A stretch of 64,000 nt of DNA from a virus (Duplodnaviria; Caudoviricetes): IMG/VR virus record IMGVR_UViG_3300035182_001152, one strand, 5' to 3'. Positions 1 to 64,000 of this stretch are shown here, one piece after another. The notes beneath the pieces were generated by a model. It ran no database searches and was not told where the DNA came from. It was given only the letters and a program-made list of their open reading frames with translations. The position numbers and the translations under genes were made by a program. Position 1 is the stretch's first letter, and each line of letters starts with the position of its first letter.

Positions 1-3000
1 TAGTCGCCACTGATACCGAACTGACGAGCTGCAGCGTTAGCAACAACGATTGGGTAGCGGAATGCTGTGCCAACGTCAGTCGTTGGATCTGCTGTAAATT
101 GGTACGAACGAATGCCGTAATACGAAATTTCGCGCGCAACTGCGGCGAGTGAATCAACCTCCATCTTCCACTGTGCTTGGTTGTTGTACTGCACCAGCGG
201 AGGTGGAATGTTCAGTAGGGTGACTTCGAAGCCATCCAGCCACATATCACGAATCACGCCGTTGTTAGCCAGTGTGATTTGGTAATCTTGGTTGATCACG
301 TCGAAGTACTTGTTTGCGATCTCAAACGTGCTTGTATCGACAATGCCACCAAATTGGTAGGTCAGACGCGGGCTCCAACCAGCCCACATCTCGCGGAACT
401 GGGTATTGGTGTCAAAACCGCTGAAACGGTTGAAGTTAACGTACCATTGGTTAATACCACGGACAAGGTATACCTTGTCCGTGTCATACACGTCACCGTG
501 GAACAGCGTATCAACGTGGCTGTACACTTGCTTAAACGTTGTCTCTACCTGCAATCCATCAACAACCGTGTAGCGTGGGCCAAAAGCGGCGTGCAAGAAC
601 CGTGCTGGCTGCATCAGGAATGCAATTACAGGCTGATCATATGGGTGCTGCCCCGATACTGTCCACGACCACTCCACCGGACCAACATCGCCAAATGCAT
701 AGTCAGCGTCAGGAGCGACGATTTCAACACCGTAGTTGTTGAAAATCGAGCGGACTGTAGGATTTGCCAACGCAAGTGATGCATTGTCGTAGTATGGTGG
801 TAGTAGGGCATCTGGGGCGTAGCCGCCTGGGATACCACCATCAGAGATGTTGACGGAGAAGTAAGCATAGTGTGGCAGGGCTTGTCCATCGGTCACTGGG
901 TTACCTGTGCTGATAGCACCGTTGGGATACGTGCGGCCAGCAGGTACAATGCCAAGACGGACGTTCTGCCACATACCCGTCGTCGTTGAGTGAACGTACT
1001 TCCACTTACGTGCACCAGTGGTGTCAAGGTACTCATCATCCCACCACGTTGGCTTATCGTGGTAGCCCTGCAGCTTCCACGGCTCCAGGTTAGGATATGG
1101 TGTGCCGTACCAACGTGTGTACACTTCTTGCCAAGAAGAGGCAAAAGCTGGAGTGATGTCATTACGAGGACCGAGCACAGGCGTGCTTGCAGCGTAATTC
1201 CACGTGAATGCGTTTGTAGCCGTGTAGGCTGTATTCACGTACGGTGAAGACTGTTCTGATGCAGCAAGGAACGCCGTAAAGCGTGAGCGGCTGAGATTGT
1301 TGTAGGTGGTTTGCTCACTCTGCGTTGGCGTTAGCGTGCTGTAATCAAACACGGATGCCGATACAGGCGTGACTTCGTACAGACGCGTTTCAACCTCCAG
1401 CTGCACTGCACCCAACAGTTCCGCAAAATTGACAGTTGTCCACAGAGGGCTAATGTCACCAGAACCCGGCGTAGTCACAGCAACCCACGTGAAGCTCGAC
1501 TTCTTGTAGGTTGCTTGTGTTGTGAAATTGTAGTACATCGTACCGTCAGCAATTTCAGCTCCCGAAGCATCGTAGAACGAAGGCGCGACGCCGTTGATCG
1601 CATATGGGCTGAATCGCTGTAGCTTGCGTACACCACCACTGACACGGTACCAGTACACGCCTGTGCGCAGGCTGCCAAATGCTGCAATGGCATTCGCTGT
1701 TGTTGGTGCTGCGGCTGTGCTAACTACACCAAACTTGCCATTGCTAACGCGCGAATCAGTGATACCACAGATGATTCGCGACAGTTTGTCAGCTTCGGCA
1801 GCGCTGTAGTAGATCTGGGAACGGTGACCATCGTGGTGGAACAGACGAACGTCGCCGTTGTCGTTTGTCAAGTGTGGGCGATACAGTGTAGCTAGGCCTA
1901 ACATCGGAGCTGTAGCGATCCAATTTTGGATGCCCTTGCCCGTAGTTGGATCGTATGCCACAGTATCTCCATACGTCTGAGCTTCAAAATCATTGGTTTC
2001 GTACTCAGAGATCACCGATTCGCTCAAGAATGCGCCAAAGTCTAGTAAGGACTCAGGAGTATACGTTGCGAACGTTGTCGTGATCGTCTTGTTGAAGATG
2101 TCACGAATTGACAACAGACCGGAAGCGTATTCACGAGCGGCGAATTCTATTACGCCCACTGGGGTGACATTCGTCACGTTAACGGCTGAGATCAGCGTAT
2201 CAAAGCCGTCGTTGTGTTCCTTAATTGTACCACCAACGCCGTAACCGACGTCGTTTTGTGTCAGAGTATATGCTCCACCACCCAGCAAGCCAGGGATTGC
2301 TGTTTGACCTGATAGGATCGAACGGAAGTGTGTCAGGATCTGTGAGAACTTAACAATCTGCTTATTTTCGTGCTCTGGGTTGTACTGCCATTGATCCAAC
2401 ACTTCCCAATCACCAAGCTCGCTACCAACCGTAACGGGGTTGCGTGATGCATCAACGTATGAAGGAACGTATTGTTGATTCGTAAGACCGTGCTTCCACA
2501 CCGTTTGTAGAGTTGGGTCCGTGTCGTTGATTACCAGATCAGACACGGGCACCCATGCACTTGCGTTGCGTTGATACAACACATTGTTCGTCGTGTCCAT
2601 CCAGAATGAATGTTCAACATTCAATAGGGATGCAGGTGGCAATGCTGAGATAACAGGACGGCGGAACGCAATGCCAGCACCAACCGTTACAGGGATGTTC
2701 TGTGTCCAAGCCTTACCGTCCCAGTACTGTACGGTGTTCAGCAGAGGGCTATACCAGAAGCTCTGTGGAGTAAACGTGTTACGGTAGCCGTAAATCACAT
2801 TGTCGTCCCGATCCAGGAGGTACTGCTGAAATTCGTATTCCTTACCATCCGTAGAGGCAACGATGCGGCGGCCAACGGCTGGGTTGACAGACGAAGAAGA
2901 CGATTCATTAAAAGCAAACAAAGGATTAGCAGCGATCACATCTGACGTGACGACATCGTACACGTTGAATTGTGGGTATTGGTTGATCAACGTCTTTGTT

Positions 3001-5186
3001 TGCTCTAACTTGTGATATTTTGTCAGCGACAGGTACGCAGGTTGTGTACCTGCAACCGTAGCTAACGTGAATGCCGTCTCATCTTCAATAGTACGAACAG
3101 GAATGGCGTACATACCTGCATCAGCCTGTGCGGCAGGGCCAACTTCGAGGCGTACGATGTCGAATTGTGCCAGAGGCGTCTGGAACACGATTGACTGAAC
3201 GTATGGAATTGTTTGTGTCGTCTGTCGTGTTGTACCAACCACAGTATATGAAGGGACACCCACACCAACAATTTCGGTGTAGTTCGCGTATTGGCGAATG
3301 CCGTTTACGTACACGCGTAGTTCGTTGCTGCCAGGAGTTGCGTACAGCTGCGACGTTGCCAGGTTGTAACGGAATTGATCAACAAGATCAATCTGTGTTA
3401 CGCCGGTAATGTCGATATTCTGTTCTTGGAAGGCATTACCAATTTGGATCGAGGTTGTTTGTGGAACAAACGTCAATCCGTTGTCAGCATGAACTGGCAG
3501 GGAGCTAACAGCAACCAGAGGAGGGGGGTTGACCAAATCTTGTGTGAGGAAGTAATTCCAGCTACAGTTTCGTGACGGTACGCCAACCGTGGACGTTTGA
3601 TCCAGTACCCAGTGAACGTGGTAACCACGCCAGATGTCTCCTGCAGCCGTCAGCAAAGGTTCAATGCGAGCATACTCTAGGCCGCCACCTGAAGGTGTTG
3701 ACGTGAATGTTGATTCTGCGAGCGCAACTACCGTACACAGGTAGCCGAGACCGACGGCGGTTTGCACTAGCGACGGATCGCTAATCGTAACTTGACGATA
3801 TTCAGACGCAGCGACGGTGTAAACTGCTGAAGCAAGGGTGTCGTCGGTGAAACGGAACTTGAAGCCAGGAACAAACGTTTGCGAGTAGTCGGTGTCACGG
3901 TTGACGGTTGCCGTTTGTTGGAAGAGGTACAACGTCCAGACACCACCAATGTTGGTGACGTAGTAGCCCTTAATTGGCTCTAGTTCAAATCGTGATGGCA
4001 CAACCGTCGCTGAGGCGAACGCTGCATCAACGGTTGAGCGATACTTCCACGCATACGTGAAACTTGTCCACTCGTTTTGTTCAATCGTGCTGTTGTACTC
4101 AATGATTGGGACTTGAGCACGCTTGACGTCGGAAAAGGACTGAACTTGTGATTTGTGAATCCAGGCGTTTTGAGAAGACCACTGATTCAACACCTGCGGT
4201 GTGCAACCTGCAGATGTGTCCCATTCAATCCCCTCACCAGCATCCCATTGACCAATGTCCCAACCGTACGTTCCGTTGCAGACGCAGTTTGCTTCCGCTT
4301 GGTATTCGTTCAGCTGTTGGGTTAGGTCGATGTTTACAGCAATCGCTTGGACGGTTGCAACCCACGCGGTGCCTGACCACGATTTGAGGATTGAAGCTGT
4401 AGTATCGTACCACCACTGGCCAAGGAACGGTACGGCTGGTGGTGTAGATCCTGCTGACGCGATCGATTCAACGACGGCGACGGTCGTCTTGTTTGTGGTA
4501 GAATCGTACGTAGAACTTGCCACAACCCAGCGCTTGTTGGCAACGTTGACGTCAACGTTGCCATCTGTGTAGAACGCAAATCCAGCAATGAACAGGTCAT
4601 CCTGCTTCGACGAGATCACGAACGTGTCTGTCGCATAGCCAATTGCTTGCACGGGGAAAGTGCCGCCACGCAGGGCGATCATGTTTGCGTATGATTGAGC
4701 CTTGCTTTGAGCCTTATTGCAACGATTTTCAATCGTGAAGTACTGGGCGGGATCGCGGGCATTTTCTGGCTTCCAGAAGTAATCCTGGTAGTTAATCAGC
4801 ATGTCCATGTTCACTGGAGGTGCCCAGTTGAACTGAAGAGTATTGGCCCACAAAGGCAAACGATTGATGTCAACACCCATCAGCGCTAGCTGCTCTTGGA
4901 ATGCCTTATAGGACAGAGCATTCTCAACAGTACCAACCGTTGAGAACATCGTTGGTGCTAGTTGAAACGCTTGACGGTGGGGGGTTGATTCCTTGATCTG
5001 ACGATCAACGAGGGCTTGTGGATTGCCTTGACCGATGAAGCCCGCAACACGTGCAGTGTCGTCCTTCGTCAGGTGACGATTGAACGCAACATCAAACATG
5101 CTCTTGTTGACTTCAGAGCGGTATACCTCTGGGAGGTAGTTGTTGATGTTATTGAAGGGGATCGTGTGATCTGAGTTTGTTGCCAC
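1..5186 (-). CDS. Very large virion/baseplate structural protein, partial (>1720 aa, runs off the left edge; missing from the ORF track)
   Basis: GTG at 5186 (alternative ATG at 5192) after the SD AAGAGG reads (MP)VATNSDHTIPFNNINNYLPEVYRSEVNK. Spot checks near 4200, 1200 and 1-60 stay open in one frame (GQWDAGEGIEWDTSAG; RYPIVVANAAARQFG). It contains GxWYDT-type repeats and follows the gp6 gene. Confidence 0.85.
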   Translation of the reverse strand, partial: MATNSDHTIPFNNINNYLPEVYRSEVNKSMFDVAFNRHLTKDDTARVAGFIGQGNPQALVDRQIKESTPHRQAFQLAPTMFSTVGTVENALSYKAFQEQLALMGVDINRLPLWANTLQFNWAPPVNMDMLINYQDYFWKPENARDPAQYFTIENRCNKAQSKAQSYANMIALRGGTFPVQAIGYATDTFVISSKQDDLFIAGFAFYTDGNVDVNVANKRWVVASSTYDSTTNKTTVAVVESIASAGSTPPAVPFLGQWWYDTTASILKSWSGTAWVATVQAIAVNIDLTQQLNEYQAEANCVCNGTYGWDIGQWDAGEGIEWDTSAGCTPQVLNQWSSQNAWIHKSQVQSFSDVKRAQVPIIEYNSTIEQNEWTSFTYAWKYRSTVDAAFASATVVPSRFELEPIKGYYVTNIGGVWTLYLFQQTATVNRDTDYSQTFVPGFKFRFTDDTLASAVYTVAASEYRQVTISDPSLVQTAVGLGYLCTVVALAESTFTSTPSGGGLEYARIEPLLTAAGDIWRGYHVHWVLDQTSTVGVPSRNCSWNYFLTQDLVNPPPLVAVSSLPVHADNGLTFVPQTTSIQIGNAFQEQNIDITGVTQIDLVDQFRYNLATSQLYATPGSNELRVYVNGIRQYANYTEIVGVGVPSYTVVGTTRQTTQTIPYVQSIVFQTPLAQFDIVRLEVGPAAQADAGMYAIPVRTIEDETAFTLATVAGTQPAYLSLTKYHKLEQTKTLINQYPQFNVYDVVTSDVIAANPLFAFNESSSSSVNPAVGRRIVASTDGKEYEFQQYLLDRDDNVIYGYRNTFTPQSFWYSPLLNTVQYWDGKAWTQNIPVTVGAGIAFRRPVISALPPASLLNVEHSFWMDTTNNVLYQRNASAWVPVSDLVINDTDPTLQTVWKHGLTNQQYVPSYVDASRNPVTVGSELGDWEVLDQWQYNPEHENKQIVKFSQILTHFRSILSGQTAIPGLLGGGAYTLTQNDVGYGVGGTIKEHNDGFDTLISAVNVTNVTPVGVIEFAAREYASGLLSIRDIFNKTITTTFATYTPESLLDFGAFLSESVISEYETNDFEAQTYGDTVAYDPTTGKGIQNWIATAPMLGLATLYRPHLTNDNGDVRLFHHDGHRSQIYYSAAEADKLSRIICGITDSRVSNGKFGVVSTAAAPTTANAIAAFGSLRTGVYWYRVSGGVRKLQRFSPYAINGVAPSFYDASGAEIADGTMYYNFTTQATYKKSSFTWVAVTTPGSGDISPLWTTVNFAELLGAVQLEVETRLYEVTPVSASVFDYSTLTPTQSEQTTYNNLSRSRFTAFLAASEQSSPYVNTAYTATNAFTWNYAASTPVLGPRNDITPAFASSWQEVYTRWYGTPYPNLEPWKLQGYHDKPTWWDDEYLDTTGARKWKYVHSTTTGMWQNVRLGIVPAGRTYPNGAISTGNPVTDGQALPHYAYFSVNISDGGIPGGYAPDALLPPYYDNASLALANPTVRSIFNNYGVEIVAPDADYAFGDVGPVEWSWTVSGQHPYDQPVIAFLMQPARFLHAAFGPRYTVVDGLQVETTFKQVYSHVDTLFHGDVYDTDKVYLVRGINQWYVNFNRFSGFDTNTQFREMWAGWSPRLTYQFGGIVDTSTFEIANKYFDVINQDYQITLANNGVIRDMWLDGFEVTLLNIPPPLVQYNNQAQWKMEVDSLAAVAREISYYGIRSYQFTADPTTDVGTAFRYPIVVANAAARQFGISGD

Positions 5187-5206
5187 GGGCATACCTCTTG
5201 TTATAC

Positions 5207-5707
5207 TTATACAGCCAGATATTGGATTGCGTTCGCTAGTGTAGTGGTGCTGTCTACAGCAAACCCGAGCATTTTGTTACAGCGCGTACATAATAACCCT
5301 CGAACTCTACCAGACGTGTGACAGTGATCAACTGTGAGAGAAGTGCGTGTTCGTCCTCCTACTGTCAATCCAACCAAGCAAATTTTGCACAATCCTTTCT
5401 GTACGTTAAGCATCGCTTCAATTTGCTCTGGTGATAACCCATACTTACGTTGCAGCGTGCTACGTTTGATCTTATCCAAGTTTTTGCGAGCATACTGACG
5501 ACGGCTCTCACGTCCTGTTGGGGTGTTGGATCCACCTGGATTGCTGTCTTGGTGCAACTTCACATAGAGGCGGTTGCAGCATACACATGCCGCAGACGAC
5601 GTTAACCGTTCACATAGGTGTCCATGTTTACATGGCTTACCCGTCCAGTAATATGTGTGTCCACCCACACGAGCATTGTGACGTGACATAATTATCATGT
5701 GATCCAT
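5207..5707 (-). CDS. Endonuclease VII-family (His-Cys, HNH-like) free-standing homing endonuclease
   Basis: C-terminal QKGLCKIC...VDHCHTSGRVRGLLCTRCNKMLG motif and N-terminal YxTGKPCKHGH Zn module. It sits between two structural genes. Confidence 0.85.
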   Translation of the reverse strand: MDHMIIMSRHNARVGGHTYYWTGKPCKHGHLCERLTSSAACVCCNRLYVKLHQDSNPGGSNTPTGRESRRQYARKNLDKIKRSTLQRKYGLSPEQIEAMLNVQKGLCKICLVGLTVGGRTRTSLTVDHCHTSGRVRGLLCTRCNKMLGFAVDSTTTLANAIQYLAV

Positions 5708-5713
5708 GATAAT

Positions 5714-5720
5714 TATTTAT
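5714..5720 (-). promoter_or_regulatory. T4-type late promoter (ATAAATA)
   Basis: Motif lies in the intergenic gap upstream of 5707 and recurs before many structural genes. Confidence 0.7.
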
Positions 5721-5751
5721 GAAGAGGTATGCTCGGTTTAACCCGGGTTGT

Positions 5752-8700
5752 TTACGCGTTCAGACGAAGGTTCGTTGGCGTGTACCCGGTAACGATCTGG
5801 ATGTTGTCAACGGTGATATCTGGATACAACACCTCATCTTCGCGCGCTTGCACTTGGAACAGGTCACCAAACTGATCTTGCGCTAGCGTTGGGACCAACA
5901 CAACAGAGCTGATTTCTGACGGCAGTGCGGCGTGAATAGCGGCTGCTAGTTCCGTGAAGTAGAACGTTTCACCAAACTCCCACAGTATAATGTTGAAGAA
6001 ATTGCGAATTGTAGTGACGATCGTTGTTTTGATTTGGTTGTCCGTTAGGTTACGATCTGACGAACGGACAACCAAGAACGAAGCCTGCAACGCAGCAGAT
6101 GCCTTTGAACCAAACAGCAGCTTAATCTTGCCAGGGTGCAAAACGATCGTATCTGAGATCATCTTGTTGTCCAGCAGATAGTTGTACGACGTGCGTAGAT
6201 CTAGCGGCGTTGGCAGCGTTGGCTGTGTTGCCAGAGGATCCTCAAGCCAGCGCTTCAGTGCCATGTAGTAACCCTTTGTAATCACGAACGAGTCGATGAT
6301 GTTTGAAGGTGACGGATCAACTAGATGGTAACGCGGTGAGCGGTGGAACCAAGCAAAGTTCAAATCTGAACGACCCTCCCAACGCTGCCACAATCCCGTG
6401 CCGTTGATGACGTCAGTTGCATATGACGTGATCGACGTTGCTGTCGTGGGTGCTGGCGTCCACGGATCAACTGTAGTTGATCGCGTGAAGTACACGTAAT
6501 CTTTGATGCGAATTGTGATCTGTGATCCTACTGGAGCTGTGCCGTAGATTGAATTGTACAGGATCACTTGGTTTGACGCGTATGAGCCAGACGATGCTGA
6601 CACACCCCACATTACACCTTCACCAGCAAGCGGAGTGCCGTTGTATTCAATCGTCACATCAGGGGTGGTGTCAGGCGCAGCAGGATCGATGTAGTAATAC
6701 ACTGGTAGCGTGATTGCCATACCCCCAAACAGCGGAATTCCTGTTGGCACTGTGTAGTTATACTTTGGCATCATGATGTCTGCCACACCACGGTGGTTGA
6801 CGATGTCGTCAATGATTAGGTCATCTGGTACACCATCGTTGTTGGAGTCTTGGGACATCACTGACAAGCGATTAACGTCTGGGAGACCTGAATCAGGACC
6901 GGAATCGACTGTCTCCTGACCAAGCACGTTGTACACCCAGTTTTGAGATAGGATGCCCGTGCGGTTGTAGTTGACGTTTGCCTGCAAAATCACAACGCTG
7001 TCAACGTCGGATTGCAATGTATCGTACTCAATCACAGATGAAGCCTGGTTCGTATTCCAGAAAGACGTAGTTTGACTCTGGAATACCAAGCGGCGCGCAG
7101 TACGCGTGACATTGTAGCGCGTTTCAAAGATTGACGCCTGTATTACAGAGAACAGAGGTGTAGTGATGTAGTTTGCAGGCCAACCTGGCAGTGTTGTTGG
7201 GGAGTCAGAACGCTTAACGGCGTACCATTCATACGTTGTCAGGTTGTAGTACATGTCCATCTGTGTTGGCACAGGTGGAGGAGTCAGTGCGTTCGTAATG
7301 CGAACGATTTCATCGGTGTTGAACACACGACGGAATGACTGCAACGGTACGCCGGCGCTGACAATCTGGACAAAGATGTCTGTTGACGATAGCAGTGGCT
7401 CAATGTAAGTGCTAATTAACACACTAATGTCCACTACTGGCGTCGTCCCAGTTTCGGGGGTATCTTCAAAATACAGCAGCCCGTCGTCACCGTAAATCTT
7501 GACGTTCTCGTATGTGCCTGAGGCATCATGCCAAGGAATGTACTTTGAATCACCGGCAAACGTGCGGTTGATTGAGCGCAGCTTCAAGATCGAAGGATCC
7601 TGCAGCATGAACACGTTATAGTCTTGACCGTTAACCATACGGTCTTGTGAATAGTACACGGCGGGAGCAGTTACACGAACGTGCTCGATATCTTCAGCTG
7701 ATGAGCCGTTCTGCAACGAGCTGATCAAGCTGAATGTGAATGTGAACGTCTGTGTACGGCCAAATGTATCAACGTACGTGAACGATGCGGGAGTGTTGAC
7801 GACTGATGCTTGCGGCACAACAATGTCAGCATTCAGCGATGTACGAACCCAGATGTCAAACGTACCAAGAGGGATGTCAGCAAATTCACCGTCACCGAAG
7901 ATCAGGCGAACGGTGTTGTTGTCACGCGTTTCTATTTCGTACTTGTTGCGCTTGGGGTTGGTGTTGAAGATAACGTTCTGTGCGTGTGCCAGGTCAACCT
8001 GAACCCACTCGCCAGACTTACCGTCTGTCGTTGGCGTTAGGTATGGCAGAACCGTCTTAACGTCTGTTGTCTCGCCCGTGACGGGATCAACATTGTTGAC
8101 CCACACGTCCGTGTCGTTGACATTCTGTGCGGAGACGTTGTACGTTTGGTTCGGGGTAATACCATCAAACGTTGTACGGAAACGCTGCAAAGTACCTTGT
8201 TTGGTATAGCAAAAGAAGCCTGTTGTGTCGGATGAGTCACCCAGGCCGTCTTGACCGTACAGGAGCGTAAAGTTGGCGTTGTTGTACGGACGACGCTCGA
8301 CAATACCCTGATCTGCGTCGTATGCGACGGGGACCAACTCCATTGGTGCTGACCGACCGTTGACAGCAGCGGTGTACGAGAATACGCCCGTTGCCAGCGG
8401 TGACAGGTTCCACGAATACATTTCGAACAGCACGTCTTGAATTTGGAATCGGTCCGTTGGACCAACAGAGCCAAATTGTTGCTCTAGGACGCGGTTCATC
8501 ACGAGAATGAACTGATCTTTCCAGCTAGAGTTGCCAAGATCGTTCCAACGAATCGTCTTGTTTGCAAGATCGTTGCCGTTTGCATCGACTACAGATTCAG
8601 TTGTCGATACGGACATTAGTTTAACCAGGCCACGAGCTGGCAGAGAGCGGGCAGCTGTGTAGGAAACCAACTTAGCTAAGCGGAGAATCGAGTCTTTACG

Positions 8701-8961
8701 CTGCGCCGCCGAGATGAAGTTCTCGTGTGCGTTGATATCCATCCGATAAGACAGTACTTCAGCGATGTACGCGAACACTTCAACGATTGCGATGAATTCA
8801 CTGGATTCAATGAAGTCGTTGAAAGTCTCCGGGAAGTACAGCTTAATGTAGTCGAGGATACTCTGTTTGACCGTGTTGTAGTCAAATGCTGCGAAGTTGA
8901 TGTTTTGGAAGCTGTCGTACACCCTCTCCCACGACTCAGCGCGAGATACTAATCTTGACAT
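5752..8961 (-). CDS. gp6: Baseplate wedge protein, T4 gp6-like (1069 aa)
   Basis: N-terminal FDYNTVKQSILDYIK..FNDFIESSEFIAIVEVFAY..ENFISAAQRKDSILRLAKLVSY; EDIEHVRVTAP..SQDRMVNGQDY. It lies next to gp25. Confidence 0.85.
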   Translation of the reverse strand: MSRLVSRAESWERVYDSFQNINFAAFDYNTVKQSILDYIKLYFPETFNDFIESSEFIAIVEVFAYIAEVLSYRMDINAHENFISAAQRKDSILRLAKLVSYTAARSLPARGLVKLMSVSTTESVVDANGNDLANKTIRWNDLGNSSWKDQFILVMNRVLEQQFGSVGPTDRFQIQDVLFEMYSWNLSPLATGVFSYTAAVNGRSAPMELVPVAYDADQGIVERRPYNNANFTLLYGQDGLGDSSDTTGFFCYTKQGTLQRFRTTFDGITPNQTYNVSAQNVNDTDVWVNNVDPVTGETTDVKTVLPYLTPTTDGKSGEWVQVDLAHAQNVIFNTNPKRNKYEIETRDNNTVRLIFGDGEFADIPLGTFDIWVRTSLNADIVVPQASVVNTPASFTYVDTFGRTQTFTFTFSLISSLQNGSSAEDIEHVRVTAPAVYYSQDRMVNGQDYNVFMLQDPSILKLRSINRTFAGDSKYIPWHDASGTYENVKIYGDDGLLYFEDTPETGTTPVVDISVLISTYIEPLLSSTDIFVQIVSAGVPLQSFRRVFNTDEIVRITNALTPPPVPTQMDMYYNLTTYEWYAVKRSDSPTTLPGWPANYITTPLFSVIQASIFETRYNVTRTARRLVFQSQTTSFWNTNQASSVIEYDTLQSDVDSVVILQANVNYNRTGILSQNWVYNVLGQETVDSGPDSGLPDVNRLSVMSQDSNNDGVPDDLIIDDIVNHRGVADIMMPKYNYTVPTGIPLFGGMAITLPVYYYIDPAAPDTTPDVTIEYNGTPLAGEGVMWGVSASSGSYASNQVILYNSIYGTAPVGSQITIRIKDYVYFTRSTTVDPWTPAPTTATSITSYATDVINGTGLWQRWEGRSDLNFAWFHRSPRYHLVDPSPSNIIDSFVITKGYYMALKRWLEDPLATQPTLPTPLDLRTSYNYLLDNKMISDTIVLHPGKIKLLFGSKASAALQASFLVVRSSDRNLTDNQIKTTIVTTIRNFFNIILWEFGETFYFTELAAAIHAALPSEISSVVLVPTLAQDQFGDLFQVQAREDEVLYPDITVDNIQIVTGYTPTNLRLNA

Positions 8962-9268
8962 GATGTGATCCTTTATGAAATGGTTTTACATAACTTAGGG
9001 TATATGTAAAACACTCTGTGTGTCCGTTAAATTGGATAGACGGACTGTGCCGACGCGCCGCTGTTGCTGTTCCACACTCGGGGCATCCGGCAGCTTTTTT
9101 AGATGCATGCACAGATGGGAGTTGGTCAAAGAGTCCTTGTTCGTTGCAAATAATTGTAACAGGATTGTGCACACCCGTATAGTGGGCAAGAGAGTAGTCG
9201 TACTTATCACCATGCCATTTTTTAGCATTGATGATGAACGATTCCGCCCCCGCTGTTAACCCTGACAT
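8936..9268 (-). pseudogene. Internally deleted homing endonuclease remnant (one Zn-finger repeat plus C-terminal tail, no nuclease core)
   Basis: KWHGDKYDYSLAHY..VTIICNEQGLFDQLP..GCPEC joins directly to QFNGHTEC. Both pieces match the two ends of the intact 45331-46092 protein. Confidence 0.7.
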
Positions 9269-9338
9269 GCTGTATTCCTTGATGTTTCGTACGTACGCGC
9301 GCATTCCCACGATTCAGCACGGGAAATTAGTCGACTCA

Positions 9339-9716
9339 TTATGCGCTCTCAAATGTGATGTTAATGTCCAGGTTACCTGTGAGGTTCAATTCAACGTACA
9401 GTAGAAGTGCACTCGCTACAACGCTGTTCGTATCGTACGAAGGCGAAATCGTCAGGTTGAGTAGTTCTACACGTGGGTCGAACGCGAATACAGCTCGCAG
9501 GTCCTCTTCAAGCACGTCAAGCGTGATTGAGTCGAGAGGTTCGAACACTAGATCAGGAATTCGTGTCCCAAAAGTAGGCATCATCACACGTTCACCGCGA
9601 CGGGTGAAGATGTGATTCAGCAGATCGAGCTTAACCAACTCTGCGTCTGCAATTGAGAATGCTTTGTTCGTTTGGTATTCGTACGATGAATACCCACGAT
9701 ACAGCCCTACGGTCAT
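9339..9716 (-). CDS. gp25: Baseplate wedge subunit, gp25-like
   Basis: LVKLDLLNHIFTRRGERVMMPTFGTRIPDLVFEPLD..FDPRV motif. Confidence 0.92.
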   Translation of the reverse strand: MTVGLYRGYSSYEYQTNKAFSIADAELVKLDLLNHIFTRRGERVMMPTFGTRIPDLVFEPLDSITLDVLEEDLRAVFAFDPRVELLNLTISPSYDTNSVVASALLLYVELNLTGNLDINITFESA

Positions 9717-9740
9717 GGTGTGTTCCTATGCTTGTTTCGA

Positions 9741-9747
9741 TATTTAT
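9741..9747 (-). promoter_or_regulatory. Late promoter (ATAAATA)
   Basis: Upstream of gp25. Confidence 0.7.
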
Positions 9748-9762
9748 CTAAGGGGCAGCTGG

Positions 9763-11310
9763 TTATCTGCGCCAGTACATGCCGCGATCGATGTTGCGGC
9801 CGCGTTCAACCTTACCAACGGAAGGGTCGTCATATCCAAATTCAGGTGTGTGGCTGCTATCGTCCGCTGTCATCGTGCGAGCCCACGGCTCATGATCCGG
9901 TACGCGGTTGGTCCACAGTGCGGCTTGCTCTGCAGCATCGTCTGCAGAACCTGCGCTATCAGCTGGCGATGCTGAGGGACCGTTCAGGTCAATTGAACCA
10001 CCGCTAAGCACCACAGCGCTACCGGATACATTTGTGGAGCCACCACCAGAAATCAACATGTCGGCACCAGATTTCAGGTTCATAGCAGCGCCAGACTCAA
10101 CATTGACGGCGGCGCCCGCCTTAGCGTTTGTTGCGGCACCTGACTCTAGGTTGAGAACGGACCCAGCCTTGACGTTAACGTTCGTATCGCCCTGTAAGAA
10201 CATCGATTGTGCCGCATGCTGGCGAATATTTTGAGCCGATTTCAAGCTCATATCTTTGGCAGCGTCTAGCCGAATCTCATCATCTGAATGCATGTGAATG
10301 CCTTCTTTGGCATACATTCGGATCGATTTATCGGATGTCATGTTGATTTCTGACGACGATCGAATGTTGACTTTATTCGCTGAGAAGATATCGATGTTGC
10401 CATCCATATCCAGTTCGATCCAATTATTGCCCTTCGCAGTAGCAATGTAGATTCGCTCATTCGTGTCATCAAGAATGATCTGATGGCCAGATGTTGTGCG
10501 GAACCGCAGCCGACAGTTTTCCTGGCGATCATCCATCGAGAAGGCATGGAATCCTGGCGTGCTGAACGAGTACACCATAGAGTCGTAGTTACGATCAGTG
10601 TACGATGACGGAGCGTGTGGATCTGTCCGACTGACTTGATATCCTTGGGTGCTTGTCCAATCGCCGTGCTTGACATCTTTGTCATCCTGAACGCGTGAGT
10701 AAGTTTGGTTTAACTGTGATACGTCGATTCGCGATACGCTGTAATCAGCGGCGCGTGAACGGAACTCGTAATTTGCCTCACTTTTGTGTCCGAATGCTTG
10801 CTTCAGGTTATCTGCCAAAGGCTGGATAAACTTTTCTGAAGATGAATACGGACCGTACGGAGCGGGATCGTCACCGGCTTTCTCAAGCTCAGGGTGATCA
10901 TCATACATGAACCGGCCGTGCGGCATCGTATGTGGTGTGAATTGATCATAGATGCAACCAAAGTACATCCGCGTCATCGGATTACCGTCGATACACAGCA
11001 CAGCAACCTGTGATCCAACTTTTGGAATTGCCCACATTCCGTATGCAACGCCACCTTCAGTTTCCTGTATTCCAGGACCGCGAGATCCTACTTGCACCTG
11101 ACCACCAAAAGGCGACATGTAAATTGCCCACGGCAGGTCCTCAACGTTTGAACCCCACGGATCACCCCACTGTGAGCAGACGACACGGATCCGACCCATT
11201 TGTTGGGGGTCGTTCGTATCAACAACAGTACCGATTGTTACGAACGGTACTGTGCTCGGCGTTTGTGCAGCGTTCTGAAAAACTTCGTACTGCCGGGTGT
11301 ACATTGGCAT
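9763..11310 (-). CDS. gp5: Baseplate central spike, gp5/VgrG-like (OB fold plus beta-helix, no lysozyme domain seen)
   Basis: GTVVDTNDPQQMGRIRV..LPWA..PKVGSQVAV OB fold; RTTSGHQIILDDTNERIYI; beta-helix repeats; IDLNG..RVPDHEPW end. Confidence 0.88.
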   Translation of the reverse strand: MPMYTRQYEVFQNAAQTPSTVPFVTIGTVVDTNDPQQMGRIRVVCSQWGDPWGSNVEDLPWAIYMSPFGGQVQVGSRGPGIQETEGGVAYGMWAIPKVGSQVAVLCIDGNPMTRMYFGCIYDQFTPHTMPHGRFMYDDHPELEKAGDDPAPYGPYSSSEKFIQPLADNLKQAFGHKSEANYEFRSRAADYSVSRIDVSQLNQTYSRVQDDKDVKHGDWTSTQGYQVSRTDPHAPSSYTDRNYDSMVYSFSTPGFHAFSMDDRQENCRLRFRTTSGHQIILDDTNERIYIATAKGNNWIELDMDGNIDIFSANKVNIRSSSEINMTSDKSIRMYAKEGIHMHSDDEIRLDAAKDMSLKSAQNIRQHAAQSMFLQGDTNVNVKAGSVLNLESGAATNAKAGAAVNVESGAAMNLKSGADMLISGGGSTNVSGSAVVLSGGSIDLNGPSASPADSAGSADDAAEQAALWTNRVPDHEPWARTMTADDSSHTPEFGYDDPSVGKVERGRNIDRGMYWRR

Positions 11311-11369
11311 AGTATTACCTTAGATTATGTTTGTGGGGCCACTCACCATGTACGGTGATGTTGTATCTG

Positions 11370-14237
11370 TTATTGGTCGTGTTGTGTTGTGGCAGGTGCA
11401 GTGTCCTGGGGTTTGACAGGACCTGCTGTGCACGGTGAGCCTGTTCCTGTCTGTGTAGCAGCGTTTTGTTGCGCGGCGACAGCTGTGCTGGCTGTTCGAG
11501 GAGCGTCTTGAGGATCAGTTGAAGCGTACGACGCACCTGGAGCCCCTGCCGCTCCAGCTGGAGGTATTGGTGTTTTCTGACGAGCAACTGCAATGCCACC
11601 CTTCAACTGAGCTGCCATTGTCTTGGCTGCCCAGCTCCGTAGATAACCAACTGTTGTGTTTGGTTTAATAATTGTTGGATTTGCCGGCGCAATCTTGGAG
11701 AATATTTTCTCTCCAAGAGTCGTCAACACTAGCTCATTGCCGCCCGTCGCATCGTCAGCGTGGATGACTAGCAACGCAGTTCCTAGGCCTAAGAAGTGAG
11801 CTAGGTACAGATCACCCGGATCTGTGGATCCAATTTGCAATCCGTTATCACGAAGTAATGCAGCACCACCATTGGCGTTATCGCGCGGGTTTGTCCGGGT
11901 ATCGGGAGTGATTGAATTGACGCCAAACACCTTGCCTTGCTTGACCAAATGCTGCCACGTTGACGTAACGAATTGGTACAATCCAGTTGCATTAGATGTT
12001 GGGGCTTTTGCTGTTGGTTTGAACGACGATTCCTGTGCAGCAAACTGAGCCATTGTTACAATGTTGACGCCGTAGCGATTCGATGCGTCAGTGATTGCTG
12101 CCTTCACTTCAGGGGATGCCTCATCCCAACCCTTAACAACGGACGGATCATTACCGGTTGGTGATGTATTGACTGTCTTTGCGTCATCACGGTTTGTTGG
12201 TGTTGTATCGCCTGAGGGTGGAACAACGGGAACGACCGGTCCTGCTGGTTGCGAGGGGGCTGTATCACCAATCGCGTTGTCAAAGCACGTGCCGACACCA
12301 TCATTCAAGTTGACTTCATCTTGGTTCTGATCCTTGGTTGCTTGGAATGAACTTGCCTTTGGTAGACTGATCATCTGCAGGGTCTGAGTGAATTCACCAT
12401 CATCAAATGAGTGATCAATACCAACAACATAGTAGTAGCCATCATACCAGAATGGGCGGGCATAGTCTTGTGATTCGTCCGTTCCATTGATGGAACGGCC
12501 CGTGAACAACGAAAAATCATCGTTGTTTCGTGGCATCATAATGTTAACCTTGACATATGCAGGGGAGTGTGTCCAATCTGCGAACCCCGACTGATTGTCT
12601 GCTGGAGTTGGCTCCGTAGAACGTGTAGCTGACTGCACGACATACTCTGGAGACGACGTTTTGTTTGTCGATCCCAACAACTCCGCGTTACCCGTGATCC
12701 GCATCGACGCATCCGTCACTTCGAATGATGAGTGTTTCGTTAGAGTGTACGCACTCTGAATAGCGTGGCTACCATTCTGTGTGTTGATCAGGTTTGATGC
12801 CTTGATTTGTGAGCCAAAGAAGACAGGGGTCTTAACAACCTCGCCGAACCGAGCCAGATAACTGTTTACGTCAGCCGACGACGGCTGCATCATCCGATTC
12901 GCACCGCGTTCTAATTGGCTCTTAAATGTATTTGCGATTGTTGCCGTTTGCAAATACGCCAGCCCCATGTTGACCTTCATATCGAGCTCAAGAATATCGA
13001 TATTCTTGCCGGTGTAAATGTAGTCAAACTCAATAATGTTCCGCTTCAACTTCAGATATTCTGGATCATTCTCAAGCTGTGCCTTTGACTTATCACCTTG
13101 AAGTACCTGGAACGCAGGATTGTACACAATTGACTTTGGCGTTTTGAACCGCTCTACGCGGTAGTACACCGTGTAGTCTATCCCAGTTTCTGTTGGCACA
13201 GATACTAGTGCACTGTGAATCTTGTGCTCATACTTTATGCCTGTTGACGTATCACCCACAGCCATATCTGCCTGCACCTGCGGAGACATCAGCATGATCG
13301 TGCTGATTGCAGTTTCAATGCTAGTGGGAGGCGGAAACGTCAGTTGTGCAGCATCAGCACAACCTGCAGAGCTCTTGTATTGTTGTGGTTGGTTTGTGAC
13401 TGTGTACTTGATACCGTCCGTGTCTTGGTAATCCTCACCAACTTCAATCACATACTTGACCCTACACAAGGAATTCAACAACGTTTGTGTATCACCTTGC
13501 AGACTCTTGATCTGTTTGTACACACATTGGAAGTACTTTTCGTAGTTGCTATTGATGTTGTCTTGCAGCCTGCCTAGGGTGATAGCCAAGCTGTCCCCTG
13601 CTGATATACTCATTGCGTTACCAATCATGCTATACTGCGGCAGACGGGTTGCACCGTGCCCACCAGTAACGAACTGCATTTCGTAGTTACCGCCAGCTTC
13701 CGTAAACGACCCTGTGATTTCACACATAATGAGCGTCAGAGGAGAAATATCTGTGATTGAGTCTGCGTAGTCGTCGCGGTCACCAGTTTGAAACTGGTTT
13801 TCACCAACGAACACTGTTTTCAGAACGTATACAACATGCGCACTGTCAACACCAAGGGAGACACAACACTGCACTAGTTGGTCAAGGAATGCAACACCCT
13901 TAGGCTCCGAAATTCTAATGGAACCTTCCGTCGCAATCGAAGTTGAACGGTCACCGGGCACTGCTTGAGCGCCCGTTGCGGATGTCCAGTGAGCAGATTC
14001 GATTGTATACGCTGCATCTGTAGAGCCATTGATCAGGATAATGTACTTACCACCCGTTTCAGTGGTCTTAATGCCGTACTGACCCTGCGGCGATGAGTTG
14101 GCGTCGGGGTGGCTCCACACGTTCAAATCCGTGCTCGTGGCGAGTGTGTCGGCGGTTTGACTGGAATCACACATCGCCAGCACATGGTAGTAACTGTACG
14201 ACCGAAACGATGAAAGTCGGCTTGATGGGTTAGACAT
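11370..14237 (-). CDS. Baseplate hub protein with a C-terminal lytic transglycosylase (SLT) domain
   Basis: YYVVGIDHSFDDGEFTQTL hub-like end of the N-terminal part; AAQESSFKPTAKAPTSNATGLYQFV..TW..YLAHFLG lysozyme-like catalytic motif. Confidence 0.75.
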   Translation of the reverse strand: MSNPSSRLSSFRSYSYYHVLAMCDSSQTADTLATSTDLNVWSHPDANSSPQGQYGIKTTETGGKYIILINGSTDAAYTIESAHWTSATGAQAVPGDRSTSIATEGSIRISEPKGVAFLDQLVQCCVSLGVDSAHVVYVLKTVFVGENQFQTGDRDDYADSITDISPLTLIMCEITGSFTEAGGNYEMQFVTGGHGATRLPQYSMIGNAMSISAGDSLAITLGRLQDNINSNYEKYFQCVYKQIKSLQGDTQTLLNSLCRVKYVIEVGEDYQDTDGIKYTVTNQPQQYKSSAGCADAAQLTFPPPTSIETAISTIMLMSPQVQADMAVGDTSTGIKYEHKIHSALVSVPTETGIDYTVYYRVERFKTPKSIVYNPAFQVLQGDKSKAQLENDPEYLKLKRNIIEFDYIYTGKNIDILELDMKVNMGLAYLQTATIANTFKSQLERGANRMMQPSSADVNSYLARFGEVVKTPVFFGSQIKASNLINTQNGSHAIQSAYTLTKHSSFEVTDASMRITGNAELLGSTNKTSSPEYVVQSATRSTEPTPADNQSGFADWTHSPAYVKVNIMMPRNNDDFSLFTGRSINGTDESQDYARPFWYDGYYYVVGIDHSFDDGEFTQTLQMISLPKASSFQATKDQNQDEVNLNDGVGTCFDNAIGDTAPSQPAGPVVPVVPPSGDTTPTNRDDAKTVNTSPTGNDPSVVKGWDEASPEVKAAITDASNRYGVNIVTMAQFAAQESSFKPTAKAPTSNATGLYQFVTSTWQHLVKQGKVFGVNSITPDTRTNPRDNANGGAALLRDNGLQIGSTDPGDLYLAHFLGLGTALLVIHADDATGGNELVLTTLGEKIFSKIAPANPTIIKPNTTVGYLRSWAAKTMAAQLKGGIAVARQKTPIPPAGAAGAPGASYASTDPQDAPRTASTAVAAQQNAATQTGTGSPCTAGPVKPQDTAPATTQHDQ

Positions 14238-14282
14238 TGGAGATCATATTCCTTATGGTATGTCGGTATTTACACCTGAACA

Positions 14283-14603
14283 TTACGAGCCTGCAAGCAG
14301 TTCGCTAAACAAACGTCCACGATCAGGAAGCAGGATCACAGTTCCCTCGTTGAAGTCTTCATACACGTCAGAGATTGCATTATACTGCATGATAAACCAC
14401 TGAAGCGTGGACTTACCATACATATCGTACGCTAGTAGGTCTGGACGATTGGCATACTTTGCACTAATGGTGTACACAATGTCGGTTGGTGACTTCGCAA
14501 ACACTTTGCGTTCCCACCAAGCAATGCGATTACCCTTGACGGTCGTTGTGCCACCTTGAACGTAACGTCCGCCGCGTTGTTGGTCTGATCGTTGAAAGGC
14601 CAT
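14283..14603 (-). CDS. Baseplate wedge gp53/LysM-like protein
   Basis: YANRPDLLAYDMYGKSTLQWFIMQYN motif; baseplate context. Confidence 0.75.
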   Translation of the reverse strand: MAFQRSDQQRGGRYVQGGTTTVKGNRIAWWERKVFAKSPTDIVYTISAKYANRPDLLAYDMYGKSTLQWFIMQYNAISDVYEDFNEGTVILLPDRGRLFSELLAGS

Positions 14604-14611
14604 GTTATTCC

Positions 14612-15364
14612 TTAGAAGTTGACCAAATTACCGGTCTTGTATTTCATCAGGTCAAACTGCTCGTACTCACTAGGGGAGTGTGTCTCAATCAATGAGATCG
14701 TGATGTCCATTTTACGGGGGAATGGTTCCGAGCTTGCTGTTGGACTGCCGGTTGTGTCGTATACAGGAATGTAATCAACATCCTCTGGATATGTAATCCC
14801 AAGATTGGTCATTACTACGGGCACACGATTGATGTTCACTCGAGGGCCAGTCCCACGCAAATCATTCGAAGAAGATGAGTACGCATATAAGTACAGTACA
14901 TCTGGTGGTGCACCCCGAAGTTGGACGCCTTGCTCAACGATTCGCTTTTTGGCTGCTGCATCACGGTTATCATGCGATTGCGGTGCGGTATCGTTGATCG
15001 TTGGATTAGAGCGGTTCGCCTGATTCGTTGCTGTTAAAGTGTTCGTACTTCCAAAGTAAGGGAGTAGCCAACTGCGCAACTTTTGAAGGTTCGTCATGTT
15101 CCGCACAGCGTCAGCGACATTACGAGAGATCAAATGCGCCGTGATTTCAAACGAACGCGAGTTTGTGTGCTTGTATACCTGAATCGCGCCCGGAAGGTGA
15201 ACTGGGGTGATTGCGGAGTATTCAGCTGATCGTGTTTCTGAGAATGATGGCGTCACATCGAATGCCACCTGCGCTTCCCGAATAGACGATGGATCACCAC
15301 CGTACGTCAGGCTTGCAATCGGCACCAGACGTACTTTGTAGTTGTTCTCTTTGATATCGGACAT
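14612..15364 (-). CDS. Tail tube initiator / baseplate-tube protein (gp48/gp54-like)
   Basis: AFDVTPSFSETRSAEY..GAPPDVLYLYAY..INRVPVVMTNLGITYPEDVDY..KMDITISLIE; baseplate context. Confidence 0.6.
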   Translation of the reverse strand: MSDIKENNYKVRLVPIASLTYGGDPSSIREAQVAFDVTPSFSETRSAEYSAITPVHLPGAIQVYKHTNSRSFEITAHLISRNVADAVRNMTNLQKLRSWLLPYFGSTNTLTATNQANRSNPTINDTAPQSHDNRDAAAKKRIVEQGVQLRGAPPDVLYLYAYSSSSNDLRGTGPRVNINRVPVVMTNLGITYPEDVDYIPVYDTTGSPTASSEPFPRKMDITISLIETHSPSEYEQFDLMKYKTGNLVNF

Positions 15365-15391
15365 TCGGGTTACTCCAAGGCTCAGACTTCG

Positions 15392-15398
15392 TATTTAT
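15392..15398 (-). promoter_or_regulatory. Late promoter (ATAAATA) for the leftward baseplate operon
   Basis: Intergenic, upstream of 15364. Confidence 0.7.
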
Positions 15399-15403
15399 TG
15401 GCG

Positions 15404-15431
15404 TTGACCTTTGGAAAAATTCGGCTATACT
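15404..15431 (+). promoter_or_regulatory. Sigma70-type promoter TTGACC-N16-TATACT
   Basis: Directly upstream of the gp55 ATG at 15462. Confidence 0.65.
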
Positions 15432-15461
15432 AACCTAAACCTCACGAAGAAGGTACCCTCT

Positions 15462-16058
15462 ATGGCAACAAAAGCACTCCCTACAGCAACGTCACGCAAT
15501 TCCATCACCCAAGCAGGTAAGACGATTTACCTGACAAACAAAGAGTTACTGTCCGCAGTCAAGGACTCAAAAACAAAGGGCCGAATGTCGGACGTGCTGG
15601 CAAAGATGCTGCAACTGTTGTGTTCCCGCTACGCTAAAAAAGGCAACTTCATCAACTATTCATACAATGAAGACATGCAAGCGTACGCCATGATGATGCT
15701 TGTGCGCACATGGAACAGCTTTGACCCCGAGAAGAGCAACAACCCGTTTGCGTTCTTCACGCAGTGCGTCAAAAACTCATTCATCCAGTACCTAAACCAA
15801 GAGCAACGTCAGCGTGACGTGCGTGACCTCCTACTGATTGATCAGGGTCTTAACCCTTCATACGGATACGAAGGGAACGGTCGTCAGGGTATCGAAGATG
15901 AGCAAGACTTTGACTCAATGCGTTCTGTTGTTGAACTCCAGACGCGTGAGCGTTACGTGGATGCCCCGATTGAGCGCGATTCAAAGGGTGCAGAAATCGT
16001 GCCGGTTGAGGTTCCAGTTGGAGATGATGAAACTGTTGATGCCTTAGTGATGTACTAA
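15462..16058 (+). CDS. gp55: Late-transcription sigma factor, T4 gp55-like
   Basis: IYLTNKELL, YAKKGNFINYSYNEDM and FDPEKSNNPFAFFTQ motifs; T4 gp55-gp47-gp46 synteny. Start placed at the ATG after AAGGT. Confidence 0.9.
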   Translation: MATKALPTATSRNSITQAGKTIYLTNKELLSAVKDSKTKGRMSDVLAKMLQLLCSRYAKKGNFINYSYNEDMQAYAMMMLVRTWNSFDPEKSNNPFAFFTQCVKNSFIQYLNQEQRQRDVRDLLLIDQGLNPSYGYEGNGRQGIEDEQDFDSMRSVVELQTRERYVDAPIERDSKGAEIVPVEVPVGDDETVDALVMY

Positions 16059-16235
16059 GAGAATGAGAACAATAACACGCTCAAACAAATTAGTAATCAA
16101 AGATGGGGTGGCGTGAAGCAAGCTGTTCTCGATACAATGGTCCACAGTGGCCATATCGAACATAAGGATGCAAAGCCTGTTCGAACCATGGACTCTCTTG
16201 AATACATCCTATATGTATTTACAAGAACGGAAGTT

Positions 16236-17297
16236 ATGAAATACAAAAAAACAGCATCGTTTACAGACATCCACTGGGGTGCGAAGACTAATAGTGAACT
16301 TCACAACCAGGATTGCGAACGATTTATAGATTGGTTCTGCGAGCAAGTGCGTAGTGACCCTGAAATTGATCACATTATTTTCATGGGTGATTGGTACGAA
16401 AACCGGTCAGCTCTGAACATTTCAACCTTAACATATTCACACCGGGGAGCATCTAAGTTAAGTGCTCTAGGGTTACCCGTGTTTTTTATCATTGGTAACC
16501 ATGATCTGTATCACCGTCACACACGAGAAATTTATTCACCAATTACATTCAAGCACCTACCTAACTTTGTCATTGTTGACAATCCTGTGGTAGTTCCGGA
16601 GATTGGAACTGGTGCTCTGCTCTCACCGTATCTGTTTCCAGAAGAATATGAAGGGTTAGATCAGCATTTGAAACTGAGTACATGGTGGGGACACTTTGAA
16701 TTCAAAGGATTCGTGATCACAGGCTATAACGTGGTTATGCCTACGGGGCCAGATCCTGTTAAATATGCAGGTCCAGACCATATTTTCTCAGGTCATTTTC
16801 ATCAACGGCAAACGCAAGGAAATATCACCTATATTGGCAACGCCTTCCCGTCGAATTTTGGCGATGCCAATGACTTTGTTCGTGGCATGGCAATCTATGA
16901 TCATGCAAAGAAGAAGCTGTCATTCAAAGATTGGGCTGATTGCCCCAAGTACGTGCGTGTCAAGCTAACGAAGATGCTCGACGAGGACTACGTTCTCCCT
17001 GCAAATGCGCGCGTCAAATGCGTCCTCGATGCCGATTTGACGTTTGAGCAGAGTACTGCCATCCGTGAAGAATACACGGAGAAATTTACTCTCCGTGAGT
17101 TTGCCCTAGAAGAAACCAACGAATTGGATGATGTGCTCAGTAACACCGAATCATCAGCTACGGATGACGTTGGGGAAATGGCTGAAATCAGTGATGTTAA
17201 CACTGTCAATCAGCTGGTGATTCAAATGCTTGCAGATATCAAGAGCGACAAGATTGATTCTGCCGTTCTTGTTGAACAGTACAAAAGACTCGTATGA
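16236..17297 (+). CDS. gp47: Recombination nuclease, gp47/Mre11/SbcD-like
   Basis: Metallophosphoesterase motifs TDIHWG, GDWYE, GNHD, GHFE, SGHFH. Confidence 0.93.
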   Translation: MKYKKTASFTDIHWGAKTNSELHNQDCERFIDWFCEQVRSDPEIDHIIFMGDWYENRSALNISTLTYSHRGASKLSALGLPVFFIIGNHDLYHRHTREIYSPITFKHLPNFVIVDNPVVVPEIGTGALLSPYLFPEEYEGLDQHLKLSTWWGHFEFKGFVITGYNVVMPTGPDPVKYAGPDHIFSGHFHQRQTQGNITYIGNAFPSNFGDANDFVRGMAIYDHAKKKLSFKDWADCPKYVRVKLTKMLDEDYVLPANARVKCVLDADLTFEQSTAIREEYTEKFTLREFALEETNELDDVLSNTESSATDDVGEMAEISDVNTVNQLVIQMLADIKSDKIDSAVLVEQYKRLV

Positions 17298-19063
17298 TTC
17301 GTTTCAAGACATTAACACTCCGCAATTTCCTGTCGTATGGTAACAACGTGACTACGTTCAATCTAGAACGGCCGGGCACCACGCTTATCATTGGACAGGA
17401 TCTCGATACAATGACTGAAGATACCGTCAGTTCCAATGGTGTCGGCAAGACAACATTTCTCCAAGGGTTGGTGTATGCGCTGTTCCAGCGGATCATTGGT
17501 GAGGACTTCACACAAGACAGTCTGATCAACAACATCAACAAGAAGGAAATGGAAGTCACTCTCGAGTTCTACGCTGAGAATGGCAACCTGTACCGAATCG
17601 TCCGCCACCGTAAGATGAGGTCAGGCCCTGAAGGCAATGCAGTCTACCTTTTTGAAAATGGCAAGGACATCTCCGTTGACGTGGGCGGCACGAACAAGAA
17701 AATTGTTGAAGTCCTCGGCATGCCGTACGAGCTATTCGTGCGAATCATCGTGTTCTCCGCCTCCAACGAATCGTTCCTCAAGCTCCCGGTTACCAGCACG
17801 ACTGGCCCGAATCAGAAAACTTTCATTGAGGATTTGTTTGGCCTATCTGTGCTCACTGAGCAAGCTGAAAAGCTGCGTCAGATCATCAAGGATAACAAGG
17901 CTGACATGGATATCAAGCGCGTCAAGATTGAGGCTCACCAAGCTGAACACGCTCGACACCTGGCTCAGATTGAGAAAGCGAAAGAACGGCAGCGACAGTG
18001 GGAAGTTCAACGTGCAAACTCAATTGCGACTCTAGAACGCAAGCAGAAGCTGGTTGAGGGCGTTGACATTGAGCGCGAACGCGTTGCACACCGAAAACTG
18101 AAGCAGGTTGACACGGAAATCCGCGAAATCTCTACGGAAAAGGCTAACGCTGTACGTGAGTGCCGTCAGCATACGCAACAATTGACCAAGATTGACAATG
18201 AAATCGCCTTGTTGGCTGAAAATAAGTGCCCGCACTGTAAGCAGCAGTTCGCCGGCGCGGCTGATGAGATTAAAGTCAAAGAGGCTGAGCTAGTTACCCT
18301 GGATTCCACTATTGAAACTCTGTCGAAAGAGGTTAAAGAGTTGGAAGCAGTGCTTGATGAGCTCGCACGGTTGAAGGAAGCTGTCTCACAGGAGATCACT
18401 GTTGACAACATTGAAGAACTTGCGCGGATTGCAAGTGAGGTGGCGTCATCTCGTGATCAAATTGAAGCTCTGAAGGTTGCGCCGAACCCTCACGATGAAG
18501 CCCTCCAGGAATTGGAGGCTGTTGTGTTAGACGAGGTGAACTTTGATGATCTCAACACGATTCAGCGCGAGATTGATCATCAGAACTTCCTGCTAAAGCT
18601 ACTGACTAAGAGTGACAGCTTCGTGCGCAAGAACCTGCTGAACAAGTACCTACCGTTCCTCAACGGACGTGTTCAGTACTACCTGCAGCTTCTCGGCCTA
18701 CCTCACACAGTTGAGTTCCAAGAGGACCTGACGGCAAAGATTTCACGCAGCGGCGTTGAAACCAAGTTTGGTCTGCTCTCTACTGGTCAGCGTGCCCGCC
18801 TTGACTTCGCATTCTCCGTAGCGTTCAAGGATGTTCGTGAGCGTTTGCATGGCCGTACAAACATCTGCATGTTTGATGAGGTTCTTGACTTCGGTCTTGA
18901 TGCCGTTGGGGTGGTTGCTTGTGCAAAGGTGATTAAGATCCTTGCCCAAACGGAAGGGCTATCAATGTACGTGATCTCACACCGCGCTGAGGTTGAGCGT
19001 GAGTTTGAACGCAAGATGACGATCCAAATGGTCAAGAAATTCTCGTACGTCAAAGAGGACTAA
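17294..19063 (+). CDS. gp46: Recombination ATPase, gp46/Rad50/SbcC-like
   Basis: Walker A NGVGKTT, CPHC hook, LSTGQ signature, Walker B FDEVLD, ISH switch. Confidence 0.95.
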   Translation: MIRFKTLTLRNFLSYGNNVTTFNLERPGTTLIIGQDLDTMTEDTVSSNGVGKTTFLQGLVYALFQRIIGEDFTQDSLINNINKKEMEVTLEFYAENGNLYRIVRHRKMRSGPEGNAVYLFENGKDISVDVGGTNKKIVEVLGMPYELFVRIIVFSASNESFLKLPVTSTTGPNQKTFIEDLFGLSVLTEQAEKLRQIIKDNKADMDIKRVKIEAHQAEHARHLAQIEKAKERQRQWEVQRANSIATLERKQKLVEGVDIERERVAHRKLKQVDTEIREISTEKANAVRECRQHTQQLTKIDNEIALLAENKCPHCKQQFAGAADEIKVKEAELVTLDSTIETLSKEVKELEAVLDELARLKEAVSQEITVDNIEELARIASEVASSRDQIEALKVAPNPHDEALQELEAVVLDEVNFDDLNTIQREIDHQNFLLKLLTKSDSFVRKNLLNKYLPFLNGRVQYYLQLLGLPHTVEFQEDLTAKISRSGVETKFGLLSTGQRARLDFAFSVAFKDVRERLHGRTNICMFDEVLDFGLDAVGVVACAKVIKILAQTEGLSMYVISHRAEVEREFERKMTIQMVKKFSYVKED

Positions 19064-19086
19064 ATACACCCTTTAGGAGACGTATC

Positions 19087-19416
19087 ATGCAGATTCAGTG
19101 GGCAAGCTCGTATGTATACATCGTGGCAAACAAGGGTGAGGAAATCACCGAAGAATGGTGGCGCGACCCTAATATCCAACTGATGACGCGACTGAATGAG
19201 GACACCGGCGCATGTTTTGTTATGCGGCGTCGCCCAGAGCCAGCGTCAGTTCGTGAGTGGGTCAATCCTGCAACATTCGCCACCGAGCTGCGCTATTTGC
19301 ATGGGTGGGATTACACAACGGCATATAAGGGTCACATGACCTATGACATTTTGTACCTGCCCCTGGATGGTCACGTGTATACACCACGTGAGCAGGAAAT
19401 GATGAACAACAAATGA
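19087..19416 (+). CDS. Hypothetical protein, paralogue 1 of a tandem triplet
   Basis: SD GGAG. Shares WWRDP, WVNP and HVYT motifs with the next two ORFs. Confidence 0.8.
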   Translation: MQIQWASSYVYIVANKGEEITEEWWRDPNIQLMTRLNEDTGACFVMRRRPEPASVREWVNPATFATELRYLHGWDYTTAYKGHMTYDILYLPLDGHVYTPREQEMMNNK

Positions 19417-19754
19417 AGATTCAACGCCTAGACAACCAGTTAATGATCACCGCTCATGGTGATAATCGCGGCGACCCCGATTGGTGGAAAGATCCAACAA
19501 TCAGCATCGTTACATATATGGATTTGGATAGCAAATTGTCGTGGATGGCAACTCGTACTACCCCAAATCCTATCGTGAAAAATTGGGTTAATCCAACAAC
19601 GGGCGTTGTTACATTGCGTGCTGTTTGCTCGTGGGATGTGCAGGGATATGATCGTCGCGGTGAATTCTTCGACTACAGTACGTCATTCCCTGTCAACAAA
19701 CACGTATACACTGACAAGGAAGCGGCGATTTTCAATCGTCGGAATACGCCATGA
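19413..19754 (+). CDS. Hypothetical protein, paralogue 2 of the triplet
   Basis: ATGA-coupled to the previous ORF; WWKDP, WVNP, HVYT. Confidence 0.8.
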   Translation: MKIQRLDNQLMITAHGDNRGDPDWWKDPTISIVTYMDLDSKLSWMATRTTPNPIVKNWVNPTTGVVTLRAVCSWDVQGYDRRGEFFDYSTSFPVNKHVYTDKEAAIFNRRNTP

Positions 19755-20080
19755 TTACGTTTGACCGCAAGGGATCACTGCTGTTTGTTCAAAAAGACAG
19801 TAGCCACCCTATTGATGGCGACTGGTTTCGTGATCCACTGATTGATACGATCATTGTGCTGAACCTGGAAACAGGTGCGTTTGATACGTTCGAACGCACG
19901 ACTGATAAGCCATACTTCTCCCCATATACAACGACGACCTACATTCTCGTCCACGAATGGCATTTAACTGTCATCGGTCCTGATGGAATCGCACGCGTCG
20001 CGCGCCTTGAAATTGTCGTTAACAGGCATCAATACACAGAGAAGGAGAAGCAGATTTACCTCCGCCGACATGGTAGCTGA
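19751..20080 (+). CDS. Hypothetical protein, paralogue 3 of the triplet
   Basis: ATGA-coupled; WFRDP, LETG, HQYTEKE. Confidence 0.8.
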   Translation: MITFDRKGSLLFVQKDSSHPIDGDWFRDPLIDTIIVLNLETGAFDTFERTTDKPYFSPYTTTTYILVHEWHLTVIGPDGIARVARLEIVVNRHQYTEKEKQIYLRRHGS

Positions 20081-20121
20081 CGTGTTTAGCACCTTAAATA
20101 GGTGCTTTACAGGAGCTATCC

Positions 20122-20601
20122 ATGGAACGAGTACTCGGGATCGATCAATCATACAACAACTGCGGTTTCGTCATGAAAGATGAAGCAAACGCGATGATTG
20201 ATTTTGGTACGTTCAAGTCAGCCAAAGCAAGCGACATCTATGACCGCGCACGACAAATCGCTGGATTCGTTGCCGACAAGGCCGTTGAGCACAACGCTAA
20301 GCGAATTCACATTGAGGGGCTGGCTTTCGGCATTCGTGGTGACGCAACACGCGATCTGGCAGGCTTGCTGTTCACGATCATTACAACGCTACGTAACCGG
20401 AACATAAATGTAGAGGTGGAAATCATCGCTCCCACGTCCCTGAAGAAATTCGCTACAGGTTCTGGGAAGTCCGATAAGGCAGCGATGATTACGGCAGTCC
20501 CAGCCGCTATTCTTGAGAAGTTCACAGAAGCAAAATACAAAAAATCAACTGGATTGGCGGACTTATGCGATGCATACTGGCTGTCCCAGTTCAAGGCATA
20601 A
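20122..20601 (+). CDS. ruvC: RuvC-like Holliday junction resolvase
   Basis: VLGIDQSY, IHIEG, PTSLKKFATGSGKSDK and DLCDAY RNase H-fold acidic motifs. Confidence 0.88.
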   Translation: MERVLGIDQSYNNCGFVMKDEANAMIDFGTFKSAKASDIYDRARQIAGFVADKAVEHNAKRIHIEGLAFGIRGDATRDLAGLLFTIITTLRNRNINVEVEIIAPTSLKKFATGSGKSDKAAMITAVPAAILEKFTEAKYKKSTGLADLCDAYWLSQFKA

Positions 20602-20630
20602 TACATAGCTACCTAATGCAGGTGCAAGCC

Positions 20631-21182
20631 ATGACAAGAAGCGAAGCCAGACGACTCAATTTGATGTACTATGATGCTACAAGGCCTTGCAAATTAGGTC
20701 ACACAAAGCGCTACACGTCAACTAGGCGATGCTGTGAATGCACTGCTTCACAGGGTAGCGAATGGCGGAGAGTCAACGTAGACCGGGTCAAGCAAACGAG
20801 TGCTGCCTATTACACAAACCATGAAGCTCGGATCCAAGCTCGAACTCACAAGTACTACGAATCTAACAAACAAGCATACAAAAACCGCAGTCATCAATGG
20901 CGTAGATTGAACCCACATAAAATTGTGGAGCATAATCGACTACGAAATACGAGACTGCAGCAGGCAATTCCTGGGTGGTTTGAGGATGATTTGGTTAAGC
21001 AGCTGTACGCAAAGAGAGATGAACTCAATGAAAGGTATGACTGGGAGTTAACAGTAGACCATATTATCCCGCTAAATCCGCGCGACGGATCGGTGTGCGG
21101 ATTGCATTGTTGGGCTAACTTACAACTACCCAGCAAGGGATTAAACGACTCCAAACGCGATAACTATATCACAGACTGGTAA
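20631..21182 (+). CDS. HNH endonuclease (probably homing)
   Basis: VDHIIPL..VCGLHCWANLQL...N..K.N beta-beta-alpha-Me motif; N-terminal PCKLGH..CCEC Zn module. Confidence 0.85.
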   Translation: MTRSEARRLNLMYYDATRPCKLGHTKRYTSTRRCCECTASQGSEWRRVNVDRVKQTSAAYYTNHEARIQARTHKYYESNKQAYKNRSHQWRRLNPHKIVEHNRLRNTRLQQAIPGWFEDDLVKQLYAKRDELNERYDWELTVDHIIPLNPRDGSVCGLHCWANLQLPSKGLNDSKRDNYITDW

Positions 21183-21500
21183 CAAGTCTGTCGCTGAAAC
21201 AACACAGCGTAATAACTAGAAACATCAGGCGGATATACCCTGCTACCGCCGGAGTGGGAACAGATCAGTGCAATGCTGATAACGAGCCCGTGGTATGGAG
21301 TCCACAGAAGTTGACCCGCTTGGGAGTAATGCCCACTTTACAAATCAAACAAGCCTGTGTAGTTCAGGCCGTGAGGTACTTCCAATCAGCCACGTTAGAG
21401 CGGGGCAGGGATCAATTATCGCTGTAGCCGGTAGTTCCGACCAGAAAAACGAATCAGCCATAATGCCGTCACGAAGTAGGCATTATGGCTGATAGCGCAG
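21171..21500. ncRNA. Candidate structured non-coding RNA of unknown class
   Basis: About 345 nt between convergent genes with no credible ORF. An 11-bp long-range helix (21238-21249 with 21400-21410) encloses several short hairpins, and a 15-bp hairpin lies at 21453-21493. Confidence 0.5.
21446..21493 (-). terminator. Probable intrinsic terminator of the leftward gp26/gp51 unit (or part of the ncRNA)
   Basis: Perfect 15-bp stem ATCAGCCATAATGCC/GGCATTATGGCTGAT followed by TCGTTTTT on the minus strand. Confidence 0.55.
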
Positions 21501-21527
21501 CTCCCTATGTTCCGGCCAGCTCAGCAG

Positions 21528-21755
21528 TTAGTAGATCGGGTTGGTCTTCTTGGCTTCCATTTCGAGTCGTTTCTCGATGAACTCGCTGACGGCCTCCCGT
21601 TCCACTCGTGTCATCTCGTACATTTCACCGTACTGAATAGCGCCTCGCATGAAGTACACTAACTGGATGATATTCGTCATCATTCGACGTTTATCTTCGC
21701 TCATTCGACGAAACATCTCGCGGACGTCGTCGTGAGAGCCCGAGCTAAGCGTCAT
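21528..21755 (-). CDS. Small baseplate hub/tail assembly chaperone, gp51-like
   Basis: ATGA overlap with the gp26-like gene; LVYFMRGAIQYGEMYEMTRVERE. Confidence 0.65.
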   Translation of the reverse strand: MTLSSGSHDDVREMFRRMSEDKRRMMTNIIQLVYFMRGAIQYGEMYEMTRVEREAVSEFIEKRLEMEAKKTNPIY

Positions 21756-22555
21756 GTAAAAAAACTGACGGGGTTCGCAGAAATCTGGACTGGCATAGTC
21801 TTCTTGCAGTCCTTACACACCTGCTCAGAAACGAACTCAATACCCCACGAAGTAGCATGCTGAGCAGTGCGCTCAATCATCTTCTTCCAGCCGAGGGGCA
21901 ATGAGATCACCCATTCACGGATGTCGTTGCGGTCTGAAACATCGTCAACACGACGGATCACACCGGTAAGAGTGTTAATGATCAACGCTTCTGCCTCCAC
22001 GTGCGTGATGTCTTCCGTCTTCGTCAAAGCGGTCGTCTGGTACAACTCAACAACATCGCTGTATGTCAAGGGCTTGAGAACGACAACCTGACCATTCGGA
22101 AGTGTTGTTTTGTACTCCTCATTGATTACCGTTGGGTCAATCACCTTTGTATTGCGGATCATCTGCTGCATATCAACCATGTAGTTGTGCGTCTTCGCAC
22201 CTTCACACGTGTGGCGATACGACACTTCCATGAATTGTCCGAAAGACACCTCACGCAGACACGCCAGCAGGAAGTCCACATCTTTTGATAGGAGCTTACC
22301 TGGCTTCAACACCTGTGGAATACAGTTGGCGAAGATTTCCGTCACTGCCTTCCCTGACAGTAGCTTGTCAGGCGTGCTCAGAATGATTTCATCCATTGCC
22401 GTCATTGGGCGAACTTCAACCTCACCGCCCTTGACGCTCGGATCCAACTCACCATCATCGTAAAAAAGACCTTGAGATGGTAAGCGGTACGTGACACCAG
22501 GGACGCGTAAGCGTTCCAATAGTGGGTTCGTACGCTTTGTTACTTGTTCTGACAT
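21752..22555 (-). CDS. gp26: Baseplate hub assembly chaperone, gp26-like
   Basis: LPSQG..VEVRPMTAMDEIIL..DVDFLLACLREVSFG..CxC; C-terminal CKDC. Divergent from the tape measure gene. Confidence 0.75.
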   Translation of the reverse strand: MSEQVTKRTNPLLERLRVPGVTYRLPSQGLFYDDGELDPSVKGGEVEVRPMTAMDEIILSTPDKLLSGKAVTEIFANCIPQVLKPGKLLSKDVDFLLACLREVSFGQFMEVSYRHTCEGAKTHNYMVDMQQMIRNTKVIDPTVINEEYKTTLPNGQVVVLKPLTYSDVVELYQTTALTKTEDITHVEAEALIINTLTGVIRRVDDVSDRNDIREWVISLPLGWKKMIERTAQHATSWGIEFVSEQVCKDCKKTMPVQISANPVSFFT

Positions 22556-22612
22556 TGTTATCTCCTTTGATGGAGCTATTTAGGCAGGTTCCCTTAACGG
22601 GGGGACACAGCG

Positions 22613-22619
22613 ATAAATA
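22613..22619 (+). promoter_or_regulatory. Late promoter (ATAAATA), divergent from a minus-strand TAAATA at 22577-22582
   Basis: Upstream of the tape measure gene. Confidence 0.7.
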
Positions 22620-22642
22620 TCGAAAGTAAAGGGTATAACACC

Positions 22643-25027
22643 ATGGCAGATGCGGCACAACAGCAGTTACAACAATCAACGAGGGAGCTAACGCAAGCTC
22701 TCCGCATGCTTGCGAACCAGTCATCTCAGACTGCCGCTGCTACACAAGCAAACTACCAGAAATACCTAACCCTCAATGATGAGCTAGAGGACCACCGCAC
22801 TCAAATTATCAAAGGCCGCACCCTAACTAAGCAGCAACAAAAGCTCGATGAGGAGATGTTGGCTGCAAAGCGGAAGGAACTCCATCTTCTGAAAGAGTAT
22901 CAGAAGGCGCAAGAATCCGCCAACGAGATCGCCAACAATACAAATAAGTCGGAGTTGGAGAAGAGCGAAGCGGCCAAACATGCTCAGAAAGCTCTCCGTC
23001 GCTTCGAAGCTGCGCAGGGCGAGACGGTGGCCGCAACTAAAGAACTTGAAGATTCGCTCAGTGGGCTGACAAAAGGCGTTAACCTTGCCGGTATGGCAAT
23101 GGTCTGGTTTGGCACGACTGTAAAGAACGCCGCTTTTCAGGCACGCGACCAAGTTGTAGCAAACCAAGGAATGGTCTCAGGCACCGGAAGCCTGATTGAT
23201 GCCCTGAAGCAACAACAAGACGAAGCTCTGTCACTTGGTTTGTCTGGCTCTGAGTACGCAGGTATTATCAACGAGAGCCGTCAAATGGTTAACGCCATGG
23301 GTGGCGCATCCATGGCAACCAAGGAAGCTGAATCCAGTTTAGTCAGCTTCTACACGATGACTGGTGACTCGAAGAAGGCGTACGAGGCACTCATTCAGAC
23401 AATGGGAACGTTTGCTGCCAAGGGTATTACCCCCACGCAGCAAGTTCTTGAGGGATATGCACAAGACGTCAAGACGCTTGGAATGCAGACGGGTATGAAC
23501 GAGGCACAAGCACGTCAGTACTACGAAGACATTGCTTCTGACGCTGACTCAATTGACTTACTGCGGAGTGCACGCAAGGAAGAACGCGCGGCTATTCTAG
23601 CCAGCCAGCGCGCTATGGTGCAGCAAGCCATTGCTGTTGGTATGACAGCAGAGCAGGCGAAGGAAGCCACAAAAATGTTGAACAAGATGGTTGACGCGAA
23701 GCCGCTCGATCGTCTGAGGCAAGCTGCAAAGATTCGCGCTCTGAGTGGCGCACTGGGAATTGCTGGTGGTAACGAAGCTGCCGACGCACTTATCGCTGGC
23801 AAGCGCGCAACTGCTGTCCAAAAGCAAGCAATAATGCAGTTCGGCCAGAATGCTGCAAATGCAATGGATCAGGCAGCGAGACAAGGTTTTGGCTCTGAAA
23901 TCGTTGCATCACAGTTGATGGATAAGCTAGATCTCGACCAATACTACGGCAAAGGTAGCCCATTTTCAACCACGCTTGGTGACAAGCTTGCAAACCCAAT
24001 CAAGGAGCTGCAAGCATCAACAGTTGACGCATCAAAGAGTCAACTGGCTAAACTTGCCTATCTAGCCGACAAGGCAGCCAGACAAGCAGAGCTACTGACT
24101 GGTGGCAACCATTACCTTGGTGTTCTAGTTAGCACCGTCGAGCTGATCGCAGCAATGGTGATTGGCGGAAAACTTGTTAGCTTCGGTAAGAATCTACTCG
24201 GAGAGGTTGCAGGCAAATTGGGTCTTCGGGGAGCAGCCGCAGGAGCTGCTGGTGAGGCCGCCGCGGTCGGTGAAGGCGTTGCTGCAGGTGCCGGCGGTGC
24301 TACTGAAGGAGCAACTGGGGCTGCCGAAGGTGTTGCGGGCGCAGCAGAAGGAACATCTACAGCGGTGACTGCACTCAGCACTCTAAGCAAGGCAGCCAAG
24401 ATTCTCGGCCCACTCGCAACCGTTGGTGCAGGCGTGTACGAGGGCTATCAATCGTACAAAGAAAACGGCAGGACGGGCGAAGCAGTTGGCACTGGTGTTG
24501 GTACAGCCGCGGGGGGTCTAGCTGGCGGCTGGGCAGGTGCCGGTGCCGGTGCCGCAGCAGGCGCCTTTGTTGGCAGCATCGTCCCTGTAATCGGTACAGC
24601 TGTTGGCGCCGCCGTCGGCGGCGTGTTTGGCGGCCTTGGAGGCGGCTTGTTTGGCGCTCGGGGCGGTGGTAAGGTCGGCAAAGCAGTTGGTGGTAAATTT
24701 GATCCAGAGGGCAAGCCTGTCGTTCCGAACCCAGCCGCTGACGAGAAAGATCCCGCTGTCGAAGTGGCAAAGCGTACCGCCGACTCGAACGCGTCAATCA
24801 TGACTGCTGTCACCTCAACGGCCGACGGCATTGCTGCTCAACTGAAGAAGATGGATCAACAAAATACTACACTGCAATCAATTGCAGACATGACGCAGCG
24901 CGTAATTGAGCTGAACGAAAAGCAGTTGATTGCTCTAACGATGACGGAGAAGGAACGCACTGATACGAACACTCGTAAGACCCTTCGTCGCAACAATAAG
25001 TTTGGTTCACAATACAACTACGTATAA
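22643..25027 (+). CDS. Tail tape measure protein (794 aa)
   Basis: Long helical Ala/Gln/Lys-rich sequence with a glycine-zipper segment (GAAAGAFVGSIVPVIGTAVGAAVGG); adjacent to the chaperones. Confidence 0.8.
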   Translation: MADAAQQQLQQSTRELTQALRMLANQSSQTAAATQANYQKYLTLNDELEDHRTQIIKGRTLTKQQQKLDEEMLAAKRKELHLLKEYQKAQESANEIANNTNKSELEKSEAAKHAQKALRRFEAAQGETVAATKELEDSLSGLTKGVNLAGMAMVWFGTTVKNAAFQARDQVVANQGMVSGTGSLIDALKQQQDEALSLGLSGSEYAGIINESRQMVNAMGGASMATKEAESSLVSFYTMTGDSKKAYEALIQTMGTFAAKGITPTQQVLEGYAQDVKTLGMQTGMNEAQARQYYEDIASDADSIDLLRSARKEERAAILASQRAMVQQAIAVGMTAEQAKEATKMLNKMVDAKPLDRLRQAAKIRALSGALGIAGGNEAADALIAGKRATAVQKQAIMQFGQNAANAMDQAARQGFGSEIVASQLMDKLDLDQYYGKGSPFSTTLGDKLANPIKELQASTVDASKSQLAKLAYLADKAARQAELLTGGNHYLGVLVSTVELIAAMVIGGKLVSFGKNLLGEVAGKLGLRGAAAGAAGEAAAVGEGVAAGAGGATEGATGAAEGVAGAAEGTSTAVTALSTLSKAAKILGPLATVGAGVYEGYQSYKENGRTGEAVGTGVGTAAGGLAGGWAGAGAGAAAGAFVGSIVPVIGTAVGAAVGGVFGGLGGGLFGARGGGKVGKAVGGKFDPEGKPVVPNPAADEKDPAVEVAKRTADSNASIMTAVTSTADGIAAQLKKMDQQNTTLQSIADMTQRVIELNEKQLIALTMTEKERTDTNTRKTLRRNNKFGSQYNYV

Positions 25028-25088
25028 ACAGCCGATAAATTGACGACATAAATATTAGATAGTCTGAGTACACACCTAGGGACCAACA

Positions 25089-26759
25089 ATGGCAAAGTTT
25101 GCAGAGTTCTATAAGATCGTTACGCCCAAGCCTGGCGTAACGACAATGTCCGATAGCCAAGGGATTGGCGATCAGGGCAGCTATGCCAATTACACGTGGT
25201 ATCAGCGTCTCGTCCAAGGCTCAGCATCTCGTCTGACGCGCTACCGCGAATACGACATGATGGACAACGACGTAGAAGTCGCCCGCTCCCTTGACACAAT
25301 CGCTGAAGAAATGATTGGCTCTGATCCAAACTCCGATATGCCGCTGGAATTGGTGATGGATAGCGCCAAAGACGACAATATCCCAACCTCTGCTGTGATG
25401 ACGCTTCGTGCTGCTTTGCGGTACTGGAATGATCTTCACGAGTGGAACAACCGTCTATTCTGGCTGTCGCGCACAACAATCAAGTACGGCGACTGCTTTT
25501 ACCTGCGCCATAAAGACACACGCATGTGGGAGTACGTTCACCCAAAGACTGTTGTAGCTGCAATCGTTGATGAACGCGACATGACCAAGGTAATCGGATG
25601 GCAGATTAAGCGTGATACAAAGGCGCCAAATTCTCCATACAACCAGCCAACTGGTCACATGGGCAATTACTCAAATGAGCTGGTCGACACTTTCAGCGCC
25701 GATGAGATTGTGTGGTTCTCATTACGCAATGACATGTCCGAGGCAGCACCCTTCGGTGAATCAATCCTTCGCGCTGTCTATCGTGCACAGAAGCAGAAGG
25801 AACTGCTAGAAGACGCCATCATCATCTACCGGATTCAACGTGCTCCTGAACGCCGCGTATTCTATATCGATGTGGGCAAAATGCCGCCTCAACGCGTCAA
25901 GGCTCACTTGGAAGGGATCAAGAACGAGATCCGCCAACGCAAGATCCCCACATTTGGCGGTGGTACTGATCAGGTTGATTCTGTATACAACCCACAACAA
26001 ATGAGCGAAGACTTTTTCTTCGCTCAGCGTCCTGATGGTGCTGGCAGCAAGGTTGAAACGCTACCTGGCGGCCAAGGGCTTGGCGAGCTCGCCGACCTGG
26101 AATACTTCCAGTGGAAGGTCTTCCGTGGCTTGCGTATTCCTCTGTCGTTCATGCGTGAAGGTCAAGATAACGCAATGATGTCAGATGGCAAGACGGGCGT
26201 TGCATACATTCAAGAACTCCGCTTTGCAATGTACATTAAGCGCCTGCAGGGTTACATGAACCGTGTCCTAGACAAGGAATTCAAACGTTACCTACGCGCC
26301 GCAGGCATCAACGTCGATCCGACAATCTTCCACATCAAGCTGAATGACCCAGAAAACTTCGGCATCTACCGTCAACAACAGTTGGACAACGACCTATTGA
26401 CAACGTACTCACAGACAGCGGCGATTGAACACATGTCCAAGCGCTTTGCACAGAAGAAGTACCTCCAGATGCCTGATGAGGAAATTCTGCTCAACTTCCG
26501 TTGGCGTTGTGAAGAGTTGGGACTTGATCCTGACGGAGACCCGAAAGCTAACATGCTAGCTGTTTACGGCCCTCCACCGGCAGAGGATGGCGGAATGGGT
26601 GCTGGTGGCTTGGGTGGAATGATGGCTGGAACGCTTGGCGGCCCTGGCATGGATCAACCGTTAGGTATGGGTGAACCAGGCATGGGCGGTCCCGAAACTC
26701 AAATTGGAGGCGCCGCTCAACCCCCCGGAAATGGTGGGGCAACTCCGCCGGCCCAGTAA
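25089..26759 (+). CDS. gp20: Portal protein
   Basis: YREYDMM..EDAIIIYRIQRAPERRVFYIDVGKMP..EDFF T4 gp20 motifs; late promoter at 25048-25054. Confidence 0.95.
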   Translation: MAKFAEFYKIVTPKPGVTTMSDSQGIGDQGSYANYTWYQRLVQGSASRLTRYREYDMMDNDVEVARSLDTIAEEMIGSDPNSDMPLELVMDSAKDDNIPTSAVMTLRAALRYWNDLHEWNNRLFWLSRTTIKYGDCFYLRHKDTRMWEYVHPKTVVAAIVDERDMTKVIGWQIKRDTKAPNSPYNQPTGHMGNYSNELVDTFSADEIVWFSLRNDMSEAAPFGESILRAVYRAQKQKELLEDAIIIYRIQRAPERRVFYIDVGKMPPQRVKAHLEGIKNEIRQRKIPTFGGGTDQVDSVYNPQQMSEDFFFAQRPDGAGSKVETLPGGQGLGELADLEYFQWKVFRGLRIPLSFMREGQDNAMMSDGKTGVAYIQELRFAMYIKRLQGYMNRVLDKEFKRYLRAAGINVDPTIFHIKLNDPENFGIYRQQQLDNDLLTTYSQTAAIEHMSKRFAQKKYLQMPDEEILLNFRWRCEELGLDPDGDPKANMLAVYGPPPAEDGGMGAGGLGGMMAGTLGGPGMDQPLGMGEPGMGGPETQIGGAAQPPGNGGATPPAQ

Positions 26760-26845
26760 ATCCGCGCGATTTCCGAACGCGTACCAATAAATAAATCAGC
26801 GGCTTCGTGACGGAGCCTACAACAACTTCCACATAGGGGTCAAGT

Positions 26846-27112
26846 ATGAACAAGCAAATGAAGCAACATCTCGAATCAGTAGTCGACGCTCTGGTTGAAC
26901 AAGATACAGCCGCAGCCAAGGAAGCCTTCCACAGCTACCTGCGCCTGAAGTCACAAGCCATCCTGATGGGTGAAGCTGCCGATGAGTCGGACGATGAAGA
27001 CGACGAAAAGAAGGATGACAAGAAGGTCGATAAGGATCTGAAGAAGGTTGACAAAGACCTGAAGAAGGCCGAAAAGGACCAAAAGAAGGACGTTGAAGAT
27101 ACTGAAGAGTAA
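26846..27112 (+). CDS. Small acidic prohead core protein (gp67-like position)
   Basis: Between portal and protease, highly charged; late promoter at 26787-26793. Confidence 0.65.
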   Translation: MNKQMKQHLESVVDALVEQDTAAAKEAFHSYLRLKSQAILMGEAADESDDEDDEKKDDKKVDKDLKKVDKDLKKAEKDQKKDVEDTEE

Positions 27113-27134
27113 TCTCAACGGCTAAGGAGACGTC

Positions 27135-27773
27135 ATGTCAAACTCACCAATCCTACTCTGTGAAGAGCTGTACGCGCCTGAAGCACGAATCGTTTCCGAA
27201 TCGTCATCAGACGGCAAGTCCATGTGGCTTAACGGCGTTTGCATGCAGAGCACGATCAAGAACCGTAATGGTCGTAACTACCCGCTGCAAGAAATTGCTA
27301 ACGCTGTCAACAGCGCGAAGCAACGCATCAAGGAAAACAATGGCATTTTTGGTGAGCTTGATCACCCACAAACTCTGAACATCAATAGCGATCGCATTTC
27401 ACACGTGATCACCGAAATGTGGATGAGTGGCAATGATGCCTACGGTAAGGCAAAGCTGCTGAACACACCAATGGGTCTAATCGCTCAAGAGCTGCTGAAG
27501 AGCGGCGTCAAAATTGGTGTATCAAGCCGTGGTGCTGGTAATGTTAACGAAAGTGGTGATGTTCAGGGCTTCCAGTTCATCACATACGACATCGTCATTA
27601 CACCAAGCGCTCCAGGTGCAATGCCAGGCCTAGTGTACGAATCTCTATTGTCCAAGCAAGGTCAAAAGGTTCAAACGCTGTCTGAACAGATGCGTAATGA
27701 CCCAGCAGCTCAGAAGTACTTCAAGAAGGAATTCCTGAAGTGGCTAAACACATCTGACTTTGCTAAGGTCTGA
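27135..27773 (+). CDS. gp21: Prohead protease
   Basis: NRNGRNYP, GELDHP and GVSSRGAG catalytic motifs. Confidence 0.95.
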   Translation: MSNSPILLCEELYAPEARIVSESSSDGKSMWLNGVCMQSTIKNRNGRNYPLQEIANAVNSAKQRIKENNGIFGELDHPQTLNINSDRISHVITEMWMSGNDAYGKAKLLNTPMGLIAQELLKSGVKIGVSSRGAGNVNESGDVQGFQFITYDIVITPSAPGAMPGLVYESLLSKQGQKVQTLSEQMRNDPAAQKYFKKEFLKWLNTSDFAKV

Positions 27774-27817
27774 TTTCAAGCTAACGAAGCGACAAATCTG
27801 AAATTTTCAGGTGCCAC

Positions 27818-27845
27818 AAAAAGCCGCAGAAATCTGCGGCTTTTT
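27818..27845 (+). terminator. Intrinsic terminator
   Basis: AAAAAGCCGCAG-AAAT-CTGCGGCTTTTT. Confidence 0.8.
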
Positions 27846-27943
27846 CATTCTCACGAGCTAGTTTTACTGGCTCAAGGGAACAGTCCCATAAATAAATTCA
27901 CAACAAGATTTGCACTAAGCAACTTGTCACGGAGAACACCCAA

Positions 27944-28879
27944 ATGGATGAACTGTTTAACAAACTACTTGCCGCGGAAGTACTGACCGAGGAAACGAAG
28001 CAAGAGCTACAAGCAGCCTTTACTGAAAAGCTCAATGAAGCAGTTCAAAAGGCACGTGCTGACGCTCAAGCTGCAGTCACTGCCGAACTAAACGAAGCTT
28101 GGCTGTCCGAACGTGACACCCTGATCGAAGCACTCGATGCTAAGGTCACAGAAGCTCTAACAGAAGAAATGTCGGAACTGCGTACAGATATTGAACGCTT
28201 CCGCGATCTCGAAGCTGAATACGCTGAAAAGCTGGTCGAAGCTAAGGGTCAAATGGCTATCACCGTCAAGAAGGATGTGGCCCAGTTGATTGAAAAGCTC
28301 GACAACTTCCTGGAAATCCGCCTGGCCACCGAAATCGAAGAGCTGCGCGAAGACATCCAAGAAGTGAAGAAGAACGAATTTGGTAAGAAGGTGTTTGAAT
28401 CGTTTGTTGCTGAATTCAAGAAGCACTACGCTGGTGATGATTCCATCGAAGCGAAACTGAATGAATCAGAACAACGTCTGGAAGACACACTTGCCGCTCT
28501 TGAAGAAGCTGAAAAGAAGGCTGCAAAGCTGGAACGCTCTATCAAGATGGAAAAGACTTTGGCGCCACTATCTGGTCGTTCACGCGACGTGATGGAAGCA
28601 ATCCTGAAGAGCATCGACACACCGATGCTTGAAGAAGCTTACAACACGTACGTCGGCCGAGTGCTCAAGGAAACGTCCGCTAAGGACGTAAAGACCTCAG
28701 AGAAGGAAGATGCAGTACTAGCTGAAGGTAAGGGTAAGAAGGAAGTAACTGGTGTTGTGAAGTCTGGTGACGACAAGGCACTGAAGGAAGAAGAAGCAAT
28801 TCTGGAATCCGCAGAACCAAAGTCCACGATTTCGACATCTGAAAAGGACCGCTACCGTCGTCTCGCCGGTTTGGCCTAA
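27944..28879 (+). CDS. gp22: Prohead scaffold protein
   Basis: Acidic coiled coil between protease and capsid genes; late promoter at 27888-27894. Confidence 0.88.
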   Translation: MDELFNKLLAAEVLTEETKQELQAAFTEKLNEAVQKARADAQAAVTAELNEAWLSERDTLIEALDAKVTEALTEEMSELRTDIERFRDLEAEYAEKLVEAKGQMAITVKKDVAQLIEKLDNFLEIRLATEIEELREDIQEVKKNEFGKKVFESFVAEFKKHYAGDDSIEAKLNESEQRLEDTLAALEEAEKKAAKLERSIKMEKTLAPLSGRSRDVMEAILKSIDTPMLEEAYNTYVGRVLKETSAKDVKTSEKEDAVLAEGKGKKEVTGVVKSGDDKALKEEEAILESAEPKSTISTSEKDRYRRLAGLA

Positions 28880-28924
28880 ATCTCAACCTGCTATTACTAG
28901 CAAACCACTCTACGGAGAAACACA

Positions 28925-30367
28925 ATGAACGATCTATTTGAAAATTGGTCAGAAGTTAAGGACGCCCTGTTGGAAGGTCTGGACACTTCGAAGAAGCAAA
29001 TCGTCGGCACTCTGCTTGAAAACCAGAAGTCCCACATCCTGAACGAAACTGCAGCCGCTGGCGCAGTTGCTGCTCAAGACATCGCAGGTTTCCGCAAGAT
29101 CCTGATTCCGATGATCCGCCGTATCATCCCTGGTACAATCGCAACCGAAATCGTTGGTGTTCAGCCAATGCAAGGTCCAGTTGGCCTCGTTTACACGATG
29201 CGCTACAAGTACGGTGAAGCTGTTGCAGTTCCTGCAGCTGGCTCCGCTGGCAACCCATGGACGGCAAACGGTTCTGACGGTACAATTTCCGCTGGTTCGG
29301 AAATGTTCGGTAACAACCCTGTTCTGCGTCAATTCTACTCTGGTGCCGCCGGTGCCGCAGTGGGTGACGGTGGTGCAGCTCAGCCTGCTGGTGCTTCTGG
29401 CATCACCAACGCTGCTGCTGACGAAGCAGACATCCAGGGCAACGCATCACGTGGTGCATGGCCTTCAAGCCTGCCAGCATACAACAGCTCGCTGTTTGGT
29501 CCATACCCATCGTCGGGTACTGACGCCATCGGCCAAGCTTACGCTGGTCGTCTGTACGGTGGTGCTGGCTCCTTCATCGAAGGTTCTGGTGGTCGTACAG
29601 TGAAGCTGGAAGTCGTGTCGCAAGCTGTTGAAGCTGGTACACGCAAGCTGCAAGCTGGTTGGACGGTCGAAGCTATGCAAGACCTGAAGAGCCAGCACGG
29701 TCTGGACCTCGAGTCCGAACTGTCGCAAGTTGTTTCTGCAGAAATCGTGCAAGAAATCGACAGCGAAATCCTGTCCGACCTGTTGGCTCTGGCCGGCACG
29801 GTTGGTACGTACGACTACTCGTCGATCGGTCTGGGCCCTCAGTACCAGCCAGCATACCTGGGCGATCGTTTCGCTAACCTGGGTATTGTGATCAACGCAG
29901 TTGCAAACGAAATCGCTCGTAAGACGCGTCGTGGTGCAGCCAACTTCATCGTTGTCTCTCCAATGGTCGTTTCGATCCTCCAGTCAGCAGCTAAGTCGGT
30001 GTTCGCACCAGCTGTTGCAGGCTCGTTCAAGGGTCCTAACAACTCGATGCTAGTCGGTACTCTGAACGGTTCGATCAAGGTTTACAGCTACCTGTGGAAC
30101 CAAGTCTCCGGTCTGGGCTCCGCTGTGAACGACGTGATCCTCGTCGGTTACAAGGGTGGCAACGGTGAAACGGACACTGGTTACTTCTACTGCCCATACA
30201 TCCCTCTGATGTCAAGCGGTGTCGTGATCAACCCAGTCACGTTCCAGCCAGTCGTTTCGATGATGACTCGTTACGGCAAGACAGCGTTCACGCAAACGCA
30301 AACATCGTTGGGCAACAGCGCTGATTATTACGGTAAGATCAACGTTTCCAACTTCCAGTTCGCCTAA
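28925..30367 (+). CDS. gp23: Major capsid protein
   Basis: LIPMIRRIIPGTIATEIVGVQPMQGPVGLVYTMRY; RKLQAGWTVEAMQDLKSQHGLD; YCPYIPL; FQPVVSMMTRYG. Confidence 0.97.
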   Translation: MNDLFENWSEVKDALLEGLDTSKKQIVGTLLENQKSHILNETAAAGAVAAQDIAGFRKILIPMIRRIIPGTIATEIVGVQPMQGPVGLVYTMRYKYGEAVAVPAAGSAGNPWTANGSDGTISAGSEMFGNNPVLRQFYSGAAGAAVGDGGAAQPAGASGITNAAADEADIQGNASRGAWPSSLPAYNSSLFGPYPSSGTDAIGQAYAGRLYGGAGSFIEGSGGRTVKLEVVSQAVEAGTRKLQAGWTVEAMQDLKSQHGLDLESELSQVVSAEIVQEIDSEILSDLLALAGTVGTYDYSSIGLGPQYQPAYLGDRFANLGIVINAVANEIARKTRRGAANFIVVSPMVVSILQSAAKSVFAPAVAGSFKGPNNSMLVGTLNGSIKVYSYLWNQVSGLGSAVNDVILVGYKGGNGETDTGYFYCPYIPLMSSGVVINPVTFQPVVSMMTRYGKTAFTQTQTSLGNSADYYGKINVSNFQFA

Positions 30368-30419
30368 TCAACGCACCCTTCGGGGTGCTTGCCTAAGCAA
30401 GCGGGATGACGAAAGTCAC

Positions 30420-30448
30420 AAAGGTCTCTTCGGAGACCTTTTTTATTG
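30420..30448 (+). terminator. Intrinsic terminator, copy 1 of a 29-bp direct repeat
   Basis: AAAGGTCTC-TTCG-GAGACCTTTTTT. Confidence 0.85.
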
Positions 30449-30635
30449 CTTGAATGAAATGTGCAGCAAATCTTCAAACGTTACCCTGGAAAGTAACCGT
30501 TGTTGAGAGAGATTTACTAACCGACAATAAGCGCACTGGTTAATTGTTACCAACGGGAAACCGTGATGCAGAGGTGTTGTGCGTAGGTTGTCTATCACAC
30601 AACGAACAACGCAAAGATACAAACGAAAGTCAAAT

Positions 30636-30827
30636 ATGAGCGCACTTTTCATTGCCCAACCGACTCCCTCCGGAGTCACCCTTACCGAAGCATTCAACGC
30701 ATGGCGTGCCGAACAAGGCCTCAAGCCTGTCGCACCACAAACCTTGAAGCGATATGTTGGAGGTGGTGCTGGATATGAAAATGGTCCTCCGAAGAAGCTC
30801 ATGCAGTTCCTTCGAACGATTGTGTAA
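30636..30827 (+). CDS. Small hypothetical protein (63 aa, possibly helix-turn-helix)
   Basis: ORF between the duplicated terminators; AFNAWRAEQGLKPVAPQTLKRYV. Confidence 0.55.
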   Translation: MSALFIAQPTPSGVTLTEAFNAWRAEQGLKPVAPQTLKRYVGGGAGYENGPPKKLMQFLRTIV

Positions 30828-30847
30828 CGCACCTAGTGCGGAAGGCA

Positions 30848-30876
30848 AAAGGTCTCTTCGGAGACCTTTTTTATTG
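30848..30876 (+). terminator. Intrinsic terminator, identical copy 2
   Basis: Same 29 nt as 30420-30448. Confidence 0.85.
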
Positions 30877-30912
30877 GCTGAACGTAAATACTCAACCACG
30901 TTGGGAGAATAT

Positions 30913-31536
30913 ATGTTCATTGTGAAGCCCTCTACCTTCAATCCGTCTCTATACCTAACCAAGACCGTTGACGATGAACACGCCTTAAACAGCACCCTTG
31001 TCCGATACTTTGACAAGGATGGTTTCGAGCTAACACCACTTGAGCGTGAATACTATGTGGCTAACGGCGTAGAGTTGACGAGCTACTTGGAAAACATAGC
31101 AGCTCACAAATCTTGGATTGAACTAGAGGCACGACACCCATCAGTGTTTTTAGACCACAGCATGCTGTTAGAGCGGTACCAATTTGCTGGTGATGCTGCA
31201 GCTCAACTTGAGCGCCTCGCGCGTGCAAACCCCGAGCTCTGGAAACTTCTGCGTACGCGGTGCAAGTGGGGAATTGACTTCTCCGTGGATTACATCACGG
31301 ACAATTGTGTGACGGATGTGTTTCACGTAGAGTTTGACAGCCAATCTCTGGAACAACTACTACCAATCAAGAGCATCGTTGAGCAAATTGTTCTATCTAC
31401 TGATTGGGTTGATGCGGGAGAGCGAATTCGCGCCAACCGTTGCCAGTGGGAGCATCTTGAAGGCAAAGAGCAACAAAACTGGAAGGCAAAGTACTTTGGG
31501 TTCAATGCCGCAGAGATCCTCTGCAAGACATTGTAG
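30913..31536 (+). CDS. Hypothetical phage protein
   Basis: SD GGGAG and GTAAATA at 30884; FDKDGFELT..KWGIDFSVDY..WKAKYFG. Confidence 0.75.
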   Translation: MFIVKPSTFNPSLYLTKTVDDEHALNSTLVRYFDKDGFELTPLEREYYVANGVELTSYLENIAAHKSWIELEARHPSVFLDHSMLLERYQFAGDAAAQLERLARANPELWKLLRTRCKWGIDFSVDYITDNCVTDVFHVEFDSQSLEQLLPIKSIVEQIVLSTDWVDAGERIRANRCQWEHLEGKEQQNWKAKYFGFNAAEILCKTL

Positions 31537-31607
31537 CTTTTTACCATCTGAACCAATTCCACGATAAATATCTAGCGCAAAACTCGTGCGAAAAGGTGAC
31601 GCAACAT

Positions 31608-31952
31608 ATGCTAACATTCAAGCAGTATCTCGAAAGCAAGGACCAGCTCCGCAAAGCCATTGAGAATACTCCAACTGCCATCATTGAATATGAGGTCAAA
31701 AAGTATTGTTCGTTGACTGTTGGCGAGACAGAGGATGAGAAGACACTGGTTGGCTTGAAACCCAAGCACAAGATCATTGTTGAGTGGCGCTACGACAGCG
31801 TCCAAGACCCAACCCCCGAGTCAATCCAATTCGTCGGTCTCAAGGATATCGACGAAGATGAAAAGGTGTCCACATTCTGGACCGGATCAAAGCTAACAAA
31901 ATGGCTCGCACGCCACACCACGAAGGAAGTCAACAATGGATACAAAGTTTAA
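31608..31952 (+). CDS. Hypothetical late protein with an MLTFKQYLE N-terminus
   Basis: Late promoter at 31564-31570. Confidence 0.75.
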   Translation: MLTFKQYLESKDQLRKAIENTPTAIIEYEVKKYCSLTVGETEDEKTLVGLKPKHKIIVEWRYDSVQDPTPESIQFVGLKDIDEDEKVSTFWTGSKLTKWLARHTTKEVNNGYKV

Positions 31953-32517
31953 CCTGCTGAAGACGGCAAACGACCGCATCATTATCGAGCGATATGAAGA
32001 CGCAGCGATTGTTGCAAACATCACCGCAATCGCTGAATCTACGGGCGCTACTGTTGATTTCTTGCACGAAAGCGTGACCCACTTACTAGCAAACATTGCA
32101 ACTGCAGCTCATGATGGCAAGCCAATCCGTCTCATGCACCTGAACTCCATCGCCGCATTCATGGCCGGCGTTGACGCGATTACACAGGCACTGCCAAATT
32201 CTCAGGATCCAACCAAGAAACAAAACACAATTCGCGCTCTGTCTGTTGCAGGTATTGCCAGTGATGGTATGATCAACGATGCGACGTTCCCGATCATCGA
32301 AGTTGGCGCTCGACGCGAGGATCTCAAGAGCAAGTACGTCCAAATGCTAAAGGATTACGTACTATCCCGTGAGAAGGGAAATCCGCAAGGAACAATTGTG
32401 GCTAGTGCAGCACGCAAGCTCCAAATGGCAGTAGACCGTGCAATGCGATCCATAGCTAAGCCACGTTCATTCGCAAACGCCGGGCCCGGAGCTGCAACCG
32501 GAGGCGTTCCCACTTGA
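31936..32517 (+). CDS. Hypothetical protein
   Basis: Overlap-coupled ORF with SD AAGGAAG. Confidence 0.7.
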   Translation: MDTKFNLLKTANDRIIIERYEDAAIVANITAIAESTGATVDFLHESVTHLLANIATAAHDGKPIRLMHLNSIAAFMAGVDAITQALPNSQDPTKKQNTIRALSVAGIASDGMINDATFPIIEVGARREDLKSKYVQMLKDYVLSREKGNPQGTIVASAARKLQMAVDRAMRSIAKPRSFANAGPGAATGGVPT

Positions 32518-32556
32518 CGTTTTACCCGAACTATAGCAGAATCGAAGGGGTCAATG

Positions 32557-32585
32557 TTGACCCCTTCCTTTTTAGTTGATATGAT
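32557..32585 (+). promoter_or_regulatory. Sigma70-type promoter TTGACC-N17-TATGAT
   Basis: Upstream of 32615. The -35 box is the right arm of the GAAGGGGTCAA/TTGACCCCTTC inverted repeat, which may double as a terminator. Confidence 0.7.
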
Positions 32586-32614
32586 TCATCTCAACATGTC
32601 CACGCGGGTAAATT

Positions 32615-32806
32615 ATGGCTGACGTTCTGTTGCGCTTCAGTGTCGCTAACCTCATCGTCAACCAAGTCATTGACTCTGGCCTGGCTCCAGCAGACAAGAT
32701 GAAAACGTTGGCTGATCTTGAGCTCAACATCACGTTGATGCACAAGCTAGGCCTTACGTCCCTGAAACCCGTTGTGGAGATGACCGCTGATGACCTCGTA
32801 TACTGA
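32615..32806 (+). CDS. Small hypothetical protein
   Basis: ORF downstream of the sigma70 promoter. Confidence 0.65.
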   Translation: MADVLLRFSVANLIVNQVIDSGLAPADKMKTLADLELNITLMHKLGLTSLKPVVEMTADDLVY

Positions 32807-32817
32807 AAAGGAGCTCC

Positions 32818-33465
32818 ATGTCCTCGCTCAACAATCACTTCACAGACGCCGATCTGCAAACCGTCCAAGACGGTATCAATACCTTCATCCGCCTGACCGG
32901 GCTGATCTACGATCCCAGCCCCCTCGTCTGGAACCGCTGGTTCACCGATGAAAGCGACCTCAAGGCGGCACTCCGATCAGTCCGTGATGCGTTCGTCAAC
33001 AGCAAGCGAATGTTGGGCAAACGGAAGTACCGGGGGGTCGACTTCAACCACGTCAAGGAGATCAAGAAGGACCTGACGACCTTCTTGACGTCGGGCAAGG
33101 ACGCCGGTGAAACTGCTCACCTGAGGAAATGCAACCTGCCGATGTACTACTTGGTGATTGATCCAGTGATCGATCTGTTCGGCAACTTCGATCACGAAGA
33201 ATCGATCTTGTTCGCACCTGAGATCATCGATGGCATCTGCAAGATGGTCGACGACTGCACGAACTACGGGACGTACGAGCAAGCGATCGAAGCGCAACTC
33301 CAGGTGCGAAAGCTGATGGCAGCCCGTGAGGAAACCAAGAAGCAGGAACAACTGTCCAAGCGCAAGAAGAAGCCCAAGGCACAAGATCCGTTCCTCGCCC
33401 TTCTTGCATCAGTCGCTGCAGAAGTTGATGACGACCTGGAAGAGGACGAGCAAGACGAACTGTAA
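32818..33465 (+). CDS. Hypothetical protein with an acidic tail
   Basis: SD AAAGGAG, GC3-rich codons, followed by a terminator. Confidence 0.75.
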   Translation: MSSLNNHFTDADLQTVQDGINTFIRLTGLIYDPSPLVWNRWFTDESDLKAALRSVRDAFVNSKRMLGKRKYRGVDFNHVKEIKKDLTTFLTSGKDAGETAHLRKCNLPMYYLVIDPVIDLFGNFDHEESILFAPEIIDGICKMVDDCTNYGTYEQAIEAQLQVRKLMAAREETKKQEQLSKRKKKPKAQDPFLALLASVAAEVDDDLEEDEQDEL

Positions 33466-33480
33466 GCGGCAACACCGCTT

Positions 33481-33510
33481 AAAAGAAGGCTACCCAAGGG
33501 TAGCCTTTTT
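33481..33510. terminator. Bidirectional intrinsic terminator
   Basis: AAAAGAAGGCTACC-CAAG-GGTAGCCTTTTT. Confidence 0.8.
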
Positions 33511-33551
33511 CGTTTCCGGCCGATAAATACACTCATACACCGAGGAACTGT

Positions 33552-36497
33552 ATGAGTACATTTGACATTATCACTGACGCCCCAGGCCTTCTGCGCACAG
33601 AAGCGATTAACATCACGCTGAAGTTTGATCGTACAGGTCCAACAACTGGTCGTATCAGCTGGAATATCCCTACTCCCGCTGCTGGTTGCACAGCAGACAC
33701 TCAGGCGTATTGTGGTATGGTCGTCACAGTTGACACGACACCAGCAACGTCAGGAGCGCTGCCAACTAACGGCCAGGTGTACAGCTCTGACGCTTCCGTA
33801 GATGCCAACTTGTTTGCAGGTGACAAGCTCGGGACAGCAATGATTGTTGGTGCATTCTACCAAGATCGCACAACAACGTTTGTTGACGTTACCGGGTTGA
33901 TGGCAAACACTCCATACTACGTATCAGGTTACCCCGTTGATTGCCAACTGCGTTACATGGTTGAAGGTGTCCACGCATACTCTCAGAACTACACGAACCG
34001 TGGATCTGATGGTACAAACGGCACACAGGTGCTGGTCCTTAACTCATCTGCATCGGCAATGGGCGTGCAACCAACAGATTCAACCGGGCTAAATGTTGGT
34101 CAAGAATACAGCTTCCAAGTTCAAGTTGGGCTAGTTCCGAAGCCAAACCGTCCTGTGGATTCTGTTGAGTGCACAGTTACACCTCACGTGTACACAATTA
34201 CGGTTGACGGCACAGACGGACAGTCGTATAGCGAGCTCGTTGACGCAATTAACAAGCAGTTTGCTCTATTGTCCAATGGCGCCCTGGGTGCGACGCCTCC
34301 AAACACGGGAGCATACTACTGGAATGCACCACACCAGAAGCTATTCCAATGGAACGGTACAACCCACGTTGAACTCCCGGTAATCATCGATCAGACAGCG
34401 CCAAATATCGTTTCTACGAATACCTACTGGCTGAACCCTACAACCGGTGAGCTTTCGATTTGGAACGGCTCAGCGTGGGCAGCTGTGCAAGTGATCACTT
34501 TTGCAACAGACCCAACGAGCCCAATCGCTGACAAAACATACTGGTTCAACGGCATGCAAGCATTCTTGTGGAATGGAACTGCATGGTGTGTTGTGTCAAA
34601 CGTGACACAACCTACGGATCCGTCACTGCCCATCACTCCTCCCGCAGGATCATACTGGTATGACACTGCTGATGGTGCGACGTTTAAGTGGAACAGTACG
34701 CTCGAGATGTGGTCATCTGTTCCCGTAATCCATTACAACCAGGATCCAAACACGTTACCAGTAGGCACGTTCTGGTTGAACGATGTTGCGGGTCTACTAT
34801 ACCAGCTGAACACACCGTCGGTTGGTTGGAATCTGCAACCTAACCTTGCGATTACAGAAACGGAGCCTGCAACCCCAGCCCCAGGCAAGTTCTGGTACAA
34901 TCCAACGACAAAGGTGCTGAAGCAGCGTTCGATGGATAACCTAACGTGGAACATTGAACCTGTTATTGTGTTCTCACTCGATCCAGTGCCACGCTCAGGC
35001 TGTGATTTGTGGTATGACACATCAACAAACCAACTGAAGCTGTACGATGCATTGGCAGAATTGTGGGTGGTTGTGTCTAGTGTATACATGCAAGACACAG
35101 ATCCAACTGCTACTCCTGTCATTGCACAAGGAGCGACATGGTACGACACAGATACAAACGTGTTCTACGTGTACGGTGGTTCGTGTTTTGTCGCTACTCC
35201 GTACATTAGCTGGCCATCTGACCCAACACAACTTGCGCAGGGTGTTGTATGGCACAACATCACAACTGACACACGGTACGTGCGCGGTCCTGCAGCATGG
35301 GCACAAATTACGCCTGTTGTAACAACTAACGATCCAACTAGCCTGCCAACAGGCACGTTTTGGTACACTCCTTCAACGCTCGCACTGAAGTCGTGGAACG
35401 GTGTCACGTGGGTTTCAGTTACATATTCGCTATTGCCCCTGACACCAACAAAGGGCACATTGTGGTTTGACACAACAACCAACCTGCTGAAATCGTGGAA
35501 TGGCTACGCCTGGGTTCTCGCAACGCCTGTTGCGACCGTTGAGCTGGACTGCCACGGCAATATGCTGTTTACAGACACCAATGTTGGAAGTGCTTCATTC
35601 ATTAGCCTCGCAGACATTTCTCTGTTTGGAGCTCTCAATGTAACCAACACAATCCACGATGCAAACCCTGGCACCGATGGCGCATCAAGCACCCCATCAT
35701 ACGCAGAGCTTGGAATCGGAACAGACGGCAGTGATGCAGCTCGTGATGCGATCGCGAATGATATTCGTTACGAACTCGGCTACCCTGTGCAAGACGTTGA
35801 GTTGACGAAAGAGCAAATGGATTACGCAATCAACAAGGCTCTCAGCGAACTGCGTCAGCGTTCCGGTCTCCCATACAAACGTGGCTTCTTCTTCATGGCT
35901 CTCAAGGCAAATGAACAGCGCTACTTCTTGACCAACAAGATCAGCGGCATGAACAAGATTGTTGACGTGATGGGCGTATACCGCTGCACATCAGCGTTTC
36001 TCGCATCAGCTCACGGCGCGGGCGTGTACGGTCAGATTGTCGTTCAACATTTGTACAACATGGGCACGTTTGACTTGCTCAGCTATCACATAATGGCAGA
36101 CTACACAAAGATGATGGAAATCCTGTTTGCTGCACGTGTGACATACACTTGGAACGAGCAAACCCGCGAGATCTGGCTACATCAACGGTACAATCAGGCA
36201 GAACCGATGGTAATGATTGATGCAACTGTGGAACGTACAGAGCAAGACATCATGACCGATCGTTACGCCAAGCCGTGGATTCGTCGATATGCTGCTGGGG
36301 TTGCACGAATCATGCTCGCCGAAATCCGTGGCAAGTTCTCGACGTTGCCTGGTGCAAGTGGTTCCGTCACTCTGAATGCTGCAGAACTGCGTCAGACGGG
36401 TCAAGCAGAAATTGAAGCTTGCTTGGCAGAAATTGACGACTATCTGGTCGATAAGCCAGAAGAGTTTGGCATGGGCACCACATTCACATTCGGTTAA
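33552..36497 (+). CDS. gp13: Neck protein gp13-like, with a ~720-aa N-terminal extension containing 11 W-Y-D/N repeats
   Basis: C-terminal IRYELGYPVQDVELTKEQMDYAI..WIRRYAAGVARIMLAEIRGKFSTLPGASGSVTLN neck domain; late promoter at 33523-33529. Confidence 0.8.
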   Translation: MSTFDIITDAPGLLRTEAINITLKFDRTGPTTGRISWNIPTPAAGCTADTQAYCGMVVTVDTTPATSGALPTNGQVYSSDASVDANLFAGDKLGTAMIVGAFYQDRTTTFVDVTGLMANTPYYVSGYPVDCQLRYMVEGVHAYSQNYTNRGSDGTNGTQVLVLNSSASAMGVQPTDSTGLNVGQEYSFQVQVGLVPKPNRPVDSVECTVTPHVYTITVDGTDGQSYSELVDAINKQFALLSNGALGATPPNTGAYYWNAPHQKLFQWNGTTHVELPVIIDQTAPNIVSTNTYWLNPTTGELSIWNGSAWAAVQVITFATDPTSPIADKTYWFNGMQAFLWNGTAWCVVSNVTQPTDPSLPITPPAGSYWYDTADGATFKWNSTLEMWSSVPVIHYNQDPNTLPVGTFWLNDVAGLLYQLNTPSVGWNLQPNLAITETEPATPAPGKFWYNPTTKVLKQRSMDNLTWNIEPVIVFSLDPVPRSGCDLWYDTSTNQLKLYDALAELWVVVSSVYMQDTDPTATPVIAQGATWYDTDTNVFYVYGGSCFVATPYISWPSDPTQLAQGVVWHNITTDTRYVRGPAAWAQITPVVTTNDPTSLPTGTFWYTPSTLALKSWNGVTWVSVTYSLLPLTPTKGTLWFDTTTNLLKSWNGYAWVLATPVATVELDCHGNMLFTDTNVGSASFISLADISLFGALNVTNTIHDANPGTDGASSTPSYAELGIGTDGSDAARDAIANDIRYELGYPVQDVELTKEQMDYAINKALSELRQRSGLPYKRGFFFMALKANEQRYFLTNKISGMNKIVDVMGVYRCTSAFLASAHGAGVYGQIVVQHLYNMGTFDLLSYHIMADYTKMMEILFAARVTYTWNEQTREIWLHQRYNQAEPMVMIDATVERTEQDIMTDRYAKPWIRRYAAGVARIMLAEIRGKFSTLPGASGSVTLNAAELRQTGQAEIEACLAEIDDYLVDKPEEFGMGTTFTFG

Positions 36498-36598
36498 ACG
36501 GTGCATTAGTCGTCAGGTTGCCCGAATCTCTCCGGGTTAAAAGTAGCAGACCCATAAATACCAGACATCTCTGAATATGGTCCACAAGGAGCAACCTG

Positions 36599-37999
36599 AT
36601 GACAACGATTACTTCCGAAAACGTCAAGTTCAACGGCACTCTCAGCAACGCTGCTGTGCTGAAGAACGTTGGTAACGTTAAAACCCTGATTCTGACGGAT
36701 ACTCTGAGCGCGGCTGACCGCACACGTTTGGACGCATTCATCGCTCAGTACGGTTCAAACCCACTAGCTGGCCCAACTGCTGGTAAGCAAGTAGTGAACT
36801 TCACCGGTTCACCTACCGGTGCAACCGCAACAGGTCTGTCGAACATCGCTGCGGCAACTGCTGGTACGGCAACGGTCAACATTGGCGGCAACAAGACAGG
36901 TGGTTCTGCCTCCGGTCTTGCTGCTAAGACGGGCACATCTGGCGTCCAAATTGTCAATCTCGCTCGGGGTGTCGTTGGCAGCACAGCTACAGGACTGGCA
37001 AACGACATCACCACATACACAATCTCAATGACGATTGACGGCGTCTCTACGCCTGTCTCCGTTGTTGGATCTGCAGCTCAAACGTTTACGACTCTGATCA
37101 CGGAAATCAACGTTGACCTCGGCGCTGCTGGCTCTGTCGCTCTCGTTGGCGGTGATCTGAAGTTCACGTCCGCAACAACCGGTCTCGCTTCGAAAGTTCG
37201 TTTGAACTCTGGTACTCTACTGCCAGCTCTGACAGCTTACCAAGGCGTATTCCCACCAGCTGATGGTGATAACACAGGTCGCACATACAGCGCTAACTTC
37301 TTGATCGACGGTACAATCAAGAAGACGGCAACATTCGACGGCTCTGCTGGTGTTACATTAACCAACGTGTTAACGGCAATCAACACGGGCCTGGCTGGAG
37401 CAGCAACAGCAGCAATCACAGGTGGTAACATTGTAATCACGTCTGCAACGACTGGCAAGACATCCTCTGTTCGCGTATACGACACCGGCTTCCTGTTCGC
37501 TTTAATGACAGGTTATGTCGGTATCACGTCAACTGACGGTGTTGATCCAACGACATACACAGCCACGATTGTGGTTGACGGTGTGACAAAGTCTGTCTCC
37601 GCAGCAGGTAACACAATGCAAACGTTCACAACGCTGGTTGCTGCTCTGAACACTGCACTTGGTGCGGCAGGTACGGCAGCGATTGCCGGCGGTGCGATCA
37701 CTGTGACATCTGCAACAACCGGCACATCCTCGTCGGTTGCCATCACCGACGGCAACCTGTTCAAGAACGTTGCAGGATTCACCACTATCTCTGACGCAGT
37801 CGCTGGCGCAACTGATCTGGTTGCAGAAATGCAAAAGGCTAAGGTTGGCGGCGCATCCCTATACGACGAGTTCAAGGTAATCTCTGTTGGCCTAAAGCCA
37901 GCTCTACCAGCTGTTCCAGCTGCACTGCCTAAGACCTTGGCCTTCACGTACTGGAATGGTACTGTGTGGAAGTACCTCGTCGACGGCAGCAACGTCTAA
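36599..37999 (+). CDS. Thr/Ala/Gly-rich virion protein with three ~65-aa repeats (collar/whisker or decoration candidate)
   Basis: Repeats TYT..IDG..QTFTTL...IN..LG...I.GG.I..TSATTG..S; late promoter at 36554-36560; lies between gp13 and gp14. Confidence 0.7.
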   Translation: MTTITSENVKFNGTLSNAAVLKNVGNVKTLILTDTLSAADRTRLDAFIAQYGSNPLAGPTAGKQVVNFTGSPTGATATGLSNIAAATAGTATVNIGGNKTGGSASGLAAKTGTSGVQIVNLARGVVGSTATGLANDITTYTISMTIDGVSTPVSVVGSAAQTFTTLITEINVDLGAAGSVALVGGDLKFTSATTGLASKVRLNSGTLLPALTAYQGVFPPADGDNTGRTYSANFLIDGTIKKTATFDGSAGVTLTNVLTAINTGLAGAATAAITGGNIVITSATTGKTSSVRVYDTGFLFALMTGYVGITSTDGVDPTTYTATIVVDGVTKSVSAAGNTMQTFTTLVAALNTALGAAGTAAIAGGAITVTSATTGTSSSVAITDGNLFKNVAGFTTISDAVAGATDLVAEMQKAKVGGASLYDEFKVISVGLKPALPAVPAALPKTLAFTYWNGTVWKYLVDGSNV

Positions 38000-38026
38000 T
38001 CGACTACCCAGCGCCCTACGCTGAGT

Positions 38027-38082
38027 CAGGAGAGGGTTCCATAAATGGTCTTCAAAGTGACCATTTATGGAACCCTCTCCTG
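38027..38082. repeat. Perfect 24-bp inverted repeat with an 8-nt spacer
   Basis: CAGGAGAGGGTTCCATAAATGGTC-TTCAAAGT-GACCATTTATGGAACCCTCTCCTG. Confidence 0.95.
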
Positions 38083-38110
38083 CCTTCAAGACCTGCAAAG
38101 CGTGTTTTGA

Positions 38111-38260
38111 ACAAAAAAAGCACTCGTAGAGTTTTGCCTTGGTTATGTTCCTAGCAACGTAGCCGTTATCAACATGCATGCCAACAGACTCAAACCAGAT
38201 GCGACCCTTGAAGAGCTCCGAGCTATCGTAACCTACGTAGAACGGGCCACAGCTTCATAA
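38111..38260 (+). pseudogene. C-terminal remnant of an HNH-type homing endonuclease
   Basis: Reads LGYVPSNVAVINMHANRLKPDATLEELRAIV with an in-frame TGA just upstream and no start codon. Confidence 0.7.
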
Positions 38261-38282
38261 ATATTGTCTTTGAGGATTTGAT

Positions 38283-39854
38283 GTGACTACATGCGTACCC
38301 ACCCCTTCCGGCCAATCTTGCCCTCCAGCATCTGACTGGGCGTCGTGCCGTCCGTGGGATCTGACCAAAGAAAGTCGCACAAACTGCTACGCAGACGACC
38401 TGATTCAGTCAGCGTTGAACATCGCTGGCGCACAAGTTAATGTGTACAAACTGCTTGGCGTTCACGAACAGACTCTCCTAGTCGACTTGACGGGTAACGG
38501 AACGCCAATCTCTGGTGGCGATGCCGTTAACTACCCCGCAAAGAACGCATTCACAATTCATGCGCAAGAGTGGCGCTCTCGTCAAGTTGGCTCCGCGGCA
38601 ATTTTGGCTTCTGCATACATTGGCTACGATTTCGGCGTTGTCAAGCTTCCAAACGGCCGTCAGCGTTATGGTGTAGAAGCTTCCGTAAGGCAACTGATCA
38701 CAGCGATTAAAATCAAGCAAAGCGCTGATCCTTTGCGTCGGGTTGCTAAAGTTCGCGTTGAGCGTTCAGAAAACGGTATGGACTGGTACGGCGTCGCCGT
38801 TTTGACACTACCAAACGACGACGCGCTAAACACCCTGTACTTCAAGGCAACCGTACCAAACCGCTACTGGCGTCTGCGTCCTATTGGATTTGTTGGGACC
38901 GACTGCGATAGCTGGGGCGTACAAGCGCTCGAGATGTTCGACTATTCGCTGACAGACATCAGCAACATTCAGGACAAGATCCTGATGGAAAACCGCGATC
39001 GCGCATACCAAACAACGCCTGTAATGCTGAAGGGCTATTACGAACTACTGTCTGTGGCAACTGACTTCTCTCGCTTTGGTCTTGAAATCCCAACGTCAAC
39101 GTACCAAATTCGCGTCAACTTCACCGCATGCGTATCAACACTTGGTCGCCCAATCGTGATTGGCGACATTGTCGAACTACCAAGTGAAACGCAATACACT
39201 CCAGACCTGCGTCCTATCAAGCGCTGGTTGGAAGTGACGGATGTTACGTGGGACTCATCGTCGTACACACCAGGCTGGCAGCCAACAATGTTGATGATTA
39301 CAACACAACCAGCACTCGCTACAGAAGAAACGCAAGACATTTTCGGCGATCTTGCTAAGAATGTTGATTCTTCTGGTTTGTTCAACAACGATGATGGCAA
39401 CAACCAGATGTACCAAGATTTCTCAACTGTCTCTCAGACGATTGAGCAAGAATCTAAGACGCAAGTCCCAGAGCGTGGTAGTGAAGGTTCTAACGTCGTC
39501 CGTGAATTTACACCAACAGAGTTGACAAATGCAGCAAACACGGGTGCTCCTCATTTGAACCACTTGGGATTCAACCGCACGGGACTGTATGTAGAGGATG
39601 CAATTCCTCAGAACGACGCCCCGTACACAGAAGGTCCAACTTATCCAGACACCCCCAAAGATGGCGACTACCACCGCATGACATATGTGGGATTGGCGGG
39701 AAACATTCCTGCTCAGCTATACCGCTGGTCTACACTAAAAGGACGCTGGATATATCTGGAAACAGACTTGCGTGAACAGTACAACGATCAAAAGCCACGC
39801 TTAACAGAATACACAACTAGCGCCTACAAGAAGTGGGCCGGGGAGATCAAATAA
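38283..39854 (+). CDS. gp14: Neck/head-closure protein gp14-like with an inserted discoidin (F5/8 type C)-like domain
   Basis: AGAQVNVYKLLG N-terminus; AYIGYDFG..ITAIKIKQ..ERSENGMDW..RYWRLRP insert; GRPIVIGDIVELP..WLEVTDV core; late promoter at 38257. Confidence 0.7.
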   Translation: MTTCVPTPSGQSCPPASDWASCRPWDLTKESRTNCYADDLIQSALNIAGAQVNVYKLLGVHEQTLLVDLTGNGTPISGGDAVNYPAKNAFTIHAQEWRSRQVGSAAILASAYIGYDFGVVKLPNGRQRYGVEASVRQLITAIKIKQSADPLRRVAKVRVERSENGMDWYGVAVLTLPNDDALNTLYFKATVPNRYWRLRPIGFVGTDCDSWGVQALEMFDYSLTDISNIQDKILMENRDRAYQTTPVMLKGYYELLSVATDFSRFGLEIPTSTYQIRVNFTACVSTLGRPIVIGDIVELPSETQYTPDLRPIKRWLEVTDVTWDSSSYTPGWQPTMLMITTQPALATEETQDIFGDLAKNVDSSGLFNNDDGNNQMYQDFSTVSQTIEQESKTQVPERGSEGSNVVREFTPTELTNAANTGAPHLNHLGFNRTGLYVEDAIPQNDAPYTEGPTYPDTPKDGDYHRMTYVGLAGNIPAQLYRWSTLKGRWIYLETDLREQYNDQKPRLTEYTTSAYKKWAGEIK

Positions 39855-40621
39855 TGTCATTCGCACGAGATGGTTACTACTACAACCAGCAACTGAAGAC
39901 TTACATTCTTCAGTTCATGGCAATCTTTACGGACCTTCAGGTGCAAATCGGCAAGTGGAATACTGAGGACGAACGCCTGATTAGTGTTCCAATTCACTAC
40001 GGCTCACAAGACCGCGTAGTTGCGTCGATCCTCGCTGAGAATACACAGAACAAGCCACTGCGTCTGCCTGCCATGAGCGCCTATCTGCGCAATATGACAT
40101 ACAACCCAGCCCGCGCAGTTGGCACCGGCTTTGAGCGCCGACAGTCGTACGTTCCTGTCGGTGGTCTTGTCCCCAATGACATTAACGTTGTGTATCAACG
40201 CCGCCCTGTTCCATACGAGATCGATATGGATCTGTCAATTTACGCCAGTAACACAGACCAACTGTTTCAGATTTTCGAACAGATCCTGCCAATCTTTGAT
40301 CCGATCCTCCAGATCCAAGTGACGGACTCTCTGTTTGACATGAAGAAGATCACCACTGTTGAGTTGACGGGTATTCAAGTTGAAACCAACTACCCAATCT
40401 CAACGGACCGTCGAATCATCCAGTCAACGCTGTCATTCAAACTACCAATTTTCATCGATACCCCCGCAGAAGTGCGCAAAAACTACGTCAACAAGATTTT
40501 CATGCGCGTTGGTGCTGTTAGCACGGACTCAACAGATGAGTTCGATATCATTGGCGACCTCAATTCGCAGGGTATTGCATACGAGTTGATCCAGGATGGC
40601 TCCAGCGTATCCCTCGGCTGA
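39854..40621 (+). CDS. gp15: Tail terminator / sheath stabiliser, gp15-like
   Basis: YYYNQQLKTYILQFMAIF..VPIHYG..LRLPAMS..PVPYEIDMDLSIYASNTDQLFQIFEQILPIFDP. Confidence 0.88.
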   Translation: MSFARDGYYYNQQLKTYILQFMAIFTDLQVQIGKWNTEDERLISVPIHYGSQDRVVASILAENTQNKPLRLPAMSAYLRNMTYNPARAVGTGFERRQSYVPVGGLVPNDINVVYQRRPVPYEIDMDLSIYASNTDQLFQIFEQILPIFDPILQIQVTDSLFDMKKITTVELTGIQVETNYPISTDRRIIQSTLSFKLPIFIDTPAEVRKNYVNKIFMRVGAVSTDSTDEFDIIGDLNSQGIAYELIQDGSSVSLG

Positions 40622-40690
40622 AAATAAAGGTCCAACGGGTCTATTCGATAAATATCTACAACCATTCATGAATTTGATAGGAGTGTCACA

Positions 40691-42673
40691 ATGGCTAACC
40701 TAGTTTCCCCAGGCGTAAGTGTTACAGTAACGAATGAAAGCTTTTTCATTCCTGCTGCTGCCGCAACCGTCCCTCTGATCTTCATCGCTACTGCAGATGA
40801 GAAGAAGCAACCCGACGGTATCACTGACGCCGCAGGTACCTTCGAAAGCAACGTAATCCGCACCGTTACATCTCTGACACAGAGCACGCAACTATACGGC
40901 ATTCCTCGCTTCCTCGTTGACTCTGCTGGCAACCCACAACACGGTGACACCCGCAACGAATACGGTCTGTTTGCGCTGAACCAATTCCTCGGCATTGGTA
41001 GCTACGCTTACGTTGTTCGTGCAAACGTCAACTTGAACGACAGCCTGTCAGACATTCAGCGTATGTGGAACACCAAGATGCAAGAGTCCGCATACGTGCT
41101 CGAAAATCTGGTCAACGCATACCTGAACGAATACAACCAAACAAACGGCTTTGTTTCCAGCTCCGCTAACGCAGTTGGTACACTCGGCTCAATCACAGCC
41201 GGCTCTTCGTACACAGCTGGCACGTACACGAACGTTCCTCTCACGGGTGGCACGGGTTCTGGTGCAACTGCCAACATCACCGTTTCTAGTGGCGGCAATG
41301 TGACGGTAGTCACGGTAGTTAATCGTGGTTCCGGCTACACAGTTGGTGACGTCCTGTCAGCATCCGCATCCAACATCGGTGGCACAGGTTCTGGCTTCTC
41401 CGTCCCTGTCGCAACGTTGACGGGCTTCAAGCAAACTGTTAACCAAACGACTCTGCTGTCCCTCGCAGCAACAGCAACGTACCCAGTGTGGCAGATGTTC
41501 TCGTTCAAGAACTCGATGGACTCGTTCACAAACGACTTCACGTCGGCTCCTCAATTGGTGTATGCAAACGGCTTCTCTGCTGCCTCCACGGGCACGTTTG
41601 TTGGTTTGACTGGCGACGCTGTTGCCTGGGTCACCGGCGCACTCGGTAGCGTGGTTGGTACAGAATGGACAGCTACCGAAGCATCTGCAACACTGCTTGG
41701 CGCAGCTGACTCGTTCAAGTTCACCACGAACTTCCTGAACCAAACCAGCCTTGGCGCAAACGACGCAGCACGTCGCGTTGCAGTTGTTACAGCTCTCGCA
41801 GCGTCGATCAACAGCAACACAGACATCCGTTCGGAAATCTACGAATACAACCTGATCCTGTGCCCTGGTTACTACGAACTGGTTGACGAAATGCTGAATC
41901 TTCGCGCAGACATTCAAGAAGAAGCATTTGTGATCGGTGACGTTCCCTTCGACAAGTCTCCAGAAGATGTCGTCACGTGGGCTGCAACAGTTGATCGTCG
42001 CACGTCAACAGGTCTGGCATACTACTACCCACACGGCTTGGCCTCCAATTTGGATGGCGCAAACGTGTTCGTGGCAGCATCCGGCATCGCTCTGCGCACG
42101 ATTACATACAGCGATGATGTTTCCGAGTTGTGGGTTGCCCCAGCTGGTACACGTCGTGGTCTGGTTTCAGGCGTTTCGAATGTTGGTTACGTAACTGGTA
42201 CGCTGGGTACTGCTACAACGTTCGTTGATGTTGCTCTCAATGGTGGTCAACGTGACAACATGTACAAGTACTTCACCAACCTGAACCCAATCGTGTTCTT
42301 CCCGGGTCGTGGTATTATCGTGTGGGGTCAAAAGACTTCCGCTCCCGATGCCTCAGCTCTCGACCGTATCAACGTCGAGCGTCTGGTTGAATACGTCCGC
42401 CGTCAACTTCGCAAGAATACGATGTCGTTCGTCTTCGAACCTAACGACCAGCTGACACGCGATAACCTGAAAGCAACGGTTGACGCATTCCTCGGTGACC
42501 TGATTGTCAAGCGCGGTCTGTATGACTTTGCTACCATTTGCGATAGCTCAAACAACACTCCTGATCGTATCGATCGCAACGAGCTATACATTGACATCGC
42601 TTTGAAGCCAGTTCGTGCAGCTGAATTCTTGTACATCCCAATCCGCATTGTTGCTACTGGCGCATCAATCTAA
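40691..42673 (+). CDS. gp18: Tail sheath protein
   Basis: [14 protein letters not shown] start; [11 protein letters not shown]; [14 protein letters not shown]; FEPNDQLTR; [22 protein letters not shown]. Confidence 0.96.
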
Positions 42674-42701
42674 ATAAATAGCACAAACAAGGAGACACAG
42701 C

Positions 42702-43292
42702 GTGAGTACAATCAATGACATCGGTATCCCAGGCGTAGGCACTGGTATCCTTCAACCAAAGTTAAAGAACCGTTGGCGTGTGACGTTCGCCAACATGGGC
42801 GGTGGCACGGATAGTCAGCCTGTTTCCATGCAGGCGATTAGCGTCAACCGTCCTAAGCTGACGCACGAAAAGATCACACTGCACCGCTACAACTCAGTGT
42901 CGTATATCGCCGGCAAGCACTCGTGGGAGCCAATGTCTCTCACGATTCAAGACGACGTAACAGGTACGGCAGCAGCGGTAATTCAGGCGCAAGAACAGAA
43001 GCAACAGTGGCTGATTGGTGCTGAAGGTCAATGGCTTGCAGCTGCTGGTGAAGGTTCTCTGTACAAGTACGTGACGTACCTCGATATGCTTGACGGTAAC
43101 GACCAAGTAATCGAACGTTGGACTATTGAAGGTTGCTGGATTGAAAGCGTTGACTACGGTGAAATTGCATACGAATCGAGCGATCCAGTGACGATCACTC
43201 TGTCCGTTAGCTACGACCACGCTCGCCAGAACATCGGCGGCTACAACCAAGGTCAAGGTATCGCAACAGGCGGCGCAGGTAAGATTCAATAA
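42702..43292 (+). CDS. gp19: Tail tube protein
   Basis: LQPKLKNRWRVTF..RPKL..YIAGKHSWEPMSLTIQDD..WTIEGCW..ITLSVSYDHA; follows the sheath gene. Confidence 0.92.
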   Translation: MSTINDIGIPGVGTGILQPKLKNRWRVTFANMGGGTDSQPVSMQAISVNRPKLTHEKITLHRYNSVSYIAGKHSWEPMSLTIQDDVTGTAAAVIQAQEQKQQWLIGAEGQWLAAAGEGSLYKYVTYLDMLDGNDQVIERWTIEGCWIESVDYGEIAYESSDPVTITLSVSYDHARQNIGGYNQGQGIATGGAGKIQ

Positions 43293-43311
43293 TCAAACCA
43301 CGCTACGAAAC

Positions 43312-43336
43312 AAAAGCTCGCTCCGGCGAGCTTTTT
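43312..43336 (+). terminator. Intrinsic terminator
   Basis: AAAAGCTCGC-TCCG-GCGAGCTTTTT. Confidence 0.8.
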
Positions 43337-43382
43337 CTTTGGGCTATAAGGCCATAAATACGGCATAACCTAAGGGCATTCT

Positions 43383-44804
43383 ATGACAGATCCACGTACG
43401 TTCACCGTAAAGCAGTGTGAATCCTGCTACTCGCAGAAAAGTGGCGCATCTATCGCCAACGCTACGGGCTCACGTCGCGACTTCTTCAATGCCTTGGGTA
43501 AAGTAGGTGATCTGCAGGTACTAAACAGTGTTAGCGGTGGCACGATCGGTCGCGGACTGCGCAATCTCGCAAGCATCTCCAACTCAATTCGCGTTGGCCA
43601 AGGCGCTTTGCCATCATCTATCGGCACGTCCTTAGAGACAGGTGCGAACTGGGTGCTAGCTCAGACTGGCATCGCTCCTACCGTTGTCACAGCTGTACAG
43701 GGCTTCAATCCCGCAATTGCAAACCAAGCGTATGGACAAGCAAAAAGTGTGTTCTCTGACGTCAAATCAGGTAACTTCTCACTATCGAACATCCCGTATG
43801 TGCTGCAAGATTTTCAGAACCTGGAGCGTCTTGGCCGCAACATCTTTACCCCCGGTCTCGGCGATGTACAAACGGCTCTTGGGGAACATTGTGAAGCATC
43901 GCCATACGCTGTTGACCTGATTGCACGTGCACCAAAGTACAAATTCCTATTTGTTGTACAATTCATTGCAAACAAAGGCTACGGTGATTTGAGTGGTCAA
44001 GGTTTGAGTCCCCTAGACATGGCCTTCACCGTCAAGAAGGCTTCTCGTCCGAACTTGAAGTTCCACTACGACGACGTTAACTACTACAACTACCGTACAA
44101 AAGTTATCACCAAGACGGAGTTTGAAGAGATGAACATGTCGTTCTTGGACGATACGCAAAACATTGCAGGTCAATTCTATCACGCTTACATGCGTGCGAT
44201 GTCACCAATCACTGGCATTGAAGAATCAGGTGCGCTCGCTGACTTGCTTGAGCAGGGTGGCATGGACTTTGAAAATAAGACCCTAACAGCAAACCAAATT
44301 ATGAACACGATTGGTGCAAGTACGTACGCTGCTTCGTCTGGCACGCTTGCAAACGATACTAAAGACGTGTTCAAGGAAATTCGCCTATATCACCTGTTTG
44401 ATAACGGTAACCGGATGAACGTCTGGCGATTCTTCAACCCCAAGATCACATCGTTGAACCTCGACGAGCTTGACATGTCCATCGGCACCGAAGGCAGTGA
44501 ATTGTCAATCCAATTCACTTACGATAGTGTGTTCATGGATCCCGACGTTTCTCTGGCGGATGATAGCAAGTACAACTTGAAGCAAACACAACGTGGCGCA
44601 TTGTACCCCCTCAAGTACAACGGCAAAACGTCTGGTGCCAACTCACCAATTTCTACAACAACCAACATTAACGGCCAATCTACAGATTTGCTGGGTGGCT
44701 TGTCAAATACCGTTAGTGCGGTTGGTAACGCCGCCACAGCGGCCGTCGCTGATCTCAGCACCAAATTTAGCAGCGCAATTTCCAGTCTACCGTTTGGTAG
44801 TTAA
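43383..44804 (+). CDS. Tube-fold baseplate/tail protein (gp19/gp54-like domain)
   Basis: PKYKFLFVVQF..VKKASRPNLKF..VNYYNYRTKVITKTEFEEMNMSFLDD..SIQFTYD; late promoter at 43354. Confidence 0.6.
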   Translation: MTDPRTFTVKQCESCYSQKSGASIANATGSRRDFFNALGKVGDLQVLNSVSGGTIGRGLRNLASISNSIRVGQGALPSSIGTSLETGANWVLAQTGIAPTVVTAVQGFNPAIANQAYGQAKSVFSDVKSGNFSLSNIPYVLQDFQNLERLGRNIFTPGLGDVQTALGEHCEASPYAVDLIARAPKYKFLFVVQFIANKGYGDLSGQGLSPLDMAFTVKKASRPNLKFHYDDVNYYNYRTKVITKTEFEEMNMSFLDDTQNIAGQFYHAYMRAMSPITGIEESGALADLLEQGGMDFENKTLTANQIMNTIGASTYAASSGTLANDTKDVFKEIRLYHLFDNGNRMNVWRFFNPKITSLNLDELDMSIGTEGSELSIQFTYDSVFMDPDVSLADDSKYNLKQTQRGALYPLKYNGKTSGANSPISTTTNINGQSTDLLGGLSNTVSAVGNAATAAVADLSTKFSSAISSLPFGS

Positions 44805-44805
44805 T

Positions 44806-45294
44806 ATGGCAGGTCCTACACTTAAAGACCAACAGTTGATGCGACGCCCGTCCGGTACAAGCAACCGACGGTTTACGCAGGGACTGTTCACCCCCCGTAA
44901 CCCTCAGAAGTACGTCGGTGATGTGACAAAGATTCGCTACATGTCATCGTACGAATTGGAAACCCACAAGTTCTTCGACAGCAACGAACGAGTGCTACGC
45001 TGGTCCAGTGAAGAGATCGCAATTCCGTATTTGAAGCCCACCGATCAAAAGGTGCATAAATACTGGCCAGACTATTGGGTTGAGTACATCAACAAAGACG
45101 GTGAGATCGTTCAAGAGATCATTGAAGTGAAGCCAGCTGCGCAAACTCGCATGCCTCGGAAAAACAGCAAACACAACTTGTACGAATCGCTGACCCTTGC
45201 GGTAAATGTCGCAAAGTGGCAGGCAGCCCAAGCGTTCTGTAAGGCTCGGGGCATGGCCTTTAGGATCATCACAGAGCGCAGTATTTTCAAATAA
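44806..45294 (+). CDS. gp4: Head completion nuclease, gp4-like (TnsA-like PD-(D/E)xK)
   Basis: FTPRNPQKYVGD..IRYMSSYE..WSSEEIAIPY..YWPDY..IIEVKP..NVAKWQAA. Confidence 0.92.
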   Translation: MAGPTLKDQQLMRRPSGTSNRRFTQGLFTPRNPQKYVGDVTKIRYMSSYELETHKFFDSNERVLRWSSEEIAIPYLKPTDQKVHKYWPDYWVEYINKDGEIVQEIIEVKPAAQTRMPRKNSKHNLYESLTLAVNVAKWQAAQAFCKARGMAFRIITERSIFK

Positions 45295-45330
45295 CAGAAA
45301 GAAGCATGAATAAGTTCGGGAGAACTCATT

Positions 45331-46092
45331 ATGTTAAATACAGAGCAATTTATTGAGCGGGCCCACTCAATACATGGGACGACATACGACTATACGCTGT
45401 GCAAGTATACTAAGAGCACAGTACCCGTCACAATCATATGCCCGGAACATGGGCAATTTGAACAACAGCCAATTATCCACACGTTTAACAAAGCTGGATG
45501 CCCCAAGTGCAGCAACAAGCGCAAAGGTGCCTACCACAAAAAGGACACAAATTGGTTTGTGCAAGAGGCGGTCAAAATACATGGATTGAAGTACAGCTAT
45601 CAAAAAGTCGCCTACCACCGATACCATGATAAGGTGGAGATCATCTGCCCAACGCATGGATCTTTTTGTCAAACCCCGGGTGCACATATCTTTCAAAAGC
45701 AGGGATGTCCCACGTGTTCGTATCAAGACTATGAAGGTGGATACGGCAAACAACGATTTGTTAGCCATCCAGAGATAAAAGACAGGCCGGCGATGTTGTA
45801 TGTGATAAAGTGCACAGGGAATGATGAACGCTTCATCAAGATCGGTATCACACAACATTCACTTGATCATCGGTTCCGCAAGACGAACACTATCCCGTAC
45901 GCATACGAAACAGTAGACATCGTTTCGGGGACTTTGTACCAGATGTTCAAGTATGAACAGAACCTGAAAAGATTGTTCAAGGCTTACAAGTACAAGCCCC
46001 AGCTAAAATTCAATGGGCATACGGAATGTTTAATCGTCGATTGCGAAGCATCCCTCTACGAGGCGCTAAATACCCTAAAGGAACTACCATGA
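45331..46092 (+). CDS. Homing endonuclease (two Zn-finger repeats plus a GIY-YIG/T5orf172-like domain)
   Basis: HG..YDY..Y....V.IICP.HG.F.Q.P..H....GCP.C twice; LYVIKC..FIKIGIT; FNGHTEC. Confidence 0.8.
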   Translation: MLNTEQFIERAHSIHGTTYDYTLCKYTKSTVPVTIICPEHGQFEQQPIIHTFNKAGCPKCSNKRKGAYHKKDTNWFVQEAVKIHGLKYSYQKVAYHRYHDKVEIICPTHGSFCQTPGAHIFQKQGCPTCSYQDYEGGYGKQRFVSHPEIKDRPAMLYVIKCTGNDERFIKIGITQHSLDHRFRKTNTIPYAYETVDIVSGTLYQMFKYEQNLKRLFKAYKYKPQLKFNGHTECLIVDCEASLYEALNTLKELP

Positions 46093-46538
46093 GCGGATAC
46101 GTCGTAAACCAAAAAACCATCGAACATCCTTTGGAGGATGTATTCGACATTGAATCTGGTACAACTATTGTTGAATACAAGGAAGTTGTACCAGATCAAG
46201 TCGTGCCGATGGTTAACTACGACAAAAAGGACGACGAGATTGAAGGTAAGCTTGAAGAGATTTACGCAATCGCAATCGGACAAGTTGGTGCAATTGCTGA
46301 CGAAATGGAACGTGTTGAAGGCAAGTACAAAGCTCGGATGGGTGAAGTAACTGCTACGATGCTAAACGTCGCTCTTGGTGCCGTTCGTGAAAAGTCTATG
46401 TTGAAGATGCACAAGGACAAGCTCTCACCTGTGACAGGCCAGGGCCCCCAGACTGTGCACAATAATCTGAATATCGTGGCAGATCGCAACGAACTGCTCC
46501 GAATGTTGATGGACAAAAACAAGTCTCAACCCCAATAG
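46089..46538 (+). CDS. Terminase small subunit (putative)
   Basis: Immediately upstream of the large terminase; helical core; NNLNIVADRNELLRML end; CTAAATA at 46066. Confidence 0.65.
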   Translation: MSGYVVNQKTIEHPLEDVFDIESGTTIVEYKEVVPDQVVPMVNYDKKDDEIEGKLEEIYAIAIGQVGAIADEMERVEGKYKARMGEVTATMLNVALGAVREKSMLKMHKDKLSPVTGQGPQTVHNNLNIVADRNELLRMLMDKNKSQPQ

Positions 46539-46571
46539 GTGACCTGTTAAACCACGTGGGTAAATATGCCC

Positions 46572-48149
46572 ATGGCAAAAAATAGTAACCCATTCCTCAA
46601 AAAAGCAAACGAGCAACACGAGTATACGGCCGAACAGGTCATGGAACTCGATAAATGCTCGCGCGATCCTGAATACTTCATTGACACATACTGCCAGATC
46701 CAACACGCTGTGCAGGGGTCGATCCGCTTTGCCTTGCGTCCATACCAGCACAAGATTATCAAGACTTTTGCGAACAATCGACTTTCGATTACGCTCGCTC
46801 CCCGTCAGATTGGTAAATCCTGGATTGCTGGTGCATTCTTGTTGTGGTTCGCCACTTTCCACTCCGAAAAGACGGTGGTTATCGCATCAAACAAGAATGA
46901 TAACGCCATGGAAATGATCCACCGCGTTCGATTCATCTATGAACGACTGCCGCATTGGATCAAACCTGGCTTGACGGCAGACGGTTGGAACAAACACGCT
47001 GTTGCATTCGATAACCACAGCCGTATCATCTCTCAGGCAACGTCTGAAAACACAGGTCGTGGTCTGTCAATCTCTCTGCTGTTCCTCGACGAATTCGCAT
47101 TCGTACGTGACGGTATTGCTGAAGAATTTTGGACGTCGATCTCACCTACCCTAGCAACCGGTGGTAATTGTATTATCTGCTCAACACCTAATGGTGACAT
47201 GAACAGATTCGCGCAATTGTGGCGCGGCGCAAACATTCCACACCCAACGATGGAAGGTGTAGGTATCAATGGGTTCGCTCCGATTGAGGTAATGTGGGAT
47301 GAGCCACCCGGTCGTGATGCGAAGTTCAAAGAAGCGGAAATCGCCAAGATTGGTGATATACGCTGGATGCAGGAATACGAGTGCCAATTCCTATCGAATG
47401 ATCCATTGCTGATTGACACGGTTGTGTTGGCAAACTTGACCAAACTGATTGAGCGAGTTCGACCAGCCGGCAAATCAGGGGAGATTGTGTTCTACAAAGA
47501 ACCGGCACCAAATACAACGTATTTGGTCGGTATGGATGCCGCAACAGGTTCTGGTAACGACTATACAGCAATCGTTGTATACGACTTCCCAGGACTTGAG
47601 CAGGTTGCTGAATTCCGCTCGAACACAATGTCTTCCGTTACAGCATACCACATGCTGAAGAAGATCCTGAAGATTTACGAACGTGCTAAAGGTAACGTGT
47701 ACTTCTCTGTGGAGAACAACGGTGTTGGCGAAGCTGTAATGGCGCTGTTTGAAGCAGACGAGAACCCGCCAGAAACCGCGGAGTTTGTGTCAGAAACGGG
47801 ACAGAAGCGCAAGGGCATGACTACGTCTGGCAAATCGAAGATCAAAGCGTGTTTAACGTTCAAGGAAATGATCGAGCGCAACGGGATCCACATCAAATCG
47901 AAGGCGATGCTGGCTGAGCTGAAGAACTTTGTTCGCTCAAAGGGATCATATGCCGCCAAAACTAGCAGTACAGACGACCTAATCATGGCGACACTGATTG
48001 CAGTGCGGTTGCTAGAAGAAATCGCATCGTACGACCAAGATGCGTACGATAAAATGTACGCTCACGCTTTCATCTCCGAAGGTGAATCGTCATATTCATC
48101 TGAGCAATATGACGAAAGCGACTACGGATCTGCAATGGTCTTCGGTTGA
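46572..48149 (+). CDS. gp17: Terminase large subunit
   Basis: Walker A APRQIGKS, Walker B LFLDEFAF, STPNG, nuclease GMDAATG..DY and DDLIMA. No intein seen. Confidence 0.97.
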   Translation: MAKNSNPFLKKANEQHEYTAEQVMELDKCSRDPEYFIDTYCQIQHAVQGSIRFALRPYQHKIIKTFANNRLSITLAPRQIGKSWIAGAFLLWFATFHSEKTVVIASNKNDNAMEMIHRVRFIYERLPHWIKPGLTADGWNKHAVAFDNHSRIISQATSENTGRGLSISLLFLDEFAFVRDGIAEEFWTSISPTLATGGNCIICSTPNGDMNRFAQLWRGANIPHPTMEGVGINGFAPIEVMWDEPPGRDAKFKEAEIAKIGDIRWMQEYECQFLSNDPLLIDTVVLANLTKLIERVRPAGKSGEIVFYKEPAPNTTYLVGMDAATGSGNDYTAIVVYDFPGLEQVAEFRSNTMSSVTAYHMLKKILKIYERAKGNVYFSVENNGVGEAVMALFEADENPPETAEFVSETGQKRKGMTTSGKSKIKACLTFKEMIERNGIHIKSKAMLAELKNFVRSKGSYAAKTSSTDDLIMATLIAVRLLEEIASYDQDAYDKMYAHAFISEGESSYSSEQYDESDYGSAMVFG

Positions 48150-48175
48150 CCAGTCAATGGGGTCAACTCTATACT
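48146..48175 (+). promoter_or_regulatory. Sigma70-type promoter TTGACC-N18-TATACT
   Basis: Upstream of the HD gene; the -35 box lies inside a GTTGACC-N9-GGTCAAC dyad. Confidence 0.6.
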
Positions 48176-48200
48176 GGTGTGACATAACCCAGGATAGAAC

Positions 48201-48857
48201 ATGACCTATATCGTCGATCACCGTCAAACATTACTAGACCAATATCAAGGTCTGAAGACGCTTCCGCCATTCCGCCGCATGGCGACGACGGTAGAAGATA
48301 GCCCATGGCATCGCGAAGCGAATGTGCTCGTGCACACCGACATGGTGATGGATAAATACGTCAAGCTGATGGATGGCCGTCTCAGCCCCAGCGATCTGGG
48401 TGATGAGAAATGGACTCGCTTGATGTATCTTGGCGGAATTGCTGCCGCGTTCCACGATGTTGGCAAGCCCGCCGCAGAGACGAAGCAGTACAGCGAAACT
48501 CGTGGTGAATATCGTCGTTATGGCGGGCACGAACTTCTGTCTGCTCGGATGTTCGAAGATTATGCCGTCCAGCGATTCCCGATGTTTTCCGCACAGGAAA
48601 TCGTCATGGTCTCGTGGATGATCGAACATCACTTGTTCTGGAACGCAGATACCAAGAAGCAAGAAAACCTCGCCCGCACGTTGAACACTTTCGGCCCAAT
48701 GGGCGTGGATGTGTACACGTGCCTGCTGCTCGCTGACCAATATGGTCGCATCTCGGACGATCCCGATAAGAACGCAAAGGCTGATGCCTACGTTGAAGGA
48801 TTCGTTCAACTCGCAAAGGAAATTGGCATGCCTACTCCCACTACACCTGCGAGCTGA
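48201..48857 (+). CDS. HD-domain phosphohydrolase
   Basis: WHREANVLVHT..AAAFHDVGKP..GGHE..IEHH..ADQYGR. Confidence 0.85.
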   Translation: MTYIVDHRQTLLDQYQGLKTLPPFRRMATTVEDSPWHREANVLVHTDMVMDKYVKLMDGRLSPSDLGDEKWTRLMYLGGIAAAFHDVGKPAAETKQYSETRGEYRRYGGHELLSARMFEDYAVQRFPMFSAQEIVMVSWMIEHHLFWNADTKKQENLARTLNTFGPMGVDVYTCLLLADQYGRISDDPDKNAKADAYVEGFVQLAKEIGMPTPTTPAS

Positions 48858-48888
48858 AGCTAGGACTGTTCCTGAATTATATCAAGGT

Positions 48889-49043
48889 AGCTTGGATCAA
48901 CTTGATTGTTCAAGGGATACGTAAAGGGTAATGTTGATTTTATCTCCTTTAGAGCGAACAATATCAAGACAGATGCGACTTTTGCAGAGTTCGACCGAGT
49001 TGATAACTGGTTGAAATCAAAGTTGGAGATACAACATGGATGA
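48889..49043 (+). pseudogene. Frameshifted C-terminal remnant of an HNH-type endonuclease
   Basis: SLDQLDCS-(frameshift)-GYVKGNVDFISFRANNIKTDATFAE; same family as 38111-38260. Confidence 0.7.
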
Positions 49044-49557
49044 ACATAAGGCCCCCATTCTTTGGATGCCAATTGCACCTTCAGGGGCCGGTAAGAGCAC
49101 GGTCTACAAGCAATTGCTGGAAATATCTCCGGCAACCAGGACATTCTCACTGGACGCTCTTCGTCACGAGTTCTATCATCCGACCGATTACAAGATCGCG
49201 TACGAAAAGGCCGTCGCAGACAAGAGTTTCGAGGCAAAGGCAAACGCCCGGTTCCACGCCGATATCAAGAAGTGTCAGGCTGAGGGTGTCGACCTGTACG
49301 TAGACAACACGAACCTGTCCGCCCGCCGCCGCCGCTGGTACATTGATATCGCTCGGAAGCTTGGCTTCCGAGTTGTTGCTGTGATGATGCCTGCTGATCT
49401 GGATACGTTGCTGGCACGCCAGAAAACGCGCGGCGACAAGCAGGTTCCGGAGCATGCTGTGCGTCAGCAGTACTACGCCTTGCAGACCCCAACGATTGGT
49501 GAGTTTGACGAAATCGTCGTCTCCGATCACAACCTCGTTGCTCACGGAGCTCGATAA
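49036..49557 (+). CDS. P-loop polynucleotide kinase-like protein (AAA_33 type)
   Basis: IAPSGAGKST, SLDALR, VDNTNL, RQKTRGDKQVPEHAV lid. Confidence 0.88.
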   Translation: MDEHKAPILWMPIAPSGAGKSTVYKQLLEISPATRTFSLDALRHEFYHPTDYKIAYEKAVADKSFEAKANARFHADIKKCQAEGVDLYVDNTNLSARRRRWYIDIARKLGFRVVAVMMPADLDTLLARQKTRGDKQVPEHAVRQQYYALQTPTIGEFDEIVVSDHNLVAHGAR

Positions 49558-49764
49558 TGCCAATCACTGCACTCGATGTTGACGGTGTAAGTCCTAGACT
49601 ACAATAAGTTATGGCCCGTGCCATGGAAGAAGGCCTTCGGAGAAGACTTGGTCTCCAGCAGAGGCTTCTTCCATGCACACAATGAGTTCAGCACAGACAT
49701 CGTCCCACCAGAGAAGTTCGAACTGTTCAAAAGGATAAATAGACAATCGGGAGATTGTCTATGA
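49557..49764 (+). pseudogene. Frameshifted, truncated HAD-family phosphatase
   Basis: MPITALDVDGV, then a +1 insertion; the shifted frame continues VLDYNKLWPVPWKKAFG. DxDGV is HAD motif I. Confidence 0.6.
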
Positions 49765-50321
49765 GTGAATTTTTGGTTCTGCGGGGCGAGCGGATCATCC
49801 AACAGCTGAATGAAGTGTCGTCCGTACCTGATCTTGAGGATAACATTGAACGTGAGTTCCCTGCTACCAAAAAGCGTCAGCACGCAACAAACGACGTGAC
49901 GATCTCTAACGTGCAGTACATGCCGTATATCGGTATGAAAATGCTGCACGTTAAGTCCGTTTCCAGCAGCAACGGCCATCAATACAAACAAGCCCTGCAG
50001 TTTCAACGTGTAGCGTTTGAGCCACGAGATACAGGCCAGAACGCAACGTTTATGGCTAGTGATGGCCAAGATTATCACGTTCAGCCCCTGCAGCTTGCAG
50101 GGCACAACGTGAAAGTCCGCTGCAATTGCATGGACTTCTACTTCCGTTTCGCCAACTACAACGCTCAAGATAAGTCGTTGGTTGGTAAGCCGCCTCCACT
50201 ATACCGTCGCAAGACGACTACACGTCCTCCAGTCAACCCAGGCCAGGTTCCTGGGATGTGCAAGCATTTGCTGAAGCTGGTGCAAACCCTGCAAGGAGCA
50301 GGATTGGTTGCACCAGATTAA
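49761..50321 (+). CDS. Hypothetical late protein with a SWIM-like Zn finger
   Basis: VKVRCNCMDF..GMCKHL; late promoter at 49735. Confidence 0.7.
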   Translation: MSEFLVLRGERIIQQLNEVSSVPDLEDNIEREFPATKKRQHATNDVTISNVQYMPYIGMKMLHVKSVSSSNGHQYKQALQFQRVAFEPRDTGQNATFMASDGQDYHVQPLQLAGHNVKVRCNCMDFYFRFANYNAQDKSLVGKPPPLYRRKTTTRPPVNPGQVPGMCKHLLKLVQTLQGAGLVAPD

Positions 50322-51187
50322 CGTCCGAGAATATCCCTGACCTTTGCCGCCTTGGCAGCCTTCATCGCCTTCTCTTCAGGAGTATCGATTCCACTAATTA
50401 CAGCCTTGCCTGAGGCATCACGCTTGAATAGCGCACCCTTCTTTTCGGGTTTCTGGATCGATCCAAAGGTATTCTTGACAATCGTTTGAGCAATTTGACG
50501 CGGGTCAAATTCCTCTTCTTCAGTGTCTGTATCGTTTGGGAGAACGCGCCCTTGTTGAGGCTCCGGATCAGTTGTTTCGCCAGGAGTTACAGACGACGCG
50601 ATATCATCCAACCGTGAATGATCGATTTGCTCATCGTCAGCCTCAGTGCCAGGCGTCTTTGCTGAGGATGTATGCACAGTCTCAGGTTCAAATTCAGGCG
50701 TTAGGTGGGCATTAGAGGGTGGAGCATATCCCATGCTATCCGGGCCATCTTCCTTGACAACCACCTTCTCTTCTTTCTTGTCTACCTTCTTTTCCTTTTT
50801 AGCTGGTTTGTCCTCTTCTTGCTTGACCTTGAACGATGTTGTCACCGTCGGCTTCGGTCCAGATGAGGTAGCAAATTTCACGGATGGGTCAACGATAAAC
50901 GAGACAGTACCCTGCGCAGGCTCAAAGTAATAGCCATCTACGACAACTTCTACATGGAAAGGAACGTCTGTTCCTTTAATGTGCGTCAAGGGTGGTAGCT
51001 TAGCAACCCACATATGCTTGCCCTCAGCGCGAACGCACCGATAAGCACAATCACAACCCTGTGCTTCATTCGTTAGCACGAACTTGACCATTGGCAGATT
51101 CTTGTCGTCCAGTCCTTGGATAATGACTTCAAATTCCAAGTCGCTGCTTTTGGTAGGATTTAACTTGATGGTGGATGCTTCAGACAT
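50318..51187 (-). CDS. Hypothetical protein with an acidic low-complexity C-terminus
   Basis: SD AAAGAGG; late promoter at 51205-51211. Confidence 0.75.
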   Translation of the reverse strand: MSEASTIKLNPTKSSDLEFEVIIQGLDDKNLPMVKFVLTNEAQGCDCAYRCVRAEGKHMWVAKLPPLTHIKGTDVPFHVEVVVDGYYFEPAQGTVSFIVDPSVKFATSSGPKPTVTTSFKVKQEEDKPAKKEKKVDKKEEKVVVKEDGPDSMGYAPPSNAHLTPEFEPETVHTSSAKTPGTEADDEQIDHSRLDDIASSVTPGETTDPEPQQGRVLPNDTDTEEEEFDPRQIAQTIVKNTFGSIQKPEKKGALFKRDASGKAVISGIDTPEEKAMKAAKAAKVRDILGR

Positions 51188-51203
51188 AGTGACCTCTTTG
51201 CGG

Positions 51204-51617
51204 TTATTTATCGCGACGCGTGAACACCGCTGTCACGCGCTTCACGGCATGCCGCATTTGGTTAACGCCAACAGTTACGCGCGAAGATACAGCGTTAACA
51301 ATGTTGATCACCTTGACCACAATGTCAGCCTTTGCGCTATCGATCACGTACGCGCGCCTCCAAGCTGGCCGTTCCTTGAACTTGACAGTAATCTGCACCT
51401 GCTTGGTCTTAGCTGACACCTTTTTTGGCCAGGGGACGTAGATCCCCGGGTGAACCGCAAAGCTGCCGCCGCCGCCGCCAGAGCCACCCTCGGGAGGAAC
51501 GATCACTTCGATCTTACATACAAACAACCCAAAGCCCATGGTTAGCATCCCGCAACATGCAGGCATGCCTAGACCTTTGGTAATTAAGCCACTGTAAGAG
51601 TTTTTGAAGAGAGCCAT
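51204..51617 (-). CDS. Hypothetical protein
   Basis: Start overlaps the stop of the upstream gene; GLITKGLG..GGGGG. Confidence 0.65.
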   Translation of the reverse strand: MALFKNSYSGLITKGLGMPACCGMLTMGFGLFVCKIEVIVPPEGGSGGGGGSFAVHPGIYVPWPKKVSAKTKQVQITVKFKERPAWRRAYVIDSAKADIVVKVINIVNAVSSRVTVGVNQMRHAVKRVTAVFTRRDK

Positions 51618-52195
51618 TATGCCGGCATGCGTTCGCAAACCTCTTGAACGCTCGGCATTCCGTTGAAGTCGCGCAGATTGAAAGTTGTTAGCGGAGTCGT
51701 TCCGTCATCGTCGTAGATGATCAATTGAGCAGCATTGACATCGATCTTCGTGCGATTACGTTCATACTTTAGCAACGTATTGAGAAGCAGAGTCATCGTA
51801 GATTCGGAAATCAAAATTCCCGCTGTATCCGCTTTGATTTGCGATAGCATCAAGCCAGTTGTGCCGGTAGCGACGTGCGATGTGGTTGGTTCTTCCCATA
51901 CAGCTGGTGCAATATCTTCGACGTGGCTTTCATTACCACCAACGCGATACCGCTCCATTACCGGCAAGGAACTGCCGCCATCGAACGTAAATACATAGTT
52001 CTTTGTTGGATCGTAGCTTGAAAAATCATAGCGGTACCAACCACCACCAATTTCCGTTGTCGCACCCGCCGTCACAATATGCGTGTTCAAAGAAGGGTTT
52101 GAGCCGTCTAGCTGGTAGATATCGATAGTTGGCGTCAACCCTGGCTGTGAATAACCGCCATTTGTGAAGTGTACTGTAATGATCTTGCTTGGCAT
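51617..52195 (-). CDS. Hypothetical virion-associated protein
   Basis: GLTPTIDIY..EIGGGWYRYDF..APAVWEE..QLIIYDDDGTTPL; late promoter at 52217-52223. Confidence 0.75.
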   Translation of the reverse strand: MPSKIITVHFTNGGYSQPGLTPTIDIYQLDGSNPSLNTHIVTAGATTEIGGGWYRYDFSSYDPTKNYVFTFDGGSSLPVMERYRVGGNESHVEDIAPAVWEEPTTSHVATGTTGLMLSQIKADTAGILISESTMTLLLNTLLKYERNRTKIDVNAAQLIIYDDDGTTPLTTFNLRDFNGMPSVQEVCERMPA

Positions 52196-52294
52196 GTGCT
52201 TCCTTGATTGTTACAATATTTATGTCGCGGATTCGTCTTCAACCCGTGAAGTCAGCGCTACATAAATACACCATTCTGAAGGCTCCCCCTAATA

Positions 52295-52936
52295 ATGAGT
52301 GTAATTGTAGCCCAGCCAGCCAGCAGTGGTTCCACCTCCGGTTCAGGCTCTAACCCAACGCTGTACGCAGACCACCCTGTATCGCCATCGCTGCCTGCAG
52401 CGGGTGGCGATAACTCCATTGCTTTGGGATCTGGCGCAGTTACGGAATCGGGTGCTACAGGTGCAATTGCAATCGGTAATCAGTCGCTGGCTCGGTTACC
52501 AGGGTCGGAAGTATTCGCTAGCGGTCGCTTTGGTAGTCTTGGTGACGCCCAAGCTGGCAAATACATGCTGCGAGCTGTATCAACCAACGGCTTTCCAACA
52601 CAGCTGTATCTTAACGGCACAACCGGACAACAACTCACCCTCACAGATGACTCCACCTGGACGTTCACAGTCACGGTAACGGGCCACCGTCAAGATGTCA
52701 GCGACGGACACGCTGGATTCAAAGCAGAGGGCGTTGTCTATCGCCAATCAGGTGCAAATACAGTTTCTTTGCAGGGGAATCCTACAATAAGCGTGTTAGG
52801 ACGTAGTGATCAGCAGTGGAGCATAAATATCGGTACAGACACGACCAGTGGCAGCTTGACCATCAATGTAGTGGGTCAAGCGGGGAAAATTATCCGCTGG
52901 GTAGCACTTGTCGAAACACTTGAGGTAACCAACTAA
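52295..52936 (+). CDS. Free-standing tail-fibre tip-like domain with YadA-head-like repeats
   Basis: SIALGSGA/AIAIGNQS repeats; paralogous to the C-terminus of 52936-55566; late promoter at 52262. Confidence 0.8.
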   Translation: MSVIVAQPASSGSTSGSGSNPTLYADHPVSPSLPAAGGDNSIALGSGAVTESGATGAIAIGNQSLARLPGSEVFASGRFGSLGDAQAGKYMLRAVSTNGFPTQLYLNGTTGQQLTLTDDSTWTFTVTVTGHRQDVSDGHAGFKAEGVVYRQSGANTVSLQGNPTISVLGRSDQQWSINIGTDTTSGSLTINVVGQAGKIIRWVALVETLEVTN

Positions 52937-55566
52937 TGAATTTCAATCACGACTCGGGTGTAATTGATACCCTACAAACCCTCGACGTATCATCAACCCC
53001 TCCACTAGGTGGAACAGCAGGTGTTCTATCGATCATCGGTACGGGATCGGTTGTGATGCCTGTTGGTACTACAGCCCAGCGTCCTGCTAACGCCGCTGGT
53101 CAACTGCGCTACAACTCAGACAACTCCGCACTGGAATTCAACACAGGTTCGGCGTGGTCAATGCTGTCGACTGGTGGTGGTACCGTCTCCAGCGTCACCG
53201 TAACTACCACGACTGGCATGCAAGTCAGTGGTGGTACAACACAGACCATTACTGGTACTGGTACGTTTGCCCTCACGCTGAACACTGAACTGCAGGGTCT
53301 ATCAGGCCTTGCAGCAGCTGGTATGGTAGCCCGCACCGGTACAGGTACATATTCTCCGCGCACGATCACGGGCACGGCAAGCAACATCACGGTTACTAAC
53401 GGCGATGGTGTGGCCGGCGCCCCTACGATCGACTTGGCTACCGTCACTCAGGGTTCAACGGGTACCTCGTTCGTTAAGGTCCAGCTGGATACCAAGGGTC
53501 GTGTCATCAACAATACCGCTGTTGTAGCGGGTGATATCACTGCCCTCGTTGACGCAACATACGTTAACGTATCCGGCGACTCCATGTCGTCTGCCGCCAA
53601 CCTGACGTTCTCGGGTGGTGGTGAAGTTCTCGGCCTTCCAGCCGTCCCAACAACTTCAGGTTCTGCAGCTTCCAAGGCCTATGTTGACGCAGTTGCCCAA
53701 GGCTTGGATGCAAAGGCATCCGTTCGCGTTGCAACAACCGCTGCGGGTACTCTTGCAACTTCGTTCGCTAACGGTCAGACAGTTGACGGTATTACTCTGG
53801 TAACAGGTGACCGTATTCTGATTAAGAACCAATCGACTCCTGCTGAAAACGGTATCTACACGGTCGCGGCATCGGGTGCACCAACGCGTGCAATCGATAT
53901 GGATAACTGGACAGAAGTTCCAGGCGCATACACATTCGTCGAAGTTGGTACAACGAACGCCGACACAGCATGGGTGTGCACATCTGACCAAGGCGGCACG
54001 CTGGGTACTACAGCAATCACATTCGTTCAGTTTGGTGGCGTTGGTACATACACTGCTGGTACAGGTTTGACGCTAACAGGCACTCAGTTCTCGTTGACAT
54101 CACCTGTCACAATCGCCCTTGGTGGTACCGGTCTAACGACTACTCCTGCAAACGGTGCAATCGACATCGGTAACGGTACAAACTTCACACGTACCACGCT
54201 GACCCAAGGCACAGGTATTACGATCACCAACGGTGCTGGCTCGATCACGATCGCTAACGCAGGCGTGACATCAATCACTGGTACGGCTAACCAAATCACT
54301 GCATCTGCATCAACCGGTGCTGTTACACTTAGCCTGCCTTCTGCTATTACAGCACCTGGCTCGTTGACGGTTACAACCAACTTGACTGTATCTGGTCTGA
54401 CGGCTAACGCTTTCGTGTACTCCGGTACAGCTGGTCTGCTGACAGCAACTGCCGCTCCTACGAACGGTCAATTGCTGATCGGTTCAACTGGTGCTGCTCC
54501 TGTCGCAGCAGCGCTGACGCAGGGTACGGGTATTACGATCACTAACGCCGCTGGTTCAATCACAGTTGCTAACGCAGGTGTAACGTCATTCTCTGCTGGT
54601 ACAACTGGTCTGACGCCTAGCACGGGTACAACCGGCGCTATCACACTAGCGGGTACGCTTGCCGTAGCAAACGGCGGTACAGGCTTGACAACAACGCCTA
54701 CCAACGGTCAAATTGACATCGGTAACGGTACGAACTTCACACGTACCACAATCACTCAAGGTACCGGCATCTCCGTAACCAACGGCGCTGGCTCGATCAC
54801 GATTGCAAACACTGGTGTAACTTCTGTTGCTCTGGCGCTGCCATCATTCATCACTGTATCTGGCTCCCCTGTTACAACGACAGGTACTTTGACGGGTAAT
54901 TTGGCCTCACAATCGGCAAACACGGTGTTTATCGCACCTAACGGTTCTGCTGGTGCTCCAACGTTCCGTACACTGGCATATGCTGATTTGCCCGTTAAGC
55001 TGTACGCAGAAAACCCATCATCACCTACGGCACCTACAGCTGCTGGTACAAACACCATTGCCCTTGGCTCAGGCGCGTCAGCCCCTGCTGCAGGTGCGAT
55101 CGCACTGGGTGATGGTTCAAGCGGTTACTTGCAAGGCGCTACCGTCAACGCAAACGGTAAGTTTGCGACTGCGGGCGATGCACAGACAGGTCTGTATGTT
55201 CTGCGCAACAGCACAACGACAGCGACACAAACAGAATTGTTTATCGACGGCTCTGCTGCTCGATTGGTTCTGCCAAACAACTCACTGTGGACCTTCCGTA
55301 TTACGGTTGCTGCTCGTCGTACGGACGCAACCGGTGGCGGCGCAGGCTACACAATCGACGGTGTAATCCGCAAGGATACCACCGCTGCTTCGACAACGAT
55401 CGTTGGCGCAATCTCCAAGGCTGTGCTGGGTGAAACCAACGCGGCTTGGGACGTCACCGCTTCTGCAGATACCACGAACGGTTCTCTGAAGGTGGCGGTC
55501 ACGGGTGAAGCTGCCAAGACGATTCGTTGGGTTGCATGTGTACAAACGACAGAAGTGACCAACTAA
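52936..55566 (+). CDS. Tail fibre protein 1 (876 aa)
   Basis: GTTAQRP..GQLRYN, DAASKAYVD, VRVATT..LVTGDRILIKNQSTPAENGIY module; TQGTGITITNGAGSITIAN shaft repeats. Confidence 0.85.
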   Translation: MNFNHDSGVIDTLQTLDVSSTPPLGGTAGVLSIIGTGSVVMPVGTTAQRPANAAGQLRYNSDNSALEFNTGSAWSMLSTGGGTVSSVTVTTTTGMQVSGGTTQTITGTGTFALTLNTELQGLSGLAAAGMVARTGTGTYSPRTITGTASNITVTNGDGVAGAPTIDLATVTQGSTGTSFVKVQLDTKGRVINNTAVVAGDITALVDATYVNVSGDSMSSAANLTFSGGGEVLGLPAVPTTSGSAASKAYVDAVAQGLDAKASVRVATTAAGTLATSFANGQTVDGITLVTGDRILIKNQSTPAENGIYTVAASGAPTRAIDMDNWTEVPGAYTFVEVGTTNADTAWVCTSDQGGTLGTTAITFVQFGGVGTYTAGTGLTLTGTQFSLTSPVTIALGGTGLTTTPANGAIDIGNGTNFTRTTLTQGTGITITNGAGSITIANAGVTSITGTANQITASASTGAVTLSLPSAITAPGSLTVTTNLTVSGLTANAFVYSGTAGLLTATAAPTNGQLLIGSTGAAPVAAALTQGTGITITNAAGSITVANAGVTSFSAGTTGLTPSTGTTGAITLAGTLAVANGGTGLTTTPTNGQIDIGNGTNFTRTTITQGTGISVTNGAGSITIANTGVTSVALALPSFITVSGSPVTTTGTLTGNLASQSANTVFIAPNGSAGAPTFRTLAYADLPVKLYAENPSSPTAPTAAGTNTIALGSGASAPAAGAIALGDGSSGYLQGATVNANGKFATAGDAQTGLYVLRNSTTTATQTELFIDGSAARLVLPNNSLWTFRITVAARRTDATGGGAGYTIDGVIRKDTTAASTTIVGAISKAVLGETNAAWDVTASADTTNGSLKVAVTGEAAKTIRWVACVQTTEVTN

Positions 55567-55577
55567 TGAGATAACTC

Positions 55578-58271
55578 ATGGATTTTGATCACAGTTTTGA
55601 CACGATCTCACCAGATAACATCGCATATTTGTCCATTGGAGGTGTGGGGGGACTCACACTTCCAAGTGGATCGACAGTCCAGCGTCCAGGCACACCCGTA
55701 AACGGTCTGATCCGATACAACAACACGGACAACGTCTACGACTTGTACCAACAAGGTGCATGGCACCGGATGATGGTGGTTCGTGACTTCTCAACGACGG
55801 GTATTACTGCGGCAGGTACTACGCAGGGTACAGCTACGGCAATTTCATCGCTGATTAACGTAGTGAGTAGCGGCATTGGTGGTTCTGGTGTGATTCTGCC
55901 AACGCCGCAGCCTGGTGATATTCTAATGGTCGTTAACGGCACGGGCGTGGCAATCAACGTCTATCCACCAAGTGGTGGTGCCCTAGCTAACTTGGGCACA
56001 AACGTTGCATTCTCGCAATCAGCAACAACTGTTGCCACGTGGGTCGCTCAATCAGCTAGTCAGTACCAACTGCAAAGCTACGTTGGTACTTCACCAGCAA
56101 CGGTTACGTCGGTTGACGTATCAGGTGGTACGACTGGCCTAACAACTTCTGGCGGCCCGATTACCACATCAGGCACAATTACGCTGGCAGGTACTCTGGG
56201 TGTTGCTAACGGCGGCACCGGTTTAACAACATCACCCACAAACGGTGCTCTCGACATCGGCAACGGCACAGGCTTTGTTCGCACTACCCTGACACAGGGT
56301 ACGGGTATTACGATCACCAACGCCGCCGGTTCAATCACAATTGCTAACGCAGGCGTAACGTCAGTCACCGGCACGGCTAACCAAATCACTACATCTGCAT
56401 CAACTGGTGCAGTTACGCTCAGCCTGCCATCAGCGGTAACTGCACCAGGATCACTGACAGTTACAACCAACTTGACGGTGTCTGGCCTTACAGCTAACTC
56501 GTTCCTGTATTCCGGTGCGGCAGGGTTGTTGTCAACTACAGCGGCACCGACAAACGGCCAATTGTTGATCGGTTCAACGGGTGCGGCACCCGTTGCGGCG
56601 ACGCTGACTCAAGGTCCTGGTATCACAATTACCAATGCTGCGGGATCGATTACGATCGCCAATTCCGGGGCAGCCTCTGTGGTAGGTACTGCAAACCAAA
56701 TCACAGCCGCCACATCATCAGGTGCTGTCATCCTGTCACTACCTGCAGCGGTAATAATGCCAGGCACACTGACGGCAAACACCCTCAGTTCGTCAGGCGC
56801 AACAATTACTGGCGGCACAATCAATGGTACAACGATCGGCGCAACAACCCCATCTACGGGTGCATTTACGTCTGTATCGGTCGGCACTCTTGGATACAGC
56901 CCAACAAACGTAGCTGCATCATTTGCAGGAAGCATTGCAGGTAGCTCACAGGTCGTACACCAAAATACCAGCGCAGGTACAACATCATCAACTGACATTG
57001 TTGTTGCTAACAATGCAGCTACAACAACGACCAATTTTGGCAAGTTTGGCATCAATTCATCCGCTTTTGCTGGTAGTTCAAACTCATTCGGGTTGGCGAC
57101 AGCAACGTACGTAGCTGCAACCTCAGGTGACCTAGTACTGGGTACGACCACGTCTAACGTAATTCGTTTTGTCACTGCTGGCGCATCGGTTGACTGGTTT
57201 GGTATCGGCGCTGATGGACAGTGGAATATTGGTGGCAGTGCAGGCACATCTGGCTTTGTATTCACGTCTGGTGGTTCAGCGGCGGCACCAACGTGGACTA
57301 ACCCCGCAACATTGGTGCCGCCAGGCGGTACGGCTAGCGCCATTCAGTACAATAACGGTACGGGTGGATTTGGTGGGTCGAGCACGTTCACATACAACGG
57401 TTCCGGTCTGATGTCCATTCTCAGCAGCTCTGCTACAATTCTGATGCAGGATGTTAGCGCTGATCCGTCAGCGCCAGCCGCAGGTAATGGTTACCATTAT
57501 GTTAAAGATATGGCATCGCGCCTCGTCCCCATGTGGATGGGTCCGGACGGATTGGCCAACGTAACCCAGCGCTCTCACGCCTACTCGAGTTTTTACCTGA
57601 TTCGCCCCAACGGCGCTACTACGGGTATGGTTAGCATTGGCACGGGTAGCACGATCGTTGGCACATTGACAACCCCCGCTCAGACGTCTACTAACGTCAA
57701 AACGTCTATGGCCCGCACGCTAGTCACCTCCTCTGCTACTACTGCTGGTACACTGGTATCCCTCCGTACAACCAACGCAATGTTGTGGCGTGGTAATGCT
57801 GCTGGTCTTGGTGGCTTTGAATTTGTTGGTCGTTTTGGACTGGATACCGTGGTATCCGCGAATCGCGCGTTCTTCGGCATTGCTGACGTTGTAACCGCAC
57901 CAACTAACATCGATCCGACTACGTCGACTACCCCCGGCAAAATCGGAATGGCGATCAACACCAACACTGGTAACTGGAACCTTGTTAACAACGTAACGGG
58001 TACTGCACCGACGGTGTTAGCCTTGGGTATCAACTTCCCTGTTGATACCACAACAGAATTCGAATTGGCGTTGTACTGCCCACCTAACGGTAGTGCGATT
58101 GGTTACCGCATCACCAACTTGACAACGAGATCGGTGACGACGGGTAGCTTAACAACCAACATTCCCGCCACCACCACGTTCTTGGCACCATGGATCTTCA
58201 TGACCAACAACACCACAACAGCGACGTTTGCAATGAACATTGCAAACATTGCAATGGAGTCATACATATGA
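55578..58271 (+). CDS. Tail fibre protein 2 (897 aa)
   Basis: Shares the N-terminal anchor and shaft repeats with fibre 1 but has a different C-terminal domain. Confidence 0.85.
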   Translation: MDFDHSFDTISPDNIAYLSIGGVGGLTLPSGSTVQRPGTPVNGLIRYNNTDNVYDLYQQGAWHRMMVVRDFSTTGITAAGTTQGTATAISSLINVVSSGIGGSGVILPTPQPGDILMVVNGTGVAINVYPPSGGALANLGTNVAFSQSATTVATWVAQSASQYQLQSYVGTSPATVTSVDVSGGTTGLTTSGGPITTSGTITLAGTLGVANGGTGLTTSPTNGALDIGNGTGFVRTTLTQGTGITITNAAGSITIANAGVTSVTGTANQITTSASTGAVTLSLPSAVTAPGSLTVTTNLTVSGLTANSFLYSGAAGLLSTTAAPTNGQLLIGSTGAAPVAATLTQGPGITITNAAGSITIANSGAASVVGTANQITAATSSGAVILSLPAAVIMPGTLTANTLSSSGATITGGTINGTTIGATTPSTGAFTSVSVGTLGYSPTNVAASFAGSIAGSSQVVHQNTSAGTTSSTDIVVANNAATTTTNFGKFGINSSAFAGSSNSFGLATATYVAATSGDLVLGTTTSNVIRFVTAGASVDWFGIGADGQWNIGGSAGTSGFVFTSGGSAAAPTWTNPATLVPPGGTASAIQYNNGTGGFGGSSTFTYNGSGLMSILSSSATILMQDVSADPSAPAAGNGYHYVKDMASRLVPMWMGPDGLANVTQRSHAYSSFYLIRPNGATTGMVSIGTGSTIVGTLTTPAQTSTNVKTSMARTLVTSSATTAGTLVSLRTTNAMLWRGNAAGLGGFEFVGRFGLDTVVSANRAFFGIADVVTAPTNIDPTTSTTPGKIGMAINTNTGNWNLVNNVTGTAPTVLALGINFPVDTTTEFELALYCPPNGSAIGYRITNLTTRSVTTGSLTTNIPATTTFLAPWIFMTNNTTTATFAMNIANIAMESYI

Positions 58272-58472
58272 ACATCAATTTTCAGTAGGGGATTATTGCT
58301 TACCTTGGCTCTGGCTCATTGCAGCCATTCTTGACGTATTCTAGTGGCTATGTGTGCAAATGGACACGTTGATGCCACTCTTGCAAATGGTTCCAACAGC
58401 TATCTGATCACAGAATCGACAAGTGTGCCTAATGCGTGGTGCCCCCTTCCTGCAAATACCGACTGCTACTGA
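58268..58472 (+). pseudogene. Decayed paralogue of the N-terminus of 58914-60239
   Basis: MNINFQ*GIIAY..(frameshift)..ATLANGSNSYLITESTSVPNAWCPLPANTDCY* aligns with MRISFRQGIVAA..AFADGAANYMLSERLTIHSAWQGPF. Confidence 0.65.
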
Positions 58473-58913
58473 AATCATTGCTGATTGGCCTACATATAGC
58501 GCACAAGCTCTTGTGCTCTGGACGGGTGTCGTACCCTGGCTGCACAACACTCTTCGGGGTAAGTTGTGAGGCTGGCCTGTACAACTAGTTGCAACCCCTC
58601 ACGTGCTACACAGTAGTGGGTTACCACATTCCCGTCATCATTAGCGGGGAAATTTAACACGTTGCGTACGAACCGAATCCGCCAGTGGGCTACCCAGCTT
58701 AACAATAGCGCCACCAGTGGTGTTCTGCATTCAGGCGTAATCGCTACGCTCCCAACGCAGCTGCAAACGGGCGGATCCACAGCGCGGACAAACATAGTCT
58801 CCACCCCCGCCATTCACGCTATCGGGCGCACACGCATAAACTCTTGCTCGAGCCCTCCTCATTTAGCTACCTGCAGATAAATACTGGATCACGATATCTC
58901 CAGGAGAGTCTCC

Positions 58914-60239
58914 ATGCGTATTTCATTCCGCCAAGGTATTGTTGCAGCCCCATCAGGTTTCCTGACACTCAACAATAACACTGTCGACTTGACGATTCCT
59001 TCCCCAGACCTTGCAATCATTGCATTTGCAGATGGCGCTGCCAACTATATGCTATCGGAGCGTCTGACGATTCACAGCGCTTGGCAAGGCCCATTTACTG
59101 CAGGCTCAACCTCATACTGGTTGTACTGGGACATCAACACTACCACTGGTCAGCGCACTTTTGGCCACACGACAATTCAGCCGGTCGATGGCTCATCAGC
59201 TCCACAGAACCCCGTCAACGATCAGCATTGGTTTGACACCGTAGCAAACAAGATGAAGGTGTGGAACTCAACGGCAGGCCGCTGGATTCCAAAGATTCGT
59301 GTGTTTGCCGCTAAGCTGGCAGGCGGCTCTGTCTTCGTCAGCGTTAGCCAAAACTCTCCACAATTCACGGGTACACAAGTCGGTGCTTTCGTCAACGTCC
59401 CAACGTCAATTGGCGCACTGATTTTCGACATCAACGGTGATCCAATCAAGCGTGGAAACGCCTTCTTTACCACTGAAGACGTCACTGTTGCAGGTGTGGC
59501 ATCGGCAGCACAGGTCAAACTTGGCGCGATCATGATTCAGGCTGTTGCTACAAGCAACATTCCGGCGTATAGCATCGTCAACTTCACTGACTTCAACAAA
59601 GTTAGCCTTGCAACCAATGTCGTGATGAGCTCTGGTGCATATGGTATGATTGAAGTTGACGCCATCACCGGCGATATCGTTAATGTTGCTCTGGAAGGAG
59701 TGATTTCCAACCCACTGTGGGACTGGACGAGTGCGGGTGTGAATGCTCCTCTGTATGTCAGCTTGAACGGCACGTTGACAGCGACACCGCCTCCTAGCCC
59801 GGTAGTTGTTGCTACAGTAGTTGATAAGAACACAATTCTGCTGCGCTCAGCAATCACCACGGTTACAATTGATGGTGGCGGTGCTGGTGGCTCCCTGACC
59901 GTGAAGGACGAAAGCTCCAACGTGGTAACAGGAACAACGTCGATTAACTTCGTTGGTCCCAACATTACAGCGTCGGCTGGCGGTGCTGGTGCAGCTGTTG
60001 TGACGGTCACAACACCAGCGCCTAAGTATGATTCAATCATTGCGACTAACGGTCAAACGGTGTTCAACACTTCCGTATCCACTATCGCAAACGGGGGTGG
60101 TGTCAGCAAGCTGCAGGTCTACCGCAACGGAGTTCTGCAGCGTGAGGGTGGCTCATACACTGTTACTGGCGCAAACCAGATCACATTTACGGCAAACATC
60201 ATCACGAATGATGAGATTGCACTGTACTCATTCACCTAA
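58914..60239 (+). CDS. Fibre-associated virion protein
   Basis: LYWDIN..GQRTFGHT..HWFDTVANKMKVW; C-terminal ATNGQTVF..LQVYRNGVLQ..SYTVTG..ITF domain; late promoter at 58877. Confidence 0.75.
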   Translation: MRISFRQGIVAAPSGFLTLNNNTVDLTIPSPDLAIIAFADGAANYMLSERLTIHSAWQGPFTAGSTSYWLYWDINTTTGQRTFGHTTIQPVDGSSAPQNPVNDQHWFDTVANKMKVWNSTAGRWIPKIRVFAAKLAGGSVFVSVSQNSPQFTGTQVGAFVNVPTSIGALIFDINGDPIKRGNAFFTTEDVTVAGVASAAQVKLGAIMIQAVATSNIPAYSIVNFTDFNKVSLATNVVMSSGAYGMIEVDAITGDIVNVALEGVISNPLWDWTSAGVNAPLYVSLNGTLTATPPPSPVVVATVVDKNTILLRSAITTVTIDGGGAGGSLTVKDESSNVVTGTTSINFVGPNITASAGGAGAAVVTVTTPAPKYDSIIATNGQTVFNTSVSTIANGGGVSKLQVYRNGVLQREGGSYTVTGANQITFTANIITNDEIALYSFT

Positions 60240-60253
60240 ACGACGGAACTAAC

Positions 60254-60931
60254 ATGTCACAACCATCAGGACCACAACACGCCATTGTAGGTAACCAAAT
60301 CTACATGTTCATTGATGAACTGGCGGATGTTACCATTACCAATCCCGTCAACACGCAGGTACTCACGTACCAAGGTGGAAGCTGGGTCAACGCGAACGCC
60401 CCATCAGGTGGAGGTGGAGGTGGAGGTGGTGGACTTGAACCTCCTCAGATCCAGCGCTTGACCTCTGCATCCGAAGCGCCGATGGATGGCACCAACTATT
60501 ACGCGTGGGATCCGTTTACTCAGGAACCGCCAATGGGCTACTCGAACTCCGCGTACGTTTCCTTGGATGAATACGGTCTGGCTCTCTTTTTCGACGTTGG
60601 TGGCACTTACTCTGTAAAGCTATTGTGCACAATTACAATCGATCAGTACAACAACGCACCAACAAAGCCAATCATGTATGGCACGTCCATTCCAAACGTC
60701 ACCACATACGGTTCGCCAGCTAAGAACCATTATCGCGCTGGCGCTGTTGCGGGGGATGATCTCAGTCGGAAGGTAATTTCTTGGGACGACGAATACATCG
60801 TGTTCGCAAATCCAGGCGATAACACTCTCGTTGAAGGCTTTGTGTTTGCTGATCCATCAGAACATTCGATTCTGTACCGGATGGATATCACACTTGTGGT
60901 TACGCGGCTAGGCAACTACATCTTGTCATAA
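60254..60931 (+). CDS. Hypothetical fibre-associated protein
   Basis: IDELADVTITNPVNTQVLTYQGGSWVN fibre-type repeat; polyglycine linker. Confidence 0.7.
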   Translation: MSQPSGPQHAIVGNQIYMFIDELADVTITNPVNTQVLTYQGGSWVNANAPSGGGGGGGGGLEPPQIQRLTSASEAPMDGTNYYAWDPFTQEPPMGYSNSAYVSLDEYGLALFFDVGGTYSVKLLCTITIDQYNNAPTKPIMYGTSIPNVTTYGSPAKNHYRAGAVAGDDLSRKVISWDDEYIVFANPGDNTLVEGFVFADPSEHSILYRMDITLVVTRLGNYILS

Positions 60932-60932
60932 C

Positions 60933-61595
60933 ATGCCTCTGACGGTTGTAACTCTAACACAGTCACAGAATGAAGAAGGGCCCAACGGGGCCCTTCTTTC
61001 TCGGTGCAAGCAATCCGTAGCTAATGCACTACCTCCTGGGGCAAAGCACGAGATAGTGTTCTGCCCTCCGGAGAAGTTTGCAGAAGAACGAATGCGAACT
61101 GCGTTGATGGATGAATATGTGTGCTCTGTGGACGACGATGATGTGATAGACCCACGTGCATTGCGCGTTTGTCTTAAAGCTCTCCAGGAAACGGGTGCGG
61201 GACTGGCTTGCACGAATGAAGCTGAGACAGACATCAATCTCAACATCCGTTACGTAATGTCAGGAACCAAGTTGTACCAGAACGCTAGTCGTCACCCAAG
61301 AGTTCTTCACCACTTGGCGATGTGGCAGTCAAAGTTTGTGGATCCATACGCACTGGAATTGAACAACAAGTACACGGTGGGCATTGATTGGTTCATCAAG
61401 GTTAGCGCTGCGCTCCAAGGGGGTGCAGTACACATTCCAATGACGGGATATTTCTGGTGTCAGCACGAAAAATCAATGACCCACCAGGCCAGCAGAAACT
61501 ATCATTTCCGCGTCTCTGAGATGCGCAACGACGTGATTGCTAGGTGGGGAGATCGGCGCGGATTTATTCCGGTTTACCCAGAAGAAAAATGGTAA
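60933..61595 (+). CDS. Glycosyltransferase family 2-like protein
   Basis: TVVTLT..LLSRCKQSV beta1/alpha1; EYVCSVDDDD DxD motif; DWFI. Confidence 0.7.
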   Translation: MPLTVVTLTQSQNEEGPNGALLSRCKQSVANALPPGAKHEIVFCPPEKFAEERMRTALMDEYVCSVDDDDVIDPRALRVCLKALQETGAGLACTNEAETDINLNIRYVMSGTKLYQNASRHPRVLHHLAMWQSKFVDPYALELNNKYTVGIDWFIKVSAALQGGAVHIPMTGYFWCQHEKSMTHQASRNYHFRVSEMRNDVIARWGDRRGFIPVYPEEKW

Positions 61596-61678
61596 CTCTT
61601 CTGCGAGTTAGCATAAATAGATAGGTCAGTAATGACAGGGTAGAGAGGCTACCTTAATTGGGAACTGTTCCCAACCTC

Positions 61679-61707
61679 TTGACTTTATCCAGAAGTGAAA
61701 CTACAAT
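61679..61707 (+). promoter_or_regulatory. Sigma70-type promoter TTGACT-N17-TACAAT, with a late promoter at 61613-61619
   Basis: Upstream of gp32. Confidence 0.8.
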
Positions 61708-61781
61708 CTGTAGATGTGATCTTAGACATGAGTTCACAGACGAGAAGTTCAACAACAACTAGAAGAGAACAGGAAAACAAA

Positions 61782-62759
61782 ATGTCAAAAGCAAAAATGA
61801 GTCTGGCCGAACTGCGTGCGGCTTACAAGGAACCAGCTAAGGAAGGCGGTTCTGGCAACTCGAACTTCAACAAGTACTACCCCTTCTGGAAGATGAAGAA
61901 CGGCCAAAAGGCTATTGTTCGTTTCCTTCCGGACCGCGATGAGGGCAATCCCCGCGGCTTCATGGTAGAAAAAGTCAACCACAACCTCACGATCAACGGT
62001 CAGAAGAAGTCCGTCCCATGCTTGAGCATGTACGGTGAAGACTGCCCGATTTGCAAGGTGTCGCAAGACTACTACAAGGCAAACGACAAGGTCAATGGTT
62101 CGAAGTACTGGCGCAAGAAGAGCTACCTGGCTCAAGCAATCATCGTCGAAGATCCGCTGCCCGCAGATCCTGAGACTGGTGTGACCCACCAAGGTCAAGT
62201 GCGCAACATCACGGTCGGCTACCAGCTGAACGAAATCATCAAGGAAGCATTCGCTGACGAAGACGCGCTGCAAGGCGTGCCGTACGACTTCGAAGAAGGC
62301 CACGATTTCGTGATCAAGAAGTCCGAACAGGGCGAGTACTCCACATACACGATGGGTACGAAGTTCCAATCGAAGCAGCGTTCGCTGACCGAGGAAGAAC
62401 TGGTTGCTGTTGAAGAAGGCATGATCGAGCTGAAGACGCTTCTGCCGAAGAACCCTGGTGTTGAGAAGATCCGCGCCATGCTGAACGCTGACCTGAATGG
62501 TGAAGAATACCACGACGGCAAGTCGTCCAACTCGGACGACGGCGATGAAGATGGTGAAGCTCCTGTCCGTGCCAAGCCGGCTGCAAAGCCTGCACCTGCT
62601 AAGGTGACAAAGGTTGCAGAAGACGATGAAGACGCTGCTCCGTGGGATGAGCCAGCAAAGCCAGCTGCTAAGGCAGCACCGGCCGCAGCTGATGCAGGTT
62701 CTACGGACGTAGACGACATGCTCGCAGCAATTCGCGCACGTCGTAAGGCATCGACCTAA
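61782..62759 (+). CDS. gp32: Single-stranded DNA-binding protein, gp32-like
   Basis: YYPFWKM..VRFLPD..VPCLSMYGEDCPICK..YWRK..HDFVIKK..YSTY..S.F; acidic tail DDMLAAIRAR. Confidence 0.92.
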   Translation: MSKAKMSLAELRAAYKEPAKEGGSGNSNFNKYYPFWKMKNGQKAIVRFLPDRDEGNPRGFMVEKVNHNLTINGQKKSVPCLSMYGEDCPICKVSQDYYKANDKVNGSKYWRKKSYLAQAIIVEDPLPADPETGVTHQGQVRNITVGYQLNEIIKEAFADEDALQGVPYDFEEGHDFVIKKSEQGEYSTYTMGTKFQSKQRSLTEEELVAVEEGMIELKTLLPKNPGVEKIRAMLNADLNGEEYHDGKSSNSDDGDEDGEAPVRAKPAAKPAPAKVTKVAEDDEDAAPWDEPAKPAAKAAPAAADAGSTDVDDMLAAIRARRKAST

Positions 62760-62770
62760 TTGGTCTGGTT

Positions 62771-62792
62771 GGAGAGAGCCTAGGCTCTCTCC
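62771..62792 (+). terminator. 22-bp perfect palindrome, probable terminator or attenuator
   Basis: GGAGAGAGCCTAGGCTCTCTCC followed by CTTTCCTTT. Confidence 0.6.
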
Positions 62793-62813
62793 CTTTCCTT
62801 TAAGGAGTGCCTC

Positions 62814-62999
62814 ATGCGCAAGCAAAATCGTCCGCTAGACACCTCCGAAACTCGCACAATCATTCAATCAAAGATTGAACAGATGTCCGTGCGTCAGCTT
62901 CTTCAACGAGATAGCTTAGTTTTGCAGGGATACACACAAGAAGAGGCCATTAAAATGGTCCTGGAGGTAACAAATGGCAAAAGCCAAATCGGTGTTTGA
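62814..62999 (+). CDS. Small hypothetical protein
   Basis: SD AAGGAG; overlaps the uvsX start. Confidence 0.6.
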   Translation: MRKQNRPLDTSETRTIIQSKIEQMSVRQLLQRDSLVLQGYTQEEAIKMVLEVTNGKSQIGV

Positions 63000-64000
63000 C
63001 TTCGTTGAGAAGTTTGACAAAGAACTAGAGGGAATGGAGAACGTTGGTACGTCTTCACTTCCTCCTCGTTACTGGTATTCTACCGGTAACTATGTGCTGA
63101 ACCGAATCATTTCGGGCAGCTTCAAAAACGGAATTCCGCAAGGTCGAATTACCGACCTTGCTGGTCCGTCAGGCTCTGGTAAGAGTTTCATCTCTGCCAA
63201 CCTAGTTGCAGCAGCACAAAAGCAAGGCGCTTACTGCCTTGTGATTGACAGTGAAAACGCACTAGATAATGACTTCATATCGAAGATCGGCGTCGACGTT
63301 GAAAACAGCTACAAGTACCTCAGCGTCACAACGATTCCCGATGTGACAAAGGTTGTGTCCTCGTTCCTCAAGAAGTACAAGGAACAAGTGGGAGAGGCTG
63401 AAGATGCACCGCAAGTGCTGATTCTGATTGACTCACTGGACATGCTGATGACAGAAACCGAACTTGACCACTACGATAAGGGTGTGTCCAAGGGCGATCA
63501 AGGTCAGAAGAACAAGCAACTGAAGGCGATGCTTCGCACGTTCGTGCAAGACATCAAGCACCTCAATGTCGCTATGATCGTCACGTCGCAGGTGTACAAG
63601 AACCAAGACCTGTTGAACGGTGAAGGTGTGTGGATCGTCTCCGACGCTGTGAAGTACGCTGCATCCCAAATCATCTTGATCCAGAAGCGCAAGCTGAAGG
63701 ATGAAGGTAAGGGTGCAAAGGTTGGCGATTTCGCTGGCGTTCGCATGATCTGCGAAGGCTACAAGACACGTTTCACGAAGCCGTTCCAGAAGGTTGAAGT
63801 TGAAGTGCCGTATGAAACTGGCATGGATCCACTGTCTGGTCTGCTAGAAGTGGCAAAGGCTGTTGGGGTGATTGTCCAGCACGGCAGCTGGTACACAATG
63901 GCGGGCAAGGAGGAAAAGTGGCGCAGTTCCGACCTCGAAGCATACCTCGATGAAATTATCGAGGCGCTGGAAGCAAAGACCACAGCTTTCCTCGACGCAG
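62974..64000 (+). CDS. uvsX: UvsX/RecA-like recombinase, partial (runs off the right edge; missing from the ORF track)
   Basis: ATG after GGAGG; STGNYVLNRIISGS..GIPQGRI..AGPSGSGKSF..IDSE..IDSL..KGDQG..YKTRFTKPF. Confidence 0.95.
   Translation, partial: MAKAKSVFDFVEKFDKELEGMENVGTSSLPPRYWYSTGNYVLNRIISGSFKNGIPQGRITDLAGPSGSGKSFISANLVAAAQKQGAYCLVIDSENALDNDFISKIGVDVENSYKYLSVTTIPDVTKVVSSFLKKYKEQVGEAEDAPQVLILIDSLDMLMTETELDHYDKGVSKGDQGQKNKQLKAMLRTFVQDIKHLNVAMIVTSQVYKNQDLLNGEGVWIVSDAVKYAASQIILIQKRKLKDEGKGAKVGDFAGVRMICEGYKTRFTKPFQKVEVEVPYETGMDPLSGLLEVAKAVGVIVQHGSWYTMAGKEEKWRSSDLEAYLDEIIEALEAKTTAFLDA

Follow-up and report, generated by a model that had tools for sequence, protein, structure and literature searches.

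The window analysed here is a 64,000-nt stretch of a tailed-phage genome (Caudoviricetes; IMG/VR virus record IMGVR_UViG_3300035182_001152), in which the list of open reading frames leaves a gap at 21183-21527 between convergent genes. The + strand block upstream of the gap carries SbcD-like and SbcC-like genes, three small paralogues, a gene for a 159-aa RuvC-like Holliday junction resolvase (20122..20601; PF02075, E 9e-5; phrog_159, E 1e-26) and, as its last member, a free-standing HNH/endonuclease VII-like gene (205-aa ORF, 20565..21182; phrog_1035, E 6e-9). On the - strand side lie a 75-aa ORF (21528..21755), which shares 42% identity with an ORF of contig L001 (E 2e-20) and is conserved by synteny in relatives at 62-75 aa, and then a gene for a gp51-like baseplate hub assembly chaperone (267 aa, 21752..22555; PF12322, E 7e-10; phrog_150, E 3e-16). 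The GC content over the gap is 0.47-0.54, and ARAGORN detected no tRNA or tmRNA genes in the window. A first-pass annotation had proposed that the region between the HNH gene and the tail chaperone genes holds an undescribed structured non-coding RNA of ~330 nt. Comparison with relatives resolves nearly the entire gap (window 21192-21527, ~340 nt) into a conserved non-coding cassette: P0, a hairpin at the 5′ end, comes first, then a conserved linker, the core of 191 nt, a terminal hairpin of 15 bp and a short block at the 3′ end.

Relatives and covariance model of the core

Relatives were collected by scanning IMG/VR and JGI metagenomes for the gp51-like protein, from a large protein collection (320 gp51-like homologues at E <= 1e-30, many of them on contigs of 130-360 kb) and from eleven further loci fetched around gp51-like homologues, and ~20 distinct relatives were recovered from viral and metagenome contigs. 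Their common gene order is portal, ~750-aa large protein, gp51-like, 62-75-aa ORF, gap, RuvC and SbcC, with RuvC and SbcC running oppositely beyond the gap, and synteny makes the RuvC-like gene the immediate upstream neighbour of the RNA in most of them. The gaps, of similar size at 300-350 nt, hold the element in relatives that are only 54-69% identical in the neighbouring protein. When they are anchored on an invariant CTTGGGA, long conserved blocks alternate with hairpins that differ in sequence. The closest relative, L359, shows 82% identity in the core.

The covariance model R1 was built from a ten-sequence seed that includes the window, so its match to the window (21224-21414, + strand, 191.8 bits, E 1e-47) is one by construction; non-seed members scored 25-172 bits. 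R1 recovered all seeds plus L358, L384, L376, L393, L400/L401, L423/L387/L397, L408 and L419, together with weaker matches in L039, the L038 group, L040 and L037/L001. It had no match in ~100 loci whose gp51-like gene is more distantly related (24-45% identity) or in the complete genomes of phages RsoM2USA and XacN1, and L356 possesses the synteny with no R1 match. The invariant blocks of R1 are GGGAACAGA, UAACGAGCC, AAGUUGACC, CUUGGGAGU, GAGGU..UUCCAAUCA and GCGGGG, and the window carries them along with P1, P2a/P2, P3 and P4 as a full-length member. Pattern searches gave mostly spurious matches: the 14-mer GACCCGCTTGGGAG occurs in 112 viral and at least 120 bacterial stretches and is real only in L187, L140 and L213; ACGTTA..GCGGGG patterns matched L033, L035 and L036; GATGGATAGACCGTCACA matched L449-451, all of them unrelated; and a scan with GAGGTACTTCCRATCA returned no additional member.

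The habitats of the family are freshwater, sediment, microbial mat, groundwater and wastewater, and its carriers are environmental jumbo phages only. Judged by the gp51-like protein, the closest phages in culture are RsoM2USA (40% identity), XacN1, Xoo-sp13 and Rak2-type jumbo phages, and a nucleotide search of GenBank phages with the 2-kb region or the gap gave no match. The family is carried by a clade of uncultured T4-like jumbo phages related to RsoM2USA, XacN1 and Rak2-type phages.

No family of Rfam 15 reached its gathering threshold in the whole window, and a permissive scan (E up to 10) of the gap and two relatives yielded chance-level matches only. The group I intron model (RF00028) had no match at E <= 10 in three RNA-carrying records, and the element follows a stop codon with no coding sequence resuming behind it; a group I intron reading fails for both reasons. 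These searches and that with ARAGORN agree with the first-pass annotation, which had seen no match to tRNA, tmRNA, RNase P or the group I core. No description of this RNA was found in the literature searched, and a large-scale list of candidate viral RNAs may already contain it without a name.

Covarying helices and pseudoknots

A first alignment of ten sequences was made with MAFFT without fitting to any structure, and its RNAalifold consensus contained 17 pairs with compensatory change; 94.8% of cells were paired versus 33-44% when the strands were slid, and the covariation was reached by 0 of 500 shuffles. An all-against-all scan of columns over 18 sequences, searching for pairs that the model did not impose, revealed column pairs 103:117 (GC10, CG4, AU1), 164:188 (CG9, UA8, UG1) and 185:197 (GC12, AU6), none of them in the model. 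The helices S1, S2 and Px emerge from this covariation outside the model, and they define an H-type pseudoknot and the small hairpin Px. The revised structure (18 sequences, pseudoknots included) comprises nine helices and 39 pairs, with 96.8% of 692 cells paired versus 30-39% in slid controls and compensatory change in 23 pairs and 124 cells, which none of 500 shuffles matched. The undescribed RNA proposed at first pass, for which covariation in syntenic relatives had been named as the check, is thus upheld by strong covariation in ~20 relatives.

The core (21224..21414, + strand) opens with P1 (21228-35/21244-50), in which GGCGG 21228-32 pairs with CCGCC 21246-50 around the loop UACCCUGC and which covaries. 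P2a (GGG/CCC, 21256-58/21287-89) encloses P2 (ATCAG/CTGAT, 21264-69/21275-80), and P3 (GTGG/CCAC, 21290-93/21302-05), the loop of which is variable across relatives, follows directly. Px is a 2-bp hairpin (GC/GC, 21318-19/21331-32) with the invariant loop UUGGGAGUAAU, and P4 (GCCTG/CAGGC, 21353-57/21365-69) precedes the H-type pseudoknot, whose helices are S1 (CGUG/CACG, 21370-73 with 21391-94; family consensus CGYG with YRCG) and S2 (GC/GC, 21389-90 with 21400-01; RC with GY). A G-rich tail (21402-14) ends the core. P2, P3 and P4 had been recognised at first pass as hairpins, which we located at 21264-80, 21290-305 and 21353-69, and all three display compensatory changes in relatives; every sequence quoted at first pass stands at its given coordinates. 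Many unpaired bases of the core are invariant.

Two pairings of longer range proposed by the first-pass annotation gave way to others. Its 11-bp helix joined CCCTGCTACCGC (21238-49) to GCGGGGCAGGG (21400-10), both of which lie where it had put them, and is not conserved: CCGC is the 3′ strand of the covarying local hairpin P1, and GC 21400-01 pairs with GC 21389-90 instead. Its pseudoknot between TGGAG in the P3 loop and TTCCA is not conserved either, the P3 loop being variable; the strand UUCCAA (21380-85) matches the invariant loop UUGGGA (21320-25). The support for this loop-to-strand pseudoknot consists of conservation and one-sided U-A to U.G changes. It is broken in one member, L419, and the variants L038 and L039, which hold the 5′ half of the core, lack the UUCCAA strand. 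A long-range helix from RNAalifold, AGUUGA/UCAGCU, was dropped for a U-to-A change uncompensated in L384, L376 and L408, and the closing helix CGC/GCG was dropped with it, position 185 covarying with 197 instead. Neither a candidate contact of the P1 loop (CCC) with the UGGGA loop nor candidate contacts of the terminal-hairpin loop with the GGUAC/UUCC strand obtained support.

The strand, which the first-pass annotation had left undecided, can be read from the wobble pairs. There are 47 G.U cells and 4 A.C cells, and this excess identifies the + strand as the folded one; 96.8% of cells pair on the + strand versus 90.6% on the - strand, and two pairs are G.U in 17/18 and 15/18 sequences and would be A.C if read on the other strand. 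The folded strand is co-oriented with RuvC and HNH. Compared with shuffles, the whole gap folds with z = -2.87 on the + strand and -1.75 on the - strand, and P0 plus core (21192-21414) with z = -1.23 and 0.03, respectively; the single-sequence signal is modest for the whole gap and weak for P0 plus core. Most of the excess stability is due to the terminal hairpin, so the case rests on the comparison with relatives, and thermodynamics alone would not establish an RNA.

Ends of the cassette, second locus and insertions

P0 (21192..21209, + strand) has the form (C)GCUG, loop AAACAACA, CAGC(G). Its closing pair is GC9, AU3, CG3 and UA1 over 17 sequences, 94% of its cells are paired versus 13-57% when slid, and with the loop AAACAA the stem varies as GCUG/CAGC, CCUG/CAGG, ACUG/CAGU, UCUG/CAGA and GCAG/CUGC. 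RuvC genes of several genomes have their stop codon within P0; L359 and L355 lack this hairpin. Two stacked hairpins had been noted at this end at first pass, of which P0 covaries; the other, ACAGACU/AGUCUGU (21171..21191, + strand, by sequence inspection), spans the HNH stop codon (TAA 21180-82), has no counterpart among the relatives compared and is specific to the window. Behind P0 runs a conserved single-stranded linker, UAAUAACUAGAAAC (21210..21223, + strand), near-invariant as AUAACUAGAAAC in alignment A8. Because the linker motif occurs once in the whole window, it is no general promoter motif.

At the other end, the 15-bp hairpin AUCAGCCAUAAUGCC/GGCAUUAUGGCUGAU (21453..21493, without strand assignment) has an 11-nt purine-rich loop, GUCACGAAGUA. 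As the first-pass annotation had it, a long hairpin ends the region, and one is found at the terminal position in every relative and in both genomic contexts, with a purine-rich loop of 11-19 nt; CGAAGU/GAAGCG loops recur among them. With UCGUUUUUC behind it on the - strand, the hairpin would also suit a terminator of the gp51-like operon. The locus is more than a plain bidirectional terminator, the 190-nt upstream core being conserved and covarying independently. The 3′ block AGCGCAGCU...CUAUGUUCCGGCCAGCU (21494..21527, + strand) was recognised by eye as a weak form of GCGNAGCU and UAUGAUGCCGGCAUGGAGCUGG, motifs closing the cassette among relatives from both contexts, and short motifs are shared 3′ of the terminal hairpin in relatives. 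Since these ends recur around the element at a second locus, the unit is larger than the core and amounts to ~340 nt.

Two related IMG/VR contigs each possess two diverged copies, which on G003 are 76 kb apart in opposite orientation. Copy A occupies the RuvC/gp51 locus, after RuvC and convergent with the gp51-like genes, and has no co-oriented downstream gene in at least 14 lineages. Copy B is preceded by metallophosphoesterase, CoaE-like kinase and cytidylyltransferase-like genes and in two lineages lies ~200 nt upstream of a co-oriented gene for a NadM-type NMN adenylyltransferase-Nudix protein; further downstream there is an AAA_28 ATPase gene, and in L376 a PRPP synthetase gene is nearby. 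The interval between the copy-B hairpin and that gene includes ~130 nt that are separately conserved, with a further hairpin and a ribosome-binding site. A third context is found in L400, beside a 299-aa gene. Copies A and B of one genome are ~69% identical, no closer than orthologues of different genomes. The 5′ flank of the window's copy A is identical over 37 nt to that of copy B of an unrelated contig, L423, and contains a 4-nt insert otherwise present only in copy-B sequences, which hints at an exchange between copies. The sequence after the HNH stop was at first taken for what is left of a RuvC 3′ end, a reading abandoned because copy B is preceded by the same hairpin.

The HNH gene is absent and RuvC abuts the cassette in L359, L187, L349-L352, L354 and L355. 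Most relatives lack the HNH gene, which for that reason falls outside the unit, and synteny indicates that in the window it is a secondary insertion between RuvC and the cassette. Other genomes have other insertions: in L353 an AAA_18-type (P-loop kinase-like) gene with a gene of 175 aa, in L356 an HNH gene, likewise with one of 175 aa, and, on the gp51 side, a DUF723/treble-clef gene and a 217-aa gene in L358. As different genomes carry insertions on either side, the RNA is its own unit with insertion-prone flanks. Taken together, the comparisons show that the pseudoknotted fold of the family is conserved and specific to one strand, and that it forms part of a self-contained cassette, which at least some relatives maintain at two loci.

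Possible roles of the RNA

One true metatranscriptome, from wastewater, contains a contig of 237 nt from a relative, at low depth and with DNA carry-over possible, which is a weak hint of transcription. Similar contigs occur in RNA libraries of doubtful kind; RNA-library runs share few of the words, and the four that were examined contained single low-depth contigs of relatives. No sigma-70-type promoter was detected upstream of the RNA in the window and the linker motif is single, which makes co-transcription with the upstream genes the simplest assumption.

Our preferred reading, with a probability of roughly 0.6, is that 21192-21527 is a copy of an uncatalogued structured-RNA family, transcribed as the tail of an early operon and acting as a stable, independent RNA, not as a regulator of a downstream gene. 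Its transcription would accompany or closely follow that of the early recombination genes (SbcCD, RuvC and, in the window, the inserted HNH), and the RNA would have P0 and the terminal hairpin as its boundaries. Its invariant unpaired bases may form a binding or catalytic core, and the RNA might serve as protein partner, ligand binder or ribozyme. A stable, independently acting RNA is favoured because the main locus lacks a downstream target and the cassette has its own protective ends. Against it, the layout of copy B (structured domain, hairpin, co-oriented gene) resembles a riboswitch leader.

Orphan phage RNAs with complex folds include the Rfam families ROOL and GOLLD, of roughly 600-800 nt, which to our knowledge have no assigned biochemical function. 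The RNA described here is likewise encoded by phages between genes, and like them it is rich in structure and in invariant bases that stay unpaired; unlike them it has a core of ~190 nt, no sequence or model similarity and no neighbouring tRNAs (the window has none), and related contigs carry it twice, as diverged copies at fixed loci. T4 rnaC and rnaD (species 1 and 2), also small non-coding RNAs of a T4-type phage, are stable, shorter and located in the tRNA cluster; we know of no role assigned to them, and they are set apart by description.

The main rival is a cis-acting element of transcription control, riboswitch-like or put/nut-like, whose core would bind a metabolite, a protein or RNA polymerase and so decide termination at the hairpin 40-60 nt downstream: copy B would gate the NMN adenylyltransferase-Nudix gene, and copy A antisense read-through into the late gp51-like operon. 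We regard it as considerably less probable than an independent RNA, yet as the alternative with the most in its favour. The hairpin is always 3′ of the core and is followed by a + strand U-tract in L350 and L351, and aptamers typically show what is seen here, many invariant unpaired bases and diverged copies at separate operons. The position of copy B, ~200 nt before the NadM-type gene in two lineages, would suit a riboswitch; copy A, with no co-oriented gene behind it in at least 14 lineages, is not so placed. The core-hairpin spacer is not conserved, neither an anti-terminator nor any alternative pairing or switching helix of the kind found in riboswitch leaders was seen, the AAUCAGCC repeat of the window is absent from relatives, and ~130 nt of conserved sequence separate the copy-B hairpin from its gene.

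The NAD+ riboswitch classes are the nadA and pnuC motifs; like them the RNA has an aptamer-like core that contains a pseudoknot and precedes a hairpin, with copy B inside an NAD-salvage block, and unlike them it is far larger and has a copy with no downstream gene, and neither these nor any other Rfam riboswitch show similarity to it. HK022 put and lambda nut sites are cis-encoded, occur twice per genome, in opposed early operons, and lie upstream of terminators, the put site being ~70 nt with two stem-loops. The inverted G003 copies, 76 kb apart and upstream of hairpins, resemble putL/putR and nutL/nutR in arrangement; there is no homology, and copy A has nothing downstream to act upon.

A more specific reading, which we consider a long shot, combines the two loci in a new ligand-sensing or catalytic RNA class linked to dinucleotide-cofactor metabolism. 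Copy B would gate or serve an NAD-salvage module made up of the NMN adenylyltransferase-Nudix protein, a ribosylnicotinamide-kinase-like ATPase and PRPP synthetase, and the other copy would control how far antisense transcripts of the early recombination operon run into the late baseplate genes. If this were true, a metabolic signal would set the moment at which early expression gives way to late.

An element acting as DNA (origin, single-strand initiation site, recombination or packaging signal, or target of a homing endonuclease) with hairpins formed in single-stranded DNA appears unlikely. The ~76-kb separation and inversion of the G003 copies and the endonuclease genes inserted beside the element would suit it, and the 37-nt flank common to the window's copy A and copy B of L423 would fit gene conversion. 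The long-range and pseudoknotted pairings with strictly kept G.U (17/18 and 15/18) are strand-specific, becoming A.C on the other strand, and for this reason argue against a role as DNA; iterons and direct repeats were absent by eye, and at the GC content of the gap there is no AT-rich unwinding stretch.

In the window, genes for a RuvC-fold protein and an HNH protein adjoin a structured RNA, an arrangement that also brings to mind an OMEGA-like guide RNA of the HEARO or omega-RNA type working with these nucleases, and a ~200-nt structured RNA beside RuvC and HNH domains is indeed what IscB-TnpB systems have. Here, RuvC is a 159-aa resolvase-type protein separate from the small HNH protein, HNH is optional and missing in most relatives, the RNA occurs as copy B with neither gene, and no HEARO or other Rfam model matches. 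The phyletic pattern largely refutes such a guide RNA, which we rate as highly improbable.

The last alternative, that the gap encodes a small protein (57-aa ORF 21254-21427 or 65-aa ORF 21295-21492, with a faint 9/28 local match to an L001 ORF), can be set aside: no frame is open in all members, the longest + strand stop-free runs of L349 and L358, for example, being 27 and 23 codons, the length differences between segments are not multiples of three, conserved blocks occupy different frames in different relatives, neither Pfam nor PHROG matches, and both ORFs are, on this comparative evidence, not genes.

Complex pseudoknotted RNAs with invariant unpaired bases are usually riboswitches, ribozymes or parts of RNA-protein machines, and new RNA classes of ~190-nt complex size are rare; this RNA may still prove an example of a known functional kind. 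At ~190 nt it is a synthesisable target for probing, ligand screens, self-cleavage assays and cryo-EM, and the R1 model can be used to annotate these jumbo phages. The retention of two diverged paralogues at fixed loci in at least some of these phages and the repeated presence of homing-endonuclease genes beside the element suggest that the RNA matters to the phage.

A variant of the RNA and a gap with no match to the model

A variant form of the RNA occurs at five related viral or metagenome contig loci (L038, L043, L357, L140 and L213) and at L039, for example on the minus strand at L038:4105-4295. It retains the 5′ hairpin P0, the linker, helices P1, P2 and P3, and the UUGGGAGU loop, while its 3′ half is unrelated, with neither the UUCCAA strand nor the H-type pseudoknot. 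Judged from these sequences, the 5′ domain of the RNA may be a separate module. Despite the same synteny, the 550-nt gap at L356:3811-4361 gave no match to R1, the covariance model built from the ten-sequence alignment of the core. This gap is hairpin-rich by appearance, and a different element may lie inside it.

Flanks of the two cassette copies

Comparison of the copy at the RuvC/gp51 locus (copy A) with the copy upstream of the NadM-type NMN adenylyltransferase-Nudix gene (copy B; stretches compared, L423:7920-7955 and L376:4683-4718) revealed that the 5′ flank of copy A in the window (21192-21227) is of the copy-B type. It shares 37 identical nucleotides with L423, and the 4-nt GTAA insert 3′ of P0 in the window is otherwise present only at the two copy-B loci. 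This copy-B-type flank led us to propose gene conversion between copies A and B, at which the sequences hint. On the 3′ side of copy B, the approximately 130 nt separating the cassette from the NadM-type gene are conserved independently (L423:8260-8370, L376:4985-5100) and contain CTATATAC, a hairpin formed by AUGUGAUGG and CCGUCACAU, and a ribosome-binding site; this stretch probably supplies the gene with a promoter and leader of its own.

Genes and insertions around the cassette

Where the gp51-like gene meets the 75-aa ORF, a seven-T run (T TTT TTT, 21758-21764, minus strand) is common to the window, L001 and L187, a sequence that would fit a programmed -1 frameshift. In the window, the interval from the SbcC-like gene to RuvC (19087-20080) is occupied by a tandem array of three paralogous ORFs, each 109-113 aa long; relatives carry one or two ORFs at this position that resemble them in size (104-110 aa).

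The HNH/endonuclease VII-like gene (20565-21182) between RuvC and the RNA cassette is a lineage-specific insertion. In its place, other insertions flank the RNA on either side in related phages, namely another HNH gene, a DUF723/treble-clef gene, and a P-loop kinase-like gene (AAA_18) with a 175-aa gene, the latter pair lying directly upstream of the RNA in some relatives (L353:4348-5405, L356:5186-5713). The 175-aa gene has a faint HAD-phosphatase match, and the pair recalls by analogy a polynucleotide kinase-phosphatase, although the matches are weak. Because the window carries an HNH gene and relatives carry different inserted genes on either flank, the borders of the RNA gene resemble an insertion hot spot of mobile endonuclease genes.
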